Source: an uncultured virus (IMG/VR IMGVR_UViG_3300030376_007335) (lineage: Duplodnaviria > Heunggongvirae > Uroviricota > Caudoviricetes). Taken from it: DNA of 64,000 nucleotides. The stretch lies in IMG/VR virus record IMGVR_UViG_3300030376_007335, positions 1-64,000 of that record; one strand, 5' to 3'. Both the position numbers and the translations under genes were made by a program. Under the pieces are notes generated by a model. That model worked only from the letters and a program-made list of their open reading frames with translations, was not told the DNA's origin and made no database searches. Positions 1 through 64,000 of the stretch are shown piece after piece; positions within the stretch are counted from its first letter, which is position 1, and each line of letters starts with the position of its first letter.

Positions 1-21
1 CCCGCCTCTGTCCCTTCCCAC

Positions 22-107
22 AAAAGATCGCAAAAAATAGGGAAAACGTGGGGAAAATCGGCAAAATCAGCGAAAACCTGGAAAAAAGTAACAAAAAGTA
101 ACAAAAG
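22..107. repeat. Nine helically phased A4-A6 tracts (predicted curved DNA)
   Basis: A-tracts start at 22,32,43,54,63,73,82,93,103, about 10 bp apart. Confidence 0.85.
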
Positions 108-350
108 TCAATGAATTGTTGTAATTTAACAGAAATGTAAATCATATTTTGGAGCAAAAATCAAGTTGTAACTTAATAATTTGAAACAATTTGTCCAGTT
201 TGTGTCCTTAAGATATATTACAGCTGAGATCGCTTCGTATGACTAGGGTTTCAATCCTGCATAACTGCTTGTTTGACAGTTACGCAACCAGTCCAGCGTT
301 ACACTTAGTAACAGTTCGTTACACTGTGTCATAGTTTCTTTTTTTTGTTC

Positions 351-370
351 ACACTGTAACTTTTTGTAAC
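351..370 (-). promoter_or_regulatory. HLR1-like direct repeat (possible RpaB site)
   Basis: Minus strand reads GTTACAAA-AA-GTTACAGT, close to (G/T)TTACA(T/A)(T/A)-N2 repeat. Confidence 0.35.
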
Positions 371-497
371 GGGCCGCCTGACACCTCAACTTTTTTTTCC
401 CCATAATTGACCCTTTTTAAGGCGGAGTAGGGGGTAATTAAGCTTCAAATGTAGTTCCTTTAAAATTAACTCTATAGATCTATAAAAATTACATAAA

Positions 498-2483
498 ATG
501 CCTGTTTCTCAGCAGGATTTCGAGTTATATTCCCGTGTAACTGGTACTCCTCTCCCTACAAATCAAAGTGAAAGAGTGCTAATGGCGCCAGAAGTGTACG
601 CTTTTAGTCGTAAAGCTTCTTCTAAACCTTCAATATTAAAAAATGCAGCAAAAGCAGCAGGTGCAGCGGCACTTTTAGGGGCTGGAGCCTATGGAGCACA
701 CAAATTAGGTGTTTTTGGTGGAAATGACGGCGGAGGAGATGATAATGGTGGCGATGGGTACATTCCTAGAGAACAAACCGATATTTTAAACAAAATTGAC
801 CGTTTTAGAGCGAGTTTAGGTAGAGAAGATGATGGTCTTGATGGTCCTGATATTGCTTCAGCGCCCGTAAACCCAAATATCAACCCTTCAGGGGGAACTG
901 GGGGAGCTGCCGTTGGTATACAAAGAGATACTTTGAGTCAAGAGTCAGTACCTACTCAAACAACGAGGGGTTTGCAGGCTCTTCAATTAAAACAACAGAT
1001 AGATGATCAGAATACGAGAACAAATAACGAGGCATACGCTTCAGGCGGAGCATTAACAGCAAATCCATCAACTAGCGGTTTAAATCTATCTGCAACTACG
1101 AATCTCAACGCTGGAAATCCAGCAAGTCTTGTTAATCCTTTAACAAATAAAGGAAGATTTTTAAATGTTGGTCCACAACAAGTTGAGACTGATGATGGTA
1201 TTCAAGATATAGAAAGAACGGCTACTTTCCGTCCTGATGTTCAGTTAGGAATGCCTGCACCTTTACGTCCTGCCATGCAGAACTTAGGTCAAGATTTAAG
1301 TAGTATTTGGAACCCTCAACGAGCCGGTTTCCAGTTCTTAGATCAAGGACAAGAGCATGCTCATCACGGATTATTAGAAGGTCTTGGTGGAGCTTTGTCT
1401 ACTGCAGGTATTGATGCAACAATGCCAGAAGTAGGTGTACCACTACACTTAGCACGTATGGCTGGTGGAGTATTTGGTGGACTTGGACCTGTTGCTGGTC
1501 ACGGAATTAGGGGTCTTGAAAGTTTAGGAGTTATAGGTAAAGCAGTAGGTCAGCAAGCTGCAGGAGACATTATGGATACAGCAAGAATAGCTGCTTATCC
1601 AGTTGGTCAAGGTGTACGAGCTGTAATTGATAAAGGTGGAAGAGACCTTGAAAGAGGTGTCCAAGATGTAACGAAATATGGACCTGAAATACTAAATCGG
1701 GCAGGGCAAGACATAAATACAATTTCCCAGTTAATACGTAATAAAGCTGAGCAGGACTGGAGAACTACAGCTGGAATTGTCAATGAGTTTGGTGAAAGAA
1801 TTACTGGTAATGGTGTTGAGATTGGAAGTGATCATCTTTTATCTGACAACCCAGATACTCCACCCGAGGAGCAAAATACGTCTCCAGGTACAGAGATTCA
1901 TGAACCTGATCCTCTTAGCAATGATGTTTGGGGAGAATCTGATCTTGTAGGTACCGCTAACGAGCAAGCCATGGATAATTTCAGGGCATCACAGGGTTAT
2001 AAGGGAACAGTTACTGGTGGAGATGACGAGTTAGTTGGTTACGCTCAAGACGCTCAAGAGGTGACATCTCCTGTTCCAGACACCAGAGCTAAAGCGGATA
2101 ATTTCGTAGACAGATTGCTTGGTAACATGCCTCCTGAAGTTGGTGTAGAAATTAGAAGTCAGGAACCAACGCGTAGCTATAGGACAGATAGAAGTAGATT
2201 TTCAGAATTTGGTCAAAACGAAATGGGAGATCCTTACGTTAGATTCAATGAGAAGCCAACGAAAGCAAATCCAGATGGAGGGGAGTCGAAGAGGTATAGC
2301 TATCCTGTAGATGCAAGAACAAGCGAGCAAGTTACTAACGTTATGAAGGGAGATGATGAGGGAAATATATTTGATTATTTCAAGGGGTCGGATGTGAGTG
2401 AAAGTGACATCATTCAGGATGTTTTATCTAAAGCTGGTAGATATGAAGAAGATGAGGAGGGTAACTGGAGACCACGAATGTAA
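498..2483 (+). CDS. Low-complexity Gly/Asp-rich protein, putative internal virion protein
   Basis: 661 aa ORF; hydrophobic AAGAAALLGAGAYGA stretch; first gene of a co-oriented operon. Confidence 0.6.
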   Translation: MPVSQQDFELYSRVTGTPLPTNQSERVLMAPEVYAFSRKASSKPSILKNAAKAAGAAALLGAGAYGAHKLGVFGGNDGGGDDNGGDGYIPREQTDILNKIDRFRASLGREDDGLDGPDIASAPVNPNINPSGGTGGAAVGIQRDTLSQESVPTQTTRGLQALQLKQQIDDQNTRTNNEAYASGGALTANPSTSGLNLSATTNLNAGNPASLVNPLTNKGRFLNVGPQQVETDDGIQDIERTATFRPDVQLGMPAPLRPAMQNLGQDLSSIWNPQRAGFQFLDQGQEHAHHGLLEGLGGALSTAGIDATMPEVGVPLHLARMAGGVFGGLGPVAGHGIRGLESLGVIGKAVGQQAAGDIMDTARIAAYPVGQGVRAVIDKGGRDLERGVQDVTKYGPEILNRAGQDINTISQLIRNKAEQDWRTTAGIVNEFGERITGNGVEIGSDHLLSDNPDTPPEEQNTSPGTEIHEPDPLSNDVWGESDLVGTANEQAMDNFRASQGYKGTVTGGDDELVGYAQDAQEVTSPVPDTRAKADNFVDRLLGNMPPEVGVEIRSQEPTRSYRTDRSRFSEFGQNEMGDPYVRFNEKPTKANPDGGESKRYSYPVDARTSEQVTNVMKGDDEGNIFDYFKGSDVSESDIIQDVLSKAGRYEEDEEGNWRPRM

Positions 2484-2527
2484 TAAATTTATCTAAATGC
2501 TAAATTACTTCTAGATACTTAATTTAA

Positions 2528-2917
2528 ATGGCTTTCCTCGAACCTATTATTGCTGCTGCTATCGGTGCTGGTATCACAGCACTTGCAGTATTTTTAAAGA
2601 ACAATAAGGCTGCTCAAGCATTCCTGAGATATGGAAGTTTGATTAAAAAAGCATACGATATTGTTGATCCAATTTTAGATAAAAATATTCAGAATTGGAA
2701 TGGTTCTCAAGTTGACCAAACCTTTGAACTTGCAATTGAAGCTGTCTCTGATAGCGACCTAAGTAAAGAAGAGATTCACAAAATAGCAGTTCATATGGCT
2801 GAAGCTTGGCTTCCTGCTGCCGCTGCAGATAAAGTTCGTCTTCTTGAAGTTAAAGGTACTTCTGTTGAGCAAGACAAGGTTACTAAAGACATCACTAAAA
2901 CAGTAAACAACTCATAA
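2528..2917 (+). CDS. N-terminally anchored membrane protein (holin-like)
   Basis: 129 aa; single N-terminal TM segment followed by helical soluble part. Confidence 0.45.
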   Translation: MAFLEPIIAAAIGAGITALAVFLKNNKAAQAFLRYGSLIKKAYDIVDPILDKNIQNWNGSQVDQTFELAIEAVSDSDLSKEEIHKIAVHMAEAWLPAAAADKVRLLEVKGTSVEQDKVTKDITKTVNNS

Positions 2918-2919
2918 AT

Positions 2920-3399
2920 ATGGGAATCTCATTTGGAAATTTAGGTTTAATTCCAGGGAAGAGGAATACGCTAAAAGATAAAGCGTTACAAGATCCTGAT
3001 GAGAAAATTTACACTGGAACGTTAACTAATAATCCAGAGAGTGATTATCGTTTTACTCCTTTCCGACCAGATCCTTGGGTTAGTAAATTTAATAAATCAC
3101 CTTATTCTGAAATTTGGAATAGTAAGACATTTGGAGAAGATCAAATCGCTAGTTCTCAAAAATTAATTGAGGATGCTGTTTTTGATAGGCCAGGAAAGCT
3201 AAACACTCCAGGTGTCTATGGAGGTGAAAATGTAATTGATTGGTATAGCAAATACACTGACAGTAGACTGGTTACAGATGAGGATTACGTCAGTAAGGAT
3301 ACGCCATTTAATATGGGTGTAGAACCTGCGTCTGCAGGAAATACTGAACAAAATCCAAACGAAGATGGTATCACTCCATCTAATTCTACGAAGATATAA
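2920..3399 (+). CDS. Hypothetical protein
   Basis: 159 aa ORF with 2-nt gaps to both neighbours. Confidence 0.6.
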   Translation: MGISFGNLGLIPGKRNTLKDKALQDPDEKIYTGTLTNNPESDYRFTPFRPDPWVSKFNKSPYSEIWNSKTFGEDQIASSQKLIEDAVFDRPGKLNTPGVYGGENVIDWYSKYTDSRLVTDEDYVSKDTPFNMGVEPASAGNTEQNPNEDGITPSNSTKI

Positions 3400-3401
3400 A
3401 A

Positions 3402-3950
3402 ATGCCACAGTCTGCAGGAACTAGATCAGTAAATCGTTTAGCGGGTCGCTATTTAGATAGCTTTCTAAATCAGGCTATAGCTGGACCTGCAGCACGAGCA
3501 ACAGAAGCTGGTGTTTCACACCTTTTAAGAGGCGGAGTCCAAGGACCTTTAACCGCTAACGCAGCAAGAATAGCTGGTAGTGCAGGAGCTTTAGGTGGTG
3601 CGCTCGCTCCAGTTGCATTAGTTGCTGGAACAGCTGCTTTAGGAAGTGCTCTTTCAGGAGGTGGTTCTTCAGGTGGCGACGATAAAGAACTTGATTACCT
3701 TCGCAGACAGGCATTACAGGAAAGACGTTTACAAAGTCAAAAGGATTTAATACAAGCTAGAGCTGAAGCAAGAACTCCAGGTAGGCAAACTACAGCAGGG
3801 GAAGAGTTAGGTAAATATTATGAAGGTATAGGTTATTACCACAAACAAATGGCAGATGCTGAAAAGACTGCATCTGAAGTTGGTGAGAAGTCTATGCAAG
3901 ACATGATGAATTTTGGACGTAGTATCTACGGAACTGGCTTACGTGCATAA
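3402..3950 (+). CDS. Gly/Ala-rich putative internal virion protein
   Basis: Glycine-zipper-like hydrophobic stretch then charged helix. Confidence 0.55.
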   Translation: MPQSAGTRSVNRLAGRYLDSFLNQAIAGPAARATEAGVSHLLRGGVQGPLTANAARIAGSAGALGGALAPVALVAGTAALGSALSGGGSSGGDDKELDYLRRQALQERRLQSQKDLIQARAEARTPGRQTTAGEELGKYYEGIGYYHKQMADAEKTASEVGEKSMQDMMNFGRSIYGTGLRA

Positions 3951-3984
3951 ATCGTATAATTAATGAAAAAGGTACGTAGATAAG

Positions 3985-4518
3985 ATGACTGATTTTAATC
4001 CTTATGGGGGTAATAGTGGAGGAGGAATGTCTTTTGCAGATGCATTAAAGATGTCAAAAGGTACGCCAGCTAATTCTTCTTCATCGTTTTCTGTTCCTTC
4101 AGGATTCTACGATTACAAGCCAGGGGGAATGTCTTTTGGTGACGCAGTTAAGGCGGGAGAGGACTATGACTTTGGAGACAACAAAGGTTTTTTAGATCAA
4201 TTTTTAAATAAAAAAACTAACCGTCAAACACAGGACGAAAAGACAACTAAATCAGAAGAAAATAGAGAACAAGCAAAAGCGCTTGCTAAAACATGGCAAT
4301 CAGGTTCACTAGGAGAGAATTTAAATTTCTTAGCTCAATCAGGTGGTAATGAGCAACCAATGGTAATTGGTGGGGGCGGTCAACAGCAGCCAGGTGCAGG
4401 AAGTAGAGCTGTTTCAGGTGCAATGGCAGGAGCACAATTAGGATCTTTCTTCCCTGGAGTAGGAACTGGAGTTGGTGCTGCGATAGGAGCAGGAGCAGGT
4501 CTTCTTGGAATTATTTAA
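3985..4518 (+). CDS. Gly-rich protein with C-terminal glycine zipper
   Basis: Internal repeat GGMSFADALK/GGMSFGDAVK; ends GVGAAIGAGAGLLGII. Confidence 0.6.
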   Translation: MTDFNPYGGNSGGGMSFADALKMSKGTPANSSSSFSVPSGFYDYKPGGMSFGDAVKAGEDYDFGDNKGFLDQFLNKKTNRQTQDEKTTKSEENREQAKALAKTWQSGSLGENLNFLAQSGGNEQPMVIGGGGQQQPGAGSRAVSGAMAGAQLGSFFPGVGTGVGAAIGAGAGLLGII

Positions 4519-4591
4519 TTTAGGTAATTAATTCCAAAAATTAGTTAACTTAAAATAATCAATATATAAGATATTCAGGTTGTAATTCATC

Positions 4592-5479
4592 ATGCCAGCA
4601 CCAGTAGTAGCTATACCTTTAGCACTTAAAGCACTTAGCGGATTAGGCGGAGCAATAGCCGGTTACCAAAAGGGAGGAGCAAAAGGAGCTCTACTGGGAG
4701 GTGGTTTAGGTTTCGTTGCCCCAGGCGCAATAAGAATGGCAGGAACAGCATTAGGTAGTGCTTTACCAGCAGGTGCTCTTGCAGGAGCGAGTGGAAAATT
4801 AGGTGGATTAGGTGTACAAACAGCTTTAGGCGCAAAAGCATTACCCGCTGGTATGGGTCTTCAAACAGCAGGTAGGGCGTTAGGAGGTGGTTTAGGTAAT
4901 CTTGGAAATATGGTAGCAACACCAGCTGGATTAGGTGGAGCACTCGGACTTGGTGCTGCATACACAGGTCTTTCTGGAGGCTTAGGCGGTAACTTAGGTG
5001 GCGCAGTAGCTGGCCCTGTTGGAGGCGGAGTAGGAAATGCTCTTGGAGCAGGTTATGCATTAGGTGGATATAACATGCCAGGCGCTGGCGGTAACCAGTA
5101 TTATGACCCTAACTTCGGATACACGGGAGCTGGAAGTGCTCTTCCTCCAGGAATGAATAGATGGGGCGGTATTGATCCTTACGGCAACCCTATTGATGTA
5201 CTTAACCCATTAGGTCAAGATGCAGGTCGTCGTACCAGAATGGTTAAAGATGCAGAGACACAACAGAAGGTAATGGATATGTTGATGCCTACTTTAAGGA
5301 AGTATTCAGAGCAAGCTAAGAAAGATGATTTCGAAAGAGGAATGGCTGGTGCAGGTATTAAACAGAATATCCTCACAAATGCGGCGCTCACTCAAAACAT
5401 GCAGAAAGCAGGTCTTGATATGGGTACAACTGCTGCTCAACAAGCTGGTTCTGCTCTAACTCAGAAGTACACCTACTAA
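4592..5479 (+). CDS. Glycine-zipper-rich protein, putative ejection/pilot protein
   Basis: Long run of GxxxG G/A/L repeats then Q/A-rich helical C-terminus. Confidence 0.55.
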   Translation: MPAPVVAIPLALKALSGLGGAIAGYQKGGAKGALLGGGLGFVAPGAIRMAGTALGSALPAGALAGASGKLGGLGVQTALGAKALPAGMGLQTAGRALGGGLGNLGNMVATPAGLGGALGLGAAYTGLSGGLGGNLGGAVAGPVGGGVGNALGAGYALGGYNMPGAGGNQYYDPNFGYTGAGSALPPGMNRWGGIDPYGNPIDVLNPLGQDAGRRTRMVKDAETQQKVMDMLMPTLRKYSEQAKKDDFERGMAGAGIKQNILTNAALTQNMQKAGLDMGTTAAQQAGSALTQKYTY

Positions 5480-6315
5480 TGTCTATTCTGCCAAATCCTT
5501 ACGGCTCGCCTTATGGCTACGGCTATCCTTATGGTTCAAACCCCTTTGGAGGGGGCTACGGGGGAGGCCTTGGTTATCCAGTACCAATGCCAAGGACACA
5601 GGTAATACCAATGCCATTTCCAGTTTCTGGGATGGATACAAGTACTGGTAAGAGGAATGTTGATTTGAATAAACTAGCAGGTGAGCCAACTTTAAAATTA
5701 GCTCCCGATGAGAAGTTAGAGGATGGGAGAGTTATAGGTAAAGATGCTCCTATAGGGATACCAAGAGTACTTGGAGGCTTAACTGATGCAATCGCTGGAA
5801 CAGTAGGTATTAAGACAGATTTTGATCAAAGAGGTACAAGTAAAGGAGAAAGTAGTGTTTCTGGTTACGGACGCATGCCTACCGCAGCTGACTATCAAAT
5901 GCCAGTTGTGACACCTCCAACTGTATCTAATCCTTACTTAGGAGGACAAGCAGTTCCTACTGGTAATTATGGAGATGTAATAAAAAATTATGGTCAGGAT
6001 ATGAGACAGTTTCATAGAGGAATGAGGAGAGATGCAGCTATAGATGCTTTTGGACAATATGCACTGACTGAACCAATTAGGCAGCGCTATTTAAATAAGG
6101 CTGCAGAAGATTCAATGCAACGTGGTATGAGACTTAGAGCTTGGAAGGAAGGTTTGCCTTCTAATGTTCAAGCTTTAATGGCTTCAAAACAAGATCAACA
6201 ATCCAAGGCTTCAAGTGCTTGGGGTGATGAATTACGTGCCGTTGCCACAGCTCAAACAGCAGCTAATAACTTTGGAGCGCCAGCTGCGACTATTGGTCGT
6301 AGATTTGGTCGCTGA
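5479..6315 (+). CDS. Hypothetical virion-associated protein
   Basis: TAATG coupling to upstream gene; PYG-rich N-terminus, helical C-terminus. Confidence 0.6.
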   Translation: MSILPNPYGSPYGYGYPYGSNPFGGGYGGGLGYPVPMPRTQVIPMPFPVSGMDTSTGKRNVDLNKLAGEPTLKLAPDEKLEDGRVIGKDAPIGIPRVLGGLTDAIAGTVGIKTDFDQRGTSKGESSVSGYGRMPTAADYQMPVVTPPTVSNPYLGGQAVPTGNYGDVIKNYGQDMRQFHRGMRRDAAIDAFGQYALTEPIRQRYLNKAAEDSMQRGMRLRAWKEGLPSNVQALMASKQDQQSKASSAWGDELRAVATAQTAANNFGAPAATIGRRFGR

Positions 6316-6353
6316 TTTAGCTAAACTAAAATAACTAAAGTAGGTTTTTAGAT

Positions 6354-6875
6354 ATGGGTCGCCCTAAGCCGCCACCACCACCAACGATAATATATCCGCC
6401 CCCACCTCCACCACCTGCGCCTCCAACTCGGGTGCCAACTCAATCTGTTCAAACACAAACTGCTTTAAACGAAGTTAGTGGAAAACAGCAAAGATTGAAT
6501 ATGGAACTTGGGGCTCAGTTAGATCGTACTAACGCAGACTTTTTTGCTGGTCAGGACATTAGACGTACTCAAGCCGCTGGTGCTGAAAACCGTTTGACTA
6601 CTGCTGCAGGAGCTGCTGAAGATCGAGCTACAAGAAGAGTAGCAGGAGAAGAGGAACGTGCTTCAACAGCTGAAACTGGTCTTCAATATAGAAGAGGATT
6701 AGAGACTGCTGGTACAGAGACTCGTGCTACAAGAAGAGTCGAAGGTGAAGAGCAACGTGCTGGTATTAGAGAAACAGGTACAGAAACTCGAACAACGGAC
6801 TTGCAAAAAGAGATGTTCCGTCGCTATAAAGAGAATAGGGATTACGAACAAGCTCAGGATCAGTACCGAACATGA
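6354..6875 (+). CDS. Poly-Pro N-terminus plus 11-residue-repeat protein
   Basis: MGRPKPPPPP start; Arg recurs every 11 residues in C-terminal half. Confidence 0.65.
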   Translation: MGRPKPPPPPTIIYPPPPPPPAPPTRVPTQSVQTQTALNEVSGKQQRLNMELGAQLDRTNADFFAGQDIRRTQAAGAENRLTTAAGAAEDRATRRVAGEEERASTAETGLQYRRGLETAGTETRATRRVEGEEQRAGIRETGTETRTTDLQKEMFRRYKENRDYEQAQDQYRT

Positions 6876-7357
6876 AGAAATGGATTCAAGGTTTAACTTC
6901 TAAAGACCGAGAATCCTTTCTAAGTTTTTGTAAAAAAGCCTCTTCCCCAGTACAAATATATTTATATTCCCGATTCCTCGGAAATCAGGGGACAATTGTT
7001 GAATGCAATGAATGGTCAGAGAAGGAATTTAAAAAGCGTAATTTTAATGGAGTACTAGAAGGAGAAATAGATTTAATGCAGCAAGATATAGCTAAGTTAA
7101 GAGAGGCAATTGATATGGGATTAGTTAAGCAAGATATGGGTGCAGCACGTATTGCTATGTTGCAGAAAGAATTGAGAGGAGCTATTAAACAATTAGACGA
7201 TAAAAAGATTTTAATGGATAAACAAGGTTTAATACTTGCTGGTGCAGATAGAGCTTTACGTGAAATGCTATCGATCTTTAGGGATGATCCTATAGAGGGG
7301 CCATTACAAGAGGCATCGATGGGAGTATGGACTAAGATATTGCACGAAGAATCTTAG
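6872..7357 (+). CDS. Putative terminase small subunit
   Basis: 161 aa helical protein immediately upstream of TerL (positional call). Confidence 0.45.
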   Translation: MKKWIQGLTSKDRESFLSFCKKASSPVQIYLYSRFLGNQGTIVECNEWSEKEFKKRNFNGVLEGEIDLMQQDIAKLREAIDMGLVKQDMGAARIAMLQKELRGAIKQLDDKKILMDKQGLILAGADRALREMLSIFRDDPIEGPLQEASMGVWTKILHEES

Positions 7358-7381
7358 TAATTAATAGGCTATGCTACGTCC

Positions 7382-8905
7382 ATGGCAGGTACAAGTATTT
7401 ATAGCGTTTATCGACGCACCGCAAGAGCTGCTGCTAAACAGCATGTAGTAAAAAAAACTAGCAGTGTTGATGTAGAACGAGCACAAAAAGATTTTGCATA
7501 TTTCTGCGATGTTGTAGGTAATAAACCTCCTGCCGAACATCATAAAGAATGGCATAAATATCTGTGTACAGGAGATAGTAGTGAATGCCTAGCTGATATT
7601 GCCGGACCAAATATTGATATTCTTGCACCAAGAGGATCTGCAAAGTCGACTGTTTTAGGTTTATTTACAGCTTGGTCTATAGGTGTCCATGCTTTAAAAC
7701 GCATGCCTTTGAAAATTTTATATATTTCTTACACAGTTGATGTGGCTAGACCTAAGAGTGCAGCAATTAAGAGAATTATAGAAGAAAGTAAAATTTATAA
7801 AGAGATTTTTCCTAAAGTAAAAATTGCTAAAGGAATTAACTCTAATGAATATTGGAGTATTGATTGGAAGTTTGCAGGTATTAAATCAACTGGTGAAGAG
7901 GAATTCACTGTTTGTTGCGCTGGTTTAAAAGGTGCTGTTACATCAAAACGTTCTCATCTTTGTATTATTGATGACGCAATAAAAAGTGCTGATGACATAA
8001 AAAATAAAGACATTAGACAAGCAATGGAAGATAACTGGAATGCGGTTATCGTTCCCACGATGTTTGAAGGTGCTAGAGCCATTTGCTTAGGAACAAGATT
8101 CCGTCATGACGATATACATCAAAGTACTTTTATTCCTGCAAATGGTTGGGTTCAGATAGTTCAATCTGCAATAACAGTTGATGAAAGTGGAGAGGAAATT
8201 TCTTACTGGCCTAGTATGTGGTCTTTGGATTATTTAGGGGATAGAAGAAGAATTGCTCCGGTGGCTTTTAGTTTTCAATATCAGAATCAAATTGTTCAGA
8301 CAAGTGAATTATCCTTATCACCAGACTTAATTGTTAAAGGAGCTATTTCTACTCAATTTGATGCAATGGGAGTAGGAGTCGACTTATCTGCTGGAGTTCG
8401 AGAGCAAAATGACTACACTGTTTTTGTTATGGGTGGTCGTGTAGGAAATAAGATTCATATTATTGATTGTAAACGAGTTAGGGTGATGGGTAACTTAGAA
8501 AAATTAGATCTTTTAATGGAGATGATGGAAGAATGGGGTGTTATACACAAGGATGGTATTAATTATTTTCCTACTGGAAGTAGCATACATATCTGGTCAG
8601 AAGCTGTTGCTTATCAAGCTTCTTTAGAGGCTGATTTTAAGAGAATTTGTTTAGGTGATCAGGGTTTATACAATCTTATATGGCATCCCGTTAAAGGTTT
8701 TAGAGGAGATAAAGTAGCTCGTTTTAGAGGGATAATGGGTTTGTTTGAACAGAGAAAAATTATCTTTAATAAGTTTAGAAAGTTTGGTCCTTTAACTGAT
8801 GAGATAGTCAACTTTGGTGTGAGTTCGCATGATGATTGTGTTGATGCTTTAGTATGGCTATGTAATGGGTTAATGACCCGAGGAAAACTAGAGTTAGAGT
8901 ATTGA
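7382..8905 (+). CDS. terL: Terminase large subunit
   Basis: Walker A APRGSAKST, Walker B LCIIDD, GTRFRHDD, nuclease motifs GVDLS and HDDCVDAL. Confidence 0.93.
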   Translation: MAGTSIYSVYRRTARAAAKQHVVKKTSSVDVERAQKDFAYFCDVVGNKPPAEHHKEWHKYLCTGDSSECLADIAGPNIDILAPRGSAKSTVLGLFTAWSIGVHALKRMPLKILYISYTVDVARPKSAAIKRIIEESKIYKEIFPKVKIAKGINSNEYWSIDWKFAGIKSTGEEEFTVCCAGLKGAVTSKRSHLCIIDDAIKSADDIKNKDIRQAMEDNWNAVIVPTMFEGARAICLGTRFRHDDIHQSTFIPANGWVQIVQSAITVDESGEEISYWPSMWSLDYLGDRRRIAPVAFSFQYQNQIVQTSELSLSPDLIVKGAISTQFDAMGVGVDLSAGVREQNDYTVFVMGGRVGNKIHIIDCKRVRVMGNLEKLDLLMEMMEEWGVIHKDGINYFPTGSSIHIWSEAVAYQASLEADFKRICLGDQGLYNLIWHPVKGFRGDKVARFRGIMGLFEQRKIIFNKFRKFGPLTDEIVNFGVSSHDDCVDALVWLCNGLMTRGKLELEY

Positions 8906-8931
8906 CGATTTAAACTGGAAAGAACAACTTT

Positions 8932-9117
8932 ATGTCCACCAGCTACTACTACACATTAGAACTTGAGCAAGACGCTTATGGTTCTGCTGTTATCCCTCTT
9001 ACCGATGAGATGTGTCACGATTTAGCTATCCAGCCTAATGAGCGATTCGAAGTCGAAGTAGAGGATGATGTTATTACTCTTAAAAGAGTTCATGCTGGTT
9101 ATGACATCGACCAATAG
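8932..9117 (+). CDS. AbrB/MazE-like DNA-binding protein
   Basis: GSAVIPLTDEMCHDLAIQPNERFEVEVEDDVITLKR fits swapped-hairpin pattern. Confidence 0.6.
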   Translation: MSTSYYYTLELEQDAYGSAVIPLTDEMCHDLAIQPNERFEVEVEDDVITLKRVHAGYDIDQ

Positions 9118-9133
9118 TTAATTTTCCTAAATT

Positions 9134-11383
9134 ATGAGAGATAGTAATAGTAAATCTGAACTTGACTCTATTCTTAAGTCAGTAATAGAGCGTGATGGAA
9201 CTGGGCCAGCTGATACCATGCTGGTAAATGCCCATCTTTCCCAAATGAAAATGTTTGGGATACGTCAGGGAGTTGAGTTTTATCCACACCAAGATAATTT
9301 TGGAACACAACGTTTTGATTTTGTTCAGCAGGTTATTAAATTTAATAAGTTAGATGCTCGACTTGATTCAATTTGGGATAGATTTTTGGCCTATGGAAAA
9401 GGGTTATTTTATATAAGACCTACTAAAAAAACTTACAGAATTTACTGGTTTGATAAAGATTCTTATCGTAGTTACTATTCTCCAGAAGGTGAGTTAGAAG
9501 AAGTAATTATCATTTATCCTTACAAGGTTAGATCATCAAAAGGATTTAAAGGAGTTGGTTTAAGTACTAATAAACGTTATATGCGTTTACGTATAACTGC
9601 TGAAACTATTGAAGAATTTCATAGTGAACAGGAAATAAGTTTTGATCAAGATACTGTTAACTTTGCAACGTTTGATAAGAAGACTGTTGAAAATAGTATG
9701 CAGTTTATACCTTGCGTTGAGGTATTTAATAATCCTGATGCATTTGGTACTGATGGAGCTGGTGAATTTGAGTGGTTATCTAATCAAATAATTGCTCATG
9801 ATGAGATGGTCAAGAATATTAGAGCTAACCTATCATTCTTTGGTAATCCAACTCTTTTATCTTCTAGACCTAAGCAAGATATTATTGAAAATAATGATGA
9901 AGTTGTACAGCGTCCAAGTATATCTAGTCAATCAGGATTTACTTCAGACTTAGATTTATTCAGTTCTACTTATAAACAAGATCCAACTACTAGACAAAGA
10001 GCTGGTTACATAGGAAAACCAGGTAGTGGGATGAGAGTTCCTCGTGTTATTGCAAACTTAGAACCTTCAGATAGGGTTGGGTTTATTACTCCAAATGCAG
10101 TAAGTACTGATCAGGCAAGATACTCCGAACAATTAAGAAGTGAAATTCGTCTTGCGCTAGGGGGAATTGATGATTTAAGTATTACAAATGTAACTGCTAC
10201 TGAAATTAAATCTGCATATGGACGAGTTAGTGCAACTGCAAAGAAAAAATGCTTACAACTTTACACTTACGGCATATGTAAATGCTTTGAATTAATTATT
10301 TTCCAAGAAGAACAGATTTTCCGTAAATCATTAGCCTACGCTTCTGGTATTAAATATCCAGAACCTCCAGAAGATCCAGAGGATCCAAAAGCTGTTGAAA
10401 AGTATGAAAAACAGAAGGCTAAATATGAACAGAAACTTGAGGCTGCTATTGACTTAGCGGTTGAGACAAAGGAGATTCCAGACGGTGTTTTAGGTTTAGC
10501 TCCAGACGGGGATAGAACCGTTTTATGGCGCTGGATGGGACCTGTTTATGAAGATACTGCACAGGATAAATTAAACCAATCTATCTTCACACGAAACCTT
10601 CAAGAATTGGGTGTTGATAGTATAGAAGCACTGAAGTATTTATTCCCATCCAAAACGGATGATGAGATTGCCGGAATGCTTTCCGGTTTTCCATTCCGTA
10701 TGGTTGGGGAAGTACAGCGGGCTTATTCTTCATTCATTGATCTAATCAATCAAGAAATGAGGACTCCGCATCCGCAACAGCCTAATTTACCTATGGCAGC
10801 GGATCCGAGACTAGATCTCACCCCGTTTCTATACCGAACACTCGAATCATTACAGAAGGAAGTAACCTATGCAGGAAGCTACCGTAGCGCCGACCCAATC
10901 GGCACCCCAAGCATCCCAGACCCAGCCGACCAGCTACGTGGCTCCAGCAGCCCAAACAGCAGCTCAGGCTTCAACAGTCTCTACCAACCCACAATGGGTG
11001 GCGCCCTCCCAGCCGATGGCGGTACCAGCACCTCAAGTGCAAGCCCAGATGGGGGTACAGGCACCAATATCAGCCCCTACAGCGTACAGCCCCCAGGTAT
11101 CCCAGGCTCCCCAACAACAGGAGAATCCTTACAAGGACGCCTTCAACAGGGTAGTAGGTCTGCTGAGTTCTCCAGTCCAATTCCCGTTCCAGGGTCAACC
11201 ATCGACTCAGAGCCAAGGAATAGACCAGGCGAATTACGGTTCCCCACAAACGACCCAATACGCCAACCAGGTAGCGCCGACCTCTATGCCTGGGATCAAC
11301 AACAACCCGGCTTACTCGGACAACTCTTCCCTAACTTCGCAGGAAATAACAGCGGATCAGCTCCTCGCAAACGGAGTAAGTGA
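9134..11383 (+). CDS. Portal protein with long disordered C-terminal extension
   Basis: Position after TerL, size, FIPCVEVFNN motif; last ~171 codons overlap next ORF. Confidence 0.75.
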   Translation: MRDSNSKSELDSILKSVIERDGTGPADTMLVNAHLSQMKMFGIRQGVEFYPHQDNFGTQRFDFVQQVIKFNKLDARLDSIWDRFLAYGKGLFYIRPTKKTYRIYWFDKDSYRSYYSPEGELEEVIIIYPYKVRSSKGFKGVGLSTNKRYMRLRITAETIEEFHSEQEISFDQDTVNFATFDKKTVENSMQFIPCVEVFNNPDAFGTDGAGEFEWLSNQIIAHDEMVKNIRANLSFFGNPTLLSSRPKQDIIENNDEVVQRPSISSQSGFTSDLDLFSSTYKQDPTTRQRAGYIGKPGSGMRVPRVIANLEPSDRVGFITPNAVSTDQARYSEQLRSEIRLALGGIDDLSITNVTATEIKSAYGRVSATAKKKCLQLYTYGICKCFELIIFQEEQIFRKSLAYASGIKYPEPPEDPEDPKAVEKYEKQKAKYEQKLEAAIDLAVETKEIPDGVLGLAPDGDRTVLWRWMGPVYEDTAQDKLNQSIFTRNLQELGVDSIEALKYLFPSKTDDEIAGMLSGFPFRMVGEVQRAYSSFIDLINQEMRTPHPQQPNLPMAADPRLDLTPFLYRTLESLQKEVTYAGSYRSADPIGTPSIPDPADQLRGSSSPNSSSGFNSLYQPTMGGALPADGGTSTSSASPDGGTGTNISPYSVQPPGIPGSPTTGESLQGRLQQGSRSAEFSSPIPVPGSTIDSEPRNRPGELRFPTNDPIRQPGSADLYAWDQQQPGLLGQLFPNFAGNNSGSAPRKRSK

Positions 11384-11879
11384 AGAGAGTCTTCAGGTTA
11401 TTGACAATTTCGGCCCTGATGCACCAGCTGCACTTAATAAGTATGCTTGTGATATTGAAGACGCTTTAATTACAACTAACCAACAGTTAGGCGAAGCAGT
11501 AGGTTTATTAAAAGAGCTTTCAGCAGAACATAAAGCTTATGAGTCAATTCTGACTAATCCAGACGTTCTCGCAGATTATACTGTTGAGTTCTTTGGACAG
11601 AACGGACCATATCCAGTAAATAGTTCAAACGCTCCTCAGACACAGGTTGCTCAAGCACCTCGTCCAGTAGCTACAAATACTTCTGCTACTCAGGCTCCTG
11701 CTCCTCAGAGACCTGAAATGCCTGTTCCTCCACAGCCTCAAGCACAGGGAAATCCAACTGACTTCTGGAATAACTTCGGAAGCGCAGCTGATAGAGATCC
11801 ACAAAATGCTTGGCGTTATTTGAACGCTGCTCAGCAGAATCCTGAAGTCTTCCGTCAGAAGCTTCTTGTAATGGAGTAA
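10869..11879 (+). CDS. Capsid scaffolding-like protein, overprinted on portal 3' end
   Basis: Own SD-like AAGGAAG; P/Q/A-rich with coiled segments; lies between portal and MCP. Confidence 0.7.
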   Translation: MQEATVAPTQSAPQASQTQPTSYVAPAAQTAAQASTVSTNPQWVAPSQPMAVPAPQVQAQMGVQAPISAPTAYSPQVSQAPQQQENPYKDAFNRVVGLLSSPVQFPFQGQPSTQSQGIDQANYGSPQTTQYANQVAPTSMPGINNNPAYSDNSSLTSQEITADQLLANGVSEESLQVIDNFGPDAPAALNKYACDIEDALITTNQQLGEAVGLLKELSAEHKAYESILTNPDVLADYTVEFFGQNGPYPVNSSNAPQTQVAQAPRPVATNTSATQAPAPQRPEMPVPPQPQAQGNPTDFWNNFGSAADRDPQNAWRYLNAAQQNPEVFRQKLLVME

Positions 11880-11892
11880 AACTCTTAAATAA

Positions 11893-11918
11893 GGGGTAGG
11901 TTGTCTACCCCACTTTTT
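11893..11918 (+). terminator. Rho-independent terminator-like hairpin
   Basis: GGGGTAG-gttgt-CTACCCC followed by acTTTTT. Confidence 0.55.
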
Positions 11919-11924
11919 ATAAAC

Positions 11925-12341
11925 ATGGCAAAAAAGAAGAAAGTAAGAAAAAGGGCTGAAGAATTTATTGCCGCAATCGGTACTGCTGGGGGACCAATTG
12001 GCTCTCCAGGTTTAGTCGATTTTGGTGGTACAGACTTACAAGCTCAAATTTTTGCTGGTAATAGCGATCAATATGCTCCTATTCGAATGCGTCAAGGCGA
12101 TACAAGAATTGGCGATGCAGCTGCCATGCCTAGTGATTTAGATGCTTCTTATCTGAAGCTCAACTTACCTGGTTCTCCATTACCTAATAATGGTTTATTT
12201 GCAGCTAGTAATGTAGATCAAGCTGGTTTTTATCAAGATCAAATATTAGCTCAACAACAACAATTTAGAGATCAATTTGTAAATCCTGTGGGATATAGTC
12301 AACTACCCGTAGGTTACCCTCCTGCTGCACCTAAAAAATGA
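11925..12341 (+). CDS. Hypothetical protein (start moved to ATG 11925)
   Basis: Track start 11901 lies inside the hairpin; MAKKKKVRKRAEEFIAAIG. Confidence 0.6.
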   Translation: MAKKKKVRKRAEEFIAAIGTAGGPIGSPGLVDFGGTDLQAQIFAGNSDQYAPIRMRQGDTRIGDAAAMPSDLDASYLKLNLPGSPLPNNGLFAASNVDQAGFYQDQILAQQQQFRDQFVNPVGYSQLPVGYPPAAPKK

Positions 12342-12562
12342 ACGAAGCTAAAGCAAAAGAAGCTGTAGATAAAGCAGTTCAACACCAACAAATAGCGGCT
12401 CTTATGGCTGAACAAGAGCAAGTAAAGCAGCCTGACTTACAGCCAAAAGATGGATATATTAATCCTTACGGAAGAATAGGAACTGTACCTCCTACAACAT
12501 ATTCTGCTACAAACCAATTAGATGGAACGACTACTCAATCTGTAGTCGATCCTTGGACTTAA
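12338..12562 (+). CDS. Hypothetical protein
   Basis: ATGA overlap with upstream stop; 74 aa. Confidence 0.55.
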   Translation: MNEAKAKEAVDKAVQHQQIAALMAEQEQVKQPDLQPKDGYINPYGRIGTVPPTTYSATNQLDGTTTQSVVDPWT

Positions 12563-12695
12563 ATAAGTAGGTTTATTAAGTCATATTATAATTATTCTTA
12601 ATGGAATTTATTTTCCAGTCATAGAAAATTTTTGTCCCCTTTTTTAGGGGCTTTAGTTTTCCCGGTATCAGCAAAACTACGCTGAAATAACCAAA

Positions 12696-13841
12696 ATGTT
12701 TATTGATAACGATTTCCCGAAACTGCTGGGTGCGGAATTATACCGCCCTCATCCAGCGTATGTCGTGGAGATGGCATCAGAACCAGTCGTAGTACACGAC
12801 TTTACCAAGCAACCTGGTCAGACTGTTCAGTTAGACCGCTACAGGTTCTTTGGTAACCCTGGCACAAAGACAAACCGTGAGCGTACTCAGGATCAAACCA
12901 TAGGTACAGCTAACAGTAGGTCTATTGTCAAGGACAAAGTTCTGGTCTCCCTCCGTGAATACACAGGACCAGCAGATCCTAATAACGCAAATCTTCCTAG
13001 CACATTCAAGATTGCTAGAGAGACTTTGATGACAGCTCAGCGTCTACTGCTTGATACTGGGAACCTTAATATGTTCCACCAGTCAATCGGTTCGCTGACT
13101 TTACTTGACGACTATCGTCGTTGGCGTGACCGTGTCTTCCTAGACGAGCTATTCAAATCTGAATCTCGTGGTGCATCTTCTGATTCACAAGGTGGTTACT
13201 ACTATCCAAATGGAAAGACAAAGAGTGCTACTACAACTCTAAATGCATACAGTGCTACAGAATATGCTTCTGAGCGCTTTAAGTTTAATGTTAAAACTGA
13301 CCTCCTTGAGGTAGTTAAGAGTCTACGTAAGCGTCACGTTCCTGTCTTCGCAGACGGCTACTATCGTTGTATCGCTGACCCTTCATTCATGAAGGATCTT
13401 CGTGCCGATCAAGGCTTCCGTGAAGTTGCACGTTACCCAGGTATGGGTCAGCCTAACCCTCTTATGGGTTCTATGGCACCTAACCAAGCTATTTACTCAG
13501 GTGGTCAGTACGGACAAGCTCAGTTCGTAGCTGGTGAGCCTGTAATGCCTTCTGGGTTCGTGTTTGAAGGAGTAAGATTCTTCGAATCTACAAACTTCCC
13601 ATCTAAAACCATTACGGTCGATATTGGTGACGGTGGCGGTGCAGTTTCCAAAACAACTCCTGCAGGACTATTCTTCGGTCCACAGGCAATCGGTGTTGGT
13701 ATTGGTGGTCCAAATGCTCAAGTTCTTATTAACAATAATGACGACTTCAGCAGATTCATCATTCTCATATGGCAGCTATACGCTGGCTTTGCGAACTTGA
13801 ATAAGGACTTCATTACTACTGCCTTCACGATTTCTGAATAA
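12696..13841 (+). CDS. Major capsid protein (HK97 fold, N4-gp56-like)
   Basis: 381 aa; C/T-ending high-expression codon bias; PGQTVQLDRY, FEGVRFFEST, LFFGPQAIG motifs; position in head module. Confidence 0.85.
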   Translation: MFIDNDFPKLLGAELYRPHPAYVVEMASEPVVVHDFTKQPGQTVQLDRYRFFGNPGTKTNRERTQDQTIGTANSRSIVKDKVLVSLREYTGPADPNNANLPSTFKIARETLMTAQRLLLDTGNLNMFHQSIGSLTLLDDYRRWRDRVFLDELFKSESRGASSDSQGGYYYPNGKTKSATTTLNAYSATEYASERFKFNVKTDLLEVVKSLRKRHVPVFADGYYRCIADPSFMKDLRADQGFREVARYPGMGQPNPLMGSMAPNQAIYSGGQYGQAQFVAGEPVMPSGFVFEGVRFFESTNFPSKTITVDIGDGGGAVSKTTPAGLFFGPQAIGVGIGGPNAQVLINNNDDFSRFIILIWQLYAGFANLNKDFITTAFTISE

Positions 13842-13856
13842 GGAGGTAATTAACTA

Positions 13857-14678
13857 ATGGCTGCTTACAAAAACTATGCCGGTGCAATACTTGAGCCCGG
13901 TAATCAGATAAACAAGCTATCCGGCTTTAACCATGAAGGTGTATACGGATGGCCTGGAATAGAAGCATATGAGCTTATCGGATACCACAAAGTATCTAAT
14001 AAGACAGGTACAAAAGCCTCTCATAAGAGCTTCAATATCACTGTTCCTTCTCCTGACAGAAGGGAAGGTGATCGTGTTCGTAATGACCGCAGTAGCTTAG
14101 TCGTTCAGGCTAGTTCTGCTCGTCCTGCGTACGTCTATGGTGCTTCTGTAGCAATTGCTCAGGATATACCATCTGGAGGGGAGCCTTCTTTCCCTGCTTC
14201 TCCTGTTACTGCTGATCTTAAAGGCACAACAGGTGAGTTCATTTTCCTTGGTCCTGACAACAGTACTGCACCTTTTGGTGTTCCAGGTACTCAGGCTAAT
14301 GGTCTTGCTGCTGCTTCAGCTATCACAGCTGCTGCAAGTAGTTCTACATGGGCTCAGGGAACAGGCGGCAACACTGTTGCTAAGATTCCTTTCTGGACCG
14401 CTGTTACCACTGCTGGTATCGACGATCAGGATGCTGCGAACTCTATGTTGTATAAGGTAACTGCCAATACAACATTCAAAATCTACAACGTTAACGGTGT
14501 AACTTCTACAACTGTTGACGGTGACGGAGTCTACATTAGCGATGACGACTCAGATGCTGGACGCGCTGCATACATACTTGCTCGCGTTAACTATCTACGT
14601 GTCGCTGCTGATGTTTCTTGGAACGACGTTCAAGGATTCATTGACTTTGCTTCACAAGTAGGCGGTAACGACGAATAA
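13857..14678 (+). CDS. Abundant virion protein (capsid decoration/auxiliary)
   Basis: Strong SD AGGAGGT; directly after MCP and before a terminator. Confidence 0.6.
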   Translation: MAAYKNYAGAILEPGNQINKLSGFNHEGVYGWPGIEAYELIGYHKVSNKTGTKASHKSFNITVPSPDRREGDRVRNDRSSLVVQASSARPAYVYGASVAIAQDIPSGGEPSFPASPVTADLKGTTGEFIFLGPDNSTAPFGVPGTQANGLAAASAITAAASSSTWAQGTGGNTVAKIPFWTAVTTAGIDDQDAANSMLYKVTANTTFKIYNVNGVTSTTVDGDGVYISDDDSDAGRAAYILARVNYLRVAADVSWNDVQGFIDFASQVGGNDE

Positions 14679-14702
14679 ATATCTTTTTAGATTAAATGGA
14701 TT

Positions 14703-14727
14703 GGCGGGTTGTAATGACCCGCTTTTT
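14703..14727 (+). terminator. Rho-independent terminator
   Basis: GCGGGTT-gtaat-GACCCGC-TTTTT. Confidence 0.8.
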
Positions 14728-14779
14728 CATGTAGATTTAGAGGGTCTATTCTCCTATACAGACATTATTTATTCTCTTT

Positions 14780-15220
14780 ATGTTGTATCAGTACAAGCTA
14801 ACGGGTGGACTTGTAGAAGTCATATCTGAACATGGAGAAGGTATTCTGATGTGTGTTGATGCTTCTGATGAAGTTTTATATATCGATAAGGAAGAATTAA
14901 CTCCACATTTAGATGCTACAAATGAAAAGATACGAAATGAAGAACGCCTTACAGCAGATTTAAAAGCTGATGGAGTCAACCCAGCAAAACCAACAACTCG
15001 TGAAACTTTTCCAATAGATGTTCGTTTAAATATAAATACTGCTAGTGCTCGTCAAATTGCTGATGCGCTACCAGGAGTAGGTTTAAAAACTGCTAGAGAT
15101 ATTAAAGATTTACAGACTTCTAAATCAGGAGAAAAATTTCAAAGACTTGATCAATTAAAAGATATAAAGCGTGTTGATTGGGATGAGATATTTAAGGAGA
15201 ACTTAGTACGAGTAGACTGA
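14780..15220 (+). CDS. Helix-hairpin-helix (ComEA-like) DNA-binding protein
   Basis: LNINTASARQIADALPGVGLKTARDI...KFQRLDQLKDI. Confidence 0.75.
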   Translation: MLYQYKLTGGLVEVISEHGEGILMCVDASDEVLYIDKEELTPHLDATNEKIRNEERLTADLKADGVNPAKPTTRETFPIDVRLNINTASARQIADALPGVGLKTARDIKDLQTSKSGEKFQRLDQLKDIKRVDWDEIFKENLVRVD

Positions 15221-15245
15221 GCGTAGGCTCATATTGAAAAGTTGA

Positions 15246-15725
15246 ATGAAGCTCGATACCTTTTTACAATCAAAAATTCGTTGGCACTTAGGCTATAACT
15301 TAACTTCAGTACCAGCTGGTGACCAAGCTCGTCTTGAAGAAGCGATGAATAATATTCAAGATTCTTTTTGGTACGACAAAATTTCTGAGCAAATAAGTCG
15401 TTGTGATGAAGCAGAAAAGCGTACCGATATGACAGGCACGATGAATAATGACACAGTACCAAGAAACAGAATAGAAAGTATTGCTGGTGACGTTGACCGT
15501 ACAGTTGCAACTTCTGATTTTAAAGAAGTGTTGAAAACTTGGACTCAAATTTATATGTACGAATGTGATCGATTAGCACTTCATTTATATGTACCAAACT
15601 ATAGAAACCCTGAACAAGCAAGATACCGTTTTAATAGAGAAGGTGCAGAATTCATTCAGGCACTACCTGGACCTGCAGATGTTGCTGTGGGGACAAGATT
15701 AGTTCTTGAAAATAGTCATAGGTAA
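15246..15725 (+). CDS. Putative head-tail connector/adaptor
   Basis: 159 aa helical protein downstream of capsid genes (positional call). Confidence 0.45.
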   Translation: MKLDTFLQSKIRWHLGYNLTSVPAGDQARLEEAMNNIQDSFWYDKISEQISRCDEAEKRTDMTGTMNNDTVPRNRIESIAGDVDRTVATSDFKEVLKTWTQIYMYECDRLALHLYVPNYRNPEQARYRFNREGAEFIQALPGPADVAVGTRLVLENSHR

Positions 15726-15771
15726 ATACATTTCCCCCTGTTATTCTAGTTACTAAGACAGTTCAAATTTC

Positions 15772-16113
15772 ATGGCAATAACTTATTTTCAGGACACAAT
15801 ATTTACGGTTGATACAACCTTAACGGCACCTGGTTTAGGGACTCTTTTAAAAGTTGCTGAAAATAATTTGTTTGCCACAAAGGATTATACGTTGATAACA
15901 GTTGTTGCAAATATAAATACTAATGTAATTGTACGTTTAGATGGAAGTATTGATGGTACAAATTTTGCACCTATTATTTCAGATAAAACTATAACGGCTG
16001 ATGGACCACACTGCCACCATGTACGTATGCCAGTTAAATGGGTTCGCCCAAGATTTGTTAGTGAGAATGGTGGTACTGCTGCAGAAGTTACATTCAACAT
16101 AGCTGCGTTATAA
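15772..16113 (+). CDS. Small beta-rich virion protein
   Basis: VRLDGSIDGTNF and KWVRPRF jelly-roll-like pattern. Confidence 0.5.
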   Translation: MAITYFQDTIFTVDTTLTAPGLGTLLKVAENNLFATKDYTLITVVANINTNVIVRLDGSIDGTNFAPIISDKTITADGPHCHHVRMPVKWVRPRFVSENGGTAAEVTFNIAAL

Positions 16114-16114
16114 G

Positions 16115-16369
16115 ATGTCTATTAAGCCATCAACAAAGCTTGGCTATACTTTAGGTCTTAAGAGAGATCAAGATCCTAGAGGAGGGTATAGGAGGACTGG
16201 CGGTGAAAAATTTGCTAGAGGAAAAGAAGAGACTAGAATGGCTGGTACACGCTTAGATATATTTTCTATAGAGCCAGGAGAGCTTAAAACTCCTTATGCA
16301 AAGGGCTCACGTATTAGATCTCGTTTTCCTAGTGTATATCCAGAATGGGCTAAACTTGCTGATTCTTAA
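16115..16369 (+). CDS. Small basic hypothetical protein
   Basis: 84 aa ORF coupled to upstream gene. Confidence 0.5.
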   Translation: MSIKPSTKLGYTLGLKRDQDPRGGYRRTGGEKFARGKEETRMAGTRLDIFSIEPGELKTPYAKGSRIRSRFPSVYPEWAKLADS

Positions 16370-16425
16370 AAAGATGGTAAAAACTCTTCAGCTATAATAA
16401 TTCTAAGTCTTATTTGTAGATAAAA

Positions 16426-17220
16426 GTGTCAAGCAGTAGTTCAAACAAACAACCCTTAATGGTAGACCGCCCAGCTACTAGTTCAACTTTAGTAACTGTT
16501 GCTGCCGGACAATCATTTGAAACTAGTCTATTACCAACAGCTGTAGGTAATGCTACAAAGATATTTGATGCAGACTCTGCACTAACAGACACATCAATCA
16601 GTGGTGCTTATATAGATGATATTTGGTTTAGATATTCAAAAAACACTCTTAGATTTATTGATGCAGTAACTCCAGCAACTGGAACATATTCTGCTAATAG
16701 TACAACTTGTACTGTGACGGTAGCTGCTGGACATAATATAAAGAAAGGTGATCCAGTTTGGCTCGATTTCACTACTTATAGTTCAGGAACTGTTCCTATC
16801 GATAATGAGTTTACAGCTTTAGCAACTGGGCATACAGCAACAACATTCGAAGTAACTATTCCTTCTTTAGGAGGTACTATTACTGGTAACGTTAGTGTCT
16901 ATCGTCCTACCGACTTTTGTTTTTATTTAGTAAGTGTAGGTACCGTTACTAATGTTAACCAATTCTTCCCTTTATTTGTTGCTAATCTACCGTCTACTCC
17001 TGCTTATGAGACTTGTAGTTTATCAATGAAAGGGGTTCTTCCTTTTATCAATCACCCAACAATTCAAGCTGGTACTAATGTTAGTACTGCAAATAGTAAT
17101 ATTGCTTTAAAGAATAGAGGATTAATGTTAAAGAGAGGTCAAGCTTTATATTGTGCAGCTAGTGGAGCTACAGCTTTAACTAATGGTTTCTACTGTAATG
17201 TACAAGGTGGATACTATTAA
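16426..17220 (+). CDS. Virion structural protein
   Basis: T/S-rich beta repeat GTYSANSTTCTVTVAAGHNIKKGDPVWLDFT shared with next gene. Confidence 0.6.
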   Translation: MSSSSSNKQPLMVDRPATSSTLVTVAAGQSFETSLLPTAVGNATKIFDADSALTDTSISGAYIDDIWFRYSKNTLRFIDAVTPATGTYSANSTTCTVTVAAGHNIKKGDPVWLDFTTYSSGTVPIDNEFTALATGHTATTFEVTIPSLGGTITGNVSVYRPTDFCFYLVSVGTVTNVNQFFPLFVANLPSTPAYETCSLSMKGVLPFINHPTIQAGTNVSTANSNIALKNRGLMLKRGQALYCAASGATALTNGFYCNVQGGYY

Positions 17221-17228
17221 AAAGTATT

Positions 17229-19511
17229 ATGCCATTCGGAGTTGGCGGGTTTAATTCTTCACCAAATTTTTCAAAAGATTTCGATAAATTTAATAAGTTT
17301 AATGAGCCCTCAAAATGGAAATTTAAGAAGATAAATCCTTATAGGGCTTCAGACGGATCTCAAATACAAAGTGAGGTAAATTTTTATAATCATGATTCTT
17401 TATGGACACGTTGGCGTCGTGGTTATGAAATATATACACTTATTCAAAGTCTTTTAGGCTCTAGTTCTAAAGAACGTCAAACTAGAGGAGATTATCGTCT
17501 TTACTTTACTTTCCAACAATATCCAGGCGTTTTTATACCAGCTCGTATTTTTACTTTTCCTTCTGCTAATCAAGAACTAGGTGAGCATATTGTAGGAATG
17601 AGGGATACTGACGGGTTTAGCTTTTATGATTTTGGTTTACCTATATTATCTGTACGTTATTTAGGCGATGTAGTTAATACAACTTATAGCCAGAATAGTA
17701 CAACAATAACGGTAAGTAAGGATGATCATGGTTTGTATCCAGGAGATGATGTTTATTTAGACTTCTCTACTGGTAGTGCAGTAGATGAGACATTAACTAT
17801 TGTTAGTAAAACTCAGAATACGTTTACTCTTACTGCGTCTGCACCAGTTACAACTAGTGGTAATGTTTCTTACTACGTGTCCACTCCGTTTAGTGATACT
17901 AGATGGACGTCAACTCGTGTAAAAGTACGTTACTTACCTACAGAAGCTTCTTTCTTTTCAGGAGAAAGATTAGCTGACCGAATTGTTGAAAAAGATCCAG
18001 GTATATCATCAACTTATTCTCGCAGTGGTTCAACAGTTACCGTGACCTGTTCTTCTGCACATGGTTTATCAACTGGTAATACTGTATTTTTAGATGTATC
18101 GACAGGTGATGTTAATTCTGGTAGATATACCATTGACGTAACTGGTGGTACTCAATTCACATTCACTACTATTACGAGTGGAAGTACTTCTGGCAATTTA
18201 ACTCTTAATAGACTTCTTAAGGGTTATAGATATGACGATTATGTAGGTTTTACTGTTACTGGGGTTGATGCTACTACTAATGAGATAGTTTTCCAAAGGA
18301 ATGATAGTTATGGAGCTAAGACAACAGATGAGTTAGCAAAAACTATGGTTCCTGCTCATCGTGGTTTTGCTGTTGGTAGATATTTAACTACTGAGTTACG
18401 TTGGCAATGTTCTTGTCAAGATTTTTCTCGGAGAGATAGTTACAATTTATATAGTCAATTAACTAAGGAAAGATTTCCTGTTACTTCAATTAGGGATACA
18501 AAACCAGGTGGTGTATTACAACCAGATGGAACTGTAAGTACTGAGAGAGATATACCAGGTACATTTAGAGATTTAGGCTATGTAACTATCAATAACTTTT
18601 ATAAGCTTCCTGAGTATGAAGATACAAAAGGAAAATCTTTTCAAGATTTAATGTATTACCAATTACGTTGGTGTAAGCATATTTATGCCGCAATGTTTTC
18701 ACTGCTTCATGATGAAGGTAATGAACCATTAAAATTAGCTGCTAAATATACTCAGGATGGCGTAAATATAGAAATTGAGTTTCAAAATCATGGTTTAGAG
18801 GCAAATAGAAGAGTTCAATTAATTTTTACTAGCGGAAATGCAGTTTCTGGTGAATATACAATCACTTCGGTACCTACACCAGACACTTTTTTGGTTATTT
18901 ATCCATTTTCTAACGTAACTAGTGGTTATTGCACTGTAGATAACTTAAAAAGACACGAATATGTTGATGCTTGGTTAAGAGAACCTAATGATAAACCAAT
19001 TGGAAGGGGTTTAGAGGTTTTTGAAGAGAGATTTGCTAAAGAAAAGCAAAAATTAAGAGAAGCAGCTGAAACTTTTGCATTATTTAATATGCATACTAAA
19101 TGGCAAGGTAATAAAGAAGTTACAGGTTCATTTAATTTACCTGAAGAGATAGCAGATTTTGATCCTTCAGCTATAGGAATGACATTGACAGATAATATAA
19201 AAAGAAGTGCAACTGGTGAGCTTGATAGAGAAGGTAAAGCTGTTAATACTACTAATAGGATGATTTCTTTAATTAATAAGTTGTTTAATAAATCTCCTAC
19301 TGTTCTTAATGACATTAAGTTTGGACTTATTAATCAACCTTTGAGTGAATATGTAGAAAATTTTGAAGCAGGGTTAGTTAAGGGAGGTGAATATAACAAT
19401 GGTGAATTAGTTGAGTCTTCTTCTTCAGTAAGTACGATAGATGGCAGTACATACAGTCCAGATACTGATCAAGATACAGTAGTAGATGCAGATTTATACA
19501 TTAACGTTTAA
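17229..19511 (+). CDS. Large virion protein with beta-barrel repeats and split SWIM-type Zn finger
   Basis: Three TY...HGL.xGxxVxLxF/V repeats; WQCSCQDF...WCKHIYA. Confidence 0.65.
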   Translation: MPFGVGGFNSSPNFSKDFDKFNKFNEPSKWKFKKINPYRASDGSQIQSEVNFYNHDSLWTRWRRGYEIYTLIQSLLGSSSKERQTRGDYRLYFTFQQYPGVFIPARIFTFPSANQELGEHIVGMRDTDGFSFYDFGLPILSVRYLGDVVNTTYSQNSTTITVSKDDHGLYPGDDVYLDFSTGSAVDETLTIVSKTQNTFTLTASAPVTTSGNVSYYVSTPFSDTRWTSTRVKVRYLPTEASFFSGERLADRIVEKDPGISSTYSRSGSTVTVTCSSAHGLSTGNTVFLDVSTGDVNSGRYTIDVTGGTQFTFTTITSGSTSGNLTLNRLLKGYRYDDYVGFTVTGVDATTNEIVFQRNDSYGAKTTDELAKTMVPAHRGFAVGRYLTTELRWQCSCQDFSRRDSYNLYSQLTKERFPVTSIRDTKPGGVLQPDGTVSTERDIPGTFRDLGYVTINNFYKLPEYEDTKGKSFQDLMYYQLRWCKHIYAAMFSLLHDEGNEPLKLAAKYTQDGVNIEIEFQNHGLEANRRVQLIFTSGNAVSGEYTITSVPTPDTFLVIYPFSNVTSGYCTVDNLKRHEYVDAWLREPNDKPIGRGLEVFEERFAKEKQKLREAAETFALFNMHTKWQGNKEVTGSFNLPEEIADFDPSAIGMTLTDNIKRSATGELDREGKAVNTTNRMISLINKLFNKSPTVLNDIKFGLINQPLSEYVENFEAGLVKGGEYNNGELVESSSSVSTIDGSTYSPDTDQDTVVDADLYINV

Positions 19512-19513
19512 TC

Positions 19514-19957
19514 ATGGCTGTACAGATACTTTCTCGTCGCTCCAGTACTCTTAGAGATCGACCTTTTCCTATTCGTTTAGGTGCTGGTGAGTTAGCAATA
19601 AACAATAATAGTGGTGATCCAGGGTTATATTTTGCTGATAATACAGCTTCTCCTTCCACTAAATTAATAAAAGTTGGTCCTACTCACGTAGATACCACTG
19701 CTCCTAATACTTCGGCTGTTGGATTTACCTCTTTAAGCAAAGGTGAATCTTGGTTAGATACTGCAAGTACTCATGTATTGAAAATTTATGACGGAAGTTC
19801 TTGGCAATTAGTAAAAGCTGTAGCTTCAGTAGCAGCTGGTCAGCCAGCAAACCCTGTAGATGGTCAATTACATTACGATACGTCTGCTAGTAAGTTAAAA
19901 ATATATCTTGCTGCTAGTACTTCTTGGGTGAATATAGGACNNNNNNNNNNNNTTTAA
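19514..19957 (+). CDS. Tail/fibre-associated protein (3' end in N gap)
   Basis: ILSRRSS...LGAGELAIN and GQLHYDT motifs typical of fibre modules. Confidence 0.55.
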   Translation: MAVQILSRRSSTLRDRPFPIRLGAGELAINNNSGDPGLYFADNTASPSTKLIKVGPTHVDTTAPNTSAVGFTSLSKGESWLDTASTHVLKIYDGSSWQLVKAVASVAAGQPANPVDGQLHYDTSASKLKIYLAASTSWVNIGXXXXX

Positions 19958-20122
19958 TACATAATTTCTTACAACGTGAGTCTTTAAATCATTCATTTCA
20001 CGTTCAACGCTTTCAAATCTTCTATCTAACTTCTTATTAAAGTTATTTAATGCACGAGTTATTCCTGCAAAAGCTCCTACGCTTCCTGATATAACAGCGG
20101 CAATCAGCTCAGGCGTCCACAT
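19953..20122 (-). CDS. Small membrane-anchored coiled-coil protein (interrupted by N gap)
   Basis: PELIAAVISGSVGAFAGI then coiled coil. Confidence 0.45.
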
Positions 20123-20188
20123 ATTACCTCCTTTTCTCTATTCTAAAGGATTTTACAATTTAAAATATAAAATAGTAGGTTAATTTAA

Positions 20189-20719
20189 ATGGCAACTGGA
20201 TACGAACCAAATGTAGAAGGAGCAATAACTGTTCTTGTTGACTTAATGACGGCAAATAGTTTTACTATGACTCGTCAACCATACGAGCCTAATATGAGAG
20301 GTTTGGTAGATGCAATTATAGATGTGAAAGATGGTTTTCCTACTTTTGCTCCTTTGCAGATAGGTTTCGATGCTGAAACTTTTGAAGCTGTCAGTGATAA
20401 AGATTGGTTATATATAAGAACTTCAGATGGAAAAGTCGGTAAAGCTACTGCAGCAAGTGGAAGTTCAGAAGCCTGTCAGGTAATTGGTCTCGCTAATTCC
20501 ACTGAGATTTCAGGTGCCACAGTGAAAGTAGTTGTAGTTGGAGTTAAAGATATGACTGGTTTAGATGCTGGCGATTTATATTATTTATCTCCTACAACCG
20601 CAGGAGCAATGACAACGACTGCTCCAAGCGGTTCTGGGCAAGCAGTAGTACGTCTAGGAGAATCCTCGACTACTACTAAATTTGCTATCCAAATAGAACC
20701 TCCTATCCTTTTAGTCTGA
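20189..20719 (+). CDS. Virion protein, paralog of 20719-21183
   Basis: Shared QPYxPNxxGxVxA, DGKxGKA, YYLS and IEPPILL motifs. Confidence 0.65.
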   Translation: MATGYEPNVEGAITVLVDLMTANSFTMTRQPYEPNMRGLVDAIIDVKDGFPTFAPLQIGFDAETFEAVSDKDWLYIRTSDGKVGKATAASGSSEACQVIGLANSTEISGATVKVVVVGVKDMTGLDAGDLYYLSPTTAGAMTTTAPSGSGQAVVRLGESSTTTKFAIQIEPPILLV

Positions 20720-21183
20720 TGTCAGGTGTTACTGTTAATCAACCTTATCCACCCAATTGGGAAGGTTTTGTAGGTGCGTTGCAGGATTTTCAATCCACAA
20801 TGCCTACACCAATTGTTTATAAGATTGTTGGATTTGATGCCATAGCTCTTGAAGATGTTACTCAAGGGGACGCTTTGTATGCCAGAGCAAGCGATGGAAA
20901 ACTAGGTAAAGCTATTGCAAATGACACTGCTGATAAAGCTACTGTTGCTGGACTTGCTGAGACTACTAAATCTGCAGGTCAAGTAGTTAGAGCAATTGTT
21001 AGGGGAGTTACTGCAACTTCTGGATTAAATCCTGGAAATTTTTATTATTTATCAAGTTCAAGTGCGGGTGCGGTAACAGATACAGCTCCAACAACTGCTG
21101 GTCAATATCAAACAGTAATAGGAGAGGCAGGTACTGCCGCACAATTAGTTGTAAAAATTGAGCCACCAATTTTATTAACTTAA
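20719..21183 (+). CDS. Virion protein, paralog of 20189-20719
   Basis: Same motifs; TGATG coupling. Confidence 0.65.
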   Translation: MSGVTVNQPYPPNWEGFVGALQDFQSTMPTPIVYKIVGFDAIALEDVTQGDALYARASDGKLGKAIANDTADKATVAGLAETTKSAGQVVRAIVRGVTATSGLNPGNFYYLSSSSAGAVTDTAPTTAGQYQTVIGEAGTAAQLVVKIEPPILLT

Positions 21184-21261
21184 TTCCTAATTAAGTCGTC
21201 GTAAGATAGTAACAATAGTAGTTCACTATTTATAAAGAACTCTGGCAACGTTGGTTAGAAC

Positions 21262-22686
21262 ATGGCGGTAAGAAATCCACTAATACTTGTTTCTGGTTTA
21301 TTTCAGGAGTTGAATACTTCTTCTGATAAATTAAATTTTGCTGGAAATAGTACTAGTGATTTAGGAGAAGGTACTAATCTTTATTACACGAACGCTCGTT
21401 CCCGAGGCTCTGTCTCAGTTACAGATAGTGGAGGAGATGGGAGTCTTGCTTATAACAGTTCTACAGGTGTAATTACATATACAGGTCCATCAGCGTCAGA
21501 TGTTAGATCACATATTAGTGTTGCATCAGGTTCTGGTTTAACATATTCCTCTGGAGAAATAGGAACAAGTGCAATTCCTAATTCTCAATTAGCAAATGAT
21601 GATGTAACAATTGGAAGTACAAGTGTTGCTCTAGGAGCAACAGTTACAAATTTTGCAGGCTTAGGACAGCTTGTGATGAATGACCTTCATGTAGGAGCTA
21701 TTTCTGCTGCAAATAGTATAAATATACAAGCTGGACAGATAATTTTTGAAGGTTCTACAGCTAATGATTTTGAGACAGTTGTTTCTGTTGCTGATCCGAC
21801 TGCAGATAGAGGCATAGTCTTCCCCGATGCAGGTGGAACTGTTGCACTGACAAGCGATATTTCTTATCCAGTAACTTTATCTAATTCAGTTACTCTTACT
21901 AATAAAACACTTGCTTTAGGAAGCAATACAATATCAGGAACTACAGCTCAATTTAATACAGCATTAACAGACGGAAGTTTTGTAACTTTAGCTGGTACAG
22001 AAACACTTACAAATAAAACTTTAACTTCACCAGCAATTAACTCAGGAGTATTAGACGCTCCAGTATTAAAAGCTACTTCTGCCACAGTTGCAGGTAAGAT
22101 TTTATTTAAAGAAGGAACAGATAACGGAACAAATACAGTAACTTTACTTGGTGCTCCTGCCACTGCAGACGTAACACTTACTCTTCCAGCTGAAACAGGA
22201 ACTGTTCTTTCAACTGCTACTTCTATTGCAAACAGTAATCTTGCAAACAGTTCAGTAACAATAGGATCCACGGCTGTTGCTCTTGGTGCAACTGCTGCAT
22301 CTATTGCAGGAGTTACTTCTATAACTTCAGCAGCAGTTGTAACTGACGATGATGGATTTAGAGTTCGAGATAATTCAGATGCAACTAAACAATTAGCTTT
22401 TGAGTGTTCAGGAATTACTGGAAGTACAACACGTACTATGACAATTCCAGATGCCGATGGAACAATAGCAACACAGGCTTATGTTAATTCTCAAATATCA
22501 GCAGAAGATTTAGATATTACAGGTGACTCAGGAACAATTGCAATTGATTTAAATTCAGAAGTTTTAAATATTGAAGGAGGAACGAATATAACAACAGCTG
22601 CGACAGGTAGTAAGGTTACAATTAATATGCCAACTGCGTTTGCAACAGAAAGCTTTGCGACAGCAATAGCAGTTGCATTAGGATAA
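21262..22686 (+). CDS. Tail fibre shaft protein
   Basis: TLTNKTL repeats, EGTNLYYTNAR, NSSVTIGST, C-terminal ATAIAVALG. Confidence 0.75.
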   Translation: MAVRNPLILVSGLFQELNTSSDKLNFAGNSTSDLGEGTNLYYTNARSRGSVSVTDSGGDGSLAYNSSTGVITYTGPSASDVRSHISVASGSGLTYSSGEIGTSAIPNSQLANDDVTIGSTSVALGATVTNFAGLGQLVMNDLHVGAISAANSINIQAGQIIFEGSTANDFETVVSVADPTADRGIVFPDAGGTVALTSDISYPVTLSNSVTLTNKTLALGSNTISGTTAQFNTALTDGSFVTLAGTETLTNKTLTSPAINSGVLDAPVLKATSATVAGKILFKEGTDNGTNTVTLLGAPATADVTLTLPAETGTVLSTATSIANSNLANSSVTIGSTAVALGATAASIAGVTSITSAAVVTDDDGFRVRDNSDATKQLAFECSGITGSTTRTMTIPDADGTIATQAYVNSQISAEDLDITGDSGTIAIDLNSEVLNIEGGTNITTAATGSKVTINMPTAFATESFATAIAVALG

Positions 22687-22690
22687 ATTT

Positions 22691-23092
22691 ATGGCAACCC
22701 AAGTACAATTCAGAAGAGGTACAACATCTGACCATACTGGCTTTAAAGGCGCTGTAGGAGAGGTCACTGTTGATACTACAAAACACACTGTTGTTATTCA
22801 CGATGCTGTCACAGCTGGCGGATATCCAATACTGAGGCAAGATGGATCTAATTGTTTATTTGCTTCAGGTAACGTTAGTCAGTGCGCGTTTAAGTTTGCT
22901 GGAGATGAGGATACAGGTATTATTAGGCCAACAAGTGACAATATTGCTTTAGTTACGGGGGGATCAACAAGGCTTACAATAGATGGAAGTGGAGCTGCTA
23001 CGTTTACTGGAAATGTTACCGTTAATGGTACATTAACCGCAACTAGAACTAGTTTCTCCGATCAAATCGCATTGATACTCGCATTAAGCTGA
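22691..23092 (+). CDS. Fibre-associated protein (Mtd-N-like)
   Basis: MATQVQFRRGTT...GAVGEVTVDT...HDAVTAGG. Confidence 0.7.
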   Translation: MATQVQFRRGTTSDHTGFKGAVGEVTVDTTKHTVVIHDAVTAGGYPILRQDGSNCLFASGNVSQCAFKFAGDEDTGIIRPTSDNIALVTGGSTRLTIDGSGAATFTGNVTVNGTLTATRTSFSDQIALILALS

Positions 23093-23093
23093 T

Positions 23094-23432
23094 ATGGCAA
23101 ATACCTTCAAAGTCGATACTAAAGCAAGTGTTACAACTCAAGTCATAACGCATGCTGACGCAGTAATTGTTACAGCAGGTGGTTCTGCAACATGTGTGCT
23201 TCTTAGTGTTTTACTAGCAAATAAAACGGGAACAAGTGCAGATGTAGATGTTTATTTAGAGACGACAGGAGATGATGTTTATTTAATAAGAAATGCTCCA
23301 GTACCTGCCGGATCTGCTTTGGAATGTATTAGTGGATCAAAAGTTATAATGGAATCGAGTGATAAATTACGAGTCAGATGTGCTACTGCTTCAGCTATTG
23401 ATGTTTCAGTAAGCTACTTAGAACAGACTTAA
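23094..23432 (+). CDS. Small tail protein
   Basis: MANTFK...SYLEQT type seen in cyanophage fibre clusters. Confidence 0.6.
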   Translation: MANTFKVDTKASVTTQVITHADAVIVTAGGSATCVLLSVLLANKTGTSADVDVYLETTGDDVYLIRNAPVPAGSALECISGSKVIMESSDKLRVRCATASAIDVSVSYLEQT

Positions 23433-23446
23433 GGAGGTTATTAACT

Positions 23447-24517
23447 ATGGCTCTTAATGTTGTTAGCTCAGACAGACTAAGCACTAACGTAAAGATTTCA
23501 AACTTAGCTACAGGTCTTTCAGATAAAGTTGGTCAAAGTAAAAATATAATAATTAATGGTGCAATGAATGTTGCTCAAAGAGGGACTTCAACAACCACTA
23601 CCAATACTATGTGTGTTGATAGATATAAATGCTTTTTTGCTGGTACAGATGAAAATCAAACATTTGCACAAGTAGCTTTAACTTCTAGTGACACTGGCCC
23701 TTGGGCTAAAGGTTTTAGAAATGCTCTTCAAATTACTAATGGTAATCAAACAGGTGGAGCTGCTGGTGCAGATGAAACTGTTCTTTATCACCAAATAGAA
23801 GCTCAAGATTTGGCTAATTCTGGTTGGGATTACACTTCAGCCAGTAGTTATGCAACGCTTTCTTTTTGGGTTAAATCTAGTGTAGCTCAAACTTTCTATG
23901 GTTATATAGCAACTTCAGATGGTACATCTCAGATGTATCTTTTTTCTACAGGAGCTTTATCAGTAAACACCTGGAAAAAAGTAACCGTCAAAATCCCAGG
24001 TAATACCAATGTTCAATTTGATAACAATAATGGAGTTGGACTAGGCATTAGTTTTGGTCCATATTATGGAACAGATTACACAACTTCAGGAGCCACTTTA
24101 GGAACATGGACGGCTTGGAATGGAGCTGCAAGAAATCCAGACAATACAACTACTTGGTTTACAACAAATGATTCTACTTATGCAATTACAGGGGTTCAGT
24201 TAGAAGCAGGTGATACAGCTACAGAGTTTGAACATAGATCGTATCGTGATGACTTAGCTAGGTGTCAGAGGTATTGCTATATACCTGTATATGCTAGTGA
24301 AAAAGGACCATACGCTTTTAAATATCATACATCTTATAAAGCAGCACAAGAATTTTTCCCCGTTACTATGAGAGCTATACCAACTTGTACTATGACTTAT
24401 AGTGCTGGATCATGGACTACATACTACCCAGGTACGAATCATTTTAAAGCTTATGTAGAAGCGGCTGATGGTGACATAAGACGTATAGCAAGTGCTAAAT
24501 TTGAGGCGGAGCTTTGA
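23447..24517 (+). CDS. Tail fibre/receptor-binding protein, paralog 1
   Basis: NIIINGAMNVAQRG...ITGVQLEAG..ATEFEHRS...LARCQRY; SD AAGGAGG. Confidence 0.75.
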   Translation: MALNVVSSDRLSTNVKISNLATGLSDKVGQSKNIIINGAMNVAQRGTSTTTTNTMCVDRYKCFFAGTDENQTFAQVALTSSDTGPWAKGFRNALQITNGNQTGGAAGADETVLYHQIEAQDLANSGWDYTSASSYATLSFWVKSSVAQTFYGYIATSDGTSQMYLFSTGALSVNTWKKVTVKIPGNTNVQFDNNNGVGLGISFGPYYGTDYTTSGATLGTWTAWNGAARNPDNTTTWFTTNDSTYAITGVQLEAGDTATEFEHRSYRDDLARCQRYCYIPVYASEKGPYAFKYHTSYKAAQEFFPVTMRAIPTCTMTYSAGSWTTYYPGTNHFKAYVEAADGDIRRIASAKFEAEL

Positions 24518-24903
24518 CTATGACTTATAAATTACTTGGAAACCATACTGAACCATCGATGATAGGACAGCCTATAGAATTTATTCTAAGAAAAGAAGAC
24601 GGTGCTTGGATTCCTAAAGATACAAACAACACAGACTACCAAGAGTACCTAGAATGGGTAGCAGCAGGTAACACAGCAGATGCAGCAGATTCAGGACCTA
24701 CTGATTGGGATTTAGTTAGAGAAAAAAGAGATCGTTTACTAAGAGATTCAGATTGGGCAATGACTACAGGTGCAACTATCGATCAAGCACAGTGGTCTGC
24801 TTATCGTGAAAAACTTAGAGATATTCCTCAAACTTATAAAGATAAAGAAACTTCAGAAATTGTCTGGCCTACCATACCTTCGAGCAAAGGACCAAATAGT
24901 TAA
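24514..24903 (+). CDS. Tail fibre assembly chaperone-like protein
   Basis: NTDYQEYLEWVAAGNT; RDRLLRDSDW...YREKLRDIPQ...WP. Confidence 0.7.
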   Translation: MTMTYKLLGNHTEPSMIGQPIEFILRKEDGAWIPKDTNNTDYQEYLEWVAAGNTADAADSGPTDWDLVREKRDRLLRDSDWAMTTGATIDQAQWSAYREKLRDIPQTYKDKETSEIVWPTIPSSKGPNS

Positions 24904-24967
24904 TTAGTTTCAAAGGTTGTTGACTGTAAAATATAAATAGCAAAATAGCTAATTTACGTGGATTGTT

Positions 24968-25669
24968 ATGCCATATATAGGTAATAATTTACAAGTTGCA
25001 TTTGAAAGCTATAAAGCGATTGATGATATAAGCAGTAGCTTCAATGGCACAACAACAGCTTTTAATCTTCATGTAAGCGGAGTAACTCCTAGTCCTTTTC
25101 CAAAAGTACCTCAGAATTGTTTAATTTCAGTCGGTGGTGTTCTACAAGAACCAGATGATACAGGTACTACAGGTTTTAAATTTAATGCAAGTAATCAAAT
25201 ACTTTTTAGTTCTGCTCCAGCAGCAGGAGAATCATTTTTTGGTGTAATTCTTGCAGGTGCAGATTATGTAAACGTAGGTGCTCATTTCCCTGTAGGTACA
25301 TTAGGCGCACCAAGTATTACCTTTGACGGGGATGAAGATACAGGAATCTATAGACCAGCAGCTAATACAGTAGCTATTGTTTCTGGTGGAACTAAAGTTG
25401 CACAATTCCCTACAACTGGAGGAACGTCAGGTTATGTTTTAATCTCAGATGGAGGAGGAACTTTAAGTTGGGCAGAACAATCAGGAGGAGGAGCAACTGG
25501 TGGTGGTTCAGATAAAATATTTATTGAAAATGGTCAGACAGTAACAACTAATTATGAAATAGGAACTGAATTAGGAGCTGTATGTAACGCTGGTAGCTTT
25601 GGACCGATTACAATTAATGCTGGAGTCACAGTTACGATTCCATCTGGCGAAAACTGGACAATCGTTTAA
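24968..25669 (+). CDS. Tail fibre-associated protein
   Basis: MPYIGN..IDDISSSFNG, ISVGGVLQEP, GGATGGGSDKIFIEN. Confidence 0.7.
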   Translation: MPYIGNNLQVAFESYKAIDDISSSFNGTTTAFNLHVSGVTPSPFPKVPQNCLISVGGVLQEPDDTGTTGFKFNASNQILFSSAPAAGESFFGVILAGADYVNVGAHFPVGTLGAPSITFDGDEDTGIYRPAANTVAIVSGGTKVAQFPTTGGTSGYVLISDGGGTLSWAEQSGGGATGGGSDKIFIENGQTVTTNYEIGTELGAVCNAGSFGPITINAGVTVTIPSGENWTIV

Positions 25670-25672
25670 ATT

Positions 25673-26254
25673 ATGGCAATAACTATTAACGGGTCAGGAA
25701 CATTAACTGGATTATCTGCAGGAGGTATCAGTGATACAAAAGCTGTAGCAAATGGAGCTTTGCCAGCAGGGTCTATTGTTCAAACGCAGTCTATTGTTTA
25801 TACAGCTGTTACAGAAACATATAATACAAGAGGTTTTAATGCTACTCCCATTACTAAACAAATAACACCAGCATCAGCGTCTAATAAGATTTTAGTTATG
25901 GCTACGCTGACAGCAGGAAACCATTCTTTAGGAGAAGGTGCAGCTTTTAAAGTAATGAGAAGTATTGGAGGAGCTTCTTATGCAGATACTACTGCAGTTG
26001 GTGGAGATGCAGGTGGTGGTTCAGCTCAAGGCGCAGTAGGTGGTTTATATGATGAAAACTTAACAACACATACAGATTGTAGGTCAATTCAATTTATAGA
26101 TACTCCTAATACGACATCAGCAGTAGATTATAAAATTTATGTCTACCTTTGGGATACATCTAAACCTGTTCTTATTAACAGACCTAATACCGCAAGTTCA
26201 GGTGAGCATCTTACAGGTGCTTCATCACTTGTTCTTATGGAGTTAGCAGTATGA
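25673..26254 (+). CDS. Tail fibre tip-like protein
   Basis: GSIVQTQ, ITPASASNKILV, DTPNTTSAVDYK, SSLVLMELA. Confidence 0.65.
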   Translation: MAITINGSGTLTGLSAGGISDTKAVANGALPAGSIVQTQSIVYTAVTETYNTRGFNATPITKQITPASASNKILVMATLTAGNHSLGEGAAFKVMRSIGGASYADTTAVGGDAGGGSAQGAVGGLYDENLTTHTDCRSIQFIDTPNTTSAVDYKIYVYLWDTSKPVLINRPNTASSGEHLTGASSLVLMELAV

Positions 26255-26928
26255 GTAAATTAAAACTGCCACACGCATCAGGAAATAGCATGAGCATCGC
26301 AGCTCCTGCAACGAATCCTGCATCTGATTTAGAACTTAAATTACCTGCAACTGTAGGTACTGCTAATCAAGTATTAGCTAATGGTTCAACGCCTGGCACA
26401 CTTGAGTTTGCTAATGCAGGTAATGCGAAAATAACACGAGTAGGTCAAGGTACTTTGGCTGGTGCAGATTCTTATACCTATACAGGTATGCCAGCTGGAA
26501 TTGTTCAGTTTAGTTATCAGTGGTATAACTCTTCGCCAGGTGCTGTTACTTCCACTTTATTCCGTCTGGGTTCTGGTGGTAGTACGACTAGTTCTGGATA
26601 TTATGTTGCACAGGCAGAAGTTGGAGACGGAAGTTCTGCAGTTACAAGAAGTCCTAGAACAGGGGAAATTCCAATAGCAACAGATTCATGGGAAGGAGAA
26701 CCAGGTAGAAGTCAAGGTCGAATTGACTGCACACTAGCTCATGGCGATATATGGACATGGAAAATGCAAAATTATTATTATGCAACTGCTTCTAGCCATT
26801 ATGTAAACATGTTCAATACAGGGTATGTAGACATTGGTGGTGCTGTTGAAAGAGCAGTTGTATTTTCAGCTGATGGCAGCAACTTTGATTATGGCAATGT
26901 TTACCTTACCTACACACAAATAGTTTAA
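26251..26928 (+). CDS. Tail fibre protein
   Basis: MSKLKLPHASGNSMSIAAP...LKLPATVG N-terminal module. Confidence 0.65.
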   Translation: MSKLKLPHASGNSMSIAAPATNPASDLELKLPATVGTANQVLANGSTPGTLEFANAGNAKITRVGQGTLAGADSYTYTGMPAGIVQFSYQWYNSSPGAVTSTLFRLGSGGSTTSSGYYVAQAEVGDGSSAVTRSPRTGEIPIATDSWEGEPGRSQGRIDCTLAHGDIWTWKMQNYYYATASSHYVNMFNTGYVDIGGAVERAVVFSADGSNFDYGNVYLTYTQIV

Positions 26929-26930
26929 TC

Positions 26931-27176
26931 ATGGCAATAGAACATAACGTACAAACAAATGAGATTAAAACAGTTGAAACTGGTGAGACTGCTACAGCAA
27001 CACCAGCTATTGATATTTTAAGATCTACTAGAGATAGACTGCTACGAGAAACAGATTATTATGCTTTGTCAGATGTAAATATGTCTGAAGATATGAAGAC
27101 ATATAGACAGGCTCTTAGAGATTTACCTGCCAATACATCAGATCCTAGTAAGCCTACTTACCCGACAAAACCATGA
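26931..27176 (+). CDS. Tail fibre assembly chaperone-like protein
   Basis: RDRLLRETDYYALSD...YRQALRDLP...PTKP. Confidence 0.7.
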   Translation: MAIEHNVQTNEIKTVETGETATATPAIDILRSTRDRLLRETDYYALSDVNMSEDMKTYRQALRDLPANTSDPSKPTYPTKP

Positions 27177-28348
27177 GTACATTAAAAGTCAACGCAATCA
27201 GGCAAACAACAGCAACAAGTGATGCTGTTACCTTGGCAAGCGATGGAACGTGTACCGTTAAGGCTACTAATAAAAGCAACAGAAATTTGATAATTAATGG
27301 TGCAATGCAAGTTGCTCAGAGAGGTACTTCATCTACCACTGCTGGCTTTGGTAGTCTCGATAGATTTCAAGGGGTTTCAGGTGGTGGTGAGGAAGCTTGT
27401 ACACATTCACAACATGCTTTAACTTCAAGTGATACTGGTCCTTGGGCTGAAGGTTTTAGATATTCTTTCCATTTCCAAAATGGTAACCAAACAGGAGGTG
27501 CAGGTTCTAATGATTATGCGTATATAGGATATGGAGTTGAAGCTCAAGATTTAGCACAGTCAGGATGGGATTACACTTCAGCCAGTAGTTATATAACGCT
27601 TTCTTTCTGGGTCAAATGTAGTGTTGCAGGACTGCAGTATGGTTTTATGCAAACTCCTGACGGAACTGGACAAGGTTTCTCTTTTTCACTTGGTAATTTA
27701 TCAGCTAATACTTGGACAAAAGTAACTGTAAAAATCCCTGGAAATTCCAATATAACGATTAATAATGATACTGGTCCTGGGCTGTGGATCCACACGGGGC
27801 CATTTTGGGGGACTGATTACACAGATTCAGGCAATACTTTAAATACATGGGCAGCTTATAGTAGCTCAAGTAGAACGCCAGATTTTCCTAGTACATGGTG
27901 GACAACAAATGATGCAACATTTGAAATTACAGGTGTTCAGTTAGAAGTAGGAGACGTTGCCACTGACTTTGAACATAGATCGTATGAGGAAGAACTTCAA
28001 AAATGCTATAGATATTGTCAAAGATATGATACAGGTGGTGATACTTACAGATTCGTGTGTCAAGGTAATGTTGATAATGATGGTAATAATCTGTCAATGA
28101 TGCTGCCATTTATTACGCCCTTTAGAAGTAAACCTACTTCTATGACAACAACAGGTACAGCAGGAGATTATGCAGTTAGAAGAGATACAAGCAAAGATTG
28201 TACGTCTGTTCCTACATTTGGTTCTACATCACCATTTACTACTCAGATAACTTTTGTTTCTAGTAGTCATGGTTGGACAACAGGACAGAGTGTGAAAGCT
28301 TGGCTCAAATCTTCTGGATCTTATCTAATCTTTAGTGCGGAGCTTTAA
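27173..28348 (+). CDS. Tail fibre/receptor-binding protein, paralog 2
   Basis: Same core domain as 23447-24517 and 47184-48674. Confidence 0.75.
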   Translation: MSTLKVNAIRQTTATSDAVTLASDGTCTVKATNKSNRNLIINGAMQVAQRGTSSTTAGFGSLDRFQGVSGGGEEACTHSQHALTSSDTGPWAEGFRYSFHFQNGNQTGGAGSNDYAYIGYGVEAQDLAQSGWDYTSASSYITLSFWVKCSVAGLQYGFMQTPDGTGQGFSFSLGNLSANTWTKVTVKIPGNSNITINNDTGPGLWIHTGPFWGTDYTDSGNTLNTWAAYSSSSRTPDFPSTWWTTNDATFEITGVQLEVGDVATDFEHRSYEEELQKCYRYCQRYDTGGDTYRFVCQGNVDNDGNNLSMMLPFITPFRSKPTSMTTTGTAGDYAVRRDTSKDCTSVPTFGSTSPFTTQITFVSSSHGWTTGQSVKAWLKSSGSYLIFSAEL

Positions 28349-28350
28349 CT

Positions 28351-28506
28351 ATGAAATTTAAAAAACTAACAAAAAGAGAAGAACATGAAGAGCAGATATA
28401 TATACAAATTGAAGATGATGGTTCGTCTAGAATTAGTTGCACAGCAGAATACCCACCTTTTAAGGAATGGGTAGCAGCAGGGAATACTGCCGAAGCTGCT
28501 GACTGA
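28351..28506 (+). CDS. Small fibre chaperone-like protein (51 aa, not in ORF track)
   Basis: Hand translation MKFKKL...YPPFKEWVAAGNTAEAAD; same EWVAAGNT motif as 24514 gene. Confidence 0.7.
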   Translation: MKFKKLTKREEHEEQIYIQIEDDGSSRISCTAEYPPFKEWVAAGNTAEAAD

Positions 28507-28988
28507 TGAAGCCACCTAGTACCGATAGTTGTTATAACTTTCGAGTTATCTCTGTTGATCGTATCGTAGATGGTGACACAATAGACGTAACTTTTGATTT
28601 AGGTTTTGGTATTTGTAAATCAGAAAGAATCAGAGTAGCTGGCGTAGATACTCCAGAGAAAAGAACACGTAACCTTGAAGAAAAAGAATTAGGAATCCAA
28701 GCAAGTGAATGGCTTGAATGTCAATTAGAAGGAGCTATAGCAGGTGAAGAAGATTTAGTCATTAAAACTGAGTTAGAAGGTGGTAAAGGTAAATTTGGAA
28801 GACTTCTAGGTTGGCTTTATATTGGTTATCCAAAATGTGAAGCAAACTGTACTTGTAATTGCCATAAACAAAACTCTTTGAATGAAGAGATGGTTGAGAA
28901 AGGATATGCATGGGAGTATGATGGCGGTACAAAATCTAAGGACCTNNNNNNNNNNCGTAGGGCTTTAGGCACTTTAGTTTCCGAATAG
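28506..28988 (+). CDS. Thermonuclease (SNase family)
   Basis: VDGDTIDV, RIRVAGVDTPE, GKFGRLLG, LNEEMVEKGYAWEY. Confidence 0.85.
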   Translation: MKPPSTDSCYNFRVISVDRIVDGDTIDVTFDLGFGICKSERIRVAGVDTPEKRTRNLEEKELGIQASEWLECQLEGAIAGEEDLVIKTELEGGKGKFGRLLGWLYIGYPKCEANCTCNCHKQNSLNEEMVEKGYAWEYDGGTKSKDXXXXRRALGTLVSE

Positions 28989-28992
28989 ACCC

Positions 28993-29241
28993 ATGCAAAA
29001 AGTTGTCAACATCATTGCTCTTGCGTCTGGCGTTGTATCTATTGCCGTTGTCGGCAGTGGTTTATTTATATATGTCAACAGAGATAAACTTGTTAATGAC
29101 GTCAAGTCTCAAGTTCTTAAATCAGTTGGTGGATCACTTCCTGGGTTAGTTGATACAAAACTTCCAAAAATGTCTGGTCCTGCGATGGCACCACAAGCTG
29201 GAGGTGCAGCTAAGTTAGGTAGTTTAGGACTTCCTAAATAG
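28993..29241 (+). CDS. Small membrane protein
   Basis: N-terminal TM segment MQKVVNIIALASGVVS. Confidence 0.6.
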   Translation: MQKVVNIIALASGVVSIAVVGSGLFIYVNRDKLVNDVKSQVLKSVGGSLPGLVDTKLPKMSGPAMAPQAGGAAKLGSLGLPK

Positions 29242-30002
29242 TGTCTGAGATACCTAATGTCCAGATAAGGGACATAGGGGTACATACAGTTCCAATTTGG
29301 TCGATATATCAACCCGTTACAACACCTTCTGCGCCACCTGTAACGGTTAATATAGGCTTACCTATTGTTGATATGCCTGGTTGTGTTGAGTGGCATCCAG
29401 AGGACAAGAGGGCGGGTGCTTTAACTTTAGAAGATCCTAAAGGTGTAAAGACTTTCTGTCCTAATGGACAATATCCTTCGTTTAATGCGATGGATTACAC
29501 CCCTGAGAATTTAATTATCACAGAAGAGGTACCTCCTCCAGCTCTTAATAATCCTGAAGCGCCTTCTCCTCCAACTCCAAATACTGATATTCCTGATATT
29601 CCTAGTGAAAAAGATGAGGAAGTTGAGTGTCCTGGACCTAATGACCAGCGAATAGGCGATCTGAGAAATGCACTAGGTAAGGAAAAAGTAGTATCGCACG
29701 AGTTAGTTAATGGAAAATGTATAACTCTTTATGAAGAGACAACTGTAGTAGATAAGTTTGTCCCAACTACAGCCCAAGTAGTGAACACAGCCCAAATTGC
29801 ACTTGTGGCGGCAACTATGCCTTTACTTATAGCTGCTGTAAAACCCGCTGTTGCTCAATTAATTAAAAGAATACCTAAATTATTAGGTCGTAAGAGTAAG
29901 GAAGTTCTTTCTACTTCTCAGAAATTGGCTCGCCAACGCTCAGAGTTTCAAGACCAGAAGAAGAAGAACCAGATTGGTCAGAAGAAGAGGAAGAAGAAGT
30001 AA
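29241..30002 (+). CDS. Pro/Cys-containing membrane-anchored protein
   Basis: PIVDMPGCVE, CPGP, C-terminal hydrophobic segment and basic tail. Confidence 0.6.
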   Translation: MSEIPNVQIRDIGVHTVPIWSIYQPVTTPSAPPVTVNIGLPIVDMPGCVEWHPEDKRAGALTLEDPKGVKTFCPNGQYPSFNAMDYTPENLIITEEVPPPALNNPEAPSPPTPNTDIPDIPSEKDEEVECPGPNDQRIGDLRNALGKEKVVSHELVNGKCITLYEETTVVDKFVPTTAQVVNTAQIALVAATMPLLIAAVKPAVAQLIKRIPKLLGRKSKEVLSTSQKLARQRSEFQDQKKKNQIGQKKRKKK

Positions 30003-30822
30003 CAGGAATACTATGAATATGTTGAGGTAATGTTCCAGGAGGATTTAAAAGTACTACGTCTGCACAAATTGCGGCATATTTTGACTTCGGATGGAACATT
30101 ATTCCAGATTTCATGAGTTCTCCACAATTTTTAAGACGTGCTATTTCAAAATCTAAACGTTTATTAGCAGTAAGTTGTTTGACGTACGCAATTCTGTTAT
30201 CTGCAGCTGATTTACACCTTCTTTGAAGACCTCCATCTAGTGGAACAGATATTGTTGCTGATATTCCATAATTGAAATTAAATTGGTCTTTCTGTCCCGT
30301 TCTGGTAGGGACATGGTAGAGAATTTTTCCTGGGTTATCTACTACTCCATCATTATTAGCATCCGAAGTGTCAAACACCGGGTCATTATAGTAATATTCC
30401 CTAGGTTGCTGAAAGCTGTGACTGTCGGTCAGGAATGGTGTGATGTTTAAAGTAGGACCTTGGCAACTGATTCCATCTCCGTAGGTATTGGTAATATAGG
30501 GTCCCTGTAAAACCTGGATGGCTTGGTTCGTAACTGACCCACTACTATTAGCAACAGGATTAGCAGTGGCACTAACACCACCGACGTCGCCAGCGCGTAC
30601 TGCTGTGGGGAATAGTGCATTCGCATTGAGTAATACTAATAAAAGGTAGCTTAATTGCTGAATGTTGATGTTGTGTCGGTCACGCTTTGGATTTCGGTGA
30701 CTCTCTGAATTATTGTTTGATTGACCATCCCTGGAGCTCGGTATGTTTCTGTAAATTGAAAGCTTCCACCAGGATTTGTTATTGTCCAGTTTGGTTTGTT
30801 TGCAGCGTCTAGACCTGTCCAT
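29911..30822 (-). CDS. Secreted/outer-membrane-like protein (true start probably near 30650-30700)
   Basis: Signal-like LLLVLLNANALFPTAVRA then ANPVANSSGSVTNQAIQVLQGPY; RLDFEIARLKNCG. Confidence 0.6.
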   Translation of the reverse strand: MDRSRRCKQTKLDNNKSWWKLSIYRNIPSSRDGQSNNNSESHRNPKRDRHNINIQQLSYLLLVLLNANALFPTAVRAGDVGGVSATANPVANSSGSVTNQAIQVLQGPYITNTYGDGISCQGPTLNITPFLTDSHSFQQPREYYYNDPVFDTSDANNDGVVDNPGKILYHVPTRTGQKDQFNFNYGISATISVPLDGGLQRRCKSAADNRIAYVKQLTANKRLDFEIARLKNCGELMKSGIMFHPKSKYAAICADVVLLNPPGTLPQHIHSIPVTSSSSSSDQSGSSSSGLETLSVGEPISEK

Positions 30823-31082
30823 GTAGAAGTGACACCTTGAAGCGTGTTGCTGTTACCTGTAACTGAGCTTGGTGAGATACTTGAACCTGAATGCTCAACA
30901 TTCGTCCCGGTCACAGTATACTGCCACCCTGTTTGATAATCTATGGAATTTATTGTCTCAGTTACTTTAGATGTTGTTTCTGTATGGGAGGTCATACCAC
31001 CCTGAGTGAAATTTGGAATTACAGGAACTGCTTTAGCTTCAGGAATAAATATAAATAATAAGAGCGTTAATAGACGTCTCAT
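30651..31082 (-). CDS. Secreted protein
   Basis: Signal peptide MRRLLTLLLFIFIPEAKA; VPVIPNFTQG. Confidence 0.65.
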   Translation of the reverse strand: MRRLLTLLLFIFIPEAKAVPVIPNFTQGGMTSHTETTSKVTETINSIDYQTGWQYTVTGTNVEHSGSSISPSSVTGNSNTLQGVTSTWTGLDAANKPNWTITNPGGSFQFTETYRAPGMVNQTIIQRVTEIQSVTDTTSTFSN

Positions 31083-31089
31083 AATCTAT

Positions 31090-31614
31090 TTAATCGCCGA
31101 CTGTTATCTCACTAACGAATTGGCCCGTTGCAGTCGTACCAGCGCCTCCAGCGGTTATTGTTACTACACCCGCGCTAGTAATCGTACCTGCCAAGCTACC
31201 TGCAACACCACCAGATTGCGTTGTAGTTGTGCCATAAGCAGGCATGTCTGCGACCACCCCGGCGGTCACGTCCACACCTGCACCCATTGCTGCTATGGCG
31301 TCTCCTTGAGTCCAACTTTCTGAGAATGAAAAAGCACTTCCTGCAGTGTTTATATCGTATGTACCAACATCAAGAGTTGGTGCAGCAGTAGCACTTCCAG
31401 CAGTTAATGCACCAAAATGACCACTGTTTGAGGTATCAACTTTAATATTTGATCCTGAAACGGTATATGTACTTCCAAGCCTAGTAGCACTTGTTGCAGC
31501 GCCATTGACACTTAATTGAGTACTTGTTGATAAACGATGTACAAGATCTGCTTTTACACTAGGCGTAATAAATGCAAATAATAATGGAATTAATTTCCAC
31601 ATGTTTCTTAACAA
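31090..31614 (-). CDS. Secreted protein
   Basis: Signal peptide MWKLIPLLFAFITPSVKA; T/G/A-rich beta protein. Confidence 0.65.
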   Translation of the reverse strand: MLRNMWKLIPLLFAFITPSVKADLVHRLSTSTQLSVNGAATSATRLGSTYTVSGSNIKVDTSNSGHFGALTAGSATAAPTLDVGTYDINTAGSAFSFSESWTQGDAIAAMGAGVDVTAGVVADMPAYGTTTTQSGGVAGSLAGTITSAGVVTITAGGAGTTATGQFVSEITVGD

Positions 31615-31673
31615 TTTGATCTCATAATGTAAGTTTACATGAGGGTAAACTTAGTAGGTAATGCAACTATACA

Positions 31674-32144
31674 ATGACTGAAAATACAGAAAAATCTTCT
31701 AAATTATCAGAAGAAGAAGCAAAGAAGAAAGGTTTACTTTCTAAGCTAAAAGAAGGTTTGGACGATAAAGAAGAGCAAATAGCAATTTTATCAACATTTG
31801 TCAGACTTGGTGTAGTAGTTTGGTCTGGTTTTATAATTTCATTAAATTACATTGAAATTCCAGGAATGGGTGCTCAAGCGCCTAAAGATATAACCTTCGT
31901 AGCTTCAGTGTTTACAGGAGCTTTGGCGAGTTTTGGACTCCAAACAGCGTCTAAAAAAGGTGATGGAACTATGAAAATGGATGGAGCTAAAGCTAATGGT
32001 TCTTTAGGTCAAATTACTAAAGAAGATTTAGAAAGATTAATCGATAAAGTTTCTCAAAACGGACCAACTCAAACTTTGCGTATTGAGCAGGCTCCTATTA
32101 AAATTACTACTGCTGACGATTCAGAAATTAAACCTACTGTTTAG
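31674..32144 (+). CDS. Two-TM membrane protein
   Basis: LSTFVRLGVVVWSGFIISL and DITFVASVFTGALASFG. Confidence 0.65.
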   Translation: MTENTEKSSKLSEEEAKKKGLLSKLKEGLDDKEEQIAILSTFVRLGVVVWSGFIISLNYIEIPGMGAQAPKDITFVASVFTGALASFGLQTASKKGDGTMKMDGAKANGSLGQITKEDLERLIDKVSQNGPTQTLRIEQAPIKITTADDSEIKPTV

Positions 32145-32152
32145 CTTCTTTA

Positions 32153-32932
32153 GTGATGCCTTGGGTTCACATCACATCAGTTTCAAATACTTGGTTGAAG
32201 AGGTCTCCTAAACCTCTTGACATATTAGATTCTAAAGATAAAGCTCAAGTATGCTCTTGCCGTACAATCAATCGTTGTCAGATTTTAGAACGTACTGATG
32301 AGCATTCTTATTTAAAGTTAGGATTTGGATTAGGTGAATGGTGGGTAGTAAATAAAGATTGGAAAGGTTTAGATGGTGAACCTATTAAACCTAAAGAAAA
32401 ATCTCTTCTTCATTTTCCTTATTTTTATAGAGTAATGGATGACGAAGGTTGGGAGCAATCTCAATCGGCTTCTATTGCTATGTGTCTAAAATATTGCAAT
32501 ACACCTAATATTAATAGCCATAATAACTACTTATCTATACTTAATAAGTATGGTAAAGCTCCTTCTCGTTATGCAAATACTAAAGCTTTAAGAGAACTAG
32601 ATACGGATGTTACTTTTTCGCTATCTTCTGATGATGTAGATGTAAAAAAAATTATAGATAAAGGGTTACCTGCTGTCGTAGGTCTTCTTATTAGAGGGCC
32701 ACTTTCTAAGCCAGTAGGAGTACCTCATTATGTAGCAATTACAGGGTATGGAGATAACTATTGGATTGCTCAGGACCCATTTGGATGTCTCGATTTAGTT
32801 AATGGTTTATGGCTTCATAAAGATCCAAATTCAGGAAAAAATGTCCACTATGACTTTACTAATTTTAATAAAAGGTTTATGAACGAAGGAGGTGCATCTG
32901 GGCGTGTTTGGTCGAATTTCCGTATTATTTAA
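32153..32932 (+). CDS. C39-like peptidase fold, Ser at expected catalytic Cys
   Basis: EQSQSASIAMCL, PHYVAITGY, AQDPFG. Confidence 0.7.
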   Translation: MMPWVHITSVSNTWLKRSPKPLDILDSKDKAQVCSCRTINRCQILERTDEHSYLKLGFGLGEWWVVNKDWKGLDGEPIKPKEKSLLHFPYFYRVMDDEGWEQSQSASIAMCLKYCNTPNINSHNNYLSILNKYGKAPSRYANTKALRELDTDVTFSLSSDDVDVKKIIDKGLPAVVGLLIRGPLSKPVGVPHYVAITGYGDNYWIAQDPFGCLDLVNGLWLHKDPNSGKNVHYDFTNFNKRFMNEGGASGRVWSNFRII

Positions 32933-32985
32933 TTATTTTCAAACAAAGCATTAGACGCTATACTTAACTCAAGTAGTTACTTATT

Positions 32986-33174
32986 ATGCTTGAAGATTTA
33001 GAGAAGCAGTTACAAGACCAGCAGGCTACTGTAGCCAGTGATATAAGGTCTCATGAAGCTGCCCTTAAAACTTTGCAAGACACATATTTAAAAGTTTTAG
33101 GTGCTTTAGAACTTATACAAGTTCAAAAACAGCAATCTGAACAACAAAAAGAGGAGATAGTGCAAGAGCCATAG
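32986..33174 (+). CDS. Small coiled-coil protein
   Basis: 62 aa with heptad pattern. Confidence 0.55.
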   Translation: MLEDLEKQLQDQQATVASDIRSHEAALKTLQDTYLKVLGALELIQVQKQQSEQQKEEIVQEP

Positions 33175-33176
33175 CC

Positions 33177-33410
33177 ATGTTTCCTGAACTCACGAAAGAT
33201 AGATATAAAGCTTTAGAGTTACTAGCGGAACATATTCGTTACCCTTCGAAGGATTTACTTTTAAGTTCTATTCTTCACGACGTACAGGAGGATGACCTTA
33301 AATGGGTAACGGGCAAAATACACTATTATTTACTAAGACTCCTTGAAGAAGTTAAATATGACTGTTCTGAAGACGAGTTGTTACTTGAATTAGAATCGGA
33401 TGGAATATAA
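33177..33410 (+). CDS. Hypothetical protein
   Basis: 77 aa ORF in operon. Confidence 0.55.
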   Translation: MFPELTKDRYKALELLAEHIRYPSKDLLLSSILHDVQEDDLKWVTGKIHYYLLRLLEEVKYDCSEDELLLELESDGI

Positions 33411-33437
33411 ATCTCTTTTTATAGAAATATACTGATT

Positions 33438-33608
33438 ATGGATCCTCAAGCTAACCCTACTCCTAAAGAATTTTTAGATACAAAAGTTGCTTTAATGATA
33501 GAAGATTTGAAACGTGAAAGGACACCTGGTGCTGGTGATGTTGCTTTAAAAGGTGTAGAAGGACAGTCTATACGGGATAAAGTAAGGGCTGGAATTCTTA
33601 AAATCTAA
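33438..33608 (+). CDS. Small hypothetical protein (56 aa, not in ORF track)
   Basis: Hand translation MDPQANPTPKEFLDTKVALMI...; fills the gap before dps. Confidence 0.55.
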   Translation: MDPQANPTPKEFLDTKVALMIEDLKRERTPGAGDVALKGVEGQSIRDKVRAGILKI

Positions 33609-33613
33609 TCACT

Positions 33614-34084
33614 ATGAGCGAATCAGGTACTTCTGATGTGCAGATTACGCACGATCATTTAGTCCAGTGTCTAAGAGATTCAGTTCATGTATATCTTCAA
33701 ACTCAGCTTGTACATTGGGGTCTAGTCGGCTCTAAATTTTTTCCTCTCCATCAATTAACAAATGATATTCAATCAGAGATGATTGAAGGTATAGATGAAG
33801 TAGCAGAACATATTCGTTCAATTAACTGTATGACTCCTTTACATGTAGGGGATTTGGTATCTTCCCGTATAAGACCAGTGGACATGAGTGATGTTTTTGA
33901 TCAAGAAAAAATAATTTTAGATTTAAGCAATGCTCATGACGACTTGGCTGGTTATTTTGAGGATTTAGCAAAGATGTCAAGCATTGTAGGTGATGAGCTT
34001 ACTCAAGATTTAGCTGCTGATCGTGGGCGCGTACATAAAAAGAATCAATGGCACCTAAGAGCTTCTATGGACTACACCGGTTGA
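33614..34084 (+). CDS. dps: Dps family ferritin-like DNA-protecting protein
   Basis: HWGLVGSKFFPLHQL...IDEVAEH...HKKNQWHL. Confidence 0.85.
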   Translation: MSESGTSDVQITHDHLVQCLRDSVHVYLQTQLVHWGLVGSKFFPLHQLTNDIQSEMIEGIDEVAEHIRSINCMTPLHVGDLVSSRIRPVDMSDVFDQEKIILDLSNAHDDLAGYFEDLAKMSSIVGDELTQDLAADRGRVHKKNQWHLRASMDYTG

Positions 34085-34093
34085 TTAAAACTA

Positions 34094-34294
34094 ATGGTAG
34101 TTAGAGTACGTCTTTTCGAGCAAAAAACAGGTTATATTGATTTTCTCAATAGAGCAGAATATGAAGAATGGAGAAATAGAGGAGCATGGGATTTAAAGAA
34201 AGCTATACAAGAAACCAATTCGTTTAGGATGGAGTTACCAGATGGAGAATCAGCAGTAGATTATTCAGAAGAACATATTGAATGGTTAGATTAA
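34094..34294 (+). CDS. Hypothetical protein
   Basis: 66 aa ORF. Confidence 0.45.
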   Translation: MVVRVRLFEQKTGYIDFLNRAEYEEWRNRGAWDLKKAIQETNSFRMELPDGESAVDYSEEHIEWLD

Positions 34295-35080
34295 ACTCCA
34301 ACTTCTCCACCATTTTGTTATTACATATTTAGTACCTTTTGTAGGAGGAAGTGCTTCGTGAAGAGTTTTATAATTTGGTAGTCCATTTGCATATAGATTA
34401 TTCCATGCAAGCAATAGTCCTTTTTTTGGTTTAATTTTTAAATTAAGAAATTTAAAATAAGTTTCTCCTCCTTCCTCTACATCATTTAAGTAAACCATTG
34501 TTGTCCATGTTCTTTGCCCCATCCATTCGCAATAAACTTTAAATTCGTTTTTTCTGCCAAAATAAAAATCCCAATGTTCTTTGTAGTATTGACCAATTTC
34601 ATATTTTTGAGATTGCATTGTTTCTCCTTGGAATGGACTTAATTCTGTTAAAGCCTGTATTTTTCTGTCAATTTTTAAGTAAATAGGGTTATTAAAGTAG
34701 AATAAATCAGCTGTTTGACTTGTTCTATAATCCGAAGTTAAGTTACTATCATCTTCGTCTGAAACGGTTGAAGGTCTAAGATTTTTATCAACTAACTCTA
34801 TTAATTCATCACACTCATTATCATTTAAAAAATTGTCAATGTAATGAACTTGCGTGAATGGGTATTTAAATTTTTTACTTTTATTGGTTATAGGGTTATT
34901 ATAAAAATCTCTATAATTAATTTTTTTTGGTTTTGATTTAAAACCACATATTTCAATTATTTCGTTCATTTCATCATCTGTTAGTTCATAATATTTTTTA
35001 AAAGCCCTTATAAGTTGAGTTTTACTTGCCCCTGTTACTGCTGCATTTAAAAATCTTTTTGTTAATTCCTCTGTAATCAT
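34286..35080 (-). CDS. 2OG-Fe(II) oxygenase (prolyl 4-hydroxylase-like)
   Basis: YKEHWDF, RTWTTMVYLNDVEEGGET, LHEALP, KYVITKW. Confidence 0.9.
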   Translation of the reverse strand: MITEELTKRFLNAAVTGASKTQLIRAFKKYYELTDDEMNEIIEICGFKSKPKKINYRDFYNNPITNKSKKFKYPFTQVHYIDNFLNDNECDELIELVDKNLRPSTVSDEDDSNLTSDYRTSQTADLFYFNNPIYLKIDRKIQALTELSPFQGETMQSQKYEIGQYYKEHWDFYFGRKNEFKVYCEWMGQRTWTTMVYLNDVEEGGETYFKFLNLKIKPKKGLLLAWNNLYANGLPNYKTLHEALPPTKGTKYVITKWWRSWSLI

Positions 35081-35273
35081 CTTTATGACTCAGTAGATTT
35101 ACAATATAAGTGTTACACAATATTGTTCAAGTGGAAATTGCTGCTTTAAGTTTTATTCTGATGTATAGCGTCAGTCATGGTTTTGGTACTGTGATGTTAG
35201 GTCGTCGAAAATTCTAGGTTTTATTGCCTCTCAGTTCAGAGTTGGTAAGATATGTATAAGGTTATAGCTATTT

Positions 35274-35489
35274 ATGGATGCAATAGAGCTTCCAGTTGAC
35301 GTAGAATTCTCAATTCACGCAGCTTCTTTAGCAATTCAGACTCTTGATAGAGATGAATTGGAGGAAGCTTTCATTGAGATGCTACATCAAAAGGCACTTG
35401 ATAAACAGATGTTCTTTGGGATTCTTAAAGATCATGGTATCGATGCAAACATAAAATTCAACCTCTCCACTGTCGGTCAGATTTCTTAA
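35274..35489 (+). CDS. nblA: NblA-like phycobilisome degradation protein
   Basis: LPVDVEFSIHAASLAIQTLDRDELEEAFIEMLHQKALDKQMFFGILK; NblA-like helix-loop-helix pattern. Confidence 0.6.
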   Translation: MDAIELPVDVEFSIHAASLAIQTLDRDELEEAFIEMLHQKALDKQMFFGILKDHGIDANIKFNLSTVGQIS

Positions 35490-35494
35490 TTCCC

Positions 35495-35881
35495 ATGGCT
35501 ACCCGCACTTTTTCAGGCACTTTAGATACTTTTGAGAAGGACGCTTCTGCTTCCGAACTTACTTACTTAGGACCTACTTCTACTTCTAACGGAGGAGAAG
35601 CAGTTAGGGCTTTTCGTATAAATCCTGCTGGTACTGGTAACCATATAGTTAATATTGATCGTTCTAATTCAGTTATTTCAGTAGAGATCTTCCAAGAAGA
35701 CTCTTATACAGGAACTAACGCCCCTGCTGGTTATAAAAAATTCTGCAATATTGCTGAAGCTGGTAAAGGTAAGGGAGCTGTAGCTGTCAATGTTACAAAC
35801 GCTGCCAAAAATTACGTTGTAATGCTTAAATTAGATGGTTATTCTGAAGTAAGCTACGGCGGTAACGTTGTCGTCCCATAA
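35495..35881 (+). CDS. Beta-rich hypothetical protein
   Basis: 128 aa ORF. Confidence 0.55.
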   Translation: MATRTFSGTLDTFEKDASASELTYLGPTSTSNGGEAVRAFRINPAGTGNHIVNIDRSNSVISVEIFQEDSYTGTNAPAGYKKFCNIAEAGKGKGAVAVNVTNAAKNYVVMLKLDGYSEVSYGGNVVVP

Positions 35882-36593
35882 GGAAACTAAATACCCTTTT
35901 TTTACTGACAAAGCTTTAGTATTAGCTCGTTTATATACTGTTCCACGTACCTCTATTGGTCTTGATCGCTATGCGACGTATAAAGACTATGGTGAAAACA
36001 CATGGAAAATAGGCTATGGCAGTACGCAATTAAATGGTAGGTGGTTAAAAGCTACAGATAAATGTACTAGAGAGGAGATTGATGAACAGTTTGCTAAAGA
36101 TTTAAAAGAGTTTTCTAATTCAGTAAGAGATTACATATTTGTTCCATTAAATCCTAATAAGAGAGCTGCAGTTATCAGTTTTGCTTACAGTATAGGTATT
36201 CAGTCTTTTAAAACATGCCATCTACGCGATCTTATAAACAGTCACGCATCTAAATCAAAAATAATAAGAGAGTGGAGCCCATATATCAATGCAATATGGC
36301 GCTGTGGGGGCGACAGTATGGTTGATAGGCGCAGAGTTGAATTAGATACTTATCTTGCTGCAGACAAAGAGATACCTACCTTTTACAAGCATCGTTGTCA
36401 GGGTAAGAGATGTTTATTAAATCTCCCCGAGACTTATACTGGGGCTCCCAATCAGGTGAAAGCAGTTGAATATCTTGAGAAAAAGATTCTAAATTGGGAT
36501 CCTTCTGGGGAGGTTCTACGGAGATTTTTTCGTTATTGGAATGAGAAGCCCAGCGGTCTAGGATCTCCGCCGCGTCCCAAGGTCGATCTCTGA
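35868..36593 (+). CDS. GH24 phage lysozyme fold with degenerate active site
   Basis: YKD..E.TWKIGYGS, VPLNPNKRAAVISFAYSIG, RRRVE; no catalytic Glu evident. Confidence 0.7.
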   Translation: MSSHKETKYPFFTDKALVLARLYTVPRTSIGLDRYATYKDYGENTWKIGYGSTQLNGRWLKATDKCTREEIDEQFAKDLKEFSNSVRDYIFVPLNPNKRAAVISFAYSIGIQSFKTCHLRDLINSHASKSKIIREWSPYINAIWRCGGDSMVDRRRVELDTYLAADKEIPTFYKHRCQGKRCLLNLPETYTGAPNQVKAVEYLEKKILNWDPSGEVLRRFFRYWNEKPSGLGSPPRPKVDL

Positions 36594-36660
36594 GATAATC
36601 CAAAGCATCCATCAACTGCATTTCAGGATTGTAGTGTTTCATTATTTCGTCGTAGTCCAT
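36376..36660 (-). CDS. Hypothetical protein overlapping lysozyme 3' end
   Basis: TAATG coupling to 36660-36962 gene. Confidence 0.5.
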   Translation of the reverse strand: MDYDEIMKHYNPEMQLMDALDYLRDRPWDAAEILDRWASHSNNEKISVEPPQKDPNLESFSQDIQLLSPDWEPQYKSRGDLINISYPDNDACKR

Positions 36661-36962
36661 TACTTTGTCCTCTCTCTTTCGCTAACTAATCCTATTTTAA
36701 GTAATACTAAATATCCGATTAAATCTACTATGACGTCTTCATCATGATCAATAAGTCCTACACCTTTCATTACTCTATTTATTTTATCGTCGATGCGGAC
36801 TAATAATTGCTCTACAGGAGTTGATTTACTGAATATTCGACATGGTCTTAATGCTGAATCACCATATTTTTCATTTTTGTAGAGCAATAATTCTTTAACG
36901 TCATCGCATGCGGCTGCAATTGCTTTCTGCGTTTCTGTCATTTCTGTATCAGTGGTATTCAT
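36660..36962 (-). CDS. DUF1599/nucleotide-modification-associated domain protein
   Basis: LLLYKNEKYGDS...LLVRIDDKINR...DLIGYLVL. Confidence 0.75.
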   Translation of the reverse strand: MNTTDTEMTETQKAIAAACDDVKELLLYKNEKYGDSALRPCRIFSKSTPVEQLLVRIDDKINRVMKGVGLIDHDEDVIVDLIGYLVLLKIGLVSERERTK

Positions 36963-36980
36963 TTCTAATAGAATAACTGT

Positions 36981-37211
36981 ATGCGACTACAATTTAACCG
37001 AGGATACGAGATTGACAATCGCTACGCTAATGTGCGACGTGCGATAGACAACTCTACTGGAAAAAGGTTTGTAAAAGAATATATTTCGAGAAGAAGGAAA
37101 CGTCCTAATATGTCTGGTGAACTTGCTTCAGAAGATAGGATTATTGTTGCGCCTACGGGATCATTTCCAAGTGGTCAAGCTCGTGTGCCTAATCCTTATA
37201 AAGCTACTTGA
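36981..37211 (+). CDS. Small basic hypothetical protein
   Basis: TAGAAT upstream; 76 aa. Confidence 0.5.
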   Translation: MRLQFNRGYEIDNRYANVRRAIDNSTGKRFVKEYISRRRKRPNMSGELASEDRIIVAPTGSFPSGQARVPNPYKAT

Positions 37212-37857
37212 TAATTTTTCCTATATTTGAAAATATTGATTCAAATTGATTTACTTGGTCAAAACCATAATCTAACCTTGGTAAGTAAATAAAAAACCCC
37301 CAAAATATAGGTGTTTTAAGAGTAAATAGACCTTCTCCATGTATTGCATTTACCTTTTCATAAGGTATACATACTGGGAAATCCCACATATTAGGACAGA
37401 TTCTCATCATTTCTGGGTATGTGGAGAAGAACAAAGCTTCTGGTATGTTTCTTAATTTCCATTCTCTTACTAATCTCTGAAACCATATAATTGAAGGTGC
37501 TTTAGCTCCTGCCCCTGCTTTAGGGCTCCATCTCCAAGTCCCTCTATCTTTACTAAAAGAGCATCTTCCATATGTTGGTGGGAATAGATATATTTTTCCT
37601 GTCCAAGGGTCTTCGACATTTAAACCATCTTCTTCTAATGTATATATTTTCCTAGCTCTCAAAAATTGAGCATTTGCATTATGAGTTGAGCAGGGATCTA
37701 AATCTATTTCGCCTAATAATGCGGATATGTAAGGTATATATTCAGCAGGAGTTAACCAATCATGAGTTAAATGAGATACTCGTCCTAATATTTCTTTATA
37801 TTCTGACCAGTATCTTTTTCTTTTTTTCACATTTTTATAAAGTTTGCATTTTCGCAA
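37204..37857 (-). CDS. Phage DNA N6-adenine methyltransferase fold with altered motif IV
   Basis: DWLTP, IDLDPCS, YTLEEDGL, WTGKIYLFPPTYG (expected NPPY). Confidence 0.7.
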   Translation of the reverse strand: MRKCKLYKNVKKRKRYWSEYKEILGRVSHLTHDWLTPAEYIPYISALLGEIDLDPCSTHNANAQFLRARKIYTLEEDGLNVEDPWTGKIYLFPPTYGRCSFSKDRGTWRWSPKAGAGAKAPSIIWFQRLVREWKLRNIPEALFFSTYPEMMRICPNMWDFPVCIPYEKVNAIHGEGLFTLKTPIFWGFFIYLPRLDYGFDQVNQFESIFSNIGKIIK

Positions 37858-38300
37858 TCATGTTTATAGTGGACAAGTGACATATTATCTTTATCTTGAA
37901 TAATAAATAGTGACTCTTTCTCGGGATCTATGGGTTCTGCTCTTGCAATTGCTTTTTTCATTACCTCTGCGACTCCATCCATATCTCTTTTATTAAAATC
38001 ATCTAAGGCATTTATCATGTGATCTACAGTTAAATAAAACATACTTTTTTTCTGATCTTCAGCGTCTGGAACATATACCATTGCTCCTGGACCTTCATTT
38101 GCATAAAATTTAGAATAATATTCGCACATATCGGCGCATATACGCTCCATTGTTAATTTCAAGAGTTTAGTTTCAGTCTCCCCCTTTGCTTCTTTCATTA
38201 ATTGCTTTAAAAGCTTGTTGCGTCGGTTTGTCATGATAATTTGCTTCTGTCTAAGTTTATCAAGATTTACCTTTCTCAGCAGCTTTCTTTTTCTTATCAA
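37827..38300 (-). CDS. Hypothetical protein (start probably ATG 38234)
   Basis: ORF in minus-strand operon. Confidence 0.55.
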   Translation of the reverse strand: MIRKRKLLRKVNLDKLRQKQIIMTNRRNKLLKQLMKEAKGETETKLLKLTMERICADMCEYYSKFYANEGPGAMVYVPDAEDQKKSMFYLTVDHMINALDDFNKRDMDGVAEVMKKAIARAEPIDPEKESLFIIQDKDNMSLVHYKHDCENANFIKM

Positions 38301-38853
38301 TTTTTACGAGATTTCCTAAGCCTGATTTTCTTAAAGTCTCTAATAATTTAGGTAAAGGTCTATATAAAACTACAGCTTTCTGCATATTCCCGATTTTTTT
38401 AATTAATTTGCCATTTTCATCTCTTAGTTTTGTTAATTCTCCTTGTCTTATTAAGTATTCTGCAACGCAGCGATATCTACGTTTTTCCGCTAAATTTATC
38501 TCTGGGTATCTGTCGCATATGGTACTAGTTTTCATATCACTAAATGTTAGTCGAATTTGATCTGCTAGAGATAAACCTAATACTAGATCTGTTGTACTAG
38601 TCTCGTAACTGCAAATCAATTCTAAATAACGTCTAAGATCAGGTGTTTCAAAACTTCCAGAAGGTGGAATAAACATAGAAGTTTGTTCAATTAGAGAAGG
38701 ACATAACATCTCCTCATAGTTTTCTATAGTTATTGATTTAATATCTAATTCGGAAAACCGATAACTTACGTAGACATTAGTTTCATCTTCATCTAACTCA
38801 AAATGAGTATGGTCTAAAACATCCACCCAGTCCTCTTTATTTTCTACTTTCAT
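38260..38853 (-). CDS. Hypothetical protein, possible winged helix
   Basis: RYRCVAEYLIRQGEL...AVVLYRP. Confidence 0.5.
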   Translation of the reverse strand: MKVENKEDWVDVLDHTHFELDEDETNVYVSYRFSELDIKSITIENYEEMLCPSLIEQTSMFIPPSGSFETPDLRRYLELICSYETSTTDLVLGLSLADQIRLTFSDMKTSTICDRYPEINLAEKRRYRCVAEYLIRQGELTKLRDENGKLIKKIGNMQKAVVLYRPLPKLLETLRKSGLGNLVKIDKKKKAAEKGKS

Positions 38854-39251
38854 TAGAGAACTTTATCTTCCGTAATATTACCCCAAAATCTATGATCGTC
38901 CCACTGTTTTTTATGATCAATCTTTAAAACAAGCTCATAATACCCTCTAATACTTGCCATATGTTCTTTAATAGAGGTAATTTCTGTCCATTTTGAGCCG
39001 TATATGTTTTCAAGTCGTTTTTTACATTTCTCTTTTGAACCTCCATAATTTTCTGCTTCCCATAGTGCTTGAGCAAAGGATATTTGTTGAGTTCTCATTA
39101 GTTCTTTTAAATCTTTCATTGGCAAATCAGATATAAGTTCGCTAAACTCCTTAAGGAAAGGATATTGTTGATCATGCGTAGACCCATTACTTATGCTGAG
39201 TTGTTGTTGATCTTGGTTCTTATACCCCCTGTTTTTATTGGTGGTCAGCAT
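38853..39251 (-). CDS. Hypothetical protein
   Basis: 132 aa ORF coupled to downstream gene. Confidence 0.5.
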   Translation of the reverse strand: MLTTNKNRGYKNQDQQQLSISNGSTHDQQYPFLKEFSELISDLPMKDLKELMRTQQISFAQALWEAENYGGSKEKCKKRLENIYGSKWTEITSIKEHMASIRGYYELVLKIDHKKQWDDHRFWGNITEDKVL

Positions 39252-39306
39252 TTATACGGGTTTGTGACAGATAGAATCAGTATAGAAGTTAAATTAAAGT
39301 AATACC

Positions 39307-39861
39307 ATGGGTCGGCCTCCAGCACCACCAGCTCCAACTGTAGTGATGCCAAATACAACTACACCGCAGACATTTCAGACTTTAGCGCCTCAAGAAAGTT
39401 ATCAAGACATGGCTGAGTCGATGAAGAGAACTGAAACAGAGACAGCTAAAATTCAACAACAGAGATACGACGAAGTAGGTACTCCAGCTGAAATCGGGGC
39501 TAGGCAAAAAGGTCGTGATTGGCAAACTGCTGCATCATATTTCTCTTCTTTACCTACTAAGGATCCTGATCAGAGATTTAGACCTACACCAGATGCTTTT
39601 GCAAGAACTCAAAAAGGAGAGCATTCTGCTAAATGGGGTCAACCAACTGCTGGTACATCTACTCCTTCCTCTACAGAAGGATCGAAATATGATGTTGCAA
39701 GGTATGCTGCTTCTGAAAGAGTAAGTAATGCAAGGGAGGCATATAAAGCTGCTCTAGAACATGCTAAAAAGACTGGTAGACCTACAGGAACTATCAGCGA
39801 CACACCTTCTTGGGCTAAGAGAAGCACTGACATATTTAAGCCAGAGACTCCTACAGGGTAA
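39307..39861 (+). CDS. Protein with Pro-rich N-terminus
   Basis: MGRPPAPPAPTVVMP resembles the N-terminus of the 6354 gene. Confidence 0.6.
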   Translation: MGRPPAPPAPTVVMPNTTTPQTFQTLAPQESYQDMAESMKRTETETAKIQQQRYDEVGTPAEIGARQKGRDWQTAASYFSSLPTKDPDQRFRPTPDAFARTQKGEHSAKWGQPTAGTSTPSSTEGSKYDVARYAASERVSNAREAYKAALEHAKKTGRPTGTISDTPSWAKRSTDIFKPETPTG

Positions 39862-40537
39862 TAGATCCAAAATCTAAAGTTTCTTCTACGAGTTTAGTTA
39901 CAGAATCTGCTCCACCGAATGACAAAGCTTCGTCTACAGATTCTGCTGTAAATCTCCAATCCAAACTAGAAACGTTAAGACCTATTGAGTAATTAGTTTC
40001 TAAATATCTAATATCATTAGTGATTAAAAATAAGTATTGTCCAGGATCGAGGCTAAGTACTGGATAATCGTCTGTTTTAAGATCTCCTTCTTCATCTTCA
40101 TAATCTATAGCTCCTTCTTTAAATACATAACCTAAGTCATTTATTGGTAATTCTTCTCTTCTTCCATCTTCTGTGATTTGATAGAAAGCTAATAAAGTAT
40201 TTCTATTGGTATTTTCTTCATAAGAGAATTGTGAATTCAGCTGTGTAAATTGTATAGTTCTTCTTTTTTCTAAGCTTAATTTATAAAAAGTAGTTTGTTT
40301 CCTTGTTAATCCACCATGTGTATTTTTTATCTCAAGTGAACGAAATATTGAAGAAAAGTCTCCTAGGTCTATTGGATTATTTAAATTATCACCTTGTTCA
40401 GCTGGTCTAGGATCTGAACCAAAATATGAAGTTGGTCCATATGCTGTAGGACCTGATCCTCCTGTTGGATAGGATTCAACAGTACCTAAGTTAAAAAAAC
40501 CTAAGTTATTCGGTATTGTTGTCAGGAACCTTGCCAT
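39851..40537 (-). CDS. Putative virion protein with PPC-like beta sandwich
   Basis: NPIDLG...FYKLSL...LDPGQYLFLI. Confidence 0.5.
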   Translation of the reverse strand: MARFLTTIPNNLGFFNLGTVESYPTGGSGPTAYGPTSYFGSDPRPAEQGDNLNNPIDLGDFSSIFRSLEIKNTHGGLTRKQTTFYKLSLEKRRTIQFTQLNSQFSYEENTNRNTLLAFYQITEDGRREELPINDLGYVFKEGAIDYEDEEGDLKTDDYPVLSLDPGQYLFLITNDIRYLETNYSIGLNVSSLDWRFTAESVDEALSFGGADSVTKLVEETLDFGSITL

Positions 40538-40874
40538 ATTCTTTTGCTAGTCCAGTAAATAAACCATGCATAGGATGATCTTTCGAATCTCTGCCTGATT
40601 TTTGATATAATTCTTCCATTATTATAGCCCGTTCAGGATATACACCTTCTCCCTCCATTGTTTGATAGGAGTCATAATCCAGAGCAAGTTTTAAAAATTC
40701 TAAGCGGTATTTTGCATCTGATTCTTCATTAAACCAAGCGGTATAAGTTGAGTCACCATCTAATGTAACAACTCCTGCGTATTGTTTTTTGTCCAGATGA
40801 TAATTACTTGGAGTTACAGTAGCTCTTTTAGTTACTAATTTTTCTCTTTTTATAGTATTCGAAGATGTTGTCAT
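40506..40874 (-). CDS. Hypothetical protein
   Basis: Ends LYQKSGRDSKDHPMHGLFTGL. Confidence 0.55.
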   Translation of the reverse strand: MTTSSNTIKREKLVTKRATVTPSNYHLDKKQYAGVVTLDGDSTYTAWFNEESDAKYRLEFLKLALDYDSYQTMEGEGVYPERAIIMEELYQKSGRDSKDHPMHGLFTGLAKEYGKVPDNNTE

Positions 40875-41913
40875 GGCTTAGATGGATGTCCTTTTTTAAT
40901 TTTGGAGTGGAACTACATTTTAGTTCTTTTATTGTAAGGTGTTCTGGGTTACAGCAAAAGGATTTACATGTAGGTTTACTGAAGATTCTGTATTTACCTG
41001 TATAGCCACGACTTAACCAAAAAGCCACTCTTGGTGCAGATTGAGTCTTAGCAGCATGAAAAGGAGATGGAAAATATGCAGTTGACTCGGTATTATTTTT
41101 TCTTGTAGATCCTTGCCATACCCAACATTCGTTAGTTTTTCCTATATTTACTTGATCCCAAAATCTTTTTACTTGCCAATACCATCTAAAAGGAAATTCT
41201 CTTAAATCTATTAGGCACCTTCCTTTTTTAATTTCTTCCATGCAGGTTAGACACTCACCCATTGCTCCAAATTCTCCTTTATGTCCCCAAGGGCATTCGA
41301 GTTCGTTAGTCACGTAATGATTTAAATTGAATTGTTTTGCTTCGCTTTTGTGAGAAGTTATTATTCTTCTACAAGTTGCGAAGATTGTATTCCAGATTTT
41401 ACTCGTATTTACTCTATTTTGACTCTCTTCATATGTTTCTTGATTGCATATTCTTCTTGTTGTGTGATAAGGCAGTTTATATATTTTAGCCAGTTTCTTT
41501 TTAGTTATTCCTTCTTTATTTTTCTTCCTTAACTCATCTATTAACTCCTTATTAATACCACTGTCACTACGTTTTGCATTTTCATAAGCTACGTCTGCCC
41601 TTGTCCCCCAATAATAGTGTGAAGGGTTTAGGCAATAAGGAGAATTGCATTTTGCTCTTCTTACAATTATTGATTTTTCTTCTGTATAAGTATAACCAGC
41701 AATTGCTAATAGGATTGGTCTAGTATCTTTTGTTTTATATAAAAGCTTATTTTCTTTACTTGTGTTGAAACCTTGAAATATTTTATGATTACATAATTTC
41801 ATACACCAACAGCGTTCTTTACCTAACAACTCTGTTCCAAATTGAATAGCTTTTGCAAATACTATTTCGTCATAAACTGTTAATTCTTCATATAAAAACG
41901 CATCTTTATACAT
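40828..41913 (-). CDS. Tandem HNH-like Zn domains plus HTH, apparently nuclease-degenerate
   Basis: CWC...KCNSPYCLNPSH..WGT; KKKLAKIYKL..HTTRRI; CWVWQG...TCKSFCCNPEHL. Confidence 0.7.
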   Translation of the reverse strand: MYKDAFLYEELTVYDEIVFAKAIQFGTELLGKERCWCMKLCNHKIFQGFNTSKENKLLYKTKDTRPILLAIAGYTYTEEKSIIVRRAKCNSPYCLNPSHYYWGTRADVAYENAKRSDSGINKELIDELRKKNKEGITKKKLAKIYKLPYHTTRRICNQETYEESQNRVNTSKIWNTIFATCRRIITSHKSEAKQFNLNHYVTNELECPWGHKGEFGAMGECLTCMEEIKKGRCLIDLREFPFRWYWQVKRFWDQVNIGKTNECWVWQGSTRKNNTESTAYFPSPFHAAKTQSAPRVAFWLSRGYTGKYRIFSKPTCKSFCCNPEHLTIKELKCSSTPKLKKDIHLSHDNIFEYYKKRKISN

Positions 41914-41920
41914 GTTTTGA

Positions 41921-42197
41921 GTAGGGGTTGTATGTGCCTAGGCTGAAATAGTAGTCGTGGATTGGATATTTCGTCAACACCCAAATATTAATTTTTTTAG
42001 CCTATTTTATTTACTTCTAAGAGACTTGAGGTTAGCACTGTGTCTGTATATTTATATACTCTTATATACCTAACCTCAACATATGCTTACCTGAGTAAAA
42101 ACCGAAAAAAATACTAGGTTTTGGCTGTTGATTTTCAAATTTATTGCAGCGCAAAAGGTTTGATGGTTGAATTTATGAATTTTAAATCAACCCCTAC
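41921..42197. repeat. Nested inverted repeats around AT-rich core (candidate origin)
   Basis: GTAGGGGTTG 41921 / CAACCCCTAC 42188; TTGAGGTTAG 42026 / CTAACCTCAA 42070. Confidence 0.6.
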
Positions 42198-42206
42198 CCT
42201 TATTTA

Positions 42207-42365
42207 TTAGTAATAGTATTCTTCAAAAGTTTTAGCATATTCTTCGGCAACATAATCGTGTTGGGCATACCTGCACATAGCGCCGTTTTTAGAGCAAATA
42301 AGATAAGTCTTACTGTCATTGTAGTTTTGCTCTTCAATTGTTGTACCGTGAGGGAATTTTTTCAC
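42207..42365 (-). CDS. Small hypothetical protein (52 aa, not in ORF track)
   Basis: Hand translation from GTG: MKKFPHGTTIEE...ICSKNGAMCRY. Confidence 0.5.
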   Translation of the reverse strand: MKKFPHGTTIEEQNYNDSKTYLICSKNGAMCRYAQHDYVAEEYAKTFEEYYY

Positions 42366-42422
42366 TTATCTATTGGTTTCTCAATGTTAATATTATAGAA
42401 ACTGTCTAATAAAATAAAAAAA

Positions 42423-43100
42423 ATGGCAATATTACCAATGTTAGGAGCCGGTGTAATAGGAGGTATAGCCGGAGCTAGAGGATCTGAAGGAAATAAGGGT
42501 AGAAATTTCGCAAAAGGCTTTATAAATGCATTACCCGCAGCTGTTGGTGGTCTTTTAGGTAGTAAATTACCAGGTAAATTAGGAGGTGTTCCAGGAGGGA
42601 TTTTAGGAACTGTTGTTGGTGGAGCGTTAGCAACTCCAGAAGCTCAGGAAGCAAGGAAAGACCAGAGTGGATTTTTCCCTGAATTAGGATTAAGTGAAGG
42701 ATTAGGAGCTATTTGGGGAGCCGGTGCTGACGCAAGAAAAGATCAAAGTGGTTTTTTACCTGAAGTAGGTTTATCTGAGATGGGAGGAAAGATTTTAGGT
42801 ACGGATAGAACAAATAAGTATAGGAATATAGGAGAGGCAGCAGGATCAGCAGGAGTAAAAGCATTACCAGGAGCAGCAGCATTAGGAGAGAAAGCATATG
42901 GAGTAGGCTCAGCTGGTGATAGGGCTAGTAATTTTTTAGGTCTTTATGATGATTGGACTTCTTCAACATCTAATAGCCCAGCTGCACAATCAGGAGCCTT
43001 TAGTGATTCAGAAAGATTTGGTCAGCAGATGAAGCATCAGCAATGGTTGAAAGATAATAATCGCAAGTATGATTCACGTTTTGAAGGCTATCTTCGGTAG
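42423..43100 (+). CDS. Glycine-zipper protein with internal duplication
   Basis: ARKDQSGFFPELGLSE / ARKDQSGFLPEVGLSE. Confidence 0.65.
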   Translation: MAILPMLGAGVIGGIAGARGSEGNKGRNFAKGFINALPAAVGGLLGSKLPGKLGGVPGGILGTVVGGALATPEAQEARKDQSGFFPELGLSEGLGAIWGAGADARKDQSGFLPEVGLSEMGGKILGTDRTNKYRNIGEAAGSAGVKALPGAAALGEKAYGVGSAGDRASNFLGLYDDWTSSTSNSPAAQSGAFSDSERFGQQMKHQQWLKDNNRKYDSRFEGYLR

Positions 43101-43138
43101 TTATAGCTTTATAATTAATATAAATAATCAGTAGATTA

Positions 43139-43363
43139 ATGAATAATGCGGGATTTGATCCGTCGGGTTTAGAAGATTCGATTGATCCAGCTAGACAATC
43201 TAGGTTACCAGGTGGCTATGCCACTCAGGGTCAGGCTGTTAGCGCACCTTATGCGGAAGCAAATATAAGGGCTGCAGAAAAAACTAATCCTATGAACGCA
43301 CGTTCTCAGGAACCAGGTATAGGTGCAAGGGTAGACGATTTCTTAAACAAAGTAGGAGCTTAA
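43139..43363 (+). CDS. Small low-complexity protein
   Basis: TATAAT upstream; ends ARVDDFLNKVGA. Confidence 0.6.
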   Translation: MNNAGFDPSGLEDSIDPARQSRLPGGYATQGQAVSAPYAEANIRAAEKTNPMNARSQEPGIGARVDDFLNKVGA

Positions 43364-43365
43364 TT

Positions 43366-43596
43366 ATGACTGGTAAAGGTTTTCTTGATTCTTGGCTAAG
43401 AGGTGGACTTGTCGGAGCTACTTCTAAGACAGGAGGTATTACAGGTTTAGGACCTAAATTTGAATATGACTCTAAAAAGGGATTCATAGGTTCAAATAAA
43501 CCTTTTAGCGGCTATCTCGGCGAAAAAGCACAAGGTGGTTTAGGCGCTAGGGATTTAACTGGTAAAAGTGGTTTAGGCGGTATTTTTCAAATTTAG
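43366..43596 (+). CDS. Small Gly-rich protein
   Basis: 76 aa with 2-nt gaps to neighbours. Confidence 0.55.
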   Translation: MTGKGFLDSWLRGGLVGATSKTGGITGLGPKFEYDSKKGFIGSNKPFSGYLGEKAQGGLGARDLTGKSGLGGIFQI

Positions 43597-43598
43597 AA

Positions 43599-43805
43599 AT
43601 GGGTGATACTGATTTTCCAGCAGTAATGGCTAATTGGGGTGAGGCCAAAGATAAAGCTGATTTATGGCGTTCTAACTATTCTGGTAAAGAGGAATATAGT
43701 CAATCTGGAACAGATATTCCAGAAGAAGGCTATGAAAGAGAGTATTCAGGTGGCGAAGGTTCGGATATAGATCCTTACTTTAGAGAGAGGGTTAGATACA
43801 AGTAA
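43599..43805 (+). CDS. Small acidic protein
   Basis: 68 aa in same operon. Confidence 0.55.
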   Translation: MGDTDFPAVMANWGEAKDKADLWRSNYSGKEEYSQSGTDIPEEGYEREYSGGEGSDIDPYFRERVRYK

Positions 43806-43839
43806 AATAGTTTATAAGCAGGGTTAAAGTTTTAAGTAG

Positions 43840-44337
43840 ATGTCACAAACCAAAGCAGAATTAGTAGATTTCACTATTGCCGCACCAGATAAGATTTCTG
43901 AAGGTAATAGTAAGGTCGAAGTAGTAGATAGTGGTACAGGATATGTCACTGCAGAAGCTGATGGAGCAGAAAAATTACGTGTCCTAGCAGCTGGAATTAA
44001 ATTAACAGGTTCAACTGAAACTAATATTCAAACACAGGCTGCAACAGGAGGAGGTACAACAACTCTTGATTTAAATACAGCTGATAACTGGATAGTAACA
44101 ATGGGTGGAAATACTACGGTAGGTGATCCAAGTAATGAGAAGTTAGGGCAGACTGGATCTATATGGATGGTTCAAGATGGAACAGGTTCTAGAACGGCTG
44201 CATGGAACTCAGCATTTAAATGGGCAGGCGGAACAGCACCTACACTAACGACAACAGCTTCTGCTATTGATCGCATTGATTATATTGTTAAAGCAGCAGG
44301 TGAGATTAATGCAGTAGCTTCTCTCGACGTTAAATAG
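43840..44337 (+). CDS. Tail fibre protein
   Basis: QDGTGSRT...FKWAGGTAPTLTTTASAIDRIDY. Confidence 0.7.
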   Translation: MSQTKAELVDFTIAAPDKISEGNSKVEVVDSGTGYVTAEADGAEKLRVLAAGIKLTGSTETNIQTQAATGGGTTTLDLNTADNWIVTMGGNTTVGDPSNEKLGQTGSIWMVQDGTGSRTAAWNSAFKWAGGTAPTLTTTASAIDRIDYIVKAAGEINAVASLDVK

Positions 44338-44339
44338 TC

Positions 44340-46682
44340 ATGGGATTATTTGGAAACCACGCTAGGGTAGGAGCCAGTGCAGCTGGTGATTATGAAATTG
44401 CAAGATCTGTAAGACATAATTCAGCCAGTACTACCTATTTTAATAGGACTCCAAGTAGTACAACTAATAGAAGAACTTTTACTTTTAGTGTTTGGGTAAA
44501 ATTTGCGGTTCAAGGCGCTACACCAGATGGAGCAATATTTGGAGTATGGGAAGATAATACAAATAGAGATGTTCTTAGATTCTCCTCTGGGAATATAAAT
44601 TTTCAATGCAATCAGCATTCAGAAAATGCAACTACTACTGCTCTTTTTCGAGATCCGTCAGCTTGGTATCATATAGTTTGTGCAGTTGATACAACTCAAG
44701 CAGCATCAGCAGATAGAGTAGTTATATACGTAAATGGTGTCTCACAAGCATTAGGAACAAATACTATTTCTCAGAATCGTGATTTTATAATTAATACTAA
44801 TAATATTCACGTTATAGGTTCTAGATGGTTAAGTGATGCTTATCATTCAGGTTTTAACGGTTATATAGCTGATTTTAATTTTATTGATGGAACAAAAGTA
44901 GCAGCTTCTTCTTTTGGAGAAACGAATGCAGATACAGGACAATGGGTTCCTAAAAAGTATGCAGGATCATATGGAACAAATGGTTATTATTTAAAATTTT
45001 CAGACAATTCAGGAACTACAGCAACAACTTTAGGAAAAGATTCTTCTGGTAACGGAAATAACTTCACTCCCAATAACTATTCTATTGCAGCAGCTCCAGC
45101 AAATGATTCAGTAACAGATACTCCAACAAATAATTTCTGTACTTTAAATCCTTTATATGAGAATGCAGGAAATTGGCCTAGTCACGGACTCTTATATGGA
45201 GGAAAAGCCGATACAGCAGGTTGGCGACATAGGCTTTCTACAATGTCTTTACCTGCTACAGGGAAATATTATTGGGAAATAAAAATACCTAATGCAGCAA
45301 CAGATGGAAGTAATGGATATATGACAGGTATTGGTTATCCACCAACTTTTACTTCTATGCAAGATTTAAATGCAAATTCAACAGGGATGTATGGTAGGCA
45401 AGGTACACAAAAATATTTAAATGACAGTAGTAATCCAGTTGATTCAGATTTTACTTCAGTCTCAAATAACGATATTTTACAATACGCATATGATGCAGAT
45501 GGGCAAAAACTTTATACAGGAAAAAATAATACTTGGGAAGAAAGTGCAAATCCTTCTACAGGATCAAATCCAAATTGGACTAGTGTAACTTCTGGTGCTT
45601 TTCCTTTTGTTGGAAGTTATGGAAATAATTTACATGGAATTATAAATTTCGGACAACAAGGATTTATTTATACACCTCCAACAGGATATAAAACTTTATC
45701 TACAGTAAATTTACCTGAACCAACGATTGTCAAATCTACAGATTATTTTGATAATGTTCTTTATTCAGGAACAGGTAGTTCTAATTCAATAACAGGTTTA
45801 GCTTTTTCTCCTAATATGATAATAACAAAAAGAAGAAATGCAGATGGTAATCATTGGTTATTAATAGACACAATAAGAGGTGGAAATACAAGTTTTGAAA
45901 TTAATACTACTTCTGCTGATAATACAAATGCAAATAGAAGCATGACCTTTAATTCTGATGGAGTTACATGGAATAGTAATACAGGAAATGCTAATGCTTC
46001 TGGAGGAACTTATATATTAAATGCTTGGAAAGAATCAGCAACAGCAGGTTTTGATATGGTTGGATATTCAGGAGATGGAGTCGATGGAAGATCAGTTAGT
46101 CACTCGCTTGGCGTTATACCTGAGCTAATGATTATAAAAAGACGTACGAATACTGATCCTTGGCCTGTTTATAGTAAAGACATGGCTGCTGATGAATATG
46201 TATTACTCGATCAAGATGTAGGTAAAGTTACTACAAAAAGTTACTACTCAGGAACAAGACCTACTTCTTCTGTTTTTACAGTAGGAGATAACAATGGTAC
46301 TAATGGTACTTCTAATACCTACATGGCATATCTATGGGCAAGTGTTGCAGGATTTAGCAAAGTTGGAACTTATGAAGGAATAGGTGGATCAGCTGGTCCA
46401 ACTATAGATACTGGATTTAGGCCAGCTTATGTTGTAATAAAAAATATTGATGCAGATGCAAGATGGTGGATTGTAAAAACAGATAACTTACCTACATATA
46501 ATGTCACAGTCACTGGACTAGCATTTAATAATACTGATGATGAAGATAATTTATCTAGTATTGATATACTTTCAAACGGATTTAAAATTAGAAATAATGG
46601 AAGTTATACAAATACAAACGGTGCTTCTTATATTTATTGGGCTTTTGCCGCATTCCCCTTTAAGTATGCTAATGCGAGGTAA
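44340..46682 (+). CDS. Large tail protein with ConA/LamG-like lectin domain
   Basis: FTFSVWVK, FRDPSAWYHIVCAVDTTQA, DTPTNNFCTLNPL, GKYYWE. Confidence 0.75.
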   Translation: MGLFGNHARVGASAAGDYEIARSVRHNSASTTYFNRTPSSTTNRRTFTFSVWVKFAVQGATPDGAIFGVWEDNTNRDVLRFSSGNINFQCNQHSENATTTALFRDPSAWYHIVCAVDTTQAASADRVVIYVNGVSQALGTNTISQNRDFIINTNNIHVIGSRWLSDAYHSGFNGYIADFNFIDGTKVAASSFGETNADTGQWVPKKYAGSYGTNGYYLKFSDNSGTTATTLGKDSSGNGNNFTPNNYSIAAAPANDSVTDTPTNNFCTLNPLYENAGNWPSHGLLYGGKADTAGWRHRLSTMSLPATGKYYWEIKIPNAATDGSNGYMTGIGYPPTFTSMQDLNANSTGMYGRQGTQKYLNDSSNPVDSDFTSVSNNDILQYAYDADGQKLYTGKNNTWEESANPSTGSNPNWTSVTSGAFPFVGSYGNNLHGIINFGQQGFIYTPPTGYKTLSTVNLPEPTIVKSTDYFDNVLYSGTGSSNSITGLAFSPNMIITKRRNADGNHWLLIDTIRGGNTSFEINTTSADNTNANRSMTFNSDGVTWNSNTGNANASGGTYILNAWKESATAGFDMVGYSGDGVDGRSVSHSLGVIPELMIIKRRTNTDPWPVYSKDMAADEYVLLDQDVGKVTTKSYYSGTRPTSSVFTVGDNNGTNGTSNTYMAYLWASVAGFSKVGTYEGIGGSAGPTIDTGFRPAYVVIKNIDADARWWIVKTDNLPTYNVTVTGLAFNNTDDEDNLSSIDILSNGFKIRNNGSYTNTNGASYIYWAFAAFPFKYANAR

Positions 46683-46691
46683 AATATAACT

Positions 46692-47135
46692 ATGGCATTT
46701 AAATTAGACAGCAAAACACTTCCTATTGACGTAGCTTTTACATCTAATGGAATTAATTATCCAGCTAATTGGTTGAGATTAACAACTCTTGATGAAAAGA
46801 AAGCTATTGGCATAACAGAAGTTGACGATGAACCTACATATGATCAACGTTTTTATTGGTCAACAACTAAAGCTAAAGATCTTGCAGGTTTACAAACAGA
46901 ATGGATAGCTAAACAAAAAGAAACAGCAAGTTCTTTTTTAACTAAATATGATTGGTATGTGATTCGTAAATTAGAAGAATCAACAGATATTCCTGCGACA
47001 GTTTCTAAATATAGAGATGACGTGAGAACAGTTTGTGCAGCTCGTGAAACAGAAATTAAAGGTGTCACTGATGTAACTGCTTTGAAAGCATTAGTAGATG
47101 GAAAATTTACTAAATGGCCTGAAGAGCCTTCTTAA
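46692..47135 (+). CDS. Tail chaperone-like protein
   Basis: YPANWLRL, YDQRFYW, YDWYVIRK...YRDDVR. Confidence 0.65.
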   Translation: MAFKLDSKTLPIDVAFTSNGINYPANWLRLTTLDEKKAIGITEVDDEPTYDQRFYWSTTKAKDLAGLQTEWIAKQKETASSFLTKYDWYVIRKLEESTDIPATVSKYRDDVRTVCAARETEIKGVTDVTALKALVDGKFTKWPEEPS

Positions 47136-47183
47136 GAGTTGGTCAAACTAAACTAGAGAATAAGATAATATGTTGCAAAAGAC

Positions 47184-48674
47184 ATGCCATACTTAGGTAA
47201 AGAACCTGTTAGAGGCCAGAATCGTGAATTAGACGATATATCTGGAAGTTTTAATGGAGGTAATACTGCATTCACAATGCAAGTAGGAGGTGTTAATACT
47301 GCAGCTGGAAGTGCAAATCAAGTATTTATAAGTGTTGGTGGAGTTATGCAAAATCCAGGAACGGATTTTACAGTAGCTTCTAGTACGATTACATTTACAA
47401 CACCCCCTGCTAATGGTTTAGATTTCTGGGGATTAATTCAAGGAGATGCAGTTGATATAAATACACCAGCAGATGGAAGTGTTACTAATGCAAAAGTTGC
47501 TACAGGAGCAGCAATAGCAGGCAGCAAATTAGCTGATAATGCTGTTGGACTTGCTCAAATGGCAGGTGGTACAGATGGTAATTTAATTACATATGATGCT
47601 TCTGGAGATCCAGCACACGTTGCTACAGGAAGTAGCGGACAAGTCTTAACTTCTAACGGTGCAGGAGCAGCTCCGACTTTTCAAGCTACTTCAGATGCAG
47701 GTCAAGCACATAATTTAATAGTTAATGGTGCAATGAAAGTCGCTCAAAGAGGAACCTCAGATACGACCGACGCACAAGGTTTTACAACTGTAGATAGATG
47801 GCGAATTACATGGAGTGGTTTAGAAGAAGAAGTAAGTAAATATCAAGAACAATTAACTTCTAGTGATGCTGGCCCTTGGGAATTAGGATTCAGAAATGCT
47901 TGGAAAATACAAAATGGCAACCAAACTGGAGGTGCTGATGCTGGTGGTTATATTAATCCTCAATATGCAGTAGAAGCACAAGATATTGCTAATTCAGGAT
48001 GGGATTACACTTCAGCTTCAAGTTATATAACACTTTCTTTTTGGGTCAAATCAAGTGTTTCTCAAACTTTCTATGGATATTTGAGAAGCATGGATGGTAC
48101 TAATCAAGCATATTCTTTCTCTTATAGTGCATCTAGTACCTGGACAAAAGTAACTAAAACAATTCCTGGTAATTCAAATATTCAAATTGATAATAATAAT
48201 GACTCTGGACTGTATCTATTCTTACCTACTTTCTTAGGAACTGATAGAACGAATGCAGGTAACACTGAGAATACATGGGCAGCTTATAGCGGTTCCAATA
48301 GAACAAAACCTTCAACAACCACTTGGTATACAACAAATGATGCAACTTGGCATATAACTGGTGTTCAATTAGAAGTGGGGGATTCTGCTACAACTTTTGA
48401 ACATAGATCCTTTGGTGATGAATTAGCTAGGTGTCAGAGGTATTATTGGCAAGAAACAGGAATAACTTTCTTTTTGTATCAGTACAGCAGTTCACACAAA
48501 CAAATAAGGATTCAACATCCTGTACCAATGAGAGCTACACCAACAGAAACTTTGACTGGTAGTGGTATCACAGCAGATAGCGAAACTAATCAATTTTATA
48601 GTGCTTATGCTGCTAGTGCTTATGATGGTGCTAATAAATTCTATAGTGCAGTGAAATTCGAGGCGGAGATTTAA
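47184..48674 (+). CDS. Tail fibre/receptor-binding protein, paralog 3
   Basis: N-terminus like 24968 gene (LDDISGSFNG); C-terminal core like 23447 and 27173 genes. Confidence 0.75.
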   Translation: MPYLGKEPVRGQNRELDDISGSFNGGNTAFTMQVGGVNTAAGSANQVFISVGGVMQNPGTDFTVASSTITFTTPPANGLDFWGLIQGDAVDINTPADGSVTNAKVATGAAIAGSKLADNAVGLAQMAGGTDGNLITYDASGDPAHVATGSSGQVLTSNGAGAAPTFQATSDAGQAHNLIVNGAMKVAQRGTSDTTDAQGFTTVDRWRITWSGLEEEVSKYQEQLTSSDAGPWELGFRNAWKIQNGNQTGGADAGGYINPQYAVEAQDIANSGWDYTSASSYITLSFWVKSSVSQTFYGYLRSMDGTNQAYSFSYSASSTWTKVTKTIPGNSNIQIDNNNDSGLYLFLPTFLGTDRTNAGNTENTWAAYSGSNRTKPSTTTWYTTNDATWHITGVQLEVGDSATTFEHRSFGDELARCQRYYWQETGITFFLYQYSSSHKQIRIQHPVPMRATPTETLTGSGITADSETNQFYSAYAASAYDGANKFYSAVKFEAEI

Positions 48675-48788
48675 TTATGAATCCTTATAAATTAGTAGGT
48701 AGTGCTTATAATGATGGTGATCCTGATTATTACAGCTTAGTAAAATTCGATGCGGAGATTTAATTATGAATCCTTATAAATTAGCAGG
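48615..48788 (+). repeat. Diverged tandem duplication of fibre 3' end plus chaperone 5' start
   Basis: GCGGAGATTTAATTATGAATCCTTATAAATTAG occurs twice, 89 nt apart. Confidence 0.9.
48677..48763 (+). pseudogene. 28-aa chimeric mini-ORF: chaperone N-terminus fused to alternative fibre C-terminus
   Basis: MNPYKLVG-SAYNDGDPDYYSLVKFDAEI vs fibre end SAYDGANKFYSAVKFEAEI. Confidence 0.7.
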
Positions 48789-48951
48789 AAAACATGCAGC
48801 AGGCGCACCAGACGGATTAGCTGGAACAGATATAAAAAGAATCATTAGAAATTCAGATGGTGCTCAAATCCCATTCGATCCAGAAAACAAAGATTACGCT
48901 GATTATCTGCAGTGGAAAGCAGATGGCGGAGTCCCAGATGCTGCTGACTAA
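48766..48951 (+). CDS. Small fibre chaperone-like protein
   Basis: IPFDPENKDYADYLQWKADGG.PDAAD. Confidence 0.7.
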   Translation: MNPYKLAGKHAAGAPDGLAGTDIKRIIRNSDGAQIPFDPENKDYADYLQWKADGGVPDAAD

Positions 48952-49119
48952 GTGTCAATAGTCATTATTATTGGAGTTATTTTATTTGCTTTAGTAGCTT
49001 ATGGAATATACGTAACGTTTGGATCTGGTGCTAAAGACTTAAAAGATAGTATCGACGAACATGCGAAGATGCATGAACTAGGGATAGCTCATGGACATAG
49101 AGGTAAGAGATCTATTTAA
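48952..49119 (+). CDS. psbN: PsbN-like protein with His-rich tail (55 aa, not in ORF track)
   Basis: GTG start; TM segment then YGIYVTFGSGAKDLKDSIDEH, similar to PsbN YxIYxxFGxxxxxLxDxxxEH. Confidence 0.7.
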   Translation: MSIVIIIGVILFALVAYGIYVTFGSGAKDLKDSIDEHAKMHELGIAHGHRGKRSI

Positions 49120-49246
49120 ATTTTCTTTTAGATGCGAAGTGGTAGTCGATTCTCGATTTACCGTAGTAAAGGATGCCAAGCCAAACGGAGAACATAACTC
49201 CATCAAACCAGCTTAGGTTATGCCAAGCTTCTGCTGCGCCTTCCAT
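49112..49246 (-). CDS. Small membrane protein (44 aa, not in ORF track)
   Basis: MEGAAEAWHNLSWFDGVMFSVWLGILYYGK. Confidence 0.55.
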   Translation of the reverse strand: MEGAAEAWHNLSWFDGVMFSVWLGILYYGKSRIDYHFASKRKFK

Positions 49247-49302
49247 TTATCAAATACCTAGAATTAGTTATTTACTTACAATATAGTTCCCTAATATAGG
49301 AA

Positions 49303-49467
49303 CTAGGAAGTAGGAGCTGGTGCATAGATAGGTTGAAGTATCCCTTTACCCCCCTGAAAATCATCGTCATCATCATCATCTATATCTGCACCAGATGCAA
49401 AGTAGATGATAAGTAAGACTACGACAGGAAGGTAGGGGAAAAATAATGCTAACTGAACGTCCGACAT
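49303..49467 (-). CDS. Small TM protein with poly-Asp (54 aa, not in ORF track)
   Basis: TM segment then DDDDDDDFQGGKG; follows hli genes. Confidence 0.65.
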   Translation of the reverse strand: MSDVQLALFFPYLPVVVLLIIYFASGADIDDDDDDDFQGGKGILQPIYAPAPTS

Positions 49468-49491
49468 TTAGTTTTAGTTTCGAATACGTAC

Positions 49492-49599
49492 TTATGAAAA
49501 GTATGTGAATTTAGTGTAAGCAGCCATGAGTGTCCAAAATGCCATCATTGCAAACCTACCATTTGCTCTTGACCAGATTGCTACGTTAGAGTTATTCAT
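49492..49599 (-). CDS. hli: Divergent high-light-inducible-like protein (35 aa)
   Basis: WSRANGRFAMMAF; lacks the Glu of ExxNGRxAM. Confidence 0.6.
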   Translation of the reverse strand: MNNSNVAIWSRANGRFAMMAFWTLMAAYTKFTYFS

Positions 49600-49600
49600 C

Positions 49601-49795
49601 TTAGAAAATACCAGGGATAACTTGACCAGTTGTTAGATATGCTCCTAATAAAGCAACAAATCCAATCATGGCCCAACGAGCATTAGCTAGTTCTGCCTCT
49701 TTAACGTATCCTTTGTAATCTTCGTCAAGCCTAGGTTGCGCTTCTTTTGCGAAGATATTTTGTTTCCCGTATTCGGTTGTTATATGAGAATCCAT
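49601..49795 (-). CDS. hli: High-light-inducible protein
   Basis: AELANARWAMIGF...TGQVIPGIF. Confidence 0.95.
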   Translation of the reverse strand: MDSHITTEYGKQNIFAKEAQPRLDEDYKGYVKEAELANARWAMIGFVALLGAYLTTGQVIPGIF

Positions 49796-49796
49796 T

Positions 49797-49904
49797 TTAA
49801 AAGATACCAGGGATAACTTGACCAGTTGTAGCGTATGCGCCTAGTGCTGCTACGACACCGAGCATTGCTGCCCAGCCATTGAACTTTTCTGCTTCAGGAG
49901 TCAT
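49797..49904 (-). CDS. hli: High-light-inducible protein (35 aa, not in ORF track)
   Basis: MTPEAEKFNGWAAMLGVVAALGAYATTGQVIPGIF. Confidence 0.95.
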   Translation of the reverse strand: MTPEAEKFNGWAAMLGVVAALGAYATTGQVIPGIF

Positions 49905-50000
49905 TGTTAAAAATTAAAATTATGTAAAGGAATTACTTTTATATAATACATTAAGTTTTGTTAACTATAGGTATAAATAACCATACCTATTTCAAGACAT

Positions 50001-50030
50001 AAAAAAAACCCCTGCTATTGCAAGGGTTTT
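50001..50030 (-). terminator. Rho-independent terminator of outer-membrane protein gene
   Basis: AAAACCCCTGC-tatt-GCAAGGGTTTT; A8 on + strand gives a U-tract on minus. Confidence 0.7.
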
Positions 50031-50043
50031 GAAATCTTAAGAT

Positions 50044-50433
50044 TTAGAAGCTGTACTTAACGCCTAATTTTGTGCCGTAGGAATTGTCATCGTTGGTATC
50101 GGAATCAGCTGTCAAAAGTGAAAACTCGCCATAAACACCAAGCTTTTCAGTTGCTGCGAAAGAGCCACCAACTTTACCAGAGATTCTTGTATCACCATCA
50201 GCACCGTCAGGGCGAACCAAAGCTGGTCCTCCTTGAACGTAGTAGCCAAGAGCACCAACTTCACCTTCATAACCGACATGGAAGTCTGTAGTCGCTGTAG
50301 TGAAATTTTCTCCTGTGAATGAGCCATTGTTTTCTACATTTACATAAATACCAGCAAAAGCAGAAGGAGCTATAAAAGAAGCAGCTACTGCAGTTGAGGC
50401 AATAAGAGGTTTAATCATTTGTTTAGTATCCAA
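50044..50433 (-). CDS. Small outer-membrane beta-barrel protein
   Basis: Signal peptide, amphipathic strands, C-terminal GVKYSF. Confidence 0.75.
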   Translation of the reverse strand: MDTKQMIKPLIASTAVAASFIAPSAFAGIYVNVENNGSFTGENFTTATTDFHVGYEGEVGALGYYVQGGPALVRPDGADGDTRISGKVGGSFAATEKLGVYGEFSLLTADSDTNDDNSYGTKLGVKYSF

Positions 50434-50502
50434 AAGGATAAATAAAAGTATTTACTTTTGTTACCCTAACATTGAAAAACCTAGTCGCAGCGCGGGTTTT
50501 GC

Positions 50503-53082
50503 TTATGCCAATTTATTTTCTGGCAGTATAGTAACGGCACTACTATATTTTTGGTCAGAATTTCTGACAACTAAGCCTTTAATAAATGGTCTTCCTTGTT
50601 TACTAAATTGTCTAACCTCTTTTAATCCTAGTTGGTTTTTGCAACAATCTAAAAGAAGAGAAATAAAGCGTTTTTGCCCTACAGGTTTCGACCCAGTATC
50701 TTCACAATAGGCACAATAACTGGCATAAAGGTGATAATTACTGTTGCAATACCTTTCTTTTGCGTCTTTGGCGGCGGGAACTTTCTTTCCAACAGCTGCA
50801 ACTGCTGAAGGTTCATGAACTACTTCCGACTGTAGCCATTCAACTAGGTTATTACTATTAAGTAGAATTTCGTTTCTTACTCTCTTTAGTGAGTGTACTT
50901 TTTCATAAGTATCTAAGAGGTATTCTCTCATTTCTTGTGTTTTCATAGCGAGAATCCAATTAACTAACCCAGGTAAATAATCCTTCCATAAGCCTCTTAC
51001 AACTCCGTTTTCTAGCTTTATCATTTCTTTTGCCTCAGAGTTTTTATCCCAAAGTGGACGATTAAACTCCACTGTTAAGCGACGTCTAGTTAGTCCAGAT
51101 GTATTATCAGTGGTTTGAATAGGCTCATTAGCACAAACCATAACCATACCTGTGTAGACAAAAGGCTCTCCTACATTTTTATTTTTTTCTTCGAAGCGTA
51201 AGTTATCTCCTCCAGTTAGTGCTTTAAATATTTGAGCTGATCCTCCATATCTTTCTGAATCATTAATTAAAGTTAGGCGTTTTCCTTTTATTGAAGCAAT
51301 TTCAAAGCGACTTTGCTCAAGTTGGTTGAGTGTTGTACTTGCATAGTTACCATTTCCTACTAGGGCGCAGCATAAGTTTGCGAACGTAGATTTACCTCTA
51401 CCACCAGGTCCTATTACTTCTAAAAAGCGTTGCAATTCGTGGCCTTGACCAACTAAACATGCTTTAAGCCAAGCTCTTAAAACTTGTACCCTTTCCTTAT
51501 CACCATATTGTGTCTTTTCAAGCCATCTAAGTATGGGACCTGCATCAGCATTTGGGATGTATTCAAAATCTAGACCCCAAGTTAGATAATGTTCAGGACT
51601 ATGCTCCATAAACTCTCCTGTACTCATCTCTAGTACGCCATTTTGGAAAGCTAGTCTATCTGGGTCATCATCCCAGTATGTATGAGTTATATAGGCTTGT
51701 GTAAGGTTTACAACGTCTGATATGAGATGGGATGTAAAGCCACCTGGTGTAGGAATATTTTCCCTTAAAAAGAGGTCTTGAACGAAGTGTTTATATTCAT
51801 GACGATAATCTTCTCTTCTCCATGTCCCTTTACTACGTTGATAGAACATAAAGGTATCAAATTTTGGATCGTATCTCCATCCACACTCGATCACCATTCC
51901 TGTTACATAATCAGCTAGTTCTGATGCAGGAGGGGTTTTAGGACGTCCTTTTCCTTGTATCTTTTCTTGGATGATTTCTCTGTCTTTTTTATTCGGAGGT
52001 TCTATGAAATCTTTTAGAGCTTTACCTATTGCTTTGGTAGGTATTTCCATTTCGTCATCCTCAAATAATTTTTTAGCTTTTTCTGCCAAGTCTTTACTTG
52101 ACTCGATTACAAAACCTCCAAGATCAACGTATCCGTCTTCTTTAGCTTTTGCTCTCAAATGGTGTAGACCACAGCTACCTTCTGGAGAAGGTCCACCTGG
52201 CAACCGTTCAAATGTCCCCCATTTTCTTTCACAAACTCCATCTTGGAAATTAGGAGCTTGAGATGACCATTCAACCCAATCAGTTAAAAGAGCATCATCT
52301 ACTTGATGAAGTGACATCCCAATTGAGAGCCATTCTTCGTAGTCAACAGCTCTTTCTTCACTTAAATTATCGAGATATGTTTTAGCTTCTTCTACTGATT
52401 GTTCTTTTAAATATTCAGAGCCTTCTTCATAACTAAGGTTTATTTGCTGAGTAACAACTCCAGAGGAAGGTGCTTTCCTATATTTGTGAGTTGGGAAAGC
52501 TTTAGCAATTGCTTGATACAACCAATCAGGTAGCTCAGGAGGATTCTTTGCATGCTCAAAACCACAGTTTGGAGTAGTGAAATAACCATCCGTATCTGGA
52601 TGGCTTCCCATAATGGCACCTTGTCTTGCTCTAAATAGGATTTCAAATGAAGGCACTCCTATTTTTATTGTTGCTTTATCAGGTAATAGAGGAAGCTTAT
52701 TGGTAGGTATGCTGTAAAGCATCCTTTTACGATCAGGCTTACCAGATGAAATGGTTAAAGTAGGTGGAAATATTGAAGATAATGGGGCACCAGCTAATTT
52801 TTCTAGTTCTGGTATTGCATCAGGACCATCAATATCTACCCAAATTAACCCACCTTCGTTAGACCACTGTCCAGTTATAAGACCTACTCCTGTTGCCCTC
52901 CCCTCATCGAACTCGCATTTTATTTGTTCAATACTATAGGGTTGCGATGTCCAGCCAGCTATATAGGCACGTTTATCCCTTAAAGGAGTTAAAGCCCAGT
53001 GTGGAGGTATTAGATCTAGGTTGATTTGGCCTGGTTTTAGTTGATAATTAGGCTTTTTTGGCTCAGTTGCTTCGGTTGTCAC
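50503..53082 (-). CDS. Primase-polymerase / PriCT-2 / D5-like SF3 helicase
   Basis: WVDIDG, DYEEWLSIGMSL, GPGGRGKST, FKALTGGD, RRRL. Confidence 0.9.
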   Translation of the reverse strand: MTTEATEPKKPNYQLKPGQINLDLIPPHWALTPLRDKRAYIAGWTSQPYSIEQIKCEFDEGRATGVGLITGQWSNEGGLIWVDIDGPDAIPELEKLAGAPLSSIFPPTLTISSGKPDRKRMLYSIPTNKLPLLPDKATIKIGVPSFEILFRARQGAIMGSHPDTDGYFTTPNCGFEHAKNPPELPDWLYQAIAKAFPTHKYRKAPSSGVVTQQINLSYEEGSEYLKEQSVEEAKTYLDNLSEERAVDYEEWLSIGMSLHQVDDALLTDWVEWSSQAPNFQDGVCERKWGTFERLPGGPSPEGSCGLHHLRAKAKEDGYVDLGGFVIESSKDLAEKAKKLFEDDEMEIPTKAIGKALKDFIEPPNKKDREIIQEKIQGKGRPKTPPASELADYVTGMVIECGWRYDPKFDTFMFYQRSKGTWRREDYRHEYKHFVQDLFLRENIPTPGGFTSHLISDVVNLTQAYITHTYWDDDPDRLAFQNGVLEMSTGEFMEHSPEHYLTWGLDFEYIPNADAGPILRWLEKTQYGDKERVQVLRAWLKACLVGQGHELQRFLEVIGPGGRGKSTFANLCCALVGNGNYASTTLNQLEQSRFEIASIKGKRLTLINDSERYGGSAQIFKALTGGDNLRFEEKNKNVGEPFVYTGMVMVCANEPIQTTDNTSGLTRRRLTVEFNRPLWDKNSEAKEMIKLENGVVRGLWKDYLPGLVNWILAMKTQEMREYLLDTYEKVHSLKRVRNEILLNSNNLVEWLQSEVVHEPSAVAAVGKKVPAAKDAKERYCNSNYHLYASYCAYCEDTGSKPVGQKRFISLLLDCCKNQLGLKEVRQFSKQGRPFIKGLVVRNSDQKYSSAVTILPENKLA

Positions 53083-53206
53083 GTTGGTTTTCGATGATCT
53101 TGTGAGGAGAGTCAGTCATTTTGAGAGTAACGATTTTTTAAGAAAACGCCACCCCTTATATTTTTCTTTCGAATCTTTCCCTATTCTACGGAACATGGAG
53201 TTGCAC

Positions 53207-54031
53207 TTAATTACTGTCTCCATCTATTGCTTCCATCTCTACCTCTGCTGCTTTCTTTGCAGGAAGTATTTCTCCATAGTATTTTGCTACCGAATCTTTC
53301 CATTTTTGTTTATATTTGTCAATTGTTATACCTTGAATAACAAATACTTGTGTTGTCTCTCTAGTAGCAACAAAGGTCATTATTAATTCTGGAATAATTT
53401 TTACTGTATGTTCAAGAGCTAAAGCATATGCTGCCATTTGCATTTGACATTTTTGGTATTTCATAAAGCCTGCTCTTCTTTTCCCGTACTCATTTTTAGG
53501 TGTTGAGGGTCCAGGCCATCGAGAGTAATAAGGGCCATTGCTTGTTTTTAAGTCACCTAATACGACTTTTCCTTTATATTCTGCGACTATATCTGGAGTT
53601 CCTGCCCATCCCCAGTTTTCATCACCATCTTCATTAAAGCCTGGGTGCCAAACACGAGATACTCCATCCCCTCCCATTGTCCAAGCATAATCATCTGGAT
53701 TAGCGGGGTTTTCTGCCCAAACTATATTTTCTAATTTTCCTAAATTTTCTGGTAAACCTTCCCAAAATTCGGCAATTTCAAGATTCTTTATTTCTGGATT
53801 TCTGTCCGATCCTAATAAAAAGTGTTCCATTAGGGAGTGGACTTTCGTACCTCTTGCAGCAGCAGCTTCTTTTCCACCAGGATTCTTTTTTGCCCATCGT
53901 TCTAATGCGGCTTTGTTTCCCTGAGTTTCAGAAAGAATTGTTGTTACAGAAGGTAGAGCACCGTACGGAGTTTTGTAGTGCCTCGATCCATTAATTGTTA
54001 ATCTTGTTTCACCTTTAGAGCGATAATCCAA
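53207..54031 (-). CDS. PD-(D/E)XK exonuclease
   Basis: LPSVTTIL, RGTKVH, AGTPD, GDLKTS, QMAAYA. Confidence 0.85.
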   Translation of the reverse strand: MDYRSKGETRLTINGSRHYKTPYGALPSVTTILSETQGNKAALERWAKKNPGGKEAAAARGTKVHSLMEHFLLGSDRNPEIKNLEIAEFWEGLPENLGKLENIVWAENPANPDDYAWTMGGDGVSRVWHPGFNEDGDENWGWAGTPDIVAEYKGKVVLGDLKTSNGPYYSRWPGPSTPKNEYGKRRAGFMKYQKCQMQMAAYALALEHTVKIIPELIMTFVATRETTQVFVIQGITIDKYKQKWKDSVAKYYGEILPAKKAAEVEMEAIDGDSN

Positions 54032-54077
54032 GAACAGTAAAATCGGTTCTTTGGAGAATAACCTCCCTAAACTTTGC

Positions 54078-54260
54078 TCAATCTTTAGACTCTACTTTTG
54101 ATAGGTGTTTTTTAGCCCCTTCTATGTTATTAAAAAATTCACAACTACCTGTATAACAACTTAAATATTTTTCAAATGTCGTTTTCCCACCTGTAAGGGG
54201 GTAAGTGTGTACGGTACCTCCTTTAGGAGTTGTGAGTACTAGCTTGGGTTTTGCATTCAT
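54078..54260 (-). CDS. Hypothetical protein
   Basis: 60 aa, coupled to upstream gene. Confidence 0.5.
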   Translation of the reverse strand: MNAKPKLVLTTPKGGTVHTYPLTGGKTTFEKYLSCYTGSCEFFNNIEGAKKHLSKVESKD

Positions 54261-54565
54261 TAGTCGTGTTCTATTTCAGGTGGTCTTTCTGTAAAACAAT
54301 TTTCTATCTTTGCAGCAAATTGCATTGACTGAAATTGTCCTACGTGTGCTTGTATTCTCGCATGAATATCGAATGCTGACTTGATTGCATCATCTGGACT
54401 TATTGCCAACTTGGAATTAGCCAATAAGCCTGCGGTCAATACTGAGACAGCTAGTTCTTGTGGATTTATATTGAAAGCTCTTAATGATTTCCCGTTATCG
54501 GTGAAAGACGATATAAGAAAATCTATGTGTTCCAGATTCGGGTCTGGTGTGGAGTGTTCGGGCAT
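54260..54565 (-). CDS. Hypothetical protein
   Basis: 101 aa in operon. Confidence 0.55.
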   Translation of the reverse strand: MPEHSTPDPNLEHIDFLISSFTDNGKSLRAFNINPQELAVSVLTAGLLANSKLAISPDDAIKSAFDIHARIQAHVGQFQSMQFAAKIENCFTERPPEIEHD

Positions 54566-54567
54566 TT

Positions 54568-54831
54568 TTAATCCTCAGAGTTGATGATCTGATATAACGT
54601 AATTGTATTTCTCTTTATTATGGGGACAAGTAATCCTTCATCTTTTAATGCATTTATCCGGCGTTGAATTGTTCGATGATTGCGTTCGAATTTTTTTACA
54701 ACTTCAGTTATAGGAATTAAAACAAAGTGGTTACCTTTAAACTCTGTTGAAATATCTAATAAATGTTGATGGATACTTATTGCTAAGTCGTCCATCAGGC
54801 TTTTCATGACAGGTCTAGCCATGGTCAACAT
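54568..54831 (-). CDS. Winged-HTH DNA-binding protein
   Basis: ITEVVKKFERNHRTIQRRINALKDEGLL. Confidence 0.7.
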   Translation of the reverse strand: MLTMARPVMKSLMDDLAISIHQHLLDISTEFKGNHFVLIPITEVVKKFERNHRTIQRRINALKDEGLLVPIIKRNTITLYQIINSED

Positions 54832-54866
54832 AATTAAGAATGCGTAGGGTCAATTTTAGTAGTAAA

Positions 54867-55103
54867 TCAGTCTTCTTTTTTATCTTGTTTTAAATGCTCC
54901 TGATATTTTAATACTCCACTTTTAGCTGATTGAAGATCCATTGTCCAGCAGTTTTCCCAATCATGAGCCTTACTAGGGTATCGATAAAGTACATGACCAG
55001 TGTTGCCATGCTTTAAGATTTTTATTTCATAGTTTGAGAAAATAACTGAATCTAAAGGTTCAGATGGCTTTCCTTTGTAACGGATTTTCTTCTGAGTCCT
55101 CAT
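54867..55103 (-). CDS. Hypothetical protein
   Basis: 78 aa ORF. Confidence 0.5.
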   Translation of the reverse strand: MRTQKKIRYKGKPSEPLDSVIFSNYEIKILKHGNTGHVLYRYPSKAHDWENCWTMDLQSAKSGVLKYQEHLKQDKKED

Positions 55104-55286
55104 CCTGGTCCTGCAACAGTAAGACTAGATTATCTGACCTAATCCAAGAGGTATTACCTGTCGTAAAGTCGGTAATTATCTTCTGTACCTTCTCTTCTTT
55201 CTTGTAGGATTTCAAATATATTCCAGTCTGTAGGCTCAGTTCTGCGCTTTGCGCTTTCCTCGATCAAGATATTTAGCTTATCTCTG

Positions 55287-55523
55287 TTAGTCATTAGTCT
55301 TTTTATTAATTTTAGTCAGAGTAAATGTACCGTTATTTTGGTCAATCCACTCAATTTCGTCACCGATTCCCCAATTAAGTTTTTTTAATAGCTTTTTTGG
55401 GAAGTCAAAAACGCCACGCTTACTAGTTCGAATATGCCAAGATTCGTTAATAATTTTATTTTCTTTTTCTATATGTGCGATTATTCTTGAGTTAGAAAAG
55501 CTTACGCATACTAGTTTTTTCAT
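55287..55523 (-). CDS. AbrB-like protein
   Basis: FDFPKKLLKKLNWGIGDEIEWIDQNNGTFTLTK. Confidence 0.65.
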   Translation of the reverse strand: MKKLVCVSFSNSRIIAHIEKENKIINESWHIRTSKRGVFDFPKKLLKKLNWGIGDEIEWIDQNNGTFTLTKINKKTND

Positions 55524-56179
55524 TATATTCCTGTTTTTATTCTTCTTCTTAAGTTATAAGTAAGGGACACTTTTTTAATAAGCTTTGCGGAACTCGGAGC
55601 TTCTTCAGGTGTGTTTTCTATAGCATCTCTAAGTTGATTTTTATCTGGAATTTCTTCTTCTTTATTATCAATAACTTCATTATTTATTAATCTTGTGATA
55701 ACTGTTTTTCTTTTCAATCCAAAAATTCTTTTTTCACTATTTGTCCAAGATTTGAAATTGTCTTCAAGTTTTGCTTTTACCGTTCTAATGGTAGCTTGAT
55801 ACTTATTTCCTGTAGGCATAGAGCTTATTAATTGCTTTTCATATGCTTTTTTAATCAGGTTAATAATGTTTTTTCTCTTGTTTTTCCAGTGTTCGTGATT
55901 CTTTTTTAGATCTCTAATTTCTTTTTCTACTCTATCTATCTGTCTGTCACATTCTTTTATTACGCTTATTATTGCATCAAATTTTGATTCTTCTCTTGAT
56001 TTAAGAGAGTTCCATATCAATTCAAGTTCTGATCTATCTTCTTCATCTAAATTTTCCAGCTCTAATAGAGCGTTTATCTCCTTACCTCTTTCTAGTAAGT
56101 GTAGATACGAAATAGGATCAGGCATTTTATTTACCTTGACCTCTATATTTTTTTTGACCTCGAACGGCATATGATCCAC
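55523..56179 (-). CDS. Siphovirus Gp157-like protein
   Basis: Coiled coil KFDAIISVIKE...EKEIRDL; PDKNQLRDAI. Confidence 0.55.
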   Translation of the reverse strand: MDHMPFEVKKNIEVKVNKMPDPISYLHLLERGKEINALLELENLDEEDRSELELIWNSLKSREESKFDAIISVIKECDRQIDRVEKEIRDLKKNHEHWKNKRKNIINLIKKAYEKQLISSMPTGNKYQATIRTVKAKLEDNFKSWTNSEKRIFGLKRKTVITRLINNEVIDNKEEEIPDKNQLRDAIENTPEEAPSSAKLIKKVSLTYNLRRRIKTGI

Positions 56180-56351
56180 GCTTGCGCCTACCGTGGCCTA
56201 TAGAAGTTTTTTTAGGTACTGCACTTTCACTTTTATTATTGTCTGAAAGATTTACTTTTCTAGGCATTAGTTAATTAGTTCTGGTTGAATTTTAAGCAGT
56301 GTTCGGTGTCTGTCAATACGTCAAGTAGACTAGGGAATATGCCGAGTCTCT

Positions 56352-56603
56352 ATGGCGTCTTTTGAATTAGTGGAATTAGCTTTCGATCCTGCCGATTTAA
56401 CCCCAACATTGGAGGACGAATTCACTATGACGGCTGTTTCAAAAGAACTTGAATCACTAGAAAATATAGACCAAGTTAGAACAGGTGCTATTCAATTATT
56501 GAAAATTGCAATGCAGCGTCAAGCTATTATACGAGGTTTATGTAAGAGACTAGCTGAAATAGAGACACAAGGTGTTACTCGAAAAAAAATACCAAAAGGT
56601 TAA
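56352..56603 (+). CDS. nblA: Second NblA-like protein
   Basis: PTLEDEFTMTAVSKELESLENIDQVRTGAIQLLKIAMQRQAIIRGL. Confidence 0.6.
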   Translation: MASFELVELAFDPADLTPTLEDEFTMTAVSKELESLENIDQVRTGAIQLLKIAMQRQAIIRGLCKRLAEIETQGVTRKKIPKG

Positions 56604-56607
56604 TTAA

Positions 56608-56772
56608 TTGGTTAATCAAGTTAAACAGCACAAAAAATTACTTAAGTTTGCCGCTAAAGCGCAATTATGTACAAGTCGAAAAAAGGCACAGAAATTGATT
56701 GATAAGGCTGAAAGAGCTCAAGCTAAATTATCTACTGTTCCTCCTCAAGAGAGGATTGAAGAACAAGACTGA
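56608..56772 (+). CDS. Small basic protein (TTG start, not in ORF track)
   Basis: KQHKKLLKFAAKAQLCTSRKKAQKLIDKAE. Confidence 0.5.
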   Translation: MVNQVKQHKKLLKFAAKAQLCTSRKKAQKLIDKAERAQAKLSTVPPQERIEEQD

Positions 56773-56793
56773 GTAGATAAACGGGTATTAATG

Positions 56794-56829
56794 CAAAAGC
56801 TCCTCCTGCAAAAAGGAAGAGGAGCTTTG
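56794..56829. terminator. Bidirectional terminator between convergent genes
   Basis: AAAGCTCCTC...GAGGAGCTTT stem. Confidence 0.7.
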
Positions 56830-56870
56830 ACATTGCTAGGTATAAAAGAGAATCTTCCATACCCATAACT

Positions 56871-57791
56871 TTACTTCAATCCGCCAGCTAAAGCACCAGC
56901 TTCATCACGTTCTCCTAAGCCTGAGTCAGCTGCTGGGAGAGCACAGTTTGTTATATCAACCCCCGGTTTTAGAGCATTGATACCAATTTCAGCTTCGCAC
57001 TGCTTAAAGAATTTACTAGCGTAAACCTCTGGAGGGCAGCTATCGTAGACATCTTCTAGATGATCTATATCAGCTTCTTTTTTAGGCCAGAACTCAAGGA
57101 TATTGTCTTCTGTTGGAGTTATCCAAGATTTTGCAACACAGATGTCAGATTTTCTGACCTCACCATATTTTTCACTACCAAAAGTAGGTGTCCATATGAC
57201 AGATGCAGCCATTTTTCCTCCGAATCCTTGAGCTGCCTTGTCTCCTGTGTGGTCGGCATAGGCAGATTCCAGTTGTTCTAGGAATTGAGCATACTTTTGG
57301 CAAAGTATCTTTGCTGCTCCTCCGTGAACAGAGAGTATTAAGGGTTTCTTGTGAGCTGGAACACCTTTAGCATCTACTAGATAGCAGAGAACTAGACGTC
57401 TTCTTCTATATGGAGGGTTTTTGTCAGGAAATTTTTCTTTCCATGTATCCCATAAGTGGTTTACATCGGTATAGAGTCCTTCGATAGCACCATTTTCATT
57501 GCTATTTTCTACGAAGGTTGGATCATCTTTATATCCACCTCTAAGAATAATTAGTCGAGGAGTTCGGAATAAGATTCCTGATTCAACTTTTCCTTCACTA
57601 CCAAATTCTTCTTCAGTGTGTTCAGCGTCAGGAAATTGAGAAGGCTTACCAGTCCAACCACAGCGGTCAGCGTGTACATCTTTTAAAAAGATGCCTGGCT
57701 CACTTCTTCTATTGAGGATGATTAACATCCCTAGCTCACGCATTTGGCGTGGATACTTACTAGTATCTTTAAAGCGGTCTAGTACAGACAT
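56871..57791 (-). CDS. Replication/recombination-module protein (DUF5895-like)
   Basis: GILFRTPRLIIL, LCYLVD..G.PAHKKPLIL..HGGA; adjacent to SSB. Confidence 0.5.
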   Translation of the reverse strand: MSVLDRFKDTSKYPRQMRELGMLIILNRRSEPGIFLKDVHADRCGWTGKPSQFPDAEHTEEEFGSEGKVESGILFRTPRLIILRGGYKDDPTFVENSNENGAIEGLYTDVNHLWDTWKEKFPDKNPPYRRRRLVLCYLVDAKGVPAHKKPLILSVHGGAAKILCQKYAQFLEQLESAYADHTGDKAAQGFGGKMAASVIWTPTFGSEKYGEVRKSDICVAKSWITPTEDNILEFWPKKEADIDHLEDVYDSCPPEVYASKFFKQCEAEIGINALKPGVDITNCALPAADSGLGERDEAGALAGGLK

Positions 57792-57849
57792 AAAAAGTTT
57801 TAAAAAGTTTGAGAGTTTTTAAGTCGGATAAACCGACTTCATAAGGTTA

Positions 57850-58605
57850 TCAAAATGGTATCCCATCATCAACTGGTTCGCTAGGTTTTGCTATAGCTTG
57901 TTGATGTGGTGAGTCAAATACTTCTCGTTTATCAGAAGAGGGTTTAGGTGGTTCCTTCCCTATATCATTTTTTGCTACTAAGTCTTTTACTTCATTAAAG
58001 TTTTCTGCTTTTCTTTGATCAATTGTGAATTGTTTAGATCTTACAGTTATGCGATACCCAGTTATTTCAACTCCTTCCTTATTTATATATTTATCAAATT
58101 TGAGAGATCCTCCTATAGCAATAAAGCATCCTTTATGTATAGCTGATTTTAAATTTGCGGCATTTTCTCCCCAACTCTCTATACGAAAGCCAACAGTTGT
58201 AGTCCCATATTCCCTGTGTCCTAGTGGTTTTTGTGATACTACTCGGCACATCATTCCAAAACTAAATACGTTTTGATTTGATTGTTCACGTTGCCAGAGA
58301 TGTGCAATACCAGCTAAATCTATCTGATTGCAAATAGTACCTGCAGGAACTTTCTGCAATGGACTAGATGGAACTATATAAGCTTTGTGATCATCATGTA
58401 AGTAGATTCTCCCATTTATGAAAACTGTTTCTCCAGGTTCAATTGCTCCTAGGTCGTCAGTTTTTTTTGCCGCAAAACTGGGGATTAAATGGACTGGTAT
58501 GGGAGGTCTTTCATTATTACTAGGTATTTCAAAATCTAATAGTCTGAGACCTTTCTCCGACTTAGAGTCACCTTTGTAAACGGCGCATGCAGTGATGTTG
58601 TTCAT
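57850..58605 (-). CDS. ssb: Single-stranded DNA-binding protein (two OB folds)
   Basis: FRIESWGENA...KGCFIAIGGSLKFDKY; C-terminal DDGIPF. Confidence 0.8.
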   Translation of the reverse strand: MNNITACAVYKGDSKSEKGLRLLDFEIPSNNERPPIPVHLIPSFAAKKTDDLGAIEPGETVFINGRIYLHDDHKAYIVPSSPLQKVPAGTICNQIDLAGIAHLWQREQSNQNVFSFGMMCRVVSQKPLGHREYGTTTVGFRIESWGENAANLKSAIHKGCFIAIGGSLKFDKYINKEGVEITGYRITVRSKQFTIDQRKAENFNEVKDLVAKNDIGKEPPKPSSDKREVFDSPHQQAIAKPSEPVDDGIPF

Positions 58606-58822
58606 AGTTACTTAACAAGATTTTTTTCTAAACGGTCATGCATAATAGCATGCAAATTAGATAGCCTTTGGTCTAGATAGCAGCGTACATCTATGATCCC
58701 ACTTTGGAGAGTAAGAAGTTCCTCATTAGACATGTCTTCTAATTTTTTTGGACTCGGCTTTTCAGGTGGCATATTTTAGAGGTAAGCAAATCAACTCTAC
58801 AGAAATTATCTAGAATTACAAG

Positions 58823-59143
58823 TTAAATTCTTGGAATTTTATTTAGTACAGGAGCTAGGTCTTTTTCTACTATTTTTGTTGTCTTCTCTGCTATGTCATC
58901 CAATATATTTACATCTAGTCCTGCGAAGGGAGGTATGATTCCAAGTATTCGTAACAGACCATCAACAAATAGTGCTAGGCATATGAAACCAAGAATCATG
59001 CTGATGATAGTTGCCTTGAAATTATGCTCTGCCATGGAAGCTTCATCGATTGCTCTAGCTTCTTCAACAGCTGCAGCAACCATCGCATCTACTTCTTTTT
59101 TGGTGTAAAAATCACCTAAAAATGGGATGTCATGTTTGTCCAT
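58823..59143 (-). CDS. Cyanophage-type membrane protein
   Basis: HNFKATIISMILGFICLALFVDGLLRILGIIPPF. Confidence 0.65.
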   Translation of the reverse strand: MDKHDIPFLGDFYTKKEVDAMVAAAVEEARAIDEASMAEHNFKATIISMILGFICLALFVDGLLRILGIIPPFAGLDVNILDDIAEKTTKIVEKDLAPVLNKIPRI

Positions 59144-59281
59144 AATTTTTTTGAGAGGTTTTACTCATGACTTTTTCATGCTTTTTAGGTTAAAGTGTTG
59201 AAATGAAAACACTAGACCCCGTTGATACTTATTTTGATTGCATCTCTTCATGTTATTTAGATGAAGATGAGAAATCGTGCC

Positions 59282-59500
59282 TTAATTCTTGCGTAGATCT
59301 ATTAAGGAACGTTGATATTCCATGTGCAGATGAATCACGTGTTCCCCTGTGCGCTTGATGCTTTTTGACATTTCTCTATAGCCGGTACCAACATAAAGTT
59401 GCCCAGCTACAACTGATGCTGACATGAGTCCCCAGAAAATGTAATACCAAGAACTTTTGATTTGATGTTTTTTGTTTGTCATTAGTGGGTCTCCATCCAA
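59282..59500 (-). CDS. Small membrane protein (start probably ATG 59482)
   Basis: QIKSSWYYIFWGLMSASVVAGQLYVG. Confidence 0.6.
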   Translation of the reverse strand: MDGDPLMTNKKHQIKSSWYYIFWGLMSASVVAGQLYVGTGYREMSKSIKRTGEHVIHLHMEYQRSLIDLRKN

Positions 59501-61317
59501 TTTTTTCCTTCTCTGGCTTCACCAGTTAAGGGACATTTTAGATCGTAGTATTCTCCTGCCTTACGGAAAGAGTCTATAGCTAAACTTTTATAAAGTTCTG
59601 TTAATTGTGGCTTAACAAGTGACTGTATTTCGTCATGTATGTGAGCAACGAAAGCGAAGTGGCAACCCCATCTTAATCCGGCTTTGTGTAAATCTTGGTA
59701 GAGGATACATGTAGCTTTCTTAACTGCAATAGCTCCTGTAGATTGTAAAAGTTGATTTAAAGCGCTATGTCTTGATCTTATTTGTAGATGTCTACCGTCT
59801 ATGCCTACTAAATATCCTCTTTTTACTACTCTTTCATCTACTTTATCTCGCAATTCTTTGATAGCTGGTAAATTTTTGTAGAAAGTATTGATAGTTTTTG
59901 ATCCTATTTCTTTTTGTTCATATTCACTTAAATTTATATCCATTATTGAGCCTATGCGTTTTGCGCCCCCGCCATAAAGTACAGCATAAATTAGCGTTTT
60001 GGCCTTTTCTCTTACTGCTTTTGTTATTTCACCTTTACCATCAAATATTCCAAATAGTTGTGCATTATAGGTATGAATATCAAAATCATCTGTACTAACT
60101 AATTTTGCATAATCACCACCATCAAAATATGCTAATTGAGCTCCAAGTGCTCTAAGTTCTAGGCCACTAGCATCGGCTCCACATAAGCGCCAACCACCAT
60201 CAGCATGGAATAAAGCACGACATTCTGCACCGTAAGGTTGACCAACTCGTGGTACCTGCCCGACGTTGGGCCCTCGGTGGGAGCATCTGCCCGACACACA
60301 AGCGTTTGTGATAATTGATCCATGTATTCTTCCATCTTTATATTTTTGACTATGTTTTAGCCAAGCCTCTTTTCCATCTGAAATTTGTCCTAGTCTCTTA
60401 TTAAGTAGTTGATATTCAGCTAGGAGAGAAGCTTCCTTATACTTTTTACCCAAGATTTCCAAGACGTCATCATCAAGCTTAGTATTCCCTTTTTCCGTTT
60501 TGCCGAACTTAATCTCAGGATAACGCTCTTGTAACCTATCGGCAGTTTGTTTACGCGAAGCGGGGTTAAACGTAGTGACTTTGTCCTTAAGGGCTTTACC
60601 CGTTTTGGCAGAAGTACGTTTTTCCGTGATGGGTGGGAAAACCTTTTGAAGTTGTTCATCAATTTCTGTCCTCCTTGTTTTTAAATTGTTGACTAGTGCA
60701 AATGCAGCTTTCTCATCGAATGGAAAACCAAAGTCCTCTTGAAAGGACATAATTAATGCAAATGTATGCTCCAGCTTGAAGCATCTGGGATCAAGACCTT
60801 GAGTCTCAAAATACTTATATAGCTCTAACGAAACAAGCGTATCCCCTTCACAGTATATTTGCATTTCTTCAGACCACTCATCCCATTTTTCTTCTGCTTC
60901 TTTTTCTTCGTTAAAATCTAGTTTTTTTACATTAAGACGTTCTCCCCAAGCTCCTAATGAATGTCGGCCTATATATTTTTTAGGGATATGAGAAAATTTT
61001 TGAGCATCAACAGGTTCTAATTCAGGCCACATGACCCTACTAGTAATTAAGGTGTCGTTAATTAAGCAGCTTTTTTTTCTTTTAAAAGATGGATAGACTT
61101 TTTTGATCGCTCTAAAATCAAAATTGATTACGTTATGACCAACTAATAGATCAGCACTTTCAAGAATATGTATTCCATTCCATATAGGTTCATAGCCTTC
61201 TTTATCTGCACAGCTAATAATGTCGCCTGTATCTATATCTCTTAAGACAAGAGAATGAATAGTATCTAGTTCATGGAGTAGACCGTTTGTTTCACAGTCA
61301 AACACATACCGATTCAT
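59482..61317 (-). CDS. polA: Family A DNA polymerase with 3'-5' exonuclease (T7-like; Tyr at the 762-equivalent site)
   Basis: VFDCETNGL, GHNVINFD, GADASGLELR, KAKTLIYAVLYG, HIHDE. Confidence 0.95.
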   Translation of the reverse strand: MNRYVFDCETNGLLHELDTIHSLVLRDIDTGDIISCADKEGYEPIWNGIHILESADLLVGHNVINFDFRAIKKVYPSFKRKKSCLINDTLITSRVMWPELEPVDAQKFSHIPKKYIGRHSLGAWGERLNVKKLDFNEEKEAEEKWDEWSEEMQIYCEGDTLVSLELYKYFETQGLDPRCFKLEHTFALIMSFQEDFGFPFDEKAAFALVNNLKTRRTEIDEQLQKVFPPITEKRTSAKTGKALKDKVTTFNPASRKQTADRLQERYPEIKFGKTEKGNTKLDDDVLEILGKKYKEASLLAEYQLLNKRLGQISDGKEAWLKHSQKYKDGRIHGSIITNACVSGRCSHRGPNVGQVPRVGQPYGAECRALFHADGGWRLCGADASGLELRALGAQLAYFDGGDYAKLVSTDDFDIHTYNAQLFGIFDGKGEITKAVREKAKTLIYAVLYGGGAKRIGSIMDINLSEYEQKEIGSKTINTFYKNLPAIKELRDKVDERVVKRGYLVGIDGRHLQIRSRHSALNQLLQSTGAIAVKKATCILYQDLHKAGLRWGCHFAFVAHIHDEIQSLVKPQLTELYKSLAIDSFRKAGEYYDLKCPLTGEAREGKNWMETH

Positions 61318-61538
61318 CTGTATAACTCTTGGATATCCACTATATCAAGTTCGTCAACCAATTTCTTATCCCTGAACTTGTCATATATAGTTTTGATAGA
61401 AGTTAAACTTTGTAGACACAAGGCGTTGTCGATATTTTTTTTATCTGCTGTGTCTAATAGTTCTATCTTTTCAGATCCTTTTTTTATACAAAGTACTTTT
61501 TTCTTATCGGTAGTACATAAGGAATATCCGATTTGCAT
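61314..61538 (-). CDS. Hypothetical protein
   Basis: ATGA coupling to polA. Confidence 0.55.
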   Translation of the reverse strand: MQIGYSLCTTDKKKVLCIKKGSEKIELLDTADKKNIDNALCLQSLTSIKTIYDKFRDKKLVDELDIVDIQELYR

Positions 61539-61540
61539 GA

Positions 61541-61825
61541 TTAGTCCCTAATTGAGTCATGGTTTGGTATTGCTCTCATCAAGAATATATCAAGTGCTAT
61601 ATGCATTAGTAGGGGTACCATTCTAAATGCTGGTTCAGGGAGGCCACCAAAAAGGGCTACTAATTTGTCGTTTAAATCAGTTCTATGGAGTTCTTCCATT
61701 TCAACTGCGAGCATATTAGCTACATTTAAGAAGAAGTCAGCTGGCTCTTCTTCTGTTTGTTTTAGCTGTTCAACTATTTCCCATAGTTGAGGGTCAGATT
61801 GAATTAATCTTAAAAGTTCTTCCAC
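61541..61825 (-). CDS. Hypothetical protein
   Basis: 94 aa in operon. Confidence 0.55.
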   Translation of the reverse strand: MEELLRLIQSDPQLWEIVEQLKQTEEEPADFFLNVANMLAVEMEELHRTDLNDKLVALFGGLPEPAFRMVPLLMHIALDIFLMRAIPNHDSIRD

Positions 61826-61826
61826 A

Positions 61827-62429
61827 ATGAGTTATCGAGTACGCCGCAAGTTTACAAGCTCTAAATTTTATGTCGAGGGTCAAATCTGTAAAATTTTTAT
61901 GCAACCTCATTATGAAATACGCCCAGGTTTCTGGATATGGAATGTCGGATTTGCTATTGGCAAGTCAAATCGACAGATAAATGATTGGTATAACAAGAGA
62001 AATAATAAGCGTTGTCGGTCTATGTATAAAAAAATGACATGTCAGAGAGCAGGTTTTAAAGCTATTAAAAAAGGATTTGAAAAAGTTCTTCGTATGAGAT
62101 GGATGATTGAACCAGGAGACATTCTTTTGTTGGATTGCACATCTGGAGACCCTGGAAAGCAGTTTAAAGCTTGGGGTAGGTGGCATAGGTATCATCCAGA
62201 GTGGACTTACTCTGTGGAGAAATTGGAATATTATTGGCATAGACCTCCTTATATAGATGATCCAGTTAGGAAAGATTTTAATATCAGAGCAATTACGCCA
62301 GAAGATCCTTTAGCTAATACAGATGGATCTCGTTACTTTGATTGTTTTCGTGTAGAGCCCAAAGTGAAAGGGAAAGATTTATCAATGAGTCAAATTTCAA
62401 ATTTATTATCCCCTATTTTGACAAGTTGA
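61827..62429 (+). CDS. Hypothetical Trp-rich protein
   Basis: 200 aa ORF. Confidence 0.55.
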   Translation: MSYRVRRKFTSSKFYVEGQICKIFMQPHYEIRPGFWIWNVGFAIGKSNRQINDWYNKRNNKRCRSMYKKMTCQRAGFKAIKKGFEKVLRMRWMIEPGDILLLDCTSGDPGKQFKAWGRWHRYHPEWTYSVEKLEYYWHRPPYIDDPVRKDFNIRAITPEDPLANTDGSRYFDCFRVEPKVKGKDLSMSQISNLLSPILTS

Positions 62430-62681
62430 ATGATGCATTCTTATAGGACTATGGATTTAACACCAGATAAGTGTGGTGTGACTCCTATAGAAGTTGGTCT
62501 TGTAAATGAATTTAGCCCTTGGTACTACGATGGACACACCGTTTGGTGGGGTAAGAGATGTAAATTACGTAGTGAGGCAGAAGAGGCAGCTTTAAACTTG
62601 AAAAGAGAAGTTTCAAGAGTTAGTGGATTTAATATACGTCAGGCCGAAGAAGAACAATGTCAGGCCAGGAGGAAGGCATAG
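62430..62681 (+). CDS. Hypothetical protein
   Basis: Abuts upstream stop. Confidence 0.5.
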   Translation: MMHSYRTMDLTPDKCGVTPIEVGLVNEFSPWYYDGHTVWWGKRCKLRSEAEEAALNLKREVSRVSGFNIRQAEEEQCQARRKA

Positions 62682-62785
62682 TTTTTATTGTTTCCTATGC
62701 CTAGAAAACGAGAGCCTTGCCGAGAAACAACGGTGAGGCTACTCCTCCTTTACTTATAAATCTTAACAATTTCTTTATAATTAAT

Positions 62786-62828
62786 GTATCACTGTAAACT
62801 GTATAAATAGATACCGAATTACTATAAT
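62786..62828 (+). promoter_or_regulatory. Promoter with NtcA box(es)
   Basis: GTA-TAAATAGA-TAC 62801-62814 (perfect GTA-N8-TAC); GTA-N8-AAC 62786-62799; TATAAT 62823-62828. Confidence 0.65.
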
Positions 62829-62856
62829 AAAGACATAGTCACACACGGCACTTATC

Positions 62857-62997
62857 ATGGCAAGTCTTACTTATCGCGGAATTGTTTATCAGAAGGATGT
62901 AGCAGCTTCTAAAAAAGAATTAGTTTCTGATGCTCCTCGTGTATATAGAGGAAAGTTCTATCATTACGAATCCCCTAAAAAGGAGAAAGTATCATGA
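62857..62997 (+). CDS. DUF4278-like small protein (46 aa, not in ORF track)
   Basis: MASLTYRGIVY...RVYRGKFY; two YRG motifs. Confidence 0.8.
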   Translation: MASLTYRGIVYQKDVAASKKELVSDAPRVYRGKFYHYESPKKEKVS

Positions 62998-63134
62998 ATG
63001 ATTTAGTTTCAATTAGAAAACGTCTTCAGAAGAAGATCAGACTGCATGATGCACAGTTTTTAATAGCATCAAGATCACATTGTTTTAATGTGTCATCTCA
63101 TCGACTTCCTCATAAGAAAAAGGTAGCTTTGTAG
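62994..63134 (+). CDS. Small basic protein (46 aa, not in ORF track)
   Basis: ATGA coupling, SD AAGGAG; MNDLVSIRKRLQKKIRLHDAQ. Confidence 0.65.
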   Translation: MNDLVSIRKRLQKKIRLHDAQFLIASRSHCFNVSSHRLPHKKKVAL

Positions 63135-63145
63135 TTTTGATATTT

Positions 63146-63170
63146 AGCCTCACTTCAGTGGGGCTTTTTT
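63146..63170 (+). terminator. Rho-independent terminator
   Basis: AGCCTCAC-ttca-GTGGGGCT-TTTTT. Confidence 0.8.
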
Positions 63171-63440
63171 AATGTCTAGTACATTTTGTTCTAAGAGAAT
63201 CTTTTTTATTAATTCGTCTCGTTTGTGTCTGTTTGCAGGAAGCGAGTAAAAATTGTCTTTATATATCTCTTTTATTGCTTCCTGACTACTTTCATTAGTC
63301 ATGGTGTTTTTTCGAGTGTTTGTTGCAGGGATTACTGAAGAGTTATTACGTCGTTGCCTAAATTCTGTAGTTTTTTTTTATAGCGTGAGGCAAACTTAAA
63401 CCCCTGTATAATCATATTAAGCCCTATAAGGCTTCTATAT

Positions 63441-63480
63441 ATCCTCAAACCGAGACCAAGGGGATTACGTCTCTCATCAT
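63441..63480 (+). ncRNA. PhotoRC-like structured psbA leader
   Basis: GAGAC...GTCTC stem; loop GGGGAT can pair with upstream ATCCTC; TATAAT at 63407. Confidence 0.55.
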
Positions 63481-63507
63481 ACAAGTTAATCGTACTCTTA
63501 CTTTTCA

Positions 63508-64000
63508 ATGACAACTTCTTCTTTAAAGAAGAGTGGCAGTTTATTGCAAGGATGGGACGAGTTTTGTGAGTGGACTACTTCCACAAACAATCGCATTTAC
63601 GTAGGTTGGTTCGGAGTCCTTATGATTCCTTGCTTACTGACAGCTGCAACTTGTTTCATCGTGGCATTTATTGCTGCTCCTCCCGTCGATATTGACGGTA
63701 TTCGTGAACCTGTAGCAGGTTCTTTTTTATATGGAAACAACATCATCTCAGGAGCTGTTGTTCCCAGCTCAAACGCAATCGGACTGCATTTCTACCCAAT
63801 TTGGGAAGCTGCAACAGTTGATGAATGGCTCTATAACGGAGGACCATATCAACTCGTCATCTTCCACTTCCTCATTGGTATCTCTGCTTACATGGGACGA
63901 CAATGGGAACTTAGTTATCGACTAGGAATGCGCCCTTGGATCTGTGTTGCCTACTCTGCACCAGTATCTGCCGCGTTTGCTGTATTCCTCGTCTATCCTT
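63508..64000 (+). CDS. psbA: Photosystem II D1 protein (5' part, runs off window)
   Basis: Hand translation: [30 protein letters not shown]...[24 protein letters not shown]...[11 protein letters not shown]. Confidence 0.98.

Follow-up and report, generated by a model that had tools for sequence, protein, structure and literature searches.

A conserved out-of-frame overlap of 515 nt between the portal gene and a scaffold-like gene, with purifying selection on both frames, in a lineage of tailed phages

We analysed a stretch of 64,000 nt from an uncultured virus of the Caudoviricetes, a marine cyanophage (IMG/VR record IMGVR_UViG_3300030376_007335, positions 1 to 64,000), hereafter the window, in which two genes of the head module overlap out of frame. 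The genes at the locus are the following.

7382..8905, + strand: large terminase gene (context); phrog_38 E 2.7e-75, Pfam Terminase_6C
9134..11383, + strand: portal gene, 749 aa; core, residues 1-577, and C-terminal tail, residues 579-749
10869..11879, + strand: downstream head-module gene, scaffold-like, ORF of 336 aa
10869..11383, + strand: segment shared by the two ORFs, most probably dual-coding, 515 nt; portal residues 579-749 and downstream-protein residues 1-171
12696..13841, + strand: major capsid protein gene (context); phrog_1357 E 5e-15

The ORF order and the PHROG matches place the downstream gene between the portal and the major capsid genes, and the two ORFs bear out the 515-nt overlap of portal and scaffold genes that a first-pass annotation of this DNA had proposed at 10869..11383. 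From the coordinates, the downstream gene is read in +1 with respect to the portal frame and its third codon positions are therefore portal first positions, as had been stated. Within the segment, the third forward frame holds 9 stops and the three reverse frames hold 3, 6 and 9, so that the portal and downstream frames are the only open ones; outside the overlap, 171 codons of either frame contain 9-16 stops. The G+C fraction is 0.55-0.62 within the overlap versus approximately 0.29-0.49 in the flanks.

The portal protein matches phrog_20475 over residues 5-741 (E 2.3e-215) and the phrog_64 portal at E 1.5e-4. Its AF2 model (pLDDT 75, pTM 0.68) is predicted to have the portal fold, since almost all of the Foldseek PDB matches listed are phage portal or portal-tail structures (best E 1.1e-10, probability 1.00). 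In this model the core is folded up to residue 577 and the tail stays below pLDDT 50 except at residues 680-693; the low pLDDT over residues 604-749 fits the long disordered portal tail suggested earlier. Mean identity is 0.66 in the tail versus 0.89 in the core. Four stretches of the tail are of interest.

10868..10942, + strand: block better conserved in the portal frame (YAGSYRSADPIGTPSIPDPADQLRG)
11174..11200, + strand: portal-tail motif SPIPVPGST, in general form P-x-P-G-x-T
11270..11338, + strand: portal-tail motif GSADLYAWDQQQPGLLGQLFPNF, conserved in the portal frame
11363..11380, + strand: basic portal C-terminus PRKRSK, with the stop codon directly after it at 11381-11383

Among 77 sequences, pairwise identity over 10868-10927 averaged 0.90-0.93 in the portal frame and 0.72-0.79 in the other frame, and over 11258-11347 it was 0.77-0.82 versus 0.52-0.71. 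The SPIPVPGST region coincides with the local pLDDT peak (54-79) at residues 680-693, and P-x-P-G-x-T is found in portals down to approximately 38% identity as well as in a distant portal subfamily. The motif further downstream takes the form ADL..QPG(I/L)L.QLFP(N/T)F in P0009, P0013, P0019, P0031 and P0040, and basic C-terminal ends also occur in distant portals.

The protein encoded downstream is predicted to be built of three parts, and the block conserved in its own frame lies in the first of them.

Residues 1-160: predicted disordered N-terminal arm
Residues 162-242: predicted helical domain
Residues 296-329: predicted C-terminal helix pair
11124..11198, + strand: block better conserved in the downstream frame (NPYKDAFNRVVGLLSSPVQFPFQGQ), holding the sole predicted helix of the N-terminal arm

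In the AF2 model, residues 1-160 are below pLDDT 50 except for a helix at 87-100 (pLDDT 58-68), and helices span 162-242 and 296-329. Identity over 11138-11197 reaches 0.93 in the downstream frame versus 0.62-0.79 in the portal frame. We found no family match for this protein in Pfam or PHROGs, and Pfam searches with 36 of its homologues returned low-complexity matches only, such as CCDC53. A profile search of the PDB gave a best E of 0.34, and a Foldseek search of the PDB with the model gave nothing at E <= 0.001; among Pfam-bearing clusters of the atlas, those nearest to it are scaffold families, with scores that all stay below 0.8. The name "scaffold" given to this gene in the first-pass annotation thus agrees with its position and its predicted helical shape but finds no family or fold match behind it, and we use "scaffold-like" on the basis of position and predicted structure.

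The overlap starts where the portal core ends and stops at the helical part of the downstream protein, and thus encodes two predicted disordered arms. Their sequences are unrelated, the portal arm being rich in S, P and G and the downstream arm in Q, A and P, and the conserved motifs alternate between the two frames along the overlap.

The downstream gene has a start signal of its own, composed of a conserved ATG, a purine-rich run and a stop one codon upstream.

10856..10862, + strand: Shine-Dalgarno-like AAGGAAG, 6 nt before the downstream ATG, within portal K-E codons
10863..10865, + strand: TAA stop in the downstream (+1) frame, one codon ahead of the ATG

The ATG in the +1 frame and its AAGGAAG had both been noticed in the first reading, and the run lies where it had been described. 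Variants AAGGAG, AAAGAGG and AAGGAAG occupy this site in 158 relatives, forming a purine-rich run 6-7 nt 5' of the start, and in 153 of the 158 the upstream stop is separated from the ATG by one codon. Across three closer clades, all evaluable loci carry the downstream ATG (GTG in 2 loci) at the same junction, apart from L162 and L212, whose first ATG comes 22 and 19 nt later. L176 and L177, considered as further exceptions with a first ATG that would leave a 74-nt overlap, were rejected as such given that GTG is used at the usual junction.

It could be argued that only the portal tail is functional, that the downstream protein starts late, at ATG 11286 or at an internal Met, and that the openness of the +1 frame upstream is a by-product of composition. 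Consistent with this, the GenBank record of Synechococcus phage S-EIVl (KJ410740), the sole GenBank phage that matches both proteins, annotates only the last, non-overlapping 133 codons of the downstream gene (L001 4577..4978). However, the internal Met of S-EIVl is not conserved and is Val in the window, and the start at the usual junction is kept in the three closer clades. In the downstream frame of the window, ATG, GTG and TTG are absent between 11286 and 11718, hence a start early enough to include the folded domain must fall inside the portal gene, and even the latest usable one, ATG 11286, leaves 98 nt of overlap with it. Moreover, the NPYKDAFNRVVGLLSSPVQFPFQGQ block is better conserved in the +1 frame than in the portal frame.

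Both frames are open, and the arrangement is kept, throughout the portal family. The first-pass annotation had proposed an alignment of homologues to look for the absence of stops, and in three locus sets with no locus in common both frames were open in 158/158, 74/74 and 8/8 evaluable sequences. The first set, made of the window and 161 loci minus 4 ended by contig ends, covers the S-EIVl and close (marine) clades, and all of its members have the +1 arrangement with overlaps of 464-692 nt. The second is a third clade, for which 80 loci were fetched and 6 incomplete ones left out, with 72 ATG starts (overlap 443-584 nt) and 2 GTG starts at the same junction (503 nt); it takes in three portals that are 38-39% identical to that of the window over the last 280 core residues. 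In the distant portal subfamily the 8 loci overlap by 146-398 nt. The portal tail, whose length ranges from approximately 45 to 230 residues in the family, is free of stops in all 240 evaluable sequences, the arrangement was kept while the portal diverged to approximately 30% identity, and even the most distant relatives retrieved have both arms. In IMG/VR, two scans each matched more than 600 related contigs; the single-protein queries P0067 and P0013, which returned no relatives in IMG/VR, were replaced by the alignment queries A1 and A2.

This breadth leaves a practically negligible chance that an assembly or sequencing indel fused or shifted the ORFs, as the cultured S-EIVl and the evaluable sequences drawn from many metagenomes share the same frames. 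Contigs from two other studies align to the window without gaps, at 0-7 differences, over 10919-11199, 11169-11301 and 11282-11700. The independent metagenome contigs over the first two of these intervals are identical to it, and the only indels listed, in variant contigs of run X3 at 11061-11068, are +2, -1 and -1 and cancel out.

Codon usage in the segment is as the first-pass annotation had described, and its hand counts of T-ending downstream codons were reproduced exactly: 5 of the first 50 codons inside the overlap (24/171 overall) and 21 of the first 50 past the portal stop (73/164 overall). The P/Q/A stretch at 11630-11710, outside the overlap, is indeed rich in such codons (16/28). 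We shuffled codons in 19 sequences, with 1000 trials each. Recoding of the downstream protein of the window according to background codon usage gave an open portal frame in 0/1000 trials and a mean of 12.4 stops, which excludes chance; when synonymous codons were instead permuted inside the region, 3.7% of trials kept the frame open. Among the 19 sequences, the corresponding figures were 0-0.3%, with 6-15 stops, and 0-8.5%. Recoding the portal tail alone gave a different picture, with the downstream frame open in 9-23% of trials in the window and in up to 72% in one marine sequence (L044), so that in the window and in some marine sequences the absence of stops is by itself no proof of the downstream frame. 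These values speak in favour of a late start of the downstream protein. In the S-EIVl clade, however, the +1 frame stayed open in just 0-5.6% of such recodings.

Each class of substitution was scaled to the flanking synonymous rate for disjoint pairs, 37 from the marine and 35 from the S-EIVl clade. Changes that alter the portal and are silent downstream occurred at 0.42 (95% bootstrap 0.35-0.48) of the flank rate in the marine clade and at 0.43 (0.36-0.49) in the S-EIVl clade, and those that are silent in the portal and alter the downstream protein at 0.31 (0.25-0.36) and 0.25 (0.21-0.29), respectively; the pairs are disjoint but the sequences are related, with 50 near-identical locus pairs within the sets, and these ratios may be distorted where synonymous sites of the more divergent pairs are saturated. 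Changes that alter both proteins were at 0.17 and 0.15, and doubly silent changes in the overlap at 1.44 and 1.18. As a negative control, a fake second frame was assigned to single-coding flanks, where changes silent in the real frame and altering the fake one were at 0.94-1.09 (0.96-1.01 for a fake +1 frame in the portal core, 0.94-1.09 for a fake portal frame in the scaffold-only part). The synonymous-suppression test put forward in the first-pass annotation therefore returns 0.25-0.43 of the flank rate in the two frames against 0.94-1.09 in the control. Constraint was found in both frames across all three thirds of the overlap, and in the first third the portal-silent, downstream-changing class was at 0.19-0.25 of neutral. 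We conclude that purifying selection acts separately on each of the two frames; conservation, substitution rates and codon shuffles all agree with the earlier reading that selection keeps both of them open.

These rates bear on two opposite one-frame readings. A late start of the downstream protein, with a meaningless +1 frame ahead of it, is hard to reconcile with 0.25-0.31 in the overlap as opposed to 0.96-1.01 in the fake frame, and we consider it very unlikely. Conversely, only the downstream gene might matter, the portal tail being a translated but functionless read-through extension, open by compositional accident. The predicted disorder of the tail, its lower conservation relative to the core and its variable length would all fit. 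Yet changes that alter the tail and are silent downstream are well below the fake-frame rate, recoding with background codon usage closes the portal frame almost without exception, no stop was found in the tail in any clade, and P-x-P-G-x-T, ADL..QPGxLxQLFP and the basic end persist to approximately 38% portal identity. We therefore regard a functionless tail as most improbable.

As an alternative to selection on two independently started frames, the first reading had offered a programmed frameshift. Such a shift might join the frames besides or in place of independent initiation, a +1 shift giving a portal-scaffold fusion and a -1 shift a hybrid protein that ends with the portal tail. Approximately 170 codons of two open frames leave room for it, and frameshift products are known from phage late operons. 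Among the 158 sequences, however, we found no conserved slippery heptamer leading into the partner frame. Of the X_XXY_YYZ heptamers, just one is widely shared, C_CCA_AAC in the portal frame (153/158), and a -1 slip there leads into the third frame and to a stop within 17 codons (F-P-N site, L001); CCCAAAC was accordingly rejected as a slippery site, being made of conserved F-P-N codons and shifting into a closed frame. In the downstream frame the best heptamers are GGGAAAC (35/158) and GGGAAAT (16/158). Given this heptamer search and the conserved start and ribosome-binding run of the second frame, we assign only a slim chance to a frameshift.

Considering all the above results, we favour, with a probability of roughly 85%, the reading that the segment is a true and ancient case of dual coding, in which a single late mRNA serves both frames. 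Ribosomes that start at the portal ATG (9134) would continue as far as 11383, so that the folded portal core is extended by 171 mostly disordered residues, rich in S, P and G and basic at their end. Other ribosomes would initiate independently at ATG 10869 by means of its own purine-rich ribosome-binding run and, reading in +1, produce the 336-residue protein, which begins with a disordered arm of approximately 160 residues rich in Q, A and P. The shared DNA would thus encode two flexible arms, sequence of a kind that tolerates a double constraint, with the two frames taking turns in bearing the conserved motif. Through the codons chosen in each frame, with T scarce at downstream third positions and G+C high, stops would be kept out of the other frame. 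We infer that both frames are translated in this way; metatranscriptome contigs span parts of the segment, although these may contain DNA carry-over and we do not take them as proof of expression. Portal C-termini are located inside the capsid in solved portals, and by analogy the tail probably lies there too, where its basic end could contact DNA or the scaffold. A complex prediction for the portal core (1-600) with the downstream arm (1-175) scored 0.00 and gives no answer either way.

It is also conceivable, though we think it unlikely, that co-encoding is itself functional, the arms having been born by ancient overprinting and the overlap being now required. In one version, portal-translating ribosomes that cross the internal start would set the portal-to-scaffold ratio; in the other, a rare +1 shift would link portal and scaffold covalently, and this fusion would nucleate assembly of the procapsid at the portal vertex.

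The preferred dual-coding reading has parallels in known systems. The lambda Rz/Rz1 and phiX174 gene pairs are out-of-frame overprinted phage genes, and in such pairs each gene has its own start, both are selected and the overlapping parts tend to disorder. Our case resembles them in that two proteins come from one strand in different frames. Those examples involve a short embedded gene of a lysis cassette or tiny ssDNA genomes, whereas here two core head genes of a tailed phage of approximately 80 kb overlap end to end by approximately 0.5 kb, in an arrangement conserved over a portal family down to approximately 30% identity. In the lambda C/Nu3 type, head-assembly proteins encoded ahead of the capsid gene likewise have coding DNA in common, a scaffold being nested in a protease gene. 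That nesting is in the same frame, so the products share amino acids, while the present frames are +1 to each other and their products are unrelated in sequence. The tail assembly chaperone G/GT and the T7 capsid proteins 10A/10B are frameshift products of late operons, and they too draw two frames from one stretch of a late structural operon. They do so from one start and a slippery site, the second frame having no start of its own, in contrast to the conserved start and the lack of a conserved slippery site into the partner frame observed here.

Both proteins can also be compared with those of P22. The C-terminal extension of P22 gp1 is a helical barrel, and the present portal resembles gp1 in carrying a long extension with a basic end past the last core helix of the portal fold; the extension here is instead predicted to be disordered except for two short motifs and is co-encoded with another gene. 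P22 gp8-like scaffolding proteins carry a C-terminal helix-turn-helix. The downstream gene resembles theirs in lying between portal and capsid genes and in its predicted all-helical product with a conserved C-terminal helix pair, but differs by the lack of a scaffold-family match and by the additional 160-residue N-terminal arm predicted to be disordered.

Long out-of-frame overlaps are commonly viewed as a trait of tiny viruses, and an overlap of this length between core head genes is rare for a large tailed phage. The accessible part of a survey of 12,609 virus genomes gives a median +1 overlap of 14 nt (IQR 8-26; PMC8903798), in line with the earlier remark that overlaps this long are unusual. 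We found no published description of the portal/downstream overlap. An uncultured marine lineage related to S-EIVl has been described (bioRxiv 10.1101/325100), and the accessible part of that preprint does not mention the overlap.

That two core head-assembly genes share approximately 0.5 kb in a globally common lineage of marine and freshwater cyanophages offers a natural and deeply sampled system for the evolution of two proteins on one stretch of DNA. The portal tail and the scaffold arm would represent two uncharacterised, conserved disordered arms at the place where procapsid assembly starts. The finding also matters for annotation: the genes of S-EIVl follow the same order and show a comparable overlap of 554 nt, and approximately 190 codons of a structural gene have been missed by gene callers and in the GenBank record of this cultured member.

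The portal gene of the window shares 515 nt with the gene downstream of it, which is read in the +1 frame, and substitution rates indicate that purifying selection acts on both frames. The elements concerned are the following.

9134..11383, plus strand: portal ORF, 749 codons
10869..11879, plus strand: scaffold-like downstream ORF, +1 frame, 336 codons
10869..11383, plus strand: dual-coded segment

These ORF coordinates, together with an AAGGAAG 6 nt upstream of the second ATG (10869), bear out the segment proposed in the first-pass annotation, whose codon counts we reproduced exactly: T-ending codons of the downstream frame number 5 among the first 50 inside the overlap (24/171 in all) against 21 among the first 50 past it (73/164 in all), and 16/28 in the P/Q/A stretch at 11630-11710. 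An in-frame TAA stands one codon before the downstream ATG. Within 10869..11383 the third forward frame contains nine stops and the minus frames three to nine, and the G+C content is 0.55-0.62 vs about 0.29-0.49 in the surroundings.

The first ORF is a portal gene: it matches phrog_20475 over residues 5-741 (E 2e-215), and among the PDB matches listed by Foldseek for its AF2 model (pLDDT 75, pTM 0.68), with E values reaching 1e-10, nearly all represent phage portals or portal-tail structures. A large terminase gene lies 5' of it and a major capsid protein gene on the downstream side; with tail-fibre, primase and DNA-polymerase genes elsewhere in the window, this gene content is that of a tailed-phage genome. 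Searches of Pfam, PHROG and PDB returned no relative of the downstream protein, and its model gave no fold match. The label scaffold is reasonable but unproven: the gene sits between those for portal and capsid, the protein is predicted to be helical, and the atlas offered weak leads, none reaching 0.8, to scaffold families.

The same arrangement was found in related loci, where both frames were open, as the first-pass annotation had suggested checking, in every evaluable case (158/158, 74/74 and 8/8).

Occurrence of the overlap in three sets of portal loci
Window (marine) clade and S-EIVl clade: +1 arrangement in 158/158; overlap 464-692 nt
Third clade (alignment query A1): ATG start in 72/74, overlap 443-584 nt; GTG at the same junction in L176 and L177, 503 nt
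Distant portal subfamily (query A2, about 30-33% identical): +1 overlap in 8/8; 146-398 nt

The first set comprised the window and 161 fetched loci (four contigs end early), the best 80 being kept from each of two scans, either of which hit some 600 related contigs or more; 80 loci were fetched for the third clade, six of which run off the contig, and eight for the distant subfamily. No locus is common to two sets, and 50 near-identical pairs within sets make the counts partly non-independent. In the first set the internal ATG occupies a single alignment column, with a stop one codon 5' in 153/158. Among the third-clade portals are three that share only 38-39% identity with that of the window across the final 280 residues of the core, and the portal-tail motifs and basic end remain recognisable down to about 38% identity. 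A scan of 1.84 billion representative proteins yielded 312 members of the portal family.

The only GenBank phage matched was the Synechococcus phage S-EIVl, whose portal is 54% identical and in which both frames are likewise open, over 554 nt; its record annotates the downstream gene for the last 133 codons only (4577..4978 of the locus L001). With the conserved start, this frame spans 4001-4978 of L001 (KJ410740 59287-60264, 325 aa), so that some 190 codons of this head-module gene lack annotation. In L176 (4212-5243) and L177, where GTG replaces ATG, the portal reads T-Y-S-G instead of T-Y-A-G. Within the distant subfamily, the downstream gene of L247 and L248 begins at the junction (overlap 146-179 nt), and in the long-tailed members of L242-L249 it starts 80-100 nt past it (305-398 nt); therefore, the start position moved during evolution.

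We classed single-site differences by their effect in each frame in disjoint, moderately diverged pairs (37 from the marine clade, 35 from the S-EIVl clade). Counts were corrected for opportunity with kappa 2, and the rates below are ratios to the synonymous rate in the single-coding flanks.

Relative substitution rates (pairwise counts; alignment uncertain in low-complexity stretches)
Portal-only changes: marine 0.42 (0.35-0.48); S-EIVl clade 0.43 (0.36-0.49)
Downstream-protein-only changes: marine 0.31 (0.25-0.36); S-EIVl clade 0.25 (0.21-0.29)
Changes altering both proteins: marine 0.17; S-EIVl clade 0.15
Doubly silent changes: marine 1.44; S-EIVl clade 1.18
Non-synonymous, portal core: marine 0.10; S-EIVl clade 0.10
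Non-synonymous, downstream gene outside overlap: marine 0.21; S-EIVl clade 0.14

When a fake second frame was imposed on the flanks, changes silent in the real frame and altering the fake one occurred at 0.94-1.09. Because the single-frame rates fall well below this control, they show purifying selection on both frames, consistent with the earlier proposal that selection keeps both open and with the synonymous-site suppression for which it suggested testing. Constraint was seen in both frames within every third of the overlap, and setting kappa to 1 or 3 did not alter the picture. Doubly silent sites are near neutral, which argues against a constraint at the nucleotide level, such as RNA structure.

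Synonymous recoding (19 sequences, 1000 trials each) gave a similar result. With the downstream protein kept and codons drawn from the phage's flanking usage, 6-15 stops arose in the portal frame, which was free of them in 0-0.3% of trials; when the region's own synonymous codons were permuted instead, so that composition was unchanged, only 0-8.5% of trials kept this frame open (window 3.7%). The converse test was weaker in the window's clade: the downstream frame remained free of stops in 9-23% of the window's trials and, in one sequence, in as many as 72%. For the S-EIVl clade this test was strong (0-5.6%). Beyond the overlap, the number of stops in these two frames is 9-16 per 171 codons.

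The first-pass annotation had alternatively proposed a programmed frameshift yielding a portal-scaffold fusion, which we consider quite unlikely. Only one slippery-type heptamer, C_CCA_AAC, is widely shared (153/158; window 11326-11335, portal frame), but a -1 slip there would lead into the closed third frame and not into the partner, and no heptamer candidate of the downstream frame is present in more than 35/158 sequences. The heptamer encodes an F-P-N motif, with S-Q-T in the other frame of most relatives and L-T in the window, and its conservation is probably a by-product of the double constraint. An assembly artefact creating the overlapping ORFs is exceedingly improbable, given that two other studies yielded contigs that align to the window gap-free across most of the segment and that the only indels found in variant contigs add up to zero. 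RNA-library contigs cover the segment in part, portal stop included, although this is not proof of transcription. In the variant-strain contigs (run X3), a 2-base insertion and two deletions of one base each fall in an 8-nt stretch (11061-11068), which is either a locally compensated frameshift rewriting 2-3 codons per frame or divergent-strain alignment noise.

Structural models predict that the dual-coded DNA encodes two flexible arms, since the overlap begins after the last portal core helix (563-577; the internal ATG falls at residue 579) and ends at the helical domain of the downstream protein (portal stop at its residue 172). The long disordered portal tail anticipated earlier is indeed predicted, with pLDDT below 50 for residues 604-749 except 680-693; the downstream model is disordered up to residue 160 save a helix at 87-100, followed by helices at 162-242 and 296-329. 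In composition the portal arm is rich in S, P and G and the downstream arm in Q, A and P, and the lead in conservation switches along the segment: the portal frame is better conserved at 10868-10927 (0.90-0.93 vs 0.72-0.79) and again at 11258-11347, the downstream frame at 10958-11047 and 11138-11197 (0.93 vs 0.62-0.79). The window's downstream frame has no possible start codon between 11286 and 11718, and therefore its folded domain requires initiation inside the portal gene; a start at or before 11049 is needed to include the conserved helix of the arm.

We propose that a single late message gives two products through independent initiation, that the dual-coded segment supplies each of them with its disordered arm, and that the codons used in either frame are limited to those that leave the other free of stops. 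In solved portals the C-terminus generally faces the capsid interior. By analogy, we infer that the portal tails may lie inside the capsid and the downstream protein may act as a scaffold, in which case twelve basic-ended tails would sit with the scaffold and the DNA end.

Out-of-frame overlapping genes in general are already known. In tailed phages, those such as Rz/Rz1 are short and embedded, and head genes are known to use in-frame nesting or frameshifting. Two surveys report a median of 14 nt for +1 overlaps (IQR 8-26), with DNA-virus overlaps generally short (PMC8903798), and a length below 50 nt for 84% of overlaps (PMC7017920). No description of the present overlap turned up among the listed matches of full-text queries about portal, scaffold and overlapping genes, among the listed papers naming S-EIV1, or in passages of a preprint on the marine lineage.

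Two small ORFs separate the scaffold-like and capsid genes, 11901-12341 (146 aa, TTG start) and 12338-12562 (74 aa), overlapping by 4 nt and without a match in Pfam or PHROG. Elsewhere, three paralogous tail-fibre-like genes (23447-24517, 27173-28348 and 47184-48674) match phrog_4492 (E 1e-40 to 1e-44), an N-terminal phrog_18673 module is common to 24968-25669 and 47184-48674, and the 3' ends of the convergent ORFs 29241-30002 (+) and 29911-30822 (-), both putative genes, share 92 nt.
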